From NCBI GenBank assembly GCA_937898665.1, contig CALEIY010000127.1, forward strand, positions 9,810 through 41,809: a stretch of DNA of 32,000 bases, given 5' to 3'. Each line of letters opens with the position of its first letter. Within the stretch, counting starts at the first letter, position 1. The stretch comes from Candidatus Bathyarchaeota archaeon. GTDB taxonomy: Archaea > Thermoproteota > Bathyarchaeia > TCS64 > B23. A model generated the notes under the pieces. It made no database searches. It saw only the letters and a program-made list of their open reading frames with translations, and was not told the origin of the DNA. Shown piece by piece: positions 1-32,000 of this stretch. Made by a program: the position numbers and the translations under genes.

Positions 1-125
1 TAGGAGTCTTCAGCACTGGGACTGGTGTATTGCTCTGCGTCAGCATCCTCTACCAATATTATCAGGCCATCATCCAGGAGCAGATCGAGGAGCTCTACCC
101 CTTCCTCAGGGAGGCCCTGAGGTAG
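1..125 (+). CDS. secY: Preprotein translocase SecY, C-terminal fragment (5' end lies outside the window)
   Basis: Reading from nt 3 gives GVFSTGTGVLLCVSILYQYYQAIIQEQIEELYPFLREALR*, ending at TAG 123-125. From memory this resembles the last TM helix and tail of archaeal SecY (GTGVLLTVSIVYRMYEQ in Methanocaldococcus). It is absent from the ORF track because there is no start in the window. Confidence 0.6.
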   Translation, partial: GVFSTGTGVLLCVSILYQYYQAIIQEQIEELYPFLREALR

Positions 126-134
126 GGAGAGCTG

Positions 135-144
135 AATATTATAA
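135..144 (+). promoter_or_regulatory. TATA-like box upstream of alaX
   Basis: AATATTATAA is centred about 28 nt upstream of GTG 168. The spacing fits an archaeal TATA box and a leaderless or near-leaderless mRNA. Confidence 0.4.
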
Positions 145-167
145 CTACCGTTGTTATTCCAATCCAT

Positions 168-815
168 GTGGAGACGAGGAGGCTTTACTACGAGGATCCC
201 TATCTCAGGGAGTTTGAGGCTATAGTTATCGCGGTTGAGGGGGATGGCGTAATCCTCAACCAGACGGCCTTCTACCCCGAGGGCGGAGGACAAGCTGGGG
301 ATACGGGCACATTAAACGATGTGAAGGTCATAAACACCATCCAGAGGGATGGGCGCATCATCCACCTCGTTGAGAGGCCCACAGCCTTCAAAGTCGGCGA
401 TGAGGTTAGGGGAGTCCTCAATTGGAGTCGTCGATACAGGATTATGAAGCTCCACTCAGCGTCTCACATCATGGAATACTTCCTATATCAACGCCTAGGC
501 CCCCTGGAGAGGCTTGGATCCTACGTCGATGAGCGCAAAGACCGAGCCGACTACGCCTATGATGGGAGGCTCCCCCCAGAGGCTTTGAGATGGGTTGAGG
601 AGCAGACTAACCGCTTCATAGCTGAGGGGCATCCAATCGTCATCACCCTAGACCCCGATAGGCCTGGCTGGAGGATCTGGAGATGCGGCCCGATAGAGAT
701 GTACTGCGCCGGAACCCATGTGAGGAATACGAGGGAGATCGGCAGAGTCAGGCTGAGACGTCGAAATCCAGGTAGAGGCGTTGAGAGGGTTGAGACCCTA
801 TTAGCTGAGGATTGA
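168..815 (+). CDS. alaX: Alanyl-tRNA editing protein AlaX (Thr/Ala-tRNA synthetase second additional domain)
   Basis: N-terminus LYYEDPYLREFEA..QTAFYPEGGGQ.GD is AlaRS/AlaX-like. Zinc motifs HSASH (HxxxH) and CAGTHV (CxxxH) are present. GTG 168 is the first start-type codon after the in-frame TAG at 123-125. Confidence 0.85.
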   Translation: METRRLYYEDPYLREFEAIVIAVEGDGVILNQTAFYPEGGGQAGDTGTLNDVKVINTIQRDGRIIHLVERPTAFKVGDEVRGVLNWSRRYRIMKLHSASHIMEYFLYQRLGPLERLGSYVDERKDRADYAYDGRLPPEALRWVEEQTNRFIAEGHPIVITLDPDRPGWRIWRCGPIEMYCAGTHVRNTREIGRVRLRRRNPGRGVERVETLLAED

Positions 816-856
816 AGCTCTTAAATAGCTTGATCAAGGTTTTTTCGAGGAACGAT

Positions 857-2146
857 ATGTTCAGACCTCCAAGGGGGACTAGGGACTATCTCCCATGGGA
901 GATGTGGAGGAGGAATTGGGTCATAGACCGCATAAGGGAGGTCTTCGAGGCCTATGGCTATGAACCCCTCGGGACACCCGCCTTCGAGAGCTGGGAGATG
1001 CTGAAGCTCAAGAGCGGTGAGGACATCATCAGGGAGATCTACTACTTTAAGGATAAATCCAACAGGGAGCTGGGCCTCCGATTCGAGTGGACAGCCTCCC
1101 TCTGTAGGGTCGTCGCCTCCCATAGGGAGCTGCCAAAGCCCTTCAAACGCTACGCCATCGGCCCCGTCTGGCGATATGAGCGGCCATCGGAGAAGCGCCT
1201 AAGGGAGTTCTGGCAGGCAGACGTGGACATAGTCGGCGTCGCCGACCCGATAGCCGACGCGGAGGTCATATCAGTCGCCGTAGACGCCTTGAAACGCCTC
1301 GGCCTGGAGGGATTCAAGGTGAGGATCAACGATAGACGCATCCTAGAGGCCTTCGTCGAACTCCTAGAGCTGCCGAGGAATCTATCACTAGACATCTTCA
1401 GGGCGATAGACAAGCTGAACAAGATCGGCGTCGACGGCGTCGAGAGGGAGCTGTCAAAGCTCGGGATACCCGAGGAGAAGAGAGGGAAGCTGATGGAGAT
1501 GATCGATGTCAGGGGAGAGCCGGAGGAGAGACTTGGGGAGGTGGAGGAGATCCTTAAGCATTCCGAGTTGGGGCTTCGAGGCCTGGAGGCTCTAAGGGGC
1601 GTCGTCGAATACTCTGGGAGATTCGGCTTCAGGCCCCATCTACTTCTAGACCTAAGCCTCGCAAGGGGATTGGACTACTACACCGGCCCCGTCTTCGAGA
1701 TATATCTCGGCGATGTAAGCATCAGCATCGCCGCTGGAGGCCGATACGATGAGTTGATCCAGCTCTACGGCGGCGACCCAACACCGGCGACGGGCATCTC
1801 CCTAGGCGTCGAAAGGATCGTTGCCACCCTACAGGAGCTTGGAGTCCTAGATGATCTGAGGGTTGGAACCGAGGTCTTCGTCGCCTCAGCCTCCAACTCC
1901 GTGAGGGATAAGGCCATAGAGATCGCTCAGAGGCTTAGGAGGGCGGGCATATCAACGGACTTAGACTTGATGGGTAGAAGCCTCTCAAAGCAGCTTGAAT
2001 ACGCCAATCGAAGAGGCTTCAGGAAAGTCGTCATAGTCGGCTCCAGGGAGCTGGAGCAGGGGGGAGTCACGGTGAGGGATATGGAGACCGGAGAGCAGAG
2101 GTTCATCCCCCTGGAGAGTCTTTTGGATCATCTAGGCCCCCGCTGA
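857..2146 (+). CDS. hisS: Histidyl-tRNA synthetase (class II)
   Basis: PRGTRDYLP..., FRYERPQ-like WRYERPSEKRLREFWQ, GGRYD and a C-terminal anticodon-binding domain. The ORF track starts at TTG 812. ATG 857 (MFRPPRGTRDY) matches the conserved N-terminus and has a TATA-like CTTAAATAG about 32 nt upstream. Confidence 0.93.
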   Translation: MFRPPRGTRDYLPWEMWRRNWVIDRIREVFEAYGYEPLGTPAFESWEMLKLKSGEDIIREIYYFKDKSNRELGLRFEWTASLCRVVASHRELPKPFKRYAIGPVWRYERPSEKRLREFWQADVDIVGVADPIADAEVISVAVDALKRLGLEGFKVRINDRRILEAFVELLELPRNLSLDIFRAIDKLNKIGVDGVERELSKLGIPEEKRGKLMEMIDVRGEPEERLGEVEEILKHSELGLRGLEALRGVVEYSGRFGFRPHLLLDLSLARGLDYYTGPVFEIYLGDVSISIAAGGRYDELIQLYGGDPTPATGISLGVERIVATLQELGVLDDLRVGTEVFVASASNSVRDKAIEIAQRLRRAGISTDLDLMGRSLSKQLEYANRRGFRKVVIVGSRELEQGGVTVRDMETGEQRFIPLESLLDHLGPR

Positions 2147-2705
2147 AATCCATCTCCCTCAGCGTATAGTAGACAACCTCTCCACGTCTATCCACAACTG
2201 CGATCTTCAGGGTTCTCCCACCCTCCTCAGCCCTCTCAAGGGCCTCCATAAGCCTCCTAATGGGCTGGGGCGCCCCCTCTGGTAGGGGGTAGACCTCATA
2301 GCTGGGAGGCGCCCTGGGATAGGAGCCTCGCTCATAGACCAGCAGCGAGTGGGCCTCCTCCCGCACAACATACCCCTTCATCCTCAGATCACGGTAGATG
2401 AGATACCTTATCCAGAGGGATGTAGATGTCGAGGGCCTCCCCAGGAGGCTTCTCACGAGGTCTCCCAGGCGATCCCGCAGTCCCCCTCGGGTTGAGAGCC
2501 TCCTCAGGAGCTCCTTAAAGCCCAGTTTAACTCCCCGCTCATCATACACCTCGATGCGGTTTCTATCCAGGAGGTATAGGGCCTCGCAGGGGGTGAGACT
2601 TAATTGTCGATGCTTGAAGCTTCCATAGCCATCCTGATGGAGGCTATTAGCCTCGTCGAAGTCTGGGATGAGGATCGCTCCGTCGATGTATAGGGCCTTA
2701 ACCAA
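2103..2705 (-). CDS. endA: tRNA-splicing endonuclease EndA-family subunit (catalytic His apparently absent; possibly a structural subunit)
   Basis: LSLTPCEALYLL, YLIYRDLRMKGYVVR, LLVYERG and KIAVVDRRGEVVYYTL align with Methanocaldococcus EndA as I recall it. TTG start at 2705 has CTTTATGG about 31 nt upstream. The 3' end overlaps hisS by 44 nt. Confidence 0.85.
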   Translation of the reverse strand: MVKALYIDGAILIPDFDEANSLHQDGYGSFKHRQLSLTPCEALYLLDRNRIEVYDERGVKLGFKELLRRLSTRGGLRDRLGDLVRSLLGRPSTSTSLWIRYLIYRDLRMKGYVVREEAHSLLVYERGSYPRAPPSYEVYPLPEGAPQPIRRLMEALERAEEGGRTLKIAVVDRRGEVVYYTLREMDFSGGLDDPKDSPGG

Positions 2706-2764
2706 GTTCGACCACTCTAAGGATTAGGCATCCATAAAGGTTTCTGGATCGACCTCAGATACCT

Positions 2765-3187
2765 ATGATCCAGCCATCTCAGGGAATCATATCACTCATC
2801 GGGTTTACTCTCAGCGATCAGTGGGAGCTGTTTAGAATCCATAAACTTCATTTTATTCTAAATCTTTCCTCCGCCGGATTGACCCCAGCCTGGTGGCTCG
2901 CCCCCCTCTCCACCCTCTCAGCCCTCCTAGCCTCCCTCACCCTACTCGCGATATTGAGGGTGAGGATACCATCCCAGCAGCCCTCCATGGTGGAGGATCA
3001 GCCATCTAGACATCTCATCGATCCCTGGATGGATAGGCTTCTCGTGGCCACGATCCTGATATCCTCCATCACAAGTCTCCTCTCAACCATACCAGGCGTT
3101 GAGAGGCCATCGTGGCTGTTCCTCGCCCTCCAGGGCTTCACATACACCTCAGCAGCCCTATACTACGCATCGCTCAAGGAGGATTAG
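2765..3187 (+). CDS. Hypothetical small membrane protein
   Basis: It is the only sizeable ORF in the 470-nt gap between endA and nth, with about 3 hydrophobic segments (WWLAPLSTLSALLASLTLLAIL, LLVATILISSITSLL, WLFLALQGFTYTSAALYY). A start at TTG 2879 (102 aa) is plausible because the AT-rich TTTTATTCTAAAT lies about 25-30 nt upstream. No family recognised. Confidence 0.4.
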   Translation: MIQPSQGIISLIGFTLSDQWELFRIHKLHFILNLSSAGLTPAWWLAPLSTLSALLASLTLLAILRVRIPSQQPSMVEDQPSRHLIDPWMDRLLVATILISSITSLLSTIPGVERPSWLFLALQGFTYTSAALYYASLKED

Positions 3188-3875
3188 AGACGCCTCTCCT
3201 GGGGCAGAGATCCGAGAGGAAGCAGACATCACATCTAGGCCTCCTCGCTCGACATATCTCCCTCCCAAATCTGATGAGGGCTAGGTGGAGGTCTAGATAC
3301 CTCTCAGGGCTGGCGGCGGCCTCCAGGGTTCTCCTAACCTCATCATAGTCAGCCCCCCTGGGGACTAGGCCGAGTCTCACGGCTATTCGATGTATATGCC
3401 TATCTATGGGCAGCACCCTGAAGCCGCCCTCGAAGAGGAGAACCACGTCAGCCGTCTTCCTACCGACGCCTGGAAGCTCCATCAACAGCCTTCTCGCCTC
3501 CTCGTAGGGCCTATCTAAAAGAGGCTTCAGATCTCCCCCATATCGCCGCAGAACCAGCTCGGCTACACGCTTGATAACCCCAGCCCGTTGACGGTGCATG
3601 CCGGCGGGCCTTATAGCCTCGGCGATCTCCTCGATGGATGCCTCCGCCAGACGTCTAGGCTCCACCCCTATCAGGGATTCGAGGCGTCTATAGGCTGTCT
3701 GTGTGTTGGCCCTACTCGTGTTCTGGCTGAGGATGGTTCGAATCAAACCCTTGAAGGGGTCTCCAATCCTCGGGGGATGTATCACGCCGTAGCGGGTTAG
3801 AACACGGCTGACGATCTCCTCAACCCTCTCCAACCGCCGCCACAGCCTCCAATCGGGGCTTCTCAACCTCCTCAA
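3174..3875 (-). CDS. nth: Endonuclease III (HhH-GPD DNA glycosylase/AP lyase with a 4Fe-4S cluster)
   Basis: HhH-GPD motif LPGVGRKTADVVLLF..PIDRHIHR and cluster loop C-x6-C-x2-C-x5-C (CRARRPRCDVCFLSDLC). The start is TTG 3875, or TTG 3833 (ERVEEIVSRVL), which would reduce the overlap with hflX. Confidence 0.9.
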   Translation of the reverse strand: MRRLRSPDWRLWRRLERVEEIVSRVLTRYGVIHPPRIGDPFKGLIRTILSQNTSRANTQTAYRRLESLIGVEPRRLAEASIEEIAEAIRPAGMHRQRAGVIKRVAELVLRRYGGDLKPLLDRPYEEARRLLMELPGVGRKTADVVLLFEGGFRVLPIDRHIHRIAVRLGLVPRGADYDEVRRTLEAAASPERYLDLHLALIRFGREICRARRPRCDVCFLSDLCPRRGVSNPP

Positions 3876-4965
3876 GCCTCTGGATTATAAGCTGGAGGAG
3901 GCCGTCGAGGTTTATGCGCTCCTTCGCGGAGACGGCTATCCAGGGGAGGCCAAGCAGGGGGAGGCCGAGATCATCGCCGATGGATTCACCTCTCTCAGGG
4001 GCGAGGTCGAGCTTGTTGAAGACGACGATGATTCGATCTGGGGAGACCCCTATATCGGTGAGCAGCCTTACGCCCTCCCGCAGCTTCATCCTCAGCGTCA
4101 GGAGAGGGTCGTTGATCTCTAGGAGAAGCAGAACCAGGTCGGCGCATCTAATGTCCTCCAAGTTGAGTTCGAAGCTCTTTATCAGCCTCGGGTCGAGGTC
4201 TAGGACGAAGCCTATAGTGTCGATGAACAGAAGCGTCTTCCCATCCTCCAGATATCGACGCTGATACTTGCTGCTCAACGTCGTGAAGGGCTTAGGGCTG
4301 ACGGGCTTATCCTCCCCCGTCAGGGCGTTGAAGAGACTCGTCTTACCGGCGTTGTAGAAGCCTGAGATACAGATGATGGGGTATCCCAGCGACTTACGCT
4401 TATAGATGCGCCTCTGCTTCTCCCTCTTCAAGGCCTCTATGCGCTCCCTGATCTTCGCCTGCCTACGGGTGATCTCCCTCAATCGGCTGTGGTAGGCGTA
4501 CTCGCCCATGCTCCTGAAGAAGGGATGCTCATTCCTGAACTTCAGGGAGGCCTCCAACTTGAAGTAGGGCGCCAGCTTCTCCAATCTCGCAGCCTCGATC
4601 TGGAGCTTGCTTAGGTTGTCTGAGGCCATCCTGTCGAAGATCTCCAGCGTTATCTCATATCTGTCGACGACGTCGCATCCCAGCTCCCTGATGAGGTTAA
4701 GCTTCTGACTGCTGGTGAGGATGTTATAGAAGACGACGAGGTCGACGTGCTTCGCCTTCACGAAGCGCTTGATCTCAGCGACCTTCCCACTGCCGATGAG
4801 GAATTTGGAGTAGGGCTGACTCCTAGTCTGGATGAATTCACCGACGATCTCTAGGCCGAGAGTCTCCACTAGCCGTCTAAGCTCCGCCATCCTGATCTTG
4901 TATACGACGTGATCATGGACGTTGGTCTTCAGCATGCAGAGGACGGCTCTGCCCTCTGACTCCAC
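3820..4965 (-). CDS. hflX: GTPase HflX
   Basis: HflX N-domain (RAVLC.., IGSGKVAEIK), coiled linker, then G1 GFYNAGKTSLFNAL, G3 DTIGF and G4 NKLD. The ORF-track 628-aa ORF is over-extended. The likely start is GTG 4965 (ESEGRAVLC...) or ATG 4935. Confidence 0.9.
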   Translation of the reverse strand: MESEGRAVLCMLKTNVHDHVVYKIRMAELRRLVETLGLEIVGEFIQTRSQPYSKFLIGSGKVAEIKRFVKAKHVDLVVFYNILTSSQKLNLIRELGCDVVDRYEITLEIFDRMASDNLSKLQIEAARLEKLAPYFKLEASLKFRNEHPFFRSMGEYAYHSRLREITRRQAKIRERIEALKREKQRRIYKRKSLGYPIICISGFYNAGKTSLFNALTGEDKPVSPKPFTTLSSKYQRRYLEDGKTLLFIDTIGFVLDLDPRLIKSFELNLEDIRCADLVLLLLEINDPLLTLRMKLREGVRLLTDIGVSPDRIIVVFNKLDLAPERGESIGDDLGLPLLGLPWIAVSAKERINLDGLLQLIIQRLEEVEKPRLEAVAAVGEG

Positions 4966-4991
4966 CCACTCCCTCCTTCCCTTTACGAAGG

Positions 4992-4998
4992 ATTTAAT
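4992..4998. promoter_or_regulatory. Shared AT-rich TATA-like element between divergent hflX and amidohydrolase genes
   Basis: ATTTAAT (plus CTTTTAGG next to it) is the only AT-rich patch in the roughly 58-nt divergent spacer. It lies about 30 nt from GTG 4965 on the minus strand and about 29 nt from GTG 5024 on the plus strand. Confidence 0.4.
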
Positions 4999-5023
4999 CA
5001 CTTTTAGGCATATCTCATCAGAG

Positions 5024-6586
5024 GTGTCGAGGTTGCTGGCGATTGTGGGAGGCAGGATCATCGATGGAACGGGTCGTGAACCCATAGAGGATGGAGTCAT
5101 CCTCGTCGAAGGCGGCAGGATAAAGGCCGTCGGCAGACGGGGGGAGGTTGAGATACCGGAGGACGCCGAGGTCATCGATGCCTCAGGTAAAACCGTTCTG
5201 CCAGGCCTCATAGACGCCCACTGCCACTTCCTCATGATGGGCCTCGGCCTACTGAGATACATAGACCTAAGTGAGGCCAAGAGCCTCAAGGAGGCCCTTG
5301 AATTGGTGAGGAAGCGCGTCGAGGAGACCCCGAAGGGGCAGTGGGTTCTAGGCCGTGGATGGGATGAGAGCCACTGGCCTGAGCGGAGATACATAACGAA
5401 GGAGGACCTCGACCCCATAGCCCCAGACAACCCCGTGATGCTGGTGAGGATCTGCGGCCACCTCATCTCCGTCAACAGCAAGGCTCTGGAGATCGCGGGC
5501 ATAACCAGGGATACGCCGAATCCACCTGGGGGACTCATCGATAAGGGGCCGGATGGAGAGCCGACGGGCATCTTAAGGGACGCCCGTGAACTCATCGAGA
5601 GGGTTATACCGCCGCCGACGGAGGAGGAGGCCCTGGAGGGCTTGAAGAGGGCCTGCGACCTGGCCCTGAGGCTTGGATGCACCAGCATACAGGATGCAGG
5701 TCTCAACCCCTTCGCCCTCAGGGTCTATCAGAGGGCGTGGGAGGAGGGCGTCCTGAAGGTTAGAGCCTATCTCATGCTGGCTGAGGAGGCGGCTGAGGCG
5801 GCTGAGAAGCTGGGCATCAAAACCGGCTTCGGCGACGAGATGCTCCGCATAGGGTCCGTGAAGCTGCTGGCCGACGGCTCCATGGGTGCTAGAACCGCAG
5901 CCCTCTTCGAACCCTATGCCGACGACCCCTCCACCAGGGGGATCTTAACCCTCGAACCCGAGGAGCTCCGGAGGCTGATTAGGGAGGCTCACAGCCGTGG
6001 ATTCCAGGTGGCCGTCCACGCCATCGGCGACAGGGGAATAGAGGAGGTGATAAACGCCATAGAGGAGGCGCTGAGGGAGAATCCCAGACGAGACCACCGG
6101 CATCGAATAGAGCACTGCGAGGTGCTCACCCCAAATCAGATTGAGAGGATTAGGGAGCTGAACCTCATAGCCTCGATGCAGCCAAACTTCGTTGGAAACT
6201 GGAGTGGCCCTGGAGGCATGTATGAAGCCCGCCTAGGACCTGAGAGATTGAGGAGGAACAATCCCTATCGAGTGCTGCTGGATGAGGGTGTCCACGTCGC
6301 CTTCGGCTCAGACTCCATGCCCTTCCACCCCCTCTACGGCATCTGGTCAGCCGTCAACCATCCGATAAGGGAGAATCGCATAAGCGTCGTGGAGGCTGTT
6401 AGATGCTATACATGGGAGTCCGCCTACTCCAGCTTCGAGGAGCATCTTAAGGGGAGCCTTGAGCCTGGGAAGCTGGCCGATATAACCATCGTCGATGGAG
6501 ACATGATCAGGGAGCCTGACCGAATCAAGGATATGGAGGTCTATATGACGATAGTTGGGGGTAGAATCCTCTATCGAAGAGGTTGA
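5024..6586 (+). CDS. Metal-dependent amidohydrolase, YtcJ-like (Amidohydro_3 family), paralog 1
   Basis: N-terminal beta-sandwich (IVGGRIIDGTG..ILVEGGRIKAVG), LPGLIDAHCHF (HxH), AVHAIGD, FGSDS and the C-terminal GSLEPGKLADI motif. The ORF-track start at 4922 would run into hflX, so GTG 5024 or TTG 5033 fits the conserved N-terminus. Confidence 0.9.
   Translation: MSRLLAIVGGRIIDGTGREPIEDGVILVEGGRIKAVGRRGEVEIPEDAEVIDASGKTVLPGLIDAHCHFLMMGLGLLRYIDLSEAKSLKEALELVRKRVEETPKGQWVLGRGWDESHWPERRYITKEDLDPIAPDNPVMLVRICGHLISVNSKALEIAGITRDTPNPPGGLIDKGPDGEPTGILRDARELIERVIPPPTEEEALEGLKRACDLALRLGCTSIQDAGLNPFALRVYQRAWEEGVLKVRAYLMLAEEAAEAAEKLGIKTGFGDEMLRIGSVKLLADGSMGARTAALFEPYADDPSTRGILTLEPEELRRLIREAHSRGFQVAVHAIGDRGIEEVINAIEEALRENPRRDHRHRIEHCEVLTPNQIERIRELNLIASMQPNFVGNWSGPGGMYEARLGPERLRRNNPYRVLLDEGVHVAFGSDSMPFHPLYGIWSAVNHPIRENRISVVEAVRCYTWESAYSSFEEHLKGSLEPGKLADITIVDGDMIREPDRIKDMEVYMTIVGGRILYRRG
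5471..5503. repeat. 33-nt perfect inverted identity tract between the amidohydrolase paralogs (partner 12177..12209)
   Basis: GTCAACAGCAAGGCTCTGGAGATCGCGGGCATA is identical to the reverse complement of 12177-12209. Both are in frame and encode VNSKALEIAGI. Confidence 0.9.
5825..5847. repeat. 23-nt perfect inverted identity tract between the amidohydrolase paralogs (partner 11803..11825)
   Basis: GGCTTCGGCGACGAGATGCTCCG is identical to the reverse complement of 11803-11825 and encodes GFGDEMLR. Confidence 0.85.
6430..6477. repeat. 48-nt perfect inverted identity tract between the amidohydrolase paralogs (partner 11155..11202)
   Basis: CAGCTTCGAGGAGCATCTTAAGGGGAGCCTTGAGCCTGGGAAGCTGGC equals the reverse complement of 11155-11202, checked base by base. 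It encodes SFEEHLKGSLEPGKLA in both genes. Confidence 0.9.
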
Positions 6587-6600
6587 GCCGATTCAACGCC

Positions 6601-6609
6601 TTTTTATAG
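6601..6609 (+). promoter_or_regulatory. TATA-like box (also a T-tract after the amidohydrolase gene)
   Basis: TTTTTATAG lies 15 nt after the amidohydrolase stop and about 30 nt before TTG 6638. Confidence 0.35.
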
Positions 6610-6637
6610 GCCTCATGAAGGTTGATATTCGATAGAC

Positions 6638-6919
6638 TTGGGTAAGTTGAGGACCGTTGAGATAATCATCAGAGGCGATATAATAGAGAGGAATATCATC
6701 CTCAAATTGGCTGAGAGGCTTAGGGAGAGCGGCTTAAGGGCGGACTTCAGCAGCAGCATAGCCGTTCCACCCGTCTTAAAGGCGGTTGAGAGACGTTATC
6801 CAAGCCTGGCGGTTCTATACGCCACCGTCGACCTAGAAGACCTCTTCAGCTTCAAAGCCCTTGTGGAGGAGCTCTGCTCCCAGGAGGAGTGCACCATCCT
6901 CTCCTTCAAGGAGCTCTAG
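6638..6919 (+). CDS. Hypothetical protein (93 aa)
   Basis: ORF with a TTG start about 30 nt downstream of a TATA-like box. Its composition matches neighbouring genes and it sits just upstream of the DASS transporter. No family recognised. Confidence 0.45.
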   Translation: MGKLRTVEIIIRGDIIERNIILKLAERLRESGLRADFSSSIAVPPVLKAVERRYPSLAVLYATVDLEDLFSFKALVEELCSQEECTILSFKEL

Positions 6920-8307
6920 GGGATTTAGACTTGAAGCTTGGGCGGGGAGCTAAGTTCATCGCCGTCGCCTCGGCGTCAGCCCTCTCCTTCTACGCCTCCA
7001 GCGGCCTGCTCGCCCAGGGGGAGAGATGCGCCCTGACGCTGTTGATCCTGGCGGCGGGGCTGTGGATGACTGAGGCTCTTCCCCTCGCGGCCACATCGCT
7101 TTTGATACCCCTCCTCCAATCGATGCTGGGCATCCAGGGCTTCCGCGAGGCGCTTCAACCCTTCTTCGACCCCGTTGTCATGCTCCTCTTAGGCGGCTTC
7201 CTCCTAGCCGTAGCCGTCGATAAACATGATCTCGATGAGTATATCGCCCATCAAATCCTATCGAGATTCGGCGGCGATGCGAGGCTTCTAATCCTATTGA
7301 CGATGCTGACAACGGCCCTCCTGTCGATGTGGATCAGCAACACGGCCTCGACAGCTCTAATGCTGGCCATAGCGTTGAGGATGACCGAGGAGGTTAGAGA
7401 TTCGAGGGGGAATCTATCGAAGATCCTGGTCTTGGGAGTCGCCTACTCGGCCACCGTCGGGGGGTTGGCCACCCTCGTTGGGACAACCACCACGGCCATG
7501 GCCGCGGGGATGCTGAGGGAGATGACTGGATATGAGATCACCTTCCTAGGCTGGAGCCTATTAGGGCTGCCGATAACGTTGACCATGATCCCCATCATCT
7601 GGCTTCTCCTCCTAACCCTCTTCCCCACCGATGTGAAACGGCTTCCAACCCTAGAGGTGGAGCTGGAGATGAACCCTAGGCAGAGGTTGACTCTCATCCT
7701 CTTCGCGTCCTCCATAGTTCTATGGGCCACGGGTAGGCTGCCTGAACCCCTCGCAAGGCTGCTAGGCTGGGGTGGACATGGCCTATCCTCTGGGGCAGTC
7801 GCAGCCCTGATAGGATTCCTCCTCTTCCTAACGGGACTCCTCGACGAGCATGACATCTCAAGGGTTGATTGGGGGACGCTACTCCTCATCGGTGGAGGAC
7901 TAAGCCTAGGCTCAGCCCTCAAGGTCTCAGGGCTTACGGCGAGGATCGGGAGAGTCATCCTAAGCCTAGGTGGACTACCAACTTCGATGACCCTACTCCT
8001 AATAGCCTTCCTCAGCCTCGGAGTCAGCATCATAGCGAGCAACACCGCGAGTGCGGGGATCCTGCTACCCATCGTCATCGGCATGAGCGGAGCCATGGGG
8101 ATTAGGGCGAGCATACCCGCGGCCGTAGTCGGCATAGCCACCAGCCTAGACTTCATGCTACCAGTCGGGACGCCGCCCAACGCCATAGCCTATAGCACCG
8201 GCAAGGTCTCGCTGAGGGAGATGATCAAGGCTGGAATCCTCCTAGACATCATAGGCGGCCTCCTGACAACCCTGATGGCCCTCATCCTCTGGCCACATAT
8301 ACTGTGA
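6889..8307 (+). CDS. DASS/SLC13-family anion:Na+ symporter (ArsB/NhaD permease superfamily)
   Basis: Polytopic membrane protein with two hairpin-tip SNT motifs (WISNTASTALMLA and IASNTASAGILLP) plus PVGTPPNAIAY, as in VcINDY-type DASS transporters. The start is ambiguous: ATG 6889 overlaps the preceding ORF, and TTG 6931 is the alternative. Confidence 0.85.
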   Translation: MHHPLLQGALGDLDLKLGRGAKFIAVASASALSFYASSGLLAQGERCALTLLILAAGLWMTEALPLAATSLLIPLLQSMLGIQGFREALQPFFDPVVMLLLGGFLLAVAVDKHDLDEYIAHQILSRFGGDARLLILLTMLTTALLSMWISNTASTALMLAIALRMTEEVRDSRGNLSKILVLGVAYSATVGGLATLVGTTTTAMAAGMLREMTGYEITFLGWSLLGLPITLTMIPIIWLLLLTLFPTDVKRLPTLEVELEMNPRQRLTLILFASSIVLWATGRLPEPLARLLGWGGHGLSSGAVAALIGFLLFLTGLLDEHDISRVDWGTLLLIGGGLSLGSALKVSGLTARIGRVILSLGGLPTSMTLLLIAFLSLGVSIIASNTASAGILLPIVIGMSGAMGIRASIPAAVVGIATSLDFMLPVGTPPNAIAYSTGKVSLREMIKAGILLDIIGGLLTTLMALILWPHIL

Positions 8308-8346
8308 GGATAAGAGTGAAGAGCCTCGTCAACCATAGATCCCGAG

Positions 8347-9126
8347 ATGGGAGTCGTAGAGGAGCTCCTAGAGAGGATAGAGGATGAGAGGGTCGACGAT
8401 CTAACCGTGGAGGAGGCGATTCTAGGCGTCGGATACACGGCCGTCAGGATAGACTCGGGGGATGTAGGCCTATGCCACTCACTTCTAGGGGAGAACCCCT
8501 GTCCCAGGGGAATATCGAAGAGGGCGGGCACCCTCAGAGATATGAAAGCCCTAGAGCTTGCGAGGCTCGCCGCCTCCCAAGACCTAAGTGAGAGGGTCGT
8601 CGGAATGGCGGCCCTAAACGCATTGGCGCATCACATCTTCCAGGAGCATCGATACAGGGTTTGGAGGGGGAACCTCCTCCCACATCTGCTGAGGGAGATT
8701 AAACCCAGCGACACAGTAGTCCTCATAGGCTACATAAGGCCCTTCGAAAAACCCCTGAGGGAGGCATCCTCCAAACTCATAATCCTCGAGAACGATCCCA
8801 CGAGGAGGGGGAGGGCGCTGCCAGGCTCTGAGGCTCCGAGGATCCTCCCCGAGGCCGACATCGTGGTGATCACCGGCAGCAGCATAGCAAATGGAAGCAT
8901 AGACGAGATTCTCAGCCTCTCCCAGGATGCGAGGTTTAAAGCCGTTGTCGGAGCCTCAACGCCGCTCCTCCCCGACCCCCTCTTCGACAGAGGCGTAGAC
9001 GCAGTTGGAGCCTTGAGGGTTGTAGACGCCGACAGCCTCATGCAGATCGTAGCTGAGGGAGGGGGAACTAGGGAGATCAGGAGGGCTGTAAACTACCTCA
9101 ACCTCGCTCCCATCGACGGCTGTTAG
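8347..9126 (+). CDS. DUF4213/DUF364 protein (Rossmann-like 'putative heavy-metal chelation' family)
   Basis: N-terminal ILGVGYTAVRIDSGDVGLCHS matches the DUF4213 pattern. C-terminal ADIVVITGSSIANGSIDEIL...VVGASTPLLPDPLFDRGVDAVGALRVVD matches the DUF364 pattern. Both are recalled from Pfam families. Confidence 0.75.
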   Translation: MGVVEELLERIEDERVDDLTVEEAILGVGYTAVRIDSGDVGLCHSLLGENPCPRGISKRAGTLRDMKALELARLAASQDLSERVVGMAALNALAHHIFQEHRYRVWRGNLLPHLLREIKPSDTVVLIGYIRPFEKPLREASSKLIILENDPTRRGRALPGSEAPRILPEADIVVITGSSIANGSIDEILSLSQDARFKAVVGASTPLLPDPLFDRGVDAVGALRVVDADSLMQIVAEGGGTREIRRAVNYLNLAPIDGC

Positions 9127-10295
9127 ACCTTGACGCTGAACTTCAGGATCGCCAGCCCCACGGCTGAGATGATGAGGGAGAGGGGGAAGATGGCGGGGAG
9201 GCCGTAGACCTCAGCGATTAGGGAGGCGAGCGTCGGCGATAAAGCCCCCATGACGCTTGGGGGGAGGAAGAGGAGGCTGTAAGCTAGGCCTCTATGGCTG
9301 CTGGGTGAGAGCCTAGCGATGATGGAGGAGTTGGCCGGCATACCCAGGGTGGTGAGGAAGCCATAGAGGATGTAGAGGGGAGTGAAGATCAGGGGTGTAG
9401 GCGCGACCGCCGCGAGGGCTATGGAGATATAGGCCCCAGAGAGGGTGAGGAGGAGCCAACGCTTCTCCCCAAACCTCGATGCGAGGAATCCTCCGAGGGG
9501 GGCGGCGAAGATGCCTACTAGGGAGGAGGCTCCATACACGATGCTTGAGACCGCCTGACTCAGCTGTCTAACATCGACGAGGTATAGGGTGATGAAGGAT
9601 GCGATCATCTGACCCCCCATGGTTCTGAGGGAGACGAAGAGGAGGAAGAGGATGAAGCTGAGACTCAACATGCTCGAAGCCTCCTCCACCTCCTCCAACT
9701 CCTCCCCAACATCGAGCTTGGGTTCATATCTGATGGGGAGGATCGAGATGATGCCTACAAGTATAGGTATCAGCCAGAAGAGGTAGACACCCCTCCAGGT
9801 GATGGGGAGGAGCGCCATCAACAGGCCGGCGGATATGGGGCCGAGGGAGAGGCCGAGCGTCCCACCGGCCCCCTGAATCCCAAGGGCCTTGGGGCGATCC
9901 CTCGGGGAGAAAAGCTTTGAAACCAGGCTATAGGCTGCGGGATGATAGATTGCGCTGTTCATATAGACGAGGGAGACGGCGGCCACCAGCATCCAGGGAT
10001 TCATCGACCTCCAGGCCAATAGGCTGCCGAGGGCCGCGATGGAGAGGTTCAGGAGTATCATCCTCTTAGATCCGAATCGATCGGCGAGGAAGCCCATGGG
10101 CAGCGTTAAGAAGGCCTGAATCAGAGGCGGAATCGACGCCATCAACCCCAACTCCCTCAACGAGAGCCTATACTCCTCCCTTATGATGGGGAAGAGGGCG
10201 ATGTGAACCCTCTGGAGGACATGGGTCAGCATGTGGGCTAGGGTGACGGCGAAGAGGGAGTAGCTGAGGATCGAGAGCTTCTCATCCCTCCTCAA
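9123..10295 (-). CDS. MFS transporter
   Basis: About 12 TM segments, with an MFS loop 2-3 signature GFLADRFGSKRM and a second-half equivalent GGFLASRFGEKRW. TTG start. Its 3' end overlaps the DUF364 gene by 4 nt. Confidence 0.85.
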   Translation of the reverse strand: MRRDEKLSILSYSLFAVTLAHMLTHVLQRVHIALFPIIREEYRLSLRELGLMASIPPLIQAFLTLPMGFLADRFGSKRMILLNLSIAALGSLLAWRSMNPWMLVAAVSLVYMNSAIYHPAAYSLVSKLFSPRDRPKALGIQGAGGTLGLSLGPISAGLLMALLPITWRGVYLFWLIPILVGIISILPIRYEPKLDVGEELEEVEEASSMLSLSFILFLLFVSLRTMGGQMIASFITLYLVDVRQLSQAVSSIVYGASSLVGIFAAPLGGFLASRFGEKRWLLLTLSGAYISIALAAVAPTPLIFTPLYILYGFLTTLGMPANSSIIARLSPSSHRGLAYSLLFLPPSVMGALSPTLASLIAEVYGLPAIFPLSLIISAVGLAILKFSVKV

Positions 10296-10336
10296 GGCTC
10301 AGGCCCCGAAAGAGTCTTCTAAGACTCCACACACTT

Positions 10337-10346
10337 CTATTTTAAG
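10337..10346 (+). promoter_or_regulatory. TATA-like box upstream of the HD-domain gene
   Basis: CTATTTTAAG is centred about 23-26 nt upstream of ATG 10365/10368. Confidence 0.4.
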
Positions 10347-10364
10347 TCTGCTGAGGTGGGGAGC

Positions 10365-10916
10365 ATGATGACGAGAGCCGAAGCCCTGGAGAGGGTTCGA
10401 AGGCATGTGAAGAATGAGAGGCTTGTGAAACATATGATCGCAGTCTCAGCCATAATGAGGGGCCTCGCCCAACATCTAGGTGGAGACCCAGACCTCTGGG
10501 AACTAGTCGGCCTACTCCACGACATAGATTATGAGGAGGTTGGCGGAGACATGAGGCGGCATGGACTGCTCTCCGCCGAGATGGTATCCGACGTGCTGCC
10601 GGAGGAGGCGCTCCACGCCATAAGGGCGCACAACGAGCTGACAGGCGTCGAGGCTAAAAGCCCCATGGACATCGCCCTCATAGCCGCCGACGCCCTCTCA
10701 GGCCTCATAGTCGCCACAGCGCTGATGATGCCGGATAAGCGGGTGGCCACCGTCAAGGTTCGAAGCCTGAAGAAGAAGTTTAAGGATAAATCCTTCGCAA
10801 GAGGCGTAGATCGAAGCCGCATCAGGAGATGCGAGGAGCTAGGCCTCACCCTAGAGGAATTCTTCGACCTCGGCTTAAAGGCGATGAGAGGCGTCAGCGA
10901 GGAACTCGGCCTATAA
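10365..10916 (+). CDS. HD-domain metal-dependent phosphohydrolase
   Basis: H...HD signature (VKHMIAV...LLHDIDYE) with downstream H/D residues (IRAHN, AADAL). ATG 10365 is preferred over the ORF-track GTG 10356 on TATA spacing. Confidence 0.75.
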   Translation: MMTRAEALERVRRHVKNERLVKHMIAVSAIMRGLAQHLGGDPDLWELVGLLHDIDYEEVGGDMRRHGLLSAEMVSDVLPEEALHAIRAHNELTGVEAKSPMDIALIAADALSGLIVATALMMPDKRVATVKVRSLKKKFKDKSFARGVDRSRIRRCEELGLTLEEFFDLGLKAMRGVSEELGL

Positions 10917-11042
10917 ACCCACCGCGGGGAGACAGATCTGACAGCCACCATCCAATAACATAACGCCCACGAGGCTTAGAGGCTATGAGGGGAGGAGCTC
11001 CTCAACATATCATGACATCAATGAATCAAGAAAGGGGGACGC

Positions 11043-12719
11043 TCACTCAGCTTCATAGACGGTTTTTCCGCCGAGGATTGTTCTCAGCACCTTAATCGAC
11101 TTGATCTCGTCGATGGGGCAGGTTAGGATGTCTCGGTCGATGACGATGATGTCAGCCAGCTTCCCAGGCTCAAGGCTCCCCTTAAGATGCTCCTCGAAGC
11201 TGAGATAGGCTGCGTTGATGGTATACATCCTAATCGCCTCCTCCCTGCCGACGCACTGCTCGCCGCCCAGCTGCCTTCCGCCTTCCGTCCTCCGAGTTAT
11301 GGCGGCCCATAGGCTTACGAAGGGGTTGTAATGGGTGACTGGGGCGTCGGTCCCCGCCGCGACCACTATGCCATGGTCGATCCAAGCCCTATGGGGTTTG
11401 GCCCAGCTGGCCCTCTCGGCTCCGACGTTCTCGTAGAAGCTGTCGCCGAGGTAGTATAGGAAGCTGGGCTGGGAGGCGACAACAACTCCGAGGCGTCGAC
11501 ACTGCTCAAAGTTCTCCTCACTCGGCAGATAGGCGTGGATCAACGTGAACCTCCTACCCTTAATGCGCCTCTTCCTATCCGTCTCCTCGAAGGCTTTTAG
11601 GACGAGGTCTATGGCCCTGCCACCGGCGCAGTGGACGCCTACGGTCATGTCGTGGAGATTCGCCTCGTCGATGAGTCTCTGAAGCTTCTCCAGGGGCATC
11701 GTCTGAACCCCATAGTTGTCGGGTTCGCCCTCATAGGGTTCTCTGAGCAGCGCCGTCCGACCCCCTATGCCGCCGTCTATCACCAGTTTTAGGCCGAGAA
11801 ATCGGAGCATCTCGTCGCCGAAGCCCGTTGAGAGGGGGAAATCCCTGATGCGCTTTAAACTCTCCTCCAATGGCTCATCGCCCTCTACGCCCCTCAGCAT
11901 CATGTTCACCCTCACCGTGAGGCCTCCCTCGGCCCTAGCCCTCTGATAGGCCCTCATATCCTCAGCGGTTATCCCAGGCTCGATGACGCCTGTGATGCCG
12001 ACCTCATTTAGGGCTCTACAAGCCCTCTTTATGGCCTCCACCTTCCTCTCGAAGCTCGGCTGGGGGATATGTCTCTGAACAAGCCAGAAGGCTGGCCGCT
12101 CTAATAGAACCCCCGTTGGTTCACCATCCTCATCCTTAACGATGACCCCTCCCTCGGGCTGGGGAGTGTCTCGGTCTATGCCCGCGATCTCCAGAGCCTT
12201 GCTGTTGACTACGACGACGTGGCCGCAGGTTCTGATGAGATATACGGGATTATTGGGAGCCGCCTCATCGAGATCCCATCGATTCGGAAATCTATGCTCC
12301 TCCAGCTTCGACTGGTCCCATCCACGGCCTATGATCCACTCCCCTGGGCCAAGCTCCTTAGCCCTCTCCCTCACCGCCTCCACGATATCCCTGATAGACC
12401 TCATCGGAGGCGTTGAGCAGTTTATCCAGAACATGGTTAGGCCGAGGCTCAGCAGGTGGATGTGAGAATCTATAAGGCCTGGGAGGACAGTTTTCCCCTC
12501 TAGATCTATGACCTCCGTCTCCTCATCGATGTAGCGTTTAACCTCCTCATTTGAACCTACAGCCATTATCCGCCCATCCCTCACGGCGACGGCCTCGGCG
12601 ATGGTGAAATCCCCATCCACGGTGATTATCTTCCCGTTGAGGAGAACCAGATCAGCCTTACAGGGTTCCTTAATCGACATCTCATGAATTAGGATGCCCA
12701 TAGGGGCTTTAAGGTTCAC
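11043..12719 (-). CDS. Metal-dependent amidohydrolase, YtcJ-like (Amidohydro_3 family), paralog 2
   Basis: Same architecture as 5024-6586 (LPGLIDSHIHL, GVHCAGG, AAGTDAP, GSLEPGKLADI). GTG 12719 overlaps the upstream regulator stop (GTGA). ATG 12680 (MSIKEPCKADLVLLNGKI) is an alternative start. Confidence 0.9.
   Translation of the reverse strand: MNLKAPMGILIHEMSIKEPCKADLVLLNGKIITVDGDFTIAEAVAVRDGRIMAVGSNEEVKRYIDEETEVIDLEGKTVLPGLIDSHIHLLSLGLTMFWINCSTPPMRSIRDIVEAVRERAKELGPGEWIIGRGWDQSKLEEHRFPNRWDLDEAAPNNPVYLIRTCGHVVVVNSKALEIAGIDRDTPQPEGGVIVKDEDGEPTGVLLERPAFWLVQRHIPQPSFERKVEAIKRACRALNEVGITGVIEPGITAEDMRAYQRARAEGGLTVRVNMMLRGVEGDEPLEESLKRIRDFPLSTGFGDEMLRFLGLKLVIDGGIGGRTALLREPYEGEPDNYGVQTMPLEKLQRLIDEANLHDMTVGVHCAGGRAIDLVLKAFEETDRKRRIKGRRFTLIHAYLPSEENFEQCRRLGVVVASQPSFLYYLGDSFYENVGAERASWAKPHRAWIDHGIVVAAGTDAPVTHYNPFVSLWAAITRRTEGGRQLGGEQCVGREEAIRMYTINAAYLSFEEHLKGSLEPGKLADIIVIDRDILTCPIDEIKSIKVLRTILGGKTVYEAE
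11155..11202. repeat. 48-nt perfect inverted identity tract (partner 6430..6477)
   Basis: Reverse complement is identical to 6430-6477. Confidence 0.9.
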
Positions 12720-13180
12720 CCCAGGAGTAGGGTCAGCTCCTCCACCCTGAGTTCAGGTATAAGGCTTCGGCCATGCCTCCTCAACCTTATGAAGCCCAGC
12801 TCCTCCAGGGCTTTTAGGTCGAGGTAGACATTCTTCACATCCCTCCTGAGATGCTCAGCCAGCTCGCTTATTGAGGAGAACCTCATCCTGGAGAGGGCGT
12901 CTAGGAGCTCCAGCCTCTTAGGCGTCAGCTTCGAGAGATCCTCAGCCGGCAGCTCCCACGTCTCCTCCACATAGTATTCCGACTCCCCCTCCTCATCGTA
13001 TGCCCTCAAGGCATTCATCATCCCAGACCACTCAAGATAATCCTCAAGGCGCTCTATCCACCCCTCCACCGAGCGGTCGGAGGGTTCGGTGAGGCTCCCC
13101 CCATACTTCCTCTCCAGCTCCCTTATACGCCGGCGAACCTCCTCCACCGTCAGCCTCCTCAAAACCCTTATCCTCATCAT
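12716..13180 (-). CDS. Winged-helix DNA-binding protein (COG4190/HVO_A0114-like C-terminal wHTH)
   Basis: C-terminal LTPKRLELLDALSRMRFSSISELAEHLRRDVKNVYLDLKALEELGFIRL matches the archaeal COG4190-type wHTH pattern as I recall it. The roughly 85-aa N-terminal part is not recognised. ATG 13180 lies 26 nt from the TTATAA element. Confidence 0.7.
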   Translation of the reverse strand: MMRIRVLRRLTVEEVRRRIRELERKYGGSLTEPSDRSVEGWIERLEDYLEWSGMMNALRAYDEEGESEYYVEETWELPAEDLSKLTPKRLELLDALSRMRFSSISELAEHLRRDVKNVYLDLKALEELGFIRLRRHGRSLIPELRVEELTLLLG

Positions 13181-13202
13181 TTTGGTTTAGAAGCCAAAAA
13201 TC

Positions 13203-13210
13203 TTTATAAG
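13203..13210. promoter_or_regulatory. Shared TATA-like element between the divergent wHTH regulator gene and rtcB
   Basis: TTTATAAG (palindromic core TTATAA) sits in a 59-nt divergent spacer, about 26 nt from ATG 13180 on the minus strand and about 34 nt from ATG 13240 on the plus strand. Confidence 0.45.
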
Positions 13211-13239
13211 CCCTCCCTCTGAGAGAAGGGTTGAGGCCT

Positions 13240-14688
13240 ATGGGTTATCCCATCAACCGATTGGGGGACTTCATCTGGGAGATCCCTAAGAGCGCTGATC
13301 CTAGGATGAATGTCCCAACCAGGATATACGCCGACGACGCCCTCCTTAAGGGTATGACGAAGGATGCGACGATAAAGCAGGGCGTCGACGTGGCACAGCT
13401 TCCAGGGATATTGAAGTATAGCATCATACTCCCCGACGGCCATCAGGGCTACGGCTTCCCCATCGGAGGCGTAGCGGCCTTCGACGCCGAGGAGGGAGTC
13501 ATCTCCCCAGGTGGAGTAGGCTACGACATAAACTGCGGAGTGAGACTCATCAGAACAGACCTCACCTACGATGAGGTGAAGCCAAAGCTTGGGGAGCTCA
13601 TCGACACCATCTTCAGGCTTGTCCCCTGCGGCGTGGGCGTCGGAAGCAAGCTGAAGCTATCAACACGCGAGCTGGACAACGCCGTAGTCGAGGGTGTGAA
13701 GTGGGCGATAGACCACGGCTACGGCTGGGAGGGAGATGAGAAGCATATGGAGGAGGGCGGCTGCATGAAGGAGGCGAATCCGGAGAAGGTCTCCAACAGG
13801 GCTAAGCAGAGGGGAGCCGGACAGCTCGGCACTCTGGGAGCTGGAAACCACTTCCTCGAGGTGGCGAGGGTCGCCGAGGTCTATGATGAGCGCGTCGCTA
13901 AGGCCTTTGGGATCACGGGGCCTGGACAGGTGGTCATATGGATACACACCGGATCGAGGGGGTATGGCCATCAGATCGCCAGCGACTATATACGGATAAT
14001 GGATAGGGCTGCGAGGAGATATGGCATAAGGCTTCCTTCACGGGAGCTGGTCTGCGCACCGGTGAAGAGCCGTGAGGCTGAGGACTACTTCCAGGCGATG
14101 GCCTGCGCCATAAACTGGGCCTTCATCAACAGGCACATCATAATGCACCAGGTTCGCAGGGCCTTCGAGGAGGTCTTTAAGAGGCCGGCTGAGGATATGG
14201 GTATGCACCTAGTCTATGGCATGACTCATAACACGGCGAAGAGGGAGTGGCACATCGTCGACGGTAAGAGGCGTCTCGTCATAGTCCATAGGAAGGGGGC
14301 CTCAAGGGCCTTCGGCCCTGGGAGGGAGGACCTGCCGCAGGATTATAGAGGCATCGGCCAGCCCGTCCTCCTCGTCGGAACAATGGGGACGGCGAGCTAT
14401 CTCCTCGTGGGAACGGAGAAGGCTGAGGAGATCTCCTTCGCCAGCACGGCTCACGGCGCTGGGAGAGTCCTCTCCAGAGCTGCGGCTCGGAGACGATTCA
14501 CTGCGAGCAGCGTCATCTCTGCGTTGAAGAGGAAGGGAATCATCGTCAGGGCCGCCAGCGGCCGAGTTGTCGAGGAGGAGACCCCTGAGGGCTACAAGGA
14601 CATCCACAGGGTTGCCGAGGTAAGCCATAGACTGGGCATAGGGACGAAGGTGATGATGACTGTCCCCATAGCTGTCGCCAAGGGCTAG
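13240..14688 (+). CDS. rtcB: RNA-splicing ligase RtcB (3'-phosphate/5'-OH tRNA ligase)
   Basis: Diagnostic RtcB motifs GYDINCGVRL, GAGNHFLEV, HTGSRGYGHQIA, GTMGTASYLLVG and STAHGAGR. There is no intein. ATG 13240 (MGYPINRL) is preferred over the ORF-track TTG 13231. Confidence 0.95.
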   Translation: MGYPINRLGDFIWEIPKSADPRMNVPTRIYADDALLKGMTKDATIKQGVDVAQLPGILKYSIILPDGHQGYGFPIGGVAAFDAEEGVISPGGVGYDINCGVRLIRTDLTYDEVKPKLGELIDTIFRLVPCGVGVGSKLKLSTRELDNAVVEGVKWAIDHGYGWEGDEKHMEEGGCMKEANPEKVSNRAKQRGAGQLGTLGAGNHFLEVARVAEVYDERVAKAFGITGPGQVVIWIHTGSRGYGHQIASDYIRIMDRAARRYGIRLPSRELVCAPVKSREAEDYFQAMACAINWAFINRHIIMHQVRRAFEEVFKRPAEDMGMHLVYGMTHNTAKREWHIVDGKRRLVIVHRKGASRAFGPGREDLPQDYRGIGQPVLLVGTMGTASYLLVGTEKAEEISFASTAHGAGRVLSRAAARRRFTASSVISALKRKGIIVRAASGRVVEEETPEGYKDIHRVAEVSHRLGIGTKVMMTVPIAVAKG

Positions 14689-14723
14689 CCAAATAAGGAG
14701 CAACACCCTCTTTATCCACGGCC

Positions 14724-15422
14724 TTGACGAGGAGTTTGAAGCCTCACCTATGGTTCACCCTCTATAGATTGATGAATATGGGGGCTGGAAGAAGGGAGAT
14801 AAGGGTCTCCACAACGGAGCTCTCCTCGGTGCTGGGATGCTCCCAGCAGTCAGCCTCCAGGCATCTGAGACTCCTCGAGCAGCTGGGCATGATAGAGAGA
14901 AGGGTTGGAGTCAACGGCAGCCATATAAGGATAACGGAGGAGGGGCTAAGAGCCCTATGGGAGGTCTACTATGGGCTTAGGAGGCAGCTGGAGGAGGGTG
15001 AATTGGAGACCTATATCTTCGAGGGCGTCGTATTCACAGGTCTCGGTGAAGGTGCCTACTACATCACTCGGGATGGATATAGGGAGCAGATAAGGGAGAA
15101 GCTGGGCTTTGATCCCTATCCTGGGACTCTCAACCTAAGATTGAGCGGGGGCTACATCGAGATGAAGCGGCGGCTGACCAGGATGCCAGCCATCATCCTG
15201 GAGGGCTTCAGAGATGAGGAGCGGAGCTTCGGCGCCGTGAGATGCTATCCAGCGGTCATAAACGATGACGTCGAGGGAGCTGTGGTAGTGGCCGATAGAA
15301 CAATCTATGACGACTCGGTGCTGGAGGTGATATCGCCTATATACCTGAGAAAGCACTTCAACCTCAGGGATGGAGACCTCGTCAGAGTCTACGCATCCAG
15401 TCCTCGACAATCTTCCTCTTAA
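14724..15422 (+). CDS. ribK: RbkR-type bifunctional protein: N-terminal wHTH plus CTP-dependent riboflavin kinase
   Basis: The C-terminal half (FEGVVFTGLGEGAYY..LGFDPYPGTLNLRL..NLRDGDLVRV) aligns with MJ0056-type CTP-dependent riboflavin kinase. The N-terminal approximately 95 aa (VSTTELSSVLGCSQQSASRHLRLLEQLGMIERR) is a wHTH, as in archaeal RbkR. TTG start has CAAATAAGG about 30 nt upstream. Confidence 0.85.
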   Translation: MTRSLKPHLWFTLYRLMNMGAGRREIRVSTTELSSVLGCSQQSASRHLRLLEQLGMIERRVGVNGSHIRITEEGLRALWEVYYGLRRQLEEGELETYIFEGVVFTGLGEGAYYITRDGYREQIREKLGFDPYPGTLNLRLSGGYIEMKRRLTRMPAIILEGFRDEERSFGAVRCYPAVINDDVEGAVVVADRTIYDDSVLEVISPIYLRKHFNLRDGDLVRVYASSPRQSSS

Positions 15423-15843
15423 TCTTAGAGGAGCTGCTCAACTCCTCATCGCCGAACCGCCCTATACGGACAACCTCGATGTCTAATCCCTTCTCCTCGA
15501 TGATGCGTCTAACCTCCCTCTCGATTCGCTCCTGATCATAGCCTACCGCGATGATGTCGGGCTTCACATGCTCCAGGACGGCCTCTAGATTCATCTCCTC
15601 ATAGCCGAGGAGGGCCTCATCGACGACCTTCAAGGCCTCGACGAGGGCTCTACGCTGATCCTCGGGGATGATGGGTCTCCTACCCTTCAGCCGTTCCACG
15701 GTTCGATCCCTCGCAACTATGACGACGAGTCTAGCATCGGGGCCTCCAAGCCTCTTAGCCTCCTCAAGGAAGCGGACATGGCCATAGTGGAGGAGGTCGA
15801 AGACTCCTGAGGCTAGAACCGTCTTACCCATAGGCCTCACCAC
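15382..15843 (-). CDS. ribL: FAD synthase RibL (FMN adenylyltransferase, cytidylyltransferase family)
   Basis: GVFDLLHYGHVRFLEEAK (HxGH) and IVARDRTVERLKGRRPIIPEDQRRALVEALKVVD closely follow Methanocaldococcus RibL. The start is GTG 15843 (7-nt overlap with dph5) or ATG 15831. Confidence 0.9.
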   Translation of the reverse strand: MVRPMGKTVLASGVFDLLHYGHVRFLEEAKRLGGPDARLVVIVARDRTVERLKGRRPIIPEDQRRALVEALKVVDEALLGYEEMNLEAVLEHVKPDIIAVGYDQERIEREVRRIIEEKGLDIEVVRIGRFGDEELSSSSKIKRKIVEDWMRRL

Positions 15844-16868
15844 TCAAACTCCGCTAGGCCCAGCAGCCTCAAGGCGTCGAGTAGACCCTCGCAATATGAG
15901 ATGGCTGCCAACGCCGTAGGCCATCTCCCCTCACCGGCGTAGTATTCGGCGTCACTCAGATACCTCGCGGCATAATCCAATATCCTCCTAGCCCCCTCGC
16001 TTAGGGGTTTATCCCTCAGCTTCTCCATCACTCTTCTACAGGATTTCATATATCTCTCCACCAGGTGTTCGGGTTCACCCCTCGGCCTCCATCCCTTTAA
16101 GGCTTCCCCTGGACAGTCGGCCAAAAGCCTCAACCCCTCCTCCTCCATGAAGTGGAGGCGTCCAGGAATTATCAACGCCTGCGGGGGGTCGCCGAAGTCT
16201 ACATCTAGGAGCTCCATGGCTCTACCCCCCCTGACGAGGGGGTTGCTCCAGCCTAGCCTTGCAACGCCGATGGCTGGCGTCTCCTCGTTGAAGACCTCCG
16301 GTCGATCAGCCTCTAGGAGGAGTCTCACCCCCTCGCTTACGCTCAGCCACCTATCCCTCTCGACATCTAGGTCTAGGAGGATTAGGGTGTGGAGGCCTAG
16401 GCTGAGATTCCCTTCCAGGGCTTCCAGAACCGTGTCGGGTGGCCCCCGCTCTGGGAGTGGAAGTGTGACTATCCTCCCAAATTTATAGAGGGAGAGACCC
16501 GTCTCCGCTATCGCTGTAAATATGGAGGAGCCATGGATCACCCATGTCGGTATGCCCCGCCTCTTGGCTTCAAGTAGCAGCGATATATGCGTCGTCGCGG
16601 CGAGGCAATCACCCCCGATAAGGAGGCCGACGAGGCTTCGGGATGCCTCGTCCAATATCCTAGGCTTCTCCCCCTCCAAATCCCTCCTTGAAAGCTCCGT
16701 TAGGGGTCTCTGGAGCACTTCTTCAAGCCGTTCCCTCGATGTGGAGAGCCTCGTGGTGTAGAGCTCCACGTAGAGCTTGTCGCAGCTCCTCGCCTCCTCT
16801 ACGGCCCTTAGGCTGAGGTCATATTCATCTGCCAGGCCGATGCTGATGAGTTTAAGCCCCCTCCCCAT
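15837..16868 (-). CDS. dph5: Diphthine synthase (Dph5) with an approximately 85-aa DUF357-like C-terminal extension
   Basis: Residues 1-257 are a tetrapyrrole-methylase-fold diphthine synthase (LISIGLADEYDLSLRAVEEARSCDKLYVELYT, GDCLAATTHISLLLEA, LHTLILLD). Residues about 259-343 (ARRILDYAARYLSDAEYYAGEGRWPTALAAISYCEGLLDALRLLGL) resemble the small archaeal DUF357 family. Confidence 0.88.
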   Translation of the reverse strand: MGRGLKLISIGLADEYDLSLRAVEEARSCDKLYVELYTTRLSTSRERLEEVLQRPLTELSRRDLEGEKPRILDEASRSLVGLLIGGDCLAATTHISLLLEAKRRGIPTWVIHGSSIFTAIAETGLSLYKFGRIVTLPLPERGPPDTVLEALEGNLSLGLHTLILLDLDVERDRWLSVSEGVRLLLEADRPEVFNEETPAIGVARLGWSNPLVRGGRAMELLDVDFGDPPQALIIPGRLHFMEEEGLRLLADCPGEALKGWRPRGEPEHLVERYMKSCRRVMEKLRDKPLSEGARRILDYAARYLSDAEYYAGEGRWPTALAAISYCEGLLDALRLLGLAEFEW

Positions 16869-17196
16869 CGTTCCTCCTCCTTAAGGGTATGCGCATTATG
16901 GCCCCACATCTCAGACAGGTGATGGCGACATGAGGCTCTCTACGCTGTCTGATCCTTACTCGACAATTAACGCCGGGGACGAGGAAGCCCTTACATCGAC
17001 GACATATACGCCGACGGAGATCCCTCGGCAGATGTATGCGCACCCTCATAGCGATCCTCCTCGCCAGGTCTACATAACGCTGAGCACGTTCAGGATTCTG
17101 GTGGAAGACCTCATCGGCTAACCTGAACAATATCCGTATCCGTTCCAAGGCGATCTCCCTAGCCTCCCGATCCACCAAACCCTGCCCAGAGAACAT
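16852..17196 (-). CDS. rnp4: RNase P protein component 4 (Rpr2/Rpp21 homolog)
   Basis: An N-terminal helical region is followed by a zinc ribbon, CRRCKGFLVPGVNCRVRI...ITCLRCGAIMRIP. Its 3' end overlaps the dph5 start by 17 nt. Confidence 0.85.
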   Translation of the reverse strand: MFSGQGLVDREAREIALERIRILFRLADEVFHQNPERAQRYVDLARRIAMRVRIHLPRDLRRRICRRCKGFLVPGVNCRVRIRQRREPHVAITCLRCGAIMRIPLRRRNDGEGA

Positions 17197-17234
17197 CTCG
17201 ACGACGAGGCTAAAACCCTTCCCACGAAGAAAGG

Positions 17235-17242
17235 GTTATAAG
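17235..17242 (+). promoter_or_regulatory. TATA box with purine-rich BRE upstream of tRNA-Met
   Basis: GAAGAAAGG-GTTATAAG is centred about 30 nt upstream of tRNA position +1 (17269). Confidence 0.5.
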
Positions 17243-17268
17243 CCCTCGTTCAACCATCACAAATCTGG

Positions 17269-17346
17269 AGCGGGGTGGGGCAGCCAGGTTAGCCCGTGGG
17301 GCTCATAACCCCAAGGTCGGTCGTTCAAATCGACCCCCCGCTACCA
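17269..17346 (+). tRNA. tRNA-Met (CAU), probable initiator, with genomically encoded CCA
   Basis: The cloverleaf was folded by hand:
- Acceptor stem AGCGGGG/CCCCGCT.
- D stem GGGC/GCCC.
- Anticodon stem TGGGG/CCCCA with loop CTCATAA.
- Variable loop AGGTC.
- T stem GGTCG/CGACC with loop TTCAAAT.
- Discriminator A, then CCA.
The A1:U72 pair and the G:C pairs closing the anticodon loop are initiator hallmarks in archaea. Confidence 0.9.
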
Positions 17347-17471
17347 TTTAAATGGAAATCAACTACCTCCCGTTTATGCCATTAAATGACATCCCTTGCC
17401 AGGGGTGAAGATCCTCTTTCTCCATAGTCCTTAGATCCATTCTAATATCTGCGGCCAATCGATGATCACAG

Positions 17472-18011
17472 ATGAGGATCTACACCATAGGCCACTCAAA
17501 TAGGGGGCTGAGCGAATTCCTAGAGCTCCTGGAGGAGTATGGGATTGAGGTCGTCGTCGACGTTAGGCGTTGGCCCACCTCCTCGAGGTATCCCCACTTC
17601 AACGGCGACGGTCTCAGGGAGGCCCTCTCGGAGAGGGGCATCGACTACCTATGGCTCGGCGACGTCCTCGGTGGATATAGGCGATACAGCCTTGGGGAGT
17701 CCTCACCCAATAGGGGTTGGAGCCGTGGAGGCTTCAGGAACTATGCTGACTATGCTCTAACGGAGGAGTTTAGGCGGGGCCTGGAGAGGATTCTGAAGGT
17801 TGCCGCTGAGAGGCGTGTGGCCATCATGTGTTCTGAGAGGTTCTATTGGCGTTGTCATAGGCGCATCATATCGGATCACCTCCATGCGAGGGGCGTTGAG
17901 GTGATACATATCATCGATAGGGGTCGAATTCGGAGGCATAGGTTGACGAGGTTCGCAGTCATCAGGGATGGTGTTCCAATATACCCGCCTCGGAAGGCTC
18001 AGGTAGGCTGA
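17472..18011 (+). CDS. DUF488 family protein
   Basis: MRIYTIGHSNR...VVVDVRR.P.S....F, and VAIMCSERFYWRCHRRIISD (conserved CxE...CHR), match the DUF488 pattern. TCTAATAT lies about 27 nt upstream of ATG 17472. Confidence 0.8.
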   Translation: MRIYTIGHSNRGLSEFLELLEEYGIEVVVDVRRWPTSSRYPHFNGDGLREALSERGIDYLWLGDVLGGYRRYSLGESSPNRGWSRGGFRNYADYALTEEFRRGLERILKVAAERRVAIMCSERFYWRCHRRIISDHLHARGVEVIHIIDRGRIRRHRLTRFAVIRDGVPIYPPRKAQVG

Positions 18012-18016
18012 GAGCA

Positions 18017-19063
18017 TCATAGGATCGCTTTCCCCACTATAGGTATGGGGTGGCCACACTCTGGGCATCTACCCTCCTCCGTGATGCAATAGTCGAGAAT
18101 CGAGAATCCATAACGCTCTATGAGGAGAGCTCCACATTCTGGGCAGTAGGTGTTCTCCCCTGGATGCCCAGGGATATTCCCGATGTAGACGTATCGGAGG
18201 CCAGCATCTAGGGCCATCTCCCTGGCCTTCTCCAGCGTCTTTACGGGTGTTGTCTTCGTCAATCCATACTCCCAGGCCCTGTAGGCGGGGTAGAACCTCG
18301 TGAAGTGGAGCGGCGTATCCCTCCCCAGCTTCAGCGTCCGCTCTATGATCTCCATGATGCATTCCTCATCGTCGTTGGCTCCGGGGATGAGGAGGTTCAC
18401 CATCTCTATATGCAGCCCCCGACGTCTAGCCTCCATGGCGTTTCGCCATACCACCTCGACGTCAGCCCCGTTACAGTATCGCCTGTAAAAGGCCTCATCC
18501 CCCTTGATGTCGATGCAGAGCGAGTCGAGTCCAGCTTCGATGAGAAGCTCCAAAGCCTCCAGCGTGAAATAGGCGTTGGTATTCAAGTTCCGATATAGGC
18601 CATGCTCAGCGGCTAATCTAAAGCAGTCGAGGATATATTCGAAGAGGGTGCAGGAGGCCTCGTTGAAGGTAAACGAAAGGCCCCTTGCCCCCGAGCTGAG
18701 GGCGAGTCTTATGAAGGTCTCCGGGCTGGTGTAGGATGCCCTCCTAGGGTCGGCGTCCACCATACTCAGCGTGTAGTTCTGGCAGTAGATGCATCTTAGG
18801 TTGCATCCCCAGCTTCCAGCTGAGAGTGCTCCCGACCCTGGCCAGTAGTGGAAGAGGGGTTTCTTCTCTATTGGGTTGACAACCACCGATGTGAGATCCC
18901 CATACGTGAGCGTATAGAGTTTTCCGCCTCGGTTCATCTTGGAGCCGCAGAAGCCTCGACGGCCCTCAGCTACATGGCATCGGCGCTCGCAGACCCCGCA
19001 GGTCACCGAGCCGTCGGGGTGAGTCTCGTAGAGTAGGGCCTCCCGTATGGTCTTCTGTGTCAA
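18017..19063 (-). CDS. amrS: AmmeMemoRadiSam-system-type radical SAM enzyme (PFL-activase-like)
   Basis: N-terminal Cys-rich segment CGVCERRCHV.EGRRGFCG, radical SAM CNLRCIYCQN, and a C-terminal zinc-ribbon-like CPECG...CPECG. The ORF-track ATG 19198 would overlap the carbamate kinase start. TTG 19063 (TQKTIREALLYE...) gives a typical 348 aa. Confidence 0.8.
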   Translation of the reverse strand: MTQKTIREALLYETHPDGSVTCGVCERRCHVAEGRRGFCGSKMNRGGKLYTLTYGDLTSVVVNPIEKKPLFHYWPGSGALSAGSWGCNLRCIYCQNYTLSMVDADPRRASYTSPETFIRLALSSGARGLSFTFNEASCTLFEYILDCFRLAAEHGLYRNLNTNAYFTLEALELLIEAGLDSLCIDIKGDEAFYRRYCNGADVEVVWRNAMEARRRGLHIEMVNLLIPGANDDEECIMEIIERTLKLGRDTPLHFTRFYPAYRAWEYGLTKTTPVKTLEKAREMALDAGLRYVYIGNIPGHPGENTYCPECGALLIERYGFSILDYCITEEGRCPECGHPIPIVGKAIL

Positions 19064-19157
19064 TCTGTTATAGGGGGCGTATAGGGAGCTTATGAAGGCT
19101 GTGCGGAAGCATTTTAAGTGTAAGCCTAAAAACTCTCTTCGCCGGAGTGTTTTTGAG

Positions 19158-20102
19158 ATGGGTAGGCGTGTCCTCATCGCTCTGGGCGGCAACGCCATAA
19201 AGCAGCCCGATGAGTGGGGAACCTATGAGGAGCAGATGAGAAACGTCTATAACACCTGTAGGCAGATCGCTGAGATAGCCCGTAGGGGCTATGAGATCGT
19301 CATCACCCATGGAAACGGCCCGCAGGTGGGGAATCTCGCCATACAGCAGGAGCAGGCTCAGCACCTAGTTCCGCCGCAGCCCCTCCACGTCCTCGGAGCC
19401 ATGACTCAGGGCCAGATCGGATACATGATCCAGCAGGCCTTGAGAAACGTCCTCGGCGACGAGAGACCCATTGTCACCATCGTCACCCAAGTGCTCGTCG
19501 ACAGGAATGACCCAGACTTCCAGGATCCCCATAAGCCCATAGGGCCCTTCTACACGGAGGAGGAGGCTAAGAGGCTGGAGAGGGAGAAGGGATGGAGATT
19601 TAGACTCGTCCGCCCAGGTGCTGAGAAGCCCTGGAGAAGGGTTGTCCCCTCACCTCAGCCCCTTGGAATAGTGGAGGCCCCAGCCATAAAGCGGATGGTG
19701 GAGAGCGGGGCCATAGTCATCGCCTCGGGGGGTGGCGGAATCCCCGTTGTGAGAGGTGAAGATGGGAGGCTGGAGGGCGTCGACGCCGTCATCGACAAGG
19801 ACTTGGCGGGGGAGAAGCTGGCGGAGGAGGTGGAGGCCGATGTGCTGCTAATCCTCACCGACGTGGAGGGGGCGATGCTCGACTATGGAAAGCCGACGCA
19901 GAGGCTGATCCGGAGGATGACCCTTGAGGAGGCTAAGGCTTACATGGCTGAGGGTCAATTCCCCCCGGGGAGTATGGGGCCTAAAGTTGAGGCCTGTATA
20001 AGGTTCCTGGAGTATGGAGGTGAAAGAGCTATCATTGCATCGCTGAATCAAGCCGTGGAGGCCTTGGAGGGGGAAACAGGAACCCAGGTGGTGAGGGACT
20101 AA
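19158..20102 (+). CDS. arcC: Carbamate kinase
   Basis: [21 protein letters not shown], and the C-terminal [10 protein letters not shown] motif. ATG 19158 matches the conserved N-terminus, and the ORF-track start at 19092 is over-extended. Confidence 0.9.
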
Positions 20103-20104
20103 TC

Positions 20105-20114
20105 GATAAATATC
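20105..20114 (+). promoter_or_regulatory. TATA-like box upstream of the FUN14 gene
   Basis: GATAAATATC is centred about 26 nt upstream of ATG 20136. Confidence 0.4.
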
Positions 20115-20135
20115 GAGTAGGGGGAAATCACATCG

Positions 20136-20453
20136 ATGGAGATTCCCTGGGAGATCTTCACCCCCGTCGCTGGGGAGGTGGGCATAGGAGCCGTGGGAGG
20201 CTTCCTAGTAGGCTACGCCCTGAAGAAGATCGCTAAGATCCTCGCCGTCATCCTCGGCCTCGGCTTCCTCCTGCTGCAATACCTCGCCTATAAGGGCATC
20301 ATCGTCATAAACTATGATGCCCTCCAGGATTGGGTTCTACACCTCTTAGGCTTGACGGAGGGGACTCAAAGCGTCCTCGTCGACGCCCTCAGCCATATCC
20401 CCTTCGGAGCCAGCTTCGCCTTCGGCCTCTACATGGGCTTCAAGAAGGCCTGA
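20136..20453 (+). CDS. FUN14-family small membrane protein
   Basis: GIGAVGGFLVGYALKKIAKILAVILGLGFLLLQYLAYKGII..NYDAL fits the FUN14 domain pattern. About 3 TM segments. Confidence 0.7.
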   Translation: MEIPWEIFTPVAGEVGIGAVGGFLVGYALKKIAKILAVILGLGFLLLQYLAYKGIIVINYDALQDWVLHLLGLTEGTQSVLVDALSHIPFGASFAFGLYMGFKKA

Positions 20454-20979
20454 GACATACGCAGAGGAGCCGCTCATAGAAGAGAGGTAGAACCTCCAGC
20501 ACCTCAACCCTATAACCCATGAAGACGTCTCCATCAAGCCCCGTCAACGTCGAATAGACTAGTAGAATGCCCCCCTCATCTCTGAGGTAGCTGGAGGCCT
20601 CTCGGAGGAAGCGTTCGATCACCTCTCCACCCCTGGGGCCTCCAGCCCAGGAAGGCTCATCCACAGCGCCCTCAGAGGGGAGATATGGCGGATTGAAGAC
20701 GATCCAGTTGAAGAGGCCGAGAGGTCTGAGAGCTGAGAATAGGTCTGCGATGAGGAGCTCCACACGATGCCTCAGGCCCGCCTCCCTTAGATTCCTATCA
20801 GCATCCCTCACCGCCTTCGGGTCGATGTCCACAGCCACAACCCTCTCCACCTCAACCCTAGAGGCGGCTCCCAAGGCCTGGATGCCGCTCCCCGTCCCCA
20901 TGTCGAGGACTAAGCCCCAAACCAGGCGCTCAACATGCCTCAACAAGAGATAGGAATCCTCTGCAGGCTGGTAAGCCAA
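20440..20979 (-). CDS. HemK-related/Mtq2-like N5-glutamine methyltransferase (archaeal release-factor methylase type)
   Basis: YQPAEDSYLL, SAM motif I VLDMGTGSGIQAL, VAVDIDP, and the catalytic NPPYLP. TTG start has ATAATAAT about 30 nt upstream. The 3' end overlaps the FUN14 gene by 14 nt. Confidence 0.8.
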   Translation of the reverse strand: MAYQPAEDSYLLLRHVERLVWGLVLDMGTGSGIQALGAASRVEVERVVAVDIDPKAVRDADRNLREAGLRHRVELLIADLFSALRPLGLFNWIVFNPPYLPSEGAVDEPSWAGGPRGGEVIERFLREASSYLRDEGGILLVYSTLTGLDGDVFMGYRVEVLEVLPLFYERLLCVCLRPS

Positions 20980-21065
20980 TCCATCAATATAGAGGTCGGA
21001 GAGCCATTATTATCCCTACGCCCCAAACGACTCCCTCGACATATCATCGATGGGGGATGCGACGA

Positions 21066-22487
21066 CTAATAGGCTCTGGAGACGTAGACGACGTAGAGAG
21101 CTTCCCCGCCGCATGCGATGCAAGGCCCCGTCGGCGTCTCCTCCTCATCCCACCTCATGCCCCTAATTTCTCCTGCGACCTCCTCCTTCATCCTCTCGGC
21201 GCATTCATCTGAGCCGCACCAGTTCACCTTGACGATGCGCCTCTCCTCCATCAGCCTCCTCAACTCCTCTAGGTTGCTGGCCTCCCTGATCTCGCTTCTC
21301 AGTCTACTCCAGCTCCTCTCCCTGAGATTCTCCTCGATCTCCTTGAACAAACCCCTAATAGCCTCCACAGCCCCGTCTAGGGGTGTCTCACGTCTCTCCA
21401 GGGTGTCCCTCCTGACGAGGGTGAGCGTCCTCCCCTCCACCTCCTTGGGGCCGATCTCAACCCTAACGGGGATGCCGAACATCTCCCACTTATAGAACTT
21501 CTCGCCAGGCCTCCGCTTTGGATCGTCGTCGAGGATCACCCTTAAGCCTCCTTCACTGAGAACCCTCTCAGCCTCGACGGCGTATTCTGCGACGGCCTCC
21601 TCATAGCCCTTCATGGGAATCGGGACGATGACGACCTGCTTTGGAGCGATGATCGGAGGCAGCACAAGGCCGTGATCATCGCCGTGGTGGGCTATGACGG
21701 CCGCTATGGTTCGGCTGATCCCGAGGCCATAGCAGGTGGTGGAGGCGTAGCGCTGACGCCCAGTGGGATCCTCATAGGTGACTTCGAAGGCTCTTGAGAA
21801 GTTCTCGCCTAGGTGGTGAACCGTCCCTATCTGGTTGACCTTCCCATCAGGATTCCAGGTGTCGAAGGCGATGCTATAGACCGCTCCGGCGAACTTGTCG
21901 AACTCTGGTCTACGGAGGATGAGGTAGCTGAGGCAGAGCTTGTCGAAGACCTTCGAGTATATCTCGACGCCCTTCCTCACCTGCCTCTCAGCATCCTCAA
22001 AGTCGACGTGAGCCGTATGAGCCTCATTCCATAGGAACTCACGGCCCCTATAAAGCGGCCTCGTCGCCTTGGTCTCATAGCGGTAGACGGTGCAGGTCTG
22101 ATGGATCTTCAGCGGCAGATCCGCATGGCTTCTTATCCAGAGCTTGAAGAGGGGGTAGATAGCCGTCTCCGACGTCGGCCTCAGGATCAGCCTCCTCTCC
22201 AGCCTCCTCTCACCGGCGTGGGTGATCCAGAAGACCTCCCCTGAGAAGCCGGCTATATGCTCAGCCTCCCTCCTGAAGGCGTCTTCGGGGATTACCGTCG
22301 GGAACAGAACCGGTTGATGGCCATCCTCCTCCAGGAGCTCCTCCAATATGGAGGCGATCCTCCTCGCGATCTCATATCCCCACCCCCGATATACGACGAA
22401 GCCCTTCACGGGGTATCGGTCATCGACGATCTCAGCCTCCCTCAGAACCCTGTCAAACCACTCGCTGAAATTCTCATCCTTCTCCAT
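21066..22487 (-). CDS. proS: Prolyl-tRNA synthetase (archaeal/eukaryal type)
   Basis: FSEWFDRVLREAEI.D.RYPVKG, class II motifs (FRREAEH, LRPTSET, YRGREFLWNEAHT), an anticodon-binding domain, and a C-terminal zinc-binding domain ending ...SRAY. Confidence 0.95.
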   Translation of the reverse strand: MEKDENFSEWFDRVLREAEIVDDRYPVKGFVVYRGWGYEIARRIASILEELLEEDGHQPVLFPTVIPEDAFRREAEHIAGFSGEVFWITHAGERRLERRLILRPTSETAIYPLFKLWIRSHADLPLKIHQTCTVYRYETKATRPLYRGREFLWNEAHTAHVDFEDAERQVRKGVEIYSKVFDKLCLSYLILRRPEFDKFAGAVYSIAFDTWNPDGKVNQIGTVHHLGENFSRAFEVTYEDPTGRQRYASTTCYGLGISRTIAAVIAHHGDDHGLVLPPIIAPKQVVIVPIPMKGYEEAVAEYAVEAERVLSEGGLRVILDDDPKRRPGEKFYKWEMFGIPVRVEIGPKEVEGRTLTLVRRDTLERRETPLDGAVEAIRGLFKEIEENLRERSWSRLRSEIREASNLEELRRLMEERRIVKVNWCGSDECAERMKEEVAGEIRGMRWDEEETPTGPCIACGGEALYVVYVSRAY

Positions 22488-22522
22488 CCCACACCAGCCT
22501 CACTAATCTTCAACACCACCCA

Positions 22523-22530
22523 TTTTAAAT
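22523..22530 (+). promoter_or_regulatory. TATA-like box upstream of apgM in the proS/apgM divergent spacer
   Basis: TTTTAAAT is centred about 28 nt upstream of ATG 22554. Confidence 0.45.
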
Positions 22531-22553
22531 CTCAGCATCTCCTAGAGCTGTGG

Positions 22554-23783
22554 ATGAAGGCTGTCATCGTCGTCGGGGATGGGATGGCCGACCGCCCCCT
22601 AAGGGAGCTTGGGGGAAGGACACCGCTGGAGGCCGCTGAGACACCTAATCTCGATGAGATAGCTCGAAGCGGCGTCTGCGGAATCATGGACATCCTCTCC
22701 CCAGGTAGGCCTCCTGGAAGCGATGTGGCCAACCTCGCCCTATTGGGCTATGACCCCTATAAATGCTATCGGGGGCGGGGCGCCCTCGAGGCCCTAGGCG
22801 CAGGGATAGAGATGGGGGAGGGAGACGTGGCCCTGAGGGGGAACTTCGCCACCATTAGAGACGGCGTCATCGTCGACCGACGAGCCGGAAGGATCGATGG
22901 CACCATATTCACCGAGTATCTCAGCGACGTGAAACTCGACGCCTATCCAGATGTGGAGATCCTAGTGAAGCCGACGCTGGGGCATAGGCTCGTCGTCGTC
23001 CTCAAGGGTGAGGGGCTAAGCTGGAGGGTTTCAGACATCGACCCCCATAAGACCGGGGTTCCACCCCTCAAGGCTGAAGCCCTAGATGGCTCTCCGGAGG
23101 CCGAGAGGACGGCTGACATCCTAAACCAACTCTACGAGCTGTTGAGGGAGAAGATGGAGAGGCATCCCATCAATAGGGAGCGAGGGGAGAGGGGGCTGCC
23201 TCCAGCTAACGCCATCATACTCAGGGGCGCCGGAGCCCCGCCGAGGGTGAAACCTCTCAGGGAAATCTACGGCGTCAAGGGCGCCTGCGTCGCCATCACG
23301 CCGACGGTTAGGGGGGCCTGCGCAGCGGCGGGCCTCGACCTCTACGATGCTCCAGGGGCCACTGGGGGAGTTGACACCGACGCGGTCTCCAAGGCGAGGG
23401 TGGCGGTGAAGCTCCTCAGCGACTATGACCTCATCTACATCCATGTTAAGGGGGCTGACAACGCCACACATGACGGCGACGTGGAGGCGAAGATGATGGT
23501 CATCGAGAAGATCGATGACTTAGTGGGCTACCTCCTCAATCACGTCGAGGGGGATGAAACCTACATCGCCGTCACGGCTGACCATACCTCCAGCATAAGG
23601 GTGAGGGAGCATGTCGGAGACCCCGTCCCCATAGCCATTTGGGGGCCGGAGGTGAGGATGGACAACGTTGATGCCTACTCGGAGAGGCTATGCGCCAGAG
23701 GTGGACTTGGAAGGATTAGGGGTGTAGACCTCATGCCGATATTGATGAACCTCCTCGACCGCGTTGAGCGCTTCGGAGCTTAG
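22554..23783 (+). CDS. apgM: 2,3-bisphosphoglycerate-independent phosphoglycerate mutase, archaeal type
   Basis: MKAVIVVGDGMADRP...TPLE.A.TPNLD..A..G..G, then HVKG.DNA.HDGD and ADH. The 409-aa length is typical. The ORF-track 22257 start is an antisense read-through of proS. Confidence 0.9.
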   Translation: MKAVIVVGDGMADRPLRELGGRTPLEAAETPNLDEIARSGVCGIMDILSPGRPPGSDVANLALLGYDPYKCYRGRGALEALGAGIEMGEGDVALRGNFATIRDGVIVDRRAGRIDGTIFTEYLSDVKLDAYPDVEILVKPTLGHRLVVVLKGEGLSWRVSDIDPHKTGVPPLKAEALDGSPEAERTADILNQLYELLREKMERHPINRERGERGLPPANAIILRGAGAPPRVKPLREIYGVKGACVAITPTVRGACAAAGLDLYDAPGATGGVDTDAVSKARVAVKLLSDYDLIYIHVKGADNATHDGDVEAKMMVIEKIDDLVGYLLNHVEGDETYIAVTADHTSSIRVREHVGDPVPIAIWGPEVRMDNVDAYSERLCARGGLGRIRGVDLMPILMNLLDRVERFGA

Positions 23784-23841
23784 GGGAAGGGTTTATAGGG
23801 GTTGAGCGACATTTCCGCATGTTAACCCTCAGGCGGTCACC

Positions 23842-25464
23842 TTGACCAAGTATGTCTTCATAACCGGTGGCGTCCTGAGTGGATTGGGTAAGGGGTTAGT
23901 GACCTGCAGCATCGGGAAGATGCTGCAGGTTCGAGGTTTCAAGGTTACGGCTGTGAAATGCGACCCCTACATCAACGTCGACGCGGGGACTATGAACCCC
24001 TATATACATGGCGAGGTCTTCGTCCTCGACGACGGCTATGAGGCCGACATGGATCTAGGCTCCTATGAGAGATTTCTAGGCGTAAACCTCACGAGGCTGA
24101 ACAACATCACCTCAGGCCAGATATATAAGACGGTCATCGAGCGTGAACGTCGAGGCGAATACCTTGGACGATGCGTACAGATAATTCCACACATCACCGA
24201 TGAGATCAAGCGTCGAGTGAGGCTGGTAGCCGAGAAGACGGATGTAGACGTCCTCCTCGTCGAGTGCGGTGGAACCGTCGGAGACATAGAGGGCCTCCCC
24301 TTCCTAGAGGCCTTCAGGCAGATGCGGCTGGAGGAGGCGCGAGGCGACACGCTGCTGGTTCACGTCACCCTAGTCCCCGTTCTCAAGGCCGTCGGAGAGC
24401 CTAAGACGAAGCCGACTCAGCACAGCGTTAAGGAGCTTAGGGCCATAGGGCTTCAGCCTGACATCATCGTCGCAAGATGCGAGTGGGGGCTGCTGCCGGA
24501 GGAGCAGAAGAGGAAGATAGCATTATACTGCAACGTCGAGGAGAGGGCTGTCTTCACATCGATAAACGTCGACCCCATCTATGAGCTGCCCCTAGTGCTG
24601 GAGGAGCAGGGTATGGGTGAACTCCTCTGCGAATACCTCGGCCTGGAGAGGCGTAAACCCGACTGGAGCGGATGGAGGGGGATAGTCCAGAGGTTTAAGG
24701 ATGCCAAGGAGACCGTCCGAATAGCCCTCTGCGGCAAATACGCCGAGTTCGCCGACGCCTACGTCAGCGTAAATGAGGCCCTTAGACACGCGGGGGCGGC
24801 TAACGGCTGTAGGGTGAACATAGAGTTCATAGAGACGGAGGAGTTTGAGGAGACCCCCAACAGCGTCGAGAAGCTCTCCGACTTCGATGGGATCCTCGTC
24901 CCAGGGGGATTTGGAGAACGCGGCGTCGAGGGTAAGATCGCAGCGATAGAGTATGCCAGAACGAGGGGCATACCCTTCCTCGGCATCTGCTACGGCTTCC
25001 AGCTCAGCGTCGTCGAGTATTCACGCCACGTCCTCGGCCTGGAGGGCGCTCACACCACCGAGTGCGACCCAGATACGCCGCATCCAGTCATCGACCTCCT
25101 GCCGGAGCAGCGGAGCATCGACGAGCTTGGTGGAACCATGAGACTTGGCTCCCAACCCGTGGTTGTGAAGCCTGGAACCCTCGCCCACAGACTCTACGGC
25201 TCGGAGCTGATATATGAGAGGCATAGGCATCGATGGGAGGTGAACCCAAGGTATTGGGATAGACTCGAGGAGGCGGGCGTCGTATTCTCCGGCTGGAGTC
25301 TAGATGGGAGGCGTAAGGAGATCATGGAGCTCCCCAATCACCCCTTCTTCCTCGCCACCCAGTTCCACCCCGAGTTTAAGAGCAGACCCTGGAAGCCCTC
25401 ACCCCCCTACTACGGCTTCATAAAGGCGGCTCTGGAGAGGAGGCTGGGGGCTAGAAGGCCTTAG
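23842..25464 (+). CDS. pyrG: CTP synthase
   Basis: [28 protein letters not shown], and the glutaminase domain GICYGFQ with [11 protein letters not shown] 23842 is the only start-type codon between the in-frame TGA at 23803-23805 and the conserved N-terminus. Confidence 0.95.
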
Positions 25465-26202
25465 TCATCTCACCTGTCTTGAGAGGGAATGGTAGAGTTG
25501 TAGAAGTGCGTCGACGAGTTCATCCTCGGACTTCAATCCCGAGACGGCGAGGGGTATCCCCTCCCCCTCCGCCAGGGAGACCGCCAGGGGATCCACCTTC
25601 CCCCTAACGCCGTGGAGGACGACGATGCGGGGCTTTAGGGGGCTGATCTTCACGGCGATCATCGGAGACCTACCCCGACTGACGCCGGTGAAGACTAATG
25701 CCCTCTCACTGGTGGAGCCGAAGATTCGATAGAACTCCAATCCGGAGAGGGTTTGGATCGCCTTGAGGCTGTCGATGATGGTGTAGCCGTAGACCTCCCT
25801 ATCCAGCGCCTCTGGACATGCCAGCACCTCCCCCTCCACGGCCTCACATATCCTCCTGGCGGTGGCGGGGGAGGTGAACTCCCTCATATCTAGGAAGATG
25901 TCGCTGACGTCGATGGCGATCCTGGCCAGCTCCCTCGTGTAGCGCCCCCCACGCCTCTGATCGATTTCTAAGAGGGCCTCGACGAAGCGTTTGATGAAGT
26001 TGCTTCCAGGTGAGCGTCGACGGCCAGCCTCATAGTCGCTGATCACCGATGGCGAGCATCCCAGCTCCTCAGCCACCTCAACCTGGCTGGCCTGGAGGAG
26101 ATTACGCCACTTCCTCATCGCCAGGCCTGGATTCGGGGAGATGACGATCTCCCCTGCGATCCTCCTCATCAAGGCCTCACGGAGGGGATCCAATCCTCTC
26201 AT
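25465..26202 (-). CDS. XRE/Cro-C1-type HTH transcriptional regulator with an uncharacterised approximately 170-aa C-terminal domain
   Basis: HTH QASQVEVAEELGCSPSVISDYEAGRR. ATG 26202 (MRGLDPL...) lies about 31 nt downstream of TTAATTTTAT. The ORF-track start at 26349 runs into porB. The stop abuts the pyrG stop with no gap. Confidence 0.7.
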   Translation of the reverse strand: MRGLDPLREALMRRIAGEIVISPNPGLAMRKWRNLLQASQVEVAEELGCSPSVISDYEAGRRRSPGSNFIKRFVEALLEIDQRRGGRYTRELARIAIDVSDIFLDMREFTSPATARRICEAVEGEVLACPEALDREVYGYTIIDSLKAIQTLSGLEFYRIFGSTSERALVFTGVSRGRSPMIAVKISPLKPRIVVLHGVRGKVDPLAVSLAEGEGIPLAVSGLKSEDELVDALLQLYHSLSRQVR

Positions 26203-26228
26203 CCACGAAGTAGAAGGTGTGAGAAAAG

Positions 26229-26238
26229 ATAAAATTAA
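26229..26238 (-). promoter_or_regulatory. TATA-like box upstream of the XRE regulator gene
   Basis: The minus strand reads TTAATTTTAT, centred about 31 nt upstream of ATG 26202 in the AT-rich gap after porB. Confidence 0.4.
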
Positions 26239-26272
26239 GGGGTTGAGAAGATGAATGCCATAAAAAGGGAGA

Positions 26273-27253
26273 TTATAGGCCTGCCTTCTCCAGCAGCATC
26301 TCCCACCTGCGATCAACCCATCTCTGGATGCGTTCGATGAGGTCTCCACGCCTCTCAGGTCTGAAGAGATGTCTGAATCGCCCCTGGATCTTCAGATACT
26401 CCTCCACCGGCTTCTTACGCTCAGGCCTCTTCGCTATCGCCAGGCTTGGAGGCGACAGCTTGTAGATGGGCCTTCCATCCTCCACTCGGCATTCGTAGAG
26501 GGGGAAGAAGCAGGTCTCAACGGCCAGCCGAGCCACCTCGATCGTCTTGTTCGGCGGGAATCTCCAACCCCTACAGCAGGGTGAGATGGCGTGTATGAAG
26601 GCCGGCCCCTCCGTCTCGAAGGCGGCCCTCGCCTTCTGCATCAGATCCAGGGGATAGGCGGGGCTGACCGTCGCCGTGTAGGGTATCTCATGGGCGATGA
26701 CTATCTCATCGATGGGCTTCTTCCACTCCCTCTTACCGGGGATCACTGTTCCCGCTGGGCTTGTCGTCGTCCAGGCGCAGTAGGGTGTGCCACCGCTGCG
26801 CTGAATCCCCGTATTCATGTAGGCCTCGTTGTCGAGGAGAACATAGGTGAAGTCATGCCCCCTCTCAAGGGCTCCGGAGAGCGCCTGTAGACCTATGTCG
26901 TAGGTTCCGCCATCCCCTGCGAAGGCGACGACGTCGAGGGTCTCATACTTCGCCAGGGGTCCACGCCCCTTACGCCTCATCGCCCTCCAAGCCGCCTCTA
27001 TCCCGCTGGCGGTTGCGGCGGCGTTCTCGAAGGCGGTGTGTATCCAGGGTATACGCCAGGCTGAGTAGGGGAATATCGTCGTCGCAACTTCGAGGCAGCC
27101 GGTGGCCGTGGTGGCTATGATGGCTCCCCTGCTCGCCTTCAACACGAGTCGGGCGATGATAGGCTCGGCGCATCCGGCGCATAGCCTATGCCCCGAGGCC
27201 AGGAGGTCTGGCTTCTTCACCGCTTCCTTAAGGGTTATGGCCTTCGACATCAC
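26273..27253 (-). CDS. porB: 2-oxoacid (pyruvate-type):ferredoxin oxidoreductase, beta subunit (TPP-binding)
   Basis: CAGCAEPI, the TPP motif GDGGTYDIG...LDNEAYMNTG, and CCRGW. The start GTG 27253 / ATG 27250 overlaps the porA stop. Confidence 0.9.
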   Translation of the reverse strand: MMSKAITLKEAVKKPDLLASGHRLCAGCAEPIIARLVLKASRGAIIATTATGCLEVATTIFPYSAWRIPWIHTAFENAAATASGIEAAWRAMRRKGRGPLAKYETLDVVAFAGDGGTYDIGLQALSGALERGHDFTYVLLDNEAYMNTGIQRSGGTPYCAWTTTSPAGTVIPGKREWKKPIDEIVIAHEIPYTATVSPAYPLDLMQKARAAFETEGPAFIHAISPCCRGWRFPPNKTIEVARLAVETCFFPLYECRVEDGRPIYKLSPPSLAIAKRPERKKPVEEYLKIQGRFRHLFRPERRGDLIERIQRWVDRRWEMLLEKAGL

Positions 27254-28464
27254 ATCCTCACCCCCAGGAATCTGAGCTTCTCAACCGCCTCTCCACGCCT
27301 CTTCACCTCCAGCAGCTCCTCATAGGCCTCCTCGATTAGATGCGGCGGCGTATCCCTCCCTCCGAGGCCGTATATGTAGTCGACGATGATGGGATTCTCA
27401 TCGACGTCGTAGAAGATTGTTCTCAGCTCCTCGTATAGTGGGCCTCCAGGGGCGCCGAAGCTCATCGCCTTATCCAGGACTCCGACGACCTCCACATCCT
27501 TGAGGAGCTTCTGGAGCTCCTCCGTGGGGAAGGGTCTGAAGACCCTCATTCTCACCATCCCAACCTTCAGACCCCGCTTCCTCATCCTATCGACGACGTA
27601 TCGCACAGTCCCCATAGTTGATCCGAGGCCGATGAGGGCTACCTCAGCGTCCTCCATCATGTAGGGGTGCAGCAGCCTATACTCCCTCCCCGAAATCTCA
27701 GCGTACTCCTCATCTATCTCAGGTATCGCCTTCAGGGCTCTCTTCATGGCTTCGACCTGATGCATCTTATGCTCGAAGTAGAAGTCGTAGAGGTCTAAGG
27801 GGCCCATGGTCAACGGCTTCTCAGGGTCTAATCTGAACTCCGCCTCTCCGAGGTGTCCCTCGACCTTTATGTAGGGGCGCTCCCCGATGAAGTCTCTAAC
27901 AGCCTCATCACTGAGCGTCAGGACGTTCTCCATGGTGTGGCTGAGGGTGAAGCCGTCGAGGCAGACCATCACGGGAAGCTGGACGTCGAGGTGTTCACCG
28001 ATCCTCCAGGCCTCTATGCAGGTGTCATAGACCTCCTGGCTGTTCTCGCAGTATATCTGTATCCAGCCGCTGTCCCTCGCCCCCATGGAGTCGCTGTGAT
28101 CGTTGTGGATGTTGATGGGGGCGCTCATAGCTCTATTTGCGACGGCCATCACTATGGGCAGTCTAAGCGACGCAGCGATGTAGAGCATCTCCCACATCAA
28201 CGCAAGGCCGTTGGCCGCCGTCGCCGTGAAGGCCCTCGCACCGGCTGCTGCGGCTCCTATGCAGCAGCTCATGGCGCTGTGCTCCGATTCGACGGCGACG
28301 AACTCCGTGTCTACGAGGCCGTCGGCGACGTATTCGCTGAACCTCTCCACGATGATGGTCTGCGGCGTGATCGGGTAGGCGGCCACCACATCTGGGTTGA
28401 CCTGCTTTATGGCGTAGGCGGCTGCCTCATCTCCATTTAGGCCGAGGAGCTTCTGCCGCCTCAT
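27250..28464 (-). CDS. porA: 2-oxoacid (pyruvate-type):ferredoxin oxidoreductase, alpha subunit
   Basis: LNGDEAAAYAIKQVNPDVVAAYPITPQT and FVAVESEHSAMS. ATG 28464 forms an ATGA overlap with the porD stop, and the ORF-track ATG 28500 is probably over-extended. Confidence 0.9.
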   Translation of the reverse strand: MRRQKLLGLNGDEAAAYAIKQVNPDVVAAYPITPQTIIVERFSEYVADGLVDTEFVAVESEHSAMSCCIGAAAAGARAFTATAANGLALMWEMLYIAASLRLPIVMAVANRAMSAPINIHNDHSDSMGARDSGWIQIYCENSQEVYDTCIEAWRIGEHLDVQLPVMVCLDGFTLSHTMENVLTLSDEAVRDFIGERPYIKVEGHLGEAEFRLDPEKPLTMGPLDLYDFYFEHKMHQVEAMKRALKAIPEIDEEYAEISGREYRLLHPYMMEDAEVALIGLGSTMGTVRYVVDRMRKRGLKVGMVRMRVFRPFPTEELQKLLKDVEVVGVLDKAMSFGAPGGPLYEELRTIFYDVDENPIIVDYIYGLGGRDTPPHLIEEAYEELLEVKRRGEAVEKLRFLGVRM

Positions 28465-28736
28465 CCCTTCCTCACCATCCTTATAGCCCCTGCGGGGCAT
28501 TCATTTGCGCAGATTCCGCAGCCCTTACAGTATCGTAGATCGACCTCTGGGTGTCCGGCGTCGAAGCTTATCGCCCCCTCTGGGCAGTAGAAGTGGCAGA
28601 GGGTGCATCTGGTGCACTTCTCGAGGTCGAACTCTGGGCGTTCAACGCCCCAGTCGCCGGTGTGATATTCCAGCGATGACTTGTAGGGTATAGCCCCGAA
28701 GGGGAGCTCCCTCCATCCAGGCTTCTGCTCACTCAT
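28461..28736 (-). CDS. porD: 2-oxoacid:ferredoxin oxidoreductase, delta subunit (2x[4Fe-4S] ferredoxin)
   Basis: Two CxxCxxCxxxCP motifs (CTRCTLCHFYCP and CKGCGICANECP). ATGA overlap with the porG stop. Confidence 0.9.
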   Translation of the reverse strand: MSEQKPGWRELPFGAIPYKSSLEYHTGDWGVERPEFDLEKCTRCTLCHFYCPEGAISFDAGHPEVDLRYCKGCGICANECPAGAIRMVRKG

Positions 28737-29305
28737 CCCCTCTTCACCTCCTTATAGGCCGCCTCTATGACCTTGACGTTCAGCTCTCCCACCTCCCCCT
28801 TGAAACGTTCCCTAACCGCCTCCAGCAGCGACTCCAGCTTAACTATGCCAGCAGCCCTCAATAGGGCGCCGAGCATAACAGTGTTTGTTATCGGACGCTT
28901 CAGGACTTCGAGGGCCAGGCTTGTGGCGTCTATCGTCCAGACCTCGACGTCCTCACCCAATCCGAGCTGCCTCCTTATCTCCTCAGGGGAGCTGGGGGTG
29001 TTGACGATGATCTTACCCCCCGATTTCAGGCCCTCCACCACCGATGGCCCGAGGAGCGTCGGGTCGAGGACGACGACGAGGTCGGGTTCATAGATGCCTG
29101 AATGTATGTCGATGGGCTCATCGCTTATCCTGGTATAAGCCGTTATCGGTGCTCCAGCTCTCTCAGGTCCGAAGGCTGGGAAGCTCTGGACGTGTTTCCC
29201 CTCCTTCAGGCCTCCATGGGCGAGGAGGAGCGAAGCCGTCCAGGCTCCCTGTCCACCCCTACCGTGGAATCTCACCTCGATCATCGTGGGTCTCTCCGAA
29301 TCCAT
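28733..29305 (-). CDS. porG: 2-oxoacid:ferredoxin oxidoreductase, gamma subunit
   Basis: IEVRFHGRGGQGAWTAS.LLA....EGK.VQSFP.FGPERAGAP is the typical gamma-subunit N-terminus. The start is ATG 29305 or ATG 29284. Confidence 0.9.
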   Translation of the reverse strand: MDSERPTMIEVRFHGRGGQGAWTASLLLAHGGLKEGKHVQSFPAFGPERAGAPITAYTRISDEPIDIHSGIYEPDLVVVLDPTLLGPSVVEGLKSGGKIIVNTPSSPEEIRRQLGLGEDVEVWTIDATSLALEVLKRPITNTVMLGALLRAAGIVKLESLLEAVRERFKGEVGELNVKVIEAAYKEVKRG

Positions 29306-29315
29306 ACTCTGCTCC

Positions 29316-29339
29316 CATATTAAACATTAAACCTTAAAG
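29316..29339 (-). promoter_or_regulatory. AT-rich promoter region of the por operon
   Basis: The minus strand reads CTTTAAGGTTTAATGTTTAATATG directly upstream of porG. It contains two or three TATA-like elements 10-35 nt from ATG 29305. Confidence 0.45.
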
Positions 29340-29340
29340 T

Positions 29341-29364
29341 GAGGATGGATGCTGATTCATCCTC
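29341..29364 (-). terminator. Hairpin overlapping the pyrF stop codon (possible terminator or processing element)
   Basis: GAGGATGGAT-GCTG-ATTCATCCTC forms a 10-bp stem (one G:U pair) with a 4-nt loop. On the minus strand it is followed by T-rich sequence (CTTTAAGGTTTAATGTTT). Confidence 0.3.
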
Positions 29365-30235
29365 ATCCGAAGGCTTGCCGTCTAAGCCTATTCAGCTCGT
29401 CCCTCCTCCGCTCAGCCTCTCTCGCCGCCGCCTCGGCATACCTCTCCCAGCTAAGGCCCCTGACTTCATAGGCGTAGTCTATGGATCTGGAGGAGGCGAT
29501 GATGAGGCCCTCGCCTCTGCTGTTGGAGCCGAGTTTTATGGCTGCCGCTGGGTCTCCGCCCTGGGGGCCGAGGCCTGGGCTGAGGATTAGGGGTTCCTCG
29601 CCGATGATTTCTCTAACAGCGCCCAGCTCCTCTATGGCTGTACATCCGACGACGAAGCCGTTGGCCCCACGCCTATGGGCTTCGCGGGCGACTTTAATGT
29701 ATAGGGGTTCGCCTTCGACTATTAGGCCTTGAATTTCTCTCGCCCCTGGATTTGACATTCGACAGAGTGTGAAGATGCCCTTATCTCTCTCCTCGGCCCA
29801 GCGGTATATCACGTCGCATCCACCCTCGTATCCTGGGTAGGGGCTGAAGGTGATGGCGTCGAAGCCCGCAGCCCCTATCCAGTGTAGGGCTGCCTGATTA
29901 GTCGATGCTATGTCGCTGAGCTTCGCGTCTAGGAGCGCCAGGCAGTTGGCTTCATGGATGGCCTCCACGATCTCCTTGAGGTCTTCGAGGCTGAGGAGGT
30001 AGGTTAGGTATTGGGCGTTGGGCTTGATCATCGGGGTGTAGGGGGCCACAGCCTCTATGATGTCTAGGCAGAAGTGTTTAACTCCCTCTCCTAGGCCATA
30101 ACGCTCTATGAGGGGGTGTGGAACCAGGTAGCGCTCCCTCATCCCCCTCACAGCTGGGTCTAGGCCTACGCAGAGGATGCTCTCTTTTTCCCTGCTCAGC
30201 TCTAGGTATCGCTTTACGAAGCCTTTCCCCAACAA
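29363..30235 (-). CDS. pyrF: Orotidine 5'-phosphate decarboxylase (long/type 2 form)
   Basis: ILCVGLDP, IKPNAQY, LLDAKLSDIASTN (DxKxxD-type), and LSPGLGPQGG. TTG start at 30235. Confidence 0.85.
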   Translation of the reverse strand: MLGKGFVKRYLELSREKESILCVGLDPAVRGMRERYLVPHPLIERYGLGEGVKHFCLDIIEAVAPYTPMIKPNAQYLTYLLSLEDLKEIVEAIHEANCLALLDAKLSDIASTNQAALHWIGAAGFDAITFSPYPGYEGGCDVIYRWAEERDKGIFTLCRMSNPGAREIQGLIVEGEPLYIKVAREAHRRGANGFVVGCTAIEELGAVREIIGEEPLILSPGLGPQGGDPAAAIKLGSNSRGEGLIIASSRSIDYAYEVRGLSWERYAEAAAREAERRRDELNRLRRQAFG

Positions 30236-30262
30236 CTCTAAGGGGTATAGGCCTTCTGGGCC

Positions 30263-30298
30263 TTTAAAGATGGAGGGTTATAAGGGGCTTTATAAGGG
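30263..30298. promoter_or_regulatory. Divergent promoter region with three TATA-like elements, including a tandem TTATAAGGG duplication
   Basis: TTTAAAGA (about 31 nt from the pyrF start at 30235), then GGGTTATAAGGGG and CTTTATAAGGGC. The last is about 35 nt upstream of TTG 30328. Confidence 0.4.
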
Positions 30299-30327
30299 CT
30301 GTAGCCCTCCTGATCCATGAGAGTTCC

Positions 30328-30840
30328 TTGGAGGAGGTTAGGAGGCTTCTCAGGATTAGGGAGGGGCTGGAGGAGAGGATTAGGCGTCTAGAGGGGGAGC
30401 TGGAGGATCTCCGTAGAGTCCTCGCCGAGGTTGATCGATTGATAGCTCACCTCGGCTTTAGGAGGGCTGATGAGGGGGTTGGAAGCTCGGCCTCCTTGAA
30501 GGGGAAGAGCGGGGTTCTCCTGGGAACTCTGAGATGCGATGGGAGATCCATTATCTTTGAGCCTAGAGGCGACGTTGGATTCTCCGCCTCCTCCCCACTT
30601 TTCCGAGTCTTCGTCCTGGAGCGGACTCTGGAGAAGATGAGGAGGGAGGATGAGAGGAGGGCCTCTAAGGGTGAGATATCCCCTGATGATGTTCTCTCCT
30701 ACGAGGTTGAGACCGATGGCGATCGAATTGTTAGACTCGTCATTCGGAATTATGGTGATGAGAGGAGGTTTAGGGAGATTAGAAGCAGTCTTCGATGGGC
30801 CTTCGATAGGATGTATGAGCGGCTTACTTCGAGGGGGTGA
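30328..30840 (+). CDS. Hypothetical protein (N-terminal coiled coil plus an unrecognised domain)
   Basis: 170-aa ORF with gene-like composition, starting with a heptad-like EEVRRLLRIREGLEERIRRLEGELEDLRRVLAEVDRL. TTG start. Its stop overlaps the next ORF start (GTGA). No family recognised. Confidence 0.5.
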   Translation: MEEVRRLLRIREGLEERIRRLEGELEDLRRVLAEVDRLIAHLGFRRADEGVGSSASLKGKSGVLLGTLRCDGRSIIFEPRGDVGFSASSPLFRVFVLERTLEKMRREDERRASKGEISPDDVLSYEVETDGDRIVRLVIRNYGDERRFREIRSSLRWAFDRMYERLTSRG

Positions 30841-31094
30841 GTCGCTTGGACGACGATCTAGAGCGAAGCCCCCTCTGGCTGATCCTCGTGGAGGTGGTTC
30901 ACAGACTGCCGATGTATAGGTATCATAAAGCCTATGTCAGGGATCACATCCTCCTAGAGGATCCCGAGATAACGGCTGAGGAGCTCTCGAAGAGACTTGA
31001 TATACCCTTGGGGGAGGCCCTGGTCATACTCAGCGAGCTTAGAGGCGGCTTAAAGGAATCTAAGCAGCATGAAGGCGAGGAGGATGAAGTCTAG
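30837..31094 (+). CDS. Hypothetical small protein, possible HTH, acidic tail
   Basis: 85 aa. ITAEELSKRLDIPLGEALVILSEL looks like a helix-turn-helix, and the C-terminal tail EGEEDEV is acidic. GTG start coupled to the upstream ORF. Confidence 0.4.
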   Translation: MSRLDDDLERSPLWLILVEVVHRLPMYRYHKAYVRDHILLEDPEITAEELSKRLDIPLGEALVILSELRGGLKESKQHEGEEDEV

Positions 31095-31244
31095 GGCGAT
31101 GACGATCATGGAGGCTGTGAAGATGATCCACCAGACTCCTCCACGCCTGTAGGCTTTATTGAGGGCTTCTCTTAAGTCTCTGGCGACGTTTAGGATTCGA
31201 TCCAGGAATCCCTTAGACAATTCAATATGTAAACTTACATCCAC
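31050..31244 (-). CDS. Hypothetical small tail-anchored membrane protein
   Basis: C-terminal TM segment VWWIIFTASMIVIALDFILLAFMLL. TTTTAAAT at 31245-31252 suggests transcription starting near TTG 31220 rather than GTG 31244. It overlaps the convergent ORF by 45 nt. Weak call. Confidence 0.3.
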   Translation of the reverse strand: MDVSLHIELSKGFLDRILNVARDLREALNKAYRRGGVWWIIFTASMIVIALDFILLAFMLLRFL

Positions 31245-31257
31245 ATTTAAAACTATG

Positions 31258-31836
31258 CTACTCGACCACGTATCTATATGAGATGTATTCGCCGGCTGTC
31301 TCGCTTCTACCCCTTATCCTGATGATGTCTCCAGGCTCCGCCCCTAGGATTATAGCCACGGGGTCTGAGGCCTTTATCCAGGGGAGTTGATAGGGCTTCA
31401 CGTGATAGCGCTCCAGCACCTCTCTCTTCTCCTCCTCTGAGAGGATCTCATGTATTGGAACCAGCTCATGCTGGAAGATATCGAAGGCTGGGAGACTTGG
31501 AGGTATAAGCTCTATGAGGCGTCCACGCCCCTCACGTTCGGCCTCCTCGTTAAGCTTCTCAACGGTGCTTCGGGCGGAGTATGTGTAGTGCCCCCCGCCG
31601 ATGAGGATTCCCCTCACGGCGCCTAGCTCCTCCACCTTCTCCTTCAGATCTCTGATATAGGAGATTCCGATCGTCTTCTCGCCCAGGACGCAAAGTATGA
31701 CATAGCGATCGCCGTTCTTCCTCAGATAGTAGTAGATCCGGTTTCCCTCACGCTCAACATCCTCAATCTCTAGGCCCCTATACTTTATGATGAGGGCTGC
31801 CCGACGCTCCTCTAGGCTCTCAGCCTCTAACGTCAT
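31258..31836 (-). CDS. rpoH: RNA polymerase subunit H (Rpo5) with an approximately 117-aa N-terminal extension (Rpb5-like full-length architecture)
   Basis: The C-terminal 75 aa (HELVPIHEILSEEEKREVLERYHVKPYQLPWIKASDPVAIILGAEPGDIIRIRGRSETAGEYISYRYVV) are canonical RpoH. ATG 31836 overlaps the rpoP stop (ATGA). There is no in-frame start codon just upstream of the RpoH domain. Confidence 0.9.
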   Translation of the reverse strand: MTLEAESLEERRAALIIKYRGLEIEDVEREGNRIYYYLRKNGDRYVILCVLGEKTIGISYIRDLKEKVEELGAVRGILIGGGHYTYSARSTVEKLNEEAEREGRGRLIELIPPSLPAFDIFQHELVPIHEILSEEEKREVLERYHVKPYQLPWIKASDPVAIILGAEPGDIIRIRGRSETAGEYISYRYVVE

Positions 31837-32000
31837 CTCGCCTTCACCCTCTTAACAACTGGAGGCCTAACCTTCCTGAAGATGCGATAACCACACTGGG
31901 GACATCGAAATGAGACGTAGCGCTCCAACTCTGAGTAGGCGACTCGACTGCCGCAGCGGACACATTCATAGATCGGGCCTCTAGGCCTCTCCTCCTCCAA
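31833..32000 (-). CDS. rpoP: RNA polymerase subunit P (Rpo12/Rpb12 homolog); complete or truncated at the window edge
   Basis: The minus strand reads (L)EEERPRGPIYECVRCGSRVAYSELERYVSFRCPQCGYRIFRKVRPPVVKRVKAR*, a CxxC...CxxC zinc ribbon with the RPP..K.VKA tail typical of RpoP. The TTG at 32000-31998 could be the start. Not in the ORF track. Confidence 0.8.
   Translation of the reverse strand: MEEERPRGPIYECVRCGSRVAYSELERYVSFRCPQCGYRIFRKVRPPVVKRVKAR

Follow-up and report, generated by a model that had tools for sequence, protein, structure and literature searches.

We consider it likely that the gene rpoH (rpo5) at 31258..31836 on the reverse strand of the window, the 32-kb stretch of Bathyarchaeia DNA analysed here, encodes a single two-domain subunit H of the archaeal RNA polymerase (RNAP), in which an RpoH domain is preceded by a nuclease-dead Mrr domain homologous to the jaw module of eukaryotic Rpb5 and whose gene is coupled to rpoP. 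Eukaryotic Rpb5 (RPABC1) is a subunit common to Pol I, Pol II and Pol III (e.g., yeast 1DZF, or chain E of the Pol II structures). Its N-terminal module has been described as "found only in eukarya" (PMC3906176) and as "typically eukaryotic" (PMC1802627), and a survey of PD-(D/E)XK domains gives its taxonomic range as "Eukaryota" (PMC3424549), in agreement with the statement of the sequence-only reading of this DNA that the module is usually treated as a eukaryotic addition. No description of an archaeal long RpoH was found in the literature searched; a 2026 survey of the small subunits of archaeal RNAP deals with variation in Rpo6 and Rpo8 and not with the length of Rpo5 (PMC13257274).

The gene model (192 aa; ORF listing, Pfam, NCBIfam and dN/dS) extends on the reverse strand from an ATG at 31836-31834 to a TAG at 31258-31260. 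The start codon overlaps, as ATGA (context ...gcgagATGAcg), the TGA stop codon (31835-31833) of an upstream zinc-ribbon ORF, which occupies 31833..32000 of the same strand and runs to the window edge. The best PDB matches of the upstream product are archaeal Rpo12/P chains (E 1.5e-7 to 1.4e-6, full length), and its top NCBIfam matches are five RpoP models, each scoring below its equivalog cut-off; on the strength of these matches, the ORF is assigned to rpoP (rpo12). A motif search of the 32-kb window and of 73 related loci detected no rpoB or rpoA signatures; the long rpoH follows rpoP and, unlike the genes for canonical RpoH, is not found upstream of rpoB-rpoA. The latter position is typical of the RpoH family, not defining. 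The start-stop overlap and the pairing with rpoP away from rpoB and rpoA had both been read correctly from the letters alone.

Multiple observations indicate that the two halves of this ORF belong to one protein, as had been claimed from the single 192-aa frame. In-frame ATG, GTG or TTG triplets occur only at codons 1, 68, 74, 140, 146, 160 and 190, and a codon scan of the ORF found none in codons 75-139, so that the earlier claim of some 25 start-free codons before the RpoH domain was both correct and conservative. A stand-alone RpoH domain cannot arise from any in-frame start codon of the gene. Moreover, both halves are under strong purifying selection, with dN/dS values against five related loci of 0.03-0.10 in the N-terminal part (residues 1-114) and of 0.03-0.14 in the remainder (residues 115-192). 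The N-terminal part is retained in more than 100 homologues of 179-193 aa, and 47 invariant positions common to 36 full-length homologues are spread across both halves. Given the low dN/dS and this conservation, the N-terminal half is coding sequence and not a chance extension of the ORF. Translation of the C-terminal part alone was considered and rejected, given the absence of a usable internal start and the selection acting on the N-terminal half.

The identity of the C-terminal RpoH/Rpb5_C domain (31267..31485, reverse strand; PF01191, NF007129 and Foldseek) follows the earlier assignment of residues 118-192. Residues 118-190 match Pfam RNA_pol_Rpb5_C (PF01191) with E 1.7e-29 and 101.8 bits (cut-off 23.5), the NCBIfam RpoH equivalog NF007129 covers residues 117-192 with 102.3 bits (cut-off 83), and the protein matches Thermococcus kodakarensis RpoH with E 1.7e-23. 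In Foldseek comparisons, the domain is 51-60% identical to the canonical RpoH/Rpo5 of Thermococcus (4QIW_H; 60% over 75 columns), Sulfolobus (2WAQ_H) and Methanocaldococcus jannaschii (1HMJ), an orthologous-grade similarity. By these scores, the long RpoH lies above the cut-offs of the RpoH/Rpo5 models and its C-domain is as conserved as canonical RpoH, from which (75-90 aa) it differs in carrying an extra N-terminal domain of 114 aa. In yeast Rpb5, the critical residues that bind the largest subunit are H147, P151, D182, R200 and R212. Read by eye rather than from a computed alignment, H147, P151, D182 and R212 correspond to H123, P127, D158 and R188 of the long RpoH, all four of which are invariant across 36 homologues; the position of R200, read in the same way, is G176 in the window protein and apparently is not conserved.

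The N-terminal domain (residues 1-114; 31495..31836, reverse strand) is, according to AlphaFold2 and Foldseek, sequence profiles, hhalign and Pfam, an inactivated Mrr-like version of the PD-(D/E)XK fold, with an alpha-beta-beta-beta-alpha-beta-alpha-beta topology; the AlphaFold2 models of the long RpoH and of the N-domain have pLDDT values of 93-94. The domain shares its fold with Mrr_cat (PF04471) and NA-iREase1 (PF22722), including AF1548 (1Y88) and the nuclease domain of MspJI, and both Pfam families are matched by all 33 archaeal long-RpoH N-domains examined (best E 2e-10). A profile of these 33 domains (A5, from which the giant-virus protein P0187 was left out) aligns with intact stand-alone Mrr-like domains with great significance (hhalign 99.4%, E 9e-22), and the core motifs vG(I/V)..vR(D/E)L, GIL(I/V), (F/Y)T.sA and IELI are common to the two. 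The Mrr or restriction-endonuclease-like fold suggested by the sequence-only reading is thus borne out by both the Pfam and the hhalign matches. Unlike the nucleases, however, the N-domain is fused to an RNAP subunit, has gained the invariant arginine of an RGY motif and has lost the catalytic Asp and (E/Q)xK: in an alignment with intact Mrr-like domains, the catalytic DGGID is replaced by GNRIY and VQCK (QxK) by ILCV in the window protein. Neither the catalytic Asp nor (E/Q)xK is present in the Thor or Prometheus forms, and the Heimdall form retains the Asp but lacks (E/Q)xK; across the family alignments of long RpoH, no invariant Asp or Lys was found in the former catalytic strands. On this pattern of replacements, the N-domain is classified as an inactive derivative of Mrr, not a nuclease. 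Because the domain remains Mrr-like in the face of the loss of catalytic residues, it can be placed, in terms of sequence, as a bridge between Mrr nucleases and Rpb5_N.

The relationship to Rpb5 itself is most apparent in the predicted structure. The full-length AlphaFold2 model (pLDDT 93.3, pTM 0.86) has as its 34 best PDB matches in Foldseek full-length eukaryotic Rpb5 chains, including the RPB5 of ASFV (E 3e-15 to 6e-11), and superposes on Rpb5 over about 200-210 columns in both domains at once (TMq 0.75-0.79; rmsd of about 3.1-3.8 A for the best; 24-30% identity), whereas for the short archaeal RpoH chains the alignment is limited to 75 columns. The superposition that the earlier reading had suggested as a check thus extends to both domains of the model. 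AlphaFold was trained on a set that included Pol II structures, and therefore the orientation of the two domains could be partly learned rather than predicted. Furthermore, when modelled alone, the N-domain fits Rpb5_N and the Mrr-type nucleases AF1548 and MspJI about equally well.

With respect to sequence, the significance of the similarity to Rpb5_N stems from the wider archaeal family rather than from Bathyarchaeia alone: the window protein and the Bathyarchaeia profile are marginal by themselves (PDB E 0.033; hhalign E 0.019). The A5 profile, in contrast, retrieves only Rpb5 chains from the PDB (hmmsearch; 11 sequences, E 1.3e-6 to 5.6e-3; next match 0.31) and aligns with the Rpb5_N domains of yeast, K. 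phaffii, S. pombe and human over 83 columns (hhalign 91.9%, E 7e-7). An earlier broad profile (A3) that included P0187 had given E 4e-8 against Rpb5, and the result held after the rebuild as A5. Moreover, a profile of Bathyarchaeia N-domains alone picked up P0187, a metagenomic giant-virus Rpb5, from a library of 1.8 billion proteins (E 8e-4). Intact Mrr domains, for comparison, match Rpb5_N weakly (hhalign 11%, E 2.7e-3), and a Mrr profile finds only nucleases in the PDB. The Pfam model RNA_pol_Rpb5_N (PF03871) gives no hit to the window protein even with an E-value limit of 10 and matches none of 31 Bathyarchaeia N-domains; among the 33 archaeal N-domains, it produces three weak matches (best E 0.0095), with 17.1 bits against a cut-off of 27 for P0139. 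Given the significance of the broader profiles, this miss was not taken as a lack of homology. Of the profile searches proposed for residues 1-117, the one against PF03871 accordingly failed and the one against Mrr_cat succeeded (21.3 bits for the N-domain in isolation, the cut-off being 21; 19.4 bits in the full-length context), with the comparison of the archaeal-family profile to Rpb5_N providing the link that the former did not. Taken together, the profile comparisons and the predicted model support homology between the archaeal N-domain and the Rpb5_N jaw module, and the alignment to yeast Rpb5 originally drawn by eye has the same register as that of hhalign (the TIGISYIRDL block; YTYSA/ITPSA).

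Within this alignment, several features recur in both families. Like Rpb5, the long RpoH combines a nuclease-dead PD-(D/E)XK-fold N-module with an Rpb5_C globe, and both N-modules contain an R-G-Y motif after helix alpha1, a T-x-S-A loop and an I-E-x-[IF] strand that ends the module. The first of these motifs is represented in the window protein by Y19-R20-G21-L22 at the end of helix alpha1 (31771..31782, reverse strand), which is identified as the counterpart of the eukaryotic DRGY block from the hhalign alignment and the invariant columns: R20 and G57 are the only two invariant columns across the archaeal N-domains in both A3 and A5. Most of the long forms outside Bathyarchaeia have RGY, RGF or RAY in place of the YRGL of the window protein, and in yeast Rpb5 the substitution R26E, which affects the DRGY arginine, is lethal (PMC1802627). 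An RGY motif is also present in the stand-alone Bathyarchaeota proteins P0144 and P0158. The segment Y84-T85-Y86-S87-A88 (31573..31587, reverse strand) aligns with the I/M-T-P-S-A loop of eukaryotes, which is turned towards the DNA cleft and whose P118 in yeast Rpb5 is exposed to that cleft (PMC1802627); T85 is kept in at least 90% of the long-RpoH sequences, and the Thorarchaeota forms have FTPAA at this position. As for the differences, the archaeal N-module measures 98-115 aa and its eukaryotic counterpart about 140-145 aa; an insertion that eukaryotes carry after the first strand is missing in archaea, where hhalign opens a gap of about 16-20 residues. The archaeal module also scores below the PF03871 threshold and remains recognizably Mrr-like in sequence, and its host, being an archaeon, has only one RNAP. 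An alignment of Bathyarchaeia homologues additionally reveals an insertion of about 11 residues, NEEAEREGRGRL (roughly residues 96-107; 31516..31551, reverse strand), that follows helix alpha3 and precedes the final N-domain strand. This insertion is restricted to the clade of the window gene (P0001-P0011), to which Bathyarchaeota archaeon B23 belongs.

Both Bathyarchaeia and Asgard archaea make wide use of the long RpoH, although its gene is often mis-annotated. At least 69 Bathyarchaeia species have it, with rpoP directly upstream in 66 of these 69 loci; among the Asgard archaea, it occurs in Thor-, Odin-, Heimdall- and Promethearchaeota. Identity between the groups is about 25%. The window gene thus belongs to a large class that apparently has not been described: the possibility raised by the sequence-only reading, that such forms might already be common and described, holds for the former part, and no account of them was found in the literature. 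The contig scan used peptide patterns of the N-domain only and covers long copies, not short rpoH genes; it includes duplicated long copies (L019/L065 and L012/L069) and a tandem pair (L073). The complementary protein search with the C-domain returned only entries of up to 133 aa, so that correctly annotated long forms are missing from it and it gives a picture of the entries annotated as short. Among the RpoH C-domain proteins, there is one entry from the complete chromosome CP070679.1 and one from a 1.50-Mb contig, and in both cases the hit is the long gene; on the basis of these two complete or near-complete Bathyarchaeia chromosomes, the long RpoH probably is the sole RpoH in such genomes. 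Other metagenome-assembled genomes labelled Bathyarchaeia or Bathyarchaeota encode a genuine short rpoH in a canonical rpoH-rpoB-rpoA operon; the long-form genomes and the sampled short-form genomes have no assembly prefix in common. In one related genome (L001), a repeat search identified a CRISPR array adjoining the rpoP-rpoH operon that had been missed by Tandem Repeats Finder; Rfam yielded nothing around this operon.

Two alternative histories of the N-domain have to be weighed against inheritance of a common module. A Mrr-like domain could have joined RpoH on two separate occasions, once in archaea and once on the eukaryotic stem, so that the likeness to Rpb5 reflects only the shared superfamily fold, as might be surmised from the far better scores of the N-domain with Mrr_cat and NA-iREase1 than with Pfam Rpb5_N, from the corresponding difference in the hhalign E-values and from the equally good matches of the N-domain model to AF1548 and MspJI. 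However, the intact Mrr domains are far less similar to Rpb5_N than the RpoH-fused domains are, and the fused-domain profile and the Mrr profile retrieve mutually exclusive sets of PDB chains. Moreover, the N-terminal position, the inter-domain geometry, the catalytic loss and the R-G-Y arginine are common to both families, and the long form occurs in the group most closely related to eukaryotes, the Asgard archaea; we regard such convergence as improbable. Conversely, the archaeal gene could be an Rpb5 captured from eukaryotes or giant viruses, given that P0187 is among the matches of the archaeal profile. Two-domain Rpb5 exists outside eukaryotic cells, in Nucleocytoviricota (ASFV D205R, 8Q3B_E; about 210 columns, TM 0.67). 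The viral proteins are of the eukaryotic type, whereas the window protein has a typically archaeal C-domain, as reflected in its identity to the Thermococcus subunit. In similarity to prokaryotic Mrr, the archaeal N-domains far surpass eukaryotic Rpb5_N, and they have no counterpart of the insertion that in eukaryotes separates the first strand from the remaining sheet. Together with the deep and broad spread of the long form across Bathyarchaeia and four Asgard groups at low identity, these features make capture by horizontal transfer very unlikely.

The function of the protein could also differ from that proposed here. Conceivably, a short rpoH beside rpoB is the true RNAP subunit and the long form is an alternative or regulatory paralogue, or acts outside RNAP, a reading with which the canonical operons of the short-form genomes and the duplicated long copies are compatible. 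The lack of a common assembly prefix, the single, long RpoH-C-domain gene in the two complete or near-complete chromosomes, a C-domain that is as conserved as canonical RpoH, passes the equivalog cut-off and evolves under the low dN/dS noted above, and the operon shared with the core subunit gene rpoP in nearly all of the species surveyed argue against this division of labour, which we consider unlikely. That the N-domain cleaves nucleic acids or acts in defence while tethered to RNAP might be suggested by the borderline Mrr_cat score of the isolated domain and by the neighbouring CRISPR array in the related genome; this reading was rejected as exceedingly improbable given the replacement of the catalytic Asp by Tyr and of (E/Q)xK by Leu-x-Val in the window protein, the parallel losses in the Thor and Prometheus forms (the Heimdall form, which keeps the Asp, lacks (E/Q)xK) and the fact that the best Pfam match of the window N-domain is to an "inactive REase" family.

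Thus, we favour a two-domain subunit encoded by a gene that would be co-transcribed and translationally coupled with rpoP, and that presumably is the only rpoH of this genome. The protein is likely assembled into RNAP, where the C-terminal 75 residues, as an ordinary RpoH domain, would dock on the largest subunit (Rpo1), and the N-terminal 114 residues, as a nuclease-dead Mrr-type PD-(D/E)XK domain and Rpb5-jaw homologue, would be oriented relative to the RpoH domain as in Rpb5, according to the predicted model. We infer that the N-domain occupies the jaw position, where it would adjoin the downstream DNA and offer a surface for contacts with DNA or with factors, without cutting nucleic acid. 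The proposed contacts between the jaw proline and DNA are dispensable in yeast (PMC1802627), and therefore a role in DNA contact is uncertain even in eukaryotes. Rpo13 of the Sulfolobales RNAP is likewise a lineage-specific archaeal addition beside Rpo5 at the downstream DNA channel (PMC13257274, PMC7289017) and can be viewed as a functional analogue only: unlike the N-domain of the long RpoH, it is an unrelated small helix-turn-helix protein encoded by a separate gene, and no homology is claimed.

With respect to origin, we lean modestly towards the view that the two-domain Rpb5 is not a eukaryotic invention: an inactivated Mrr domain would have been fused to RpoH in archaea, would still be present in Asgard archaea and Bathyarchaeia, and would have been inherited by eukaryotes, with the eukaryotic insertion added later. 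The long form has stayed hidden in part because annotation pipelines truncate the gene, and in practical terms many database entries for subunit H in the Bathyarchaeia and Asgard lineages start at the wrong codon. If the archaeal and eukaryotic modules are the same, one of the few remaining "eukaryotic-only" elements of Pol I, Pol II and Pol III moves back into archaea, and the module becomes a transcription character that links Asgard archaea and, curiously, Bathyarchaeia with eukaryotes. It would, furthermore, supply the missing sequence intermediate for the derivation of the jaw from a Mrr-type restriction nuclease and allow jaw function to be tested in a simpler system that has one polymerase. 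Should the proposed history be true, the archaeal long RpoH would represent an unrecognized eukaryotic-signature feature of the transcription machinery.

The long rpoH gene of the window (31258..31836, minus strand) is an ATG-start ORF encoding 192 aa, and direct inspection of the DNA bears out the earlier observation that its ATG overlaps the TGA that ends the upstream ORF (...GCGAGATGACG). This upstream ORF extends to the window edge; in the PDB it is closest to archaeal Rpo12 chains, to which it aligns end-to-end (E 1.5e-7 to 1.4e-6), and its top matches are five NCBIfam RpoP models, all under the strict equivalog cut-offs. These sequence matches identify it as RpoP/Rpo12, and the rpoP-rpoH pair would constitute a translationally coupled operon. 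The C-terminal part of the long protein is, as claimed, an RpoH domain: Pfam RNA_pol_Rpb5_C covers residues 118-190 (E 1.7e-29), residues 117-192 score 102.3 bits with the NCBIfam RpoH equivalog (cut-off 83), and among solved structures Thermococcus kodakarensis RpoH is the nearest (E 1.7e-23). Of the five residues with which yeast Rpb5 contacts Rpb1, this domain appears to keep four, the correspondence being read by eye from the sequences.

The window rpoH encodes one two-domain product under selection and is not an ORF artefact. In-frame ATG, GTG and TTG triplets are confined to codons 1, 68, 74, 140, 146, 160 and 190, so that no canonical internal start yields a stand-alone RpoH domain; the absence of starts just upstream of that domain, noted in the sequence-only reading, extends over codons 75-139. 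Nei-Gojobori comparison of the window gene with five related loci gave dN/dS of 0.03-0.10 over residues 1-114 and of 0.03-0.14 over residues 115-192, indicating that the protein constraint on the N-terminal half is as strong as that on the RpoH domain. Moreover, a search with the N-terminal part alone retrieved 103 proteins, nearly all of 179-193 aa and containing PF01191, and 47 invariant positions, distributed over both halves, are common to 36 diverse family members. Together, the start-codon positions, the selection on both halves and the conservation in homologues substantiate the proposal that the extension belongs to the same polypeptide.

With respect to the nature of the N-domain, Pfam assigned every such domain to Mrr_cat and NA-iREase1 and did not report PF03871 (Rpb5_N, the eukaryotic jaw module) for the window protein; of the two Pfam families put forward for this comparison, Mrr_cat was matched and PF03871 was not. 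A profile of Bathyarchaeia N-domains only had Drosophila Rpb5 as its best PDB match, at no better than E 0.033, and aligned weakly with eukaryotic Rpb5_N in hhalign (E 0.019). The same profile, when run against 1.84 billion representatives, retrieved many more divergent long RpoHs, with about 25% identity to one another in the N-terminal part, as well as one giant-virus Rpb5 (P0187, E 8e-4), whose contig also codes for F-box and VID27 proteins. An alignment of 33 archaeal N-domains, without C-domain residues and without the viral sequence, retrieved from the PDB only Rpb5 (11 distinct sequences, E 1.3e-6 to 5.6e-3; next match at 0.31) and aligned with Rpb5_N over 83 columns at 91.9% probability (hhalign, E 7e-7). 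The Rpb5_N alignment consisted of the yeast and human sequences, each residue of which was checked against the PDB, and those of K. phaffii and S. pombe, copied from PDB alignments. The control, 12 stand-alone, catalytically intact Mrr-like domains, was weakly similar to Rpb5_N (11%, E 2.7e-3), matched nucleases only, and weakly, in the PDB, and was strongly similar to the archaeal RpoH-fused N-domains (99.4%, E 9e-22). Thus, the archaeal domain lies in sequence between the Mrr nucleases and Rpb5_N, and its proposed resemblance to Rpb5_N holds for the archaeal family, being marginal for Bathyarchaeia alone.

The AlphaFold2 model built from the family alignment (pLDDT 93.3, pTM 0.86) predicts for the N-terminal half the topology alpha-beta-beta-beta-alpha-beta-alpha-beta, that of the PD-(D/E)XK core, which, together with the Pfam and hhalign matches to Mrr-like domains, agrees with the restriction endonuclease-like fold originally suggested. 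In a Foldseek search of the PDB, full-length eukaryotic Rpb5 chains ranked first (best E 3e-15) and superposed on the full-length model over ~200-210 columns (TMq 0.75-0.79, rmsd ~3.1-3.8 Å, 24-30% identity), vs. only 75 columns for short archaeal RpoH chains (TMq 0.37-0.38). Hence both domains are predicted to match Rpb5 together, their mutual orientation included. When modelled alone (pLDDT 94.3), the N-domain is about equally near the Mrr-like AF1548, the MspJI nuclease domain and Rpb5_N (E ~8e-4; 80 columns and rmsd 2.0-2.8 Å for the last), so that its fold by itself does not tell Mrr or MspJI from Rpb5_N. Taking sequence and model together, the N-domain has an Mrr fold, is nuclease-dead and homologous to Rpb5_N, and is predicted to adopt the same orientation.

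The alignment with intact Mrr-like domains shows the DGGID and VQCK motifs of Mrr replaced by GNRIY and ILCV in the window protein; both catalytic motifs are also absent from the Thor and Prometheus forms, and the Heimdall form keeps the Asp and lacks (E/Q)xK. These replacements mark the N-domain as nuclease-dead, like eukaryotic Rpb5_N. Across all archaeal N-domains, only R20 and G57 are invariant. R20 ends helix alpha1 within an RGY or RGF motif in most lineages (YRGL in the window protein) that aligns with the eukaryotic DRGY block; in yeast Rpb5, the 'invariant DRGY motif' includes R26, and R26E is lethal (PMC1802627). Furthermore, the YTYSA loop of the window protein aligns with eukaryotic (I/M)TPSA and is FTPAA in Thorarchaeota forms. 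An insertion that follows the first strand and is absent from the archaeal proteins makes the eukaryotic module longer by ~30 residues. Two stand-alone Bathyarchaeota Mrr-like proteins, P0144 (235 aa) and P0158 (196 aa, clustered with an entry called 'restriction endonuclease [Candidatus Bathyarchaeota archaeon]'), contain R-G-Y or R-D-Y, lack QxK and may be relatives of the N-domain donor.

A survey with N-domain peptide patterns, covering one genome per GTDB species, yielded 69 loci; nearly all are titled Bathyarchaeota or Bathyarchaeia, and 66 of the 69 have rpoP directly upstream on the same strand. Neither the window nor any of 73 related loci contains an rpoB or rpoA motif. The rpoP-rpoH pairing recognized earlier, in place of a position upstream of rpoB/rpoA, recurs in almost all of the surveyed loci. 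Downstream, all inspected loci, like the window, contain an opposite-strand conserved protein of ~170-190 aa followed by pyrF and POR subunits. Divergent long-RpoH clusters have named members in four Asgard groups (Heimdallarchaeota, Thorarchaeota, Promethearchaeota and Odinarchaeota), and the gene lies apart from rpoB in 5/5 inspected loci of these non-Bathyarchaeia forms; the long form is thus widespread.

Several variations were observed among these loci. Two long rpoH paralogues lie in tandem on a Thorarchaeota-like contig (7001-7564 and 7639-8193 of L073). In the cluster with P0139 (481 aa) and P0164 (378 aa), up to three consecutive Mrr-like modules precede the RpoH C-domain, and the adjoining module of P0139 weakly matches Pfam Rpb5_N (E 0.009). 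Second, divergent long copies without rpoP upstream occur in L065 (MAG BS750m-G28) and L069 (binchicken_co383_203), the latter split by a frameshift and adjoining TFB-like and Alba-like genes, as read from ORF translations. Three Bathyarchaeia-type rpoP-rpoH contigs (L025, L029, L031) are filed in Krumholzibacteriaceae, Desulfaltia and Patescibacteria MAGs, probably reflecting binning contamination of species-representative genomes. In L001 (GCA_054042865.1, JBPKUH010000002.1), whose RpoH is 97% identical to that of the window, a CRISPR array (7966-9664), in which the 24-nt repeat GAATCTCACAAAGAGAATTGAAAG occurs 27 times at a spacing of 60-68 bp, ends ~160 bp before the operon, upstream of rpoP and equivalent to a position just past the 32000 end of the window; Rfam and TRF found nothing there, and no genes are called. 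Between rpoH and pyrF, the window encodes an unannotated 170-aa protein (30328-30840, plus strand) without a Pfam or NCBIfam family, the N-terminus of which resembles that of the same-position ORF in L012 and L019; ORFs of similar size (170-190 aa) also occupy this position in L001, L002 and L079. It is overlapped by an unannotated 85-aa gene with a weak winged-helix match (30837-31094, plus strand), and an unannotated 64-aa hydrophobic ORF directly follows rpoH (31050-31244, minus strand).

All proteins retrieved with the C-domain as query had at most 133 aa, and many of them are named Bathyarchaeota or Bathyarchaeia. Among the 120 short entries listed, at least 16 begin inside the N-domain, given that YTYSA and/or IELIP are among their first residues. 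Public annotations shorten long rpoH to 79-127 aa via an internal start, the real starts often being TTG, as seen at two loci inspected on the DNA: the gene in L079 (5764-6315; same synteny as the window), annotated as 104 aa, is a 183-aa ORF with a TTG start 2 bases after the rpoP stop, and that in L080 (5791-6348; closed chromosome CP070679.1), annotated as 115 aa, is a 185-aa ORF. Thorarchaeota entries show the same truncation, which probably helps explain why the long form went unnoticed. Genuine short rpoH (84-89 aa), without an N-domain upstream, is found in canonical rpoH-rpoB-rpoA operons of Bathyarchaeia/Bathyarchaeota-labelled genomes (6001-6255 in L078; the 89-aa class, L081-L090). 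Two rpoH configurations therefore exist within Bathyarchaeota-labelled genomes, and N-domain gain and relocation next to rpoP seem to go together in a lineage-specific manner. No sampled assembly had both forms, and CP070679.1 and a 1.50-Mb contig each have one entry among the C-domain matches listed, the long gene, which suggests, short of proof, that the long form is the sole subunit H where present.

The window gene is an ordinary member of the long-RpoH class. Subunit H and the two-domain design are already known, and some JGI entries bear the eukaryotic name 'RPABC1'. Papers addressing the Rpb5 N-module call it eukaryote-specific (PMC3424549, PMC1802627, PMC3906176), variation in Rpo5 length goes unmentioned in a 2026 survey of the small subunits of archaeal RNAP (PMC13257274), and no archaeal RpoH with an Rpb5_N-like domain was found in a full-text literature that covers few subscription journals. 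The archaeal occurrence of this design and the Mrr-to-Rpb5 bridge appear to be new. In Sulfolobales, an unrelated subunit, Rpo13, sits in the neighbourhood of Rpo5 (PMC13257274, PMC7289017). A DNA-contact role of the jaw is uncertain even in yeast (PMC1802627); at the lower-jaw position predicted for it, the archaeal N-domain may contact the downstream DNA or serve in recruiting factors.
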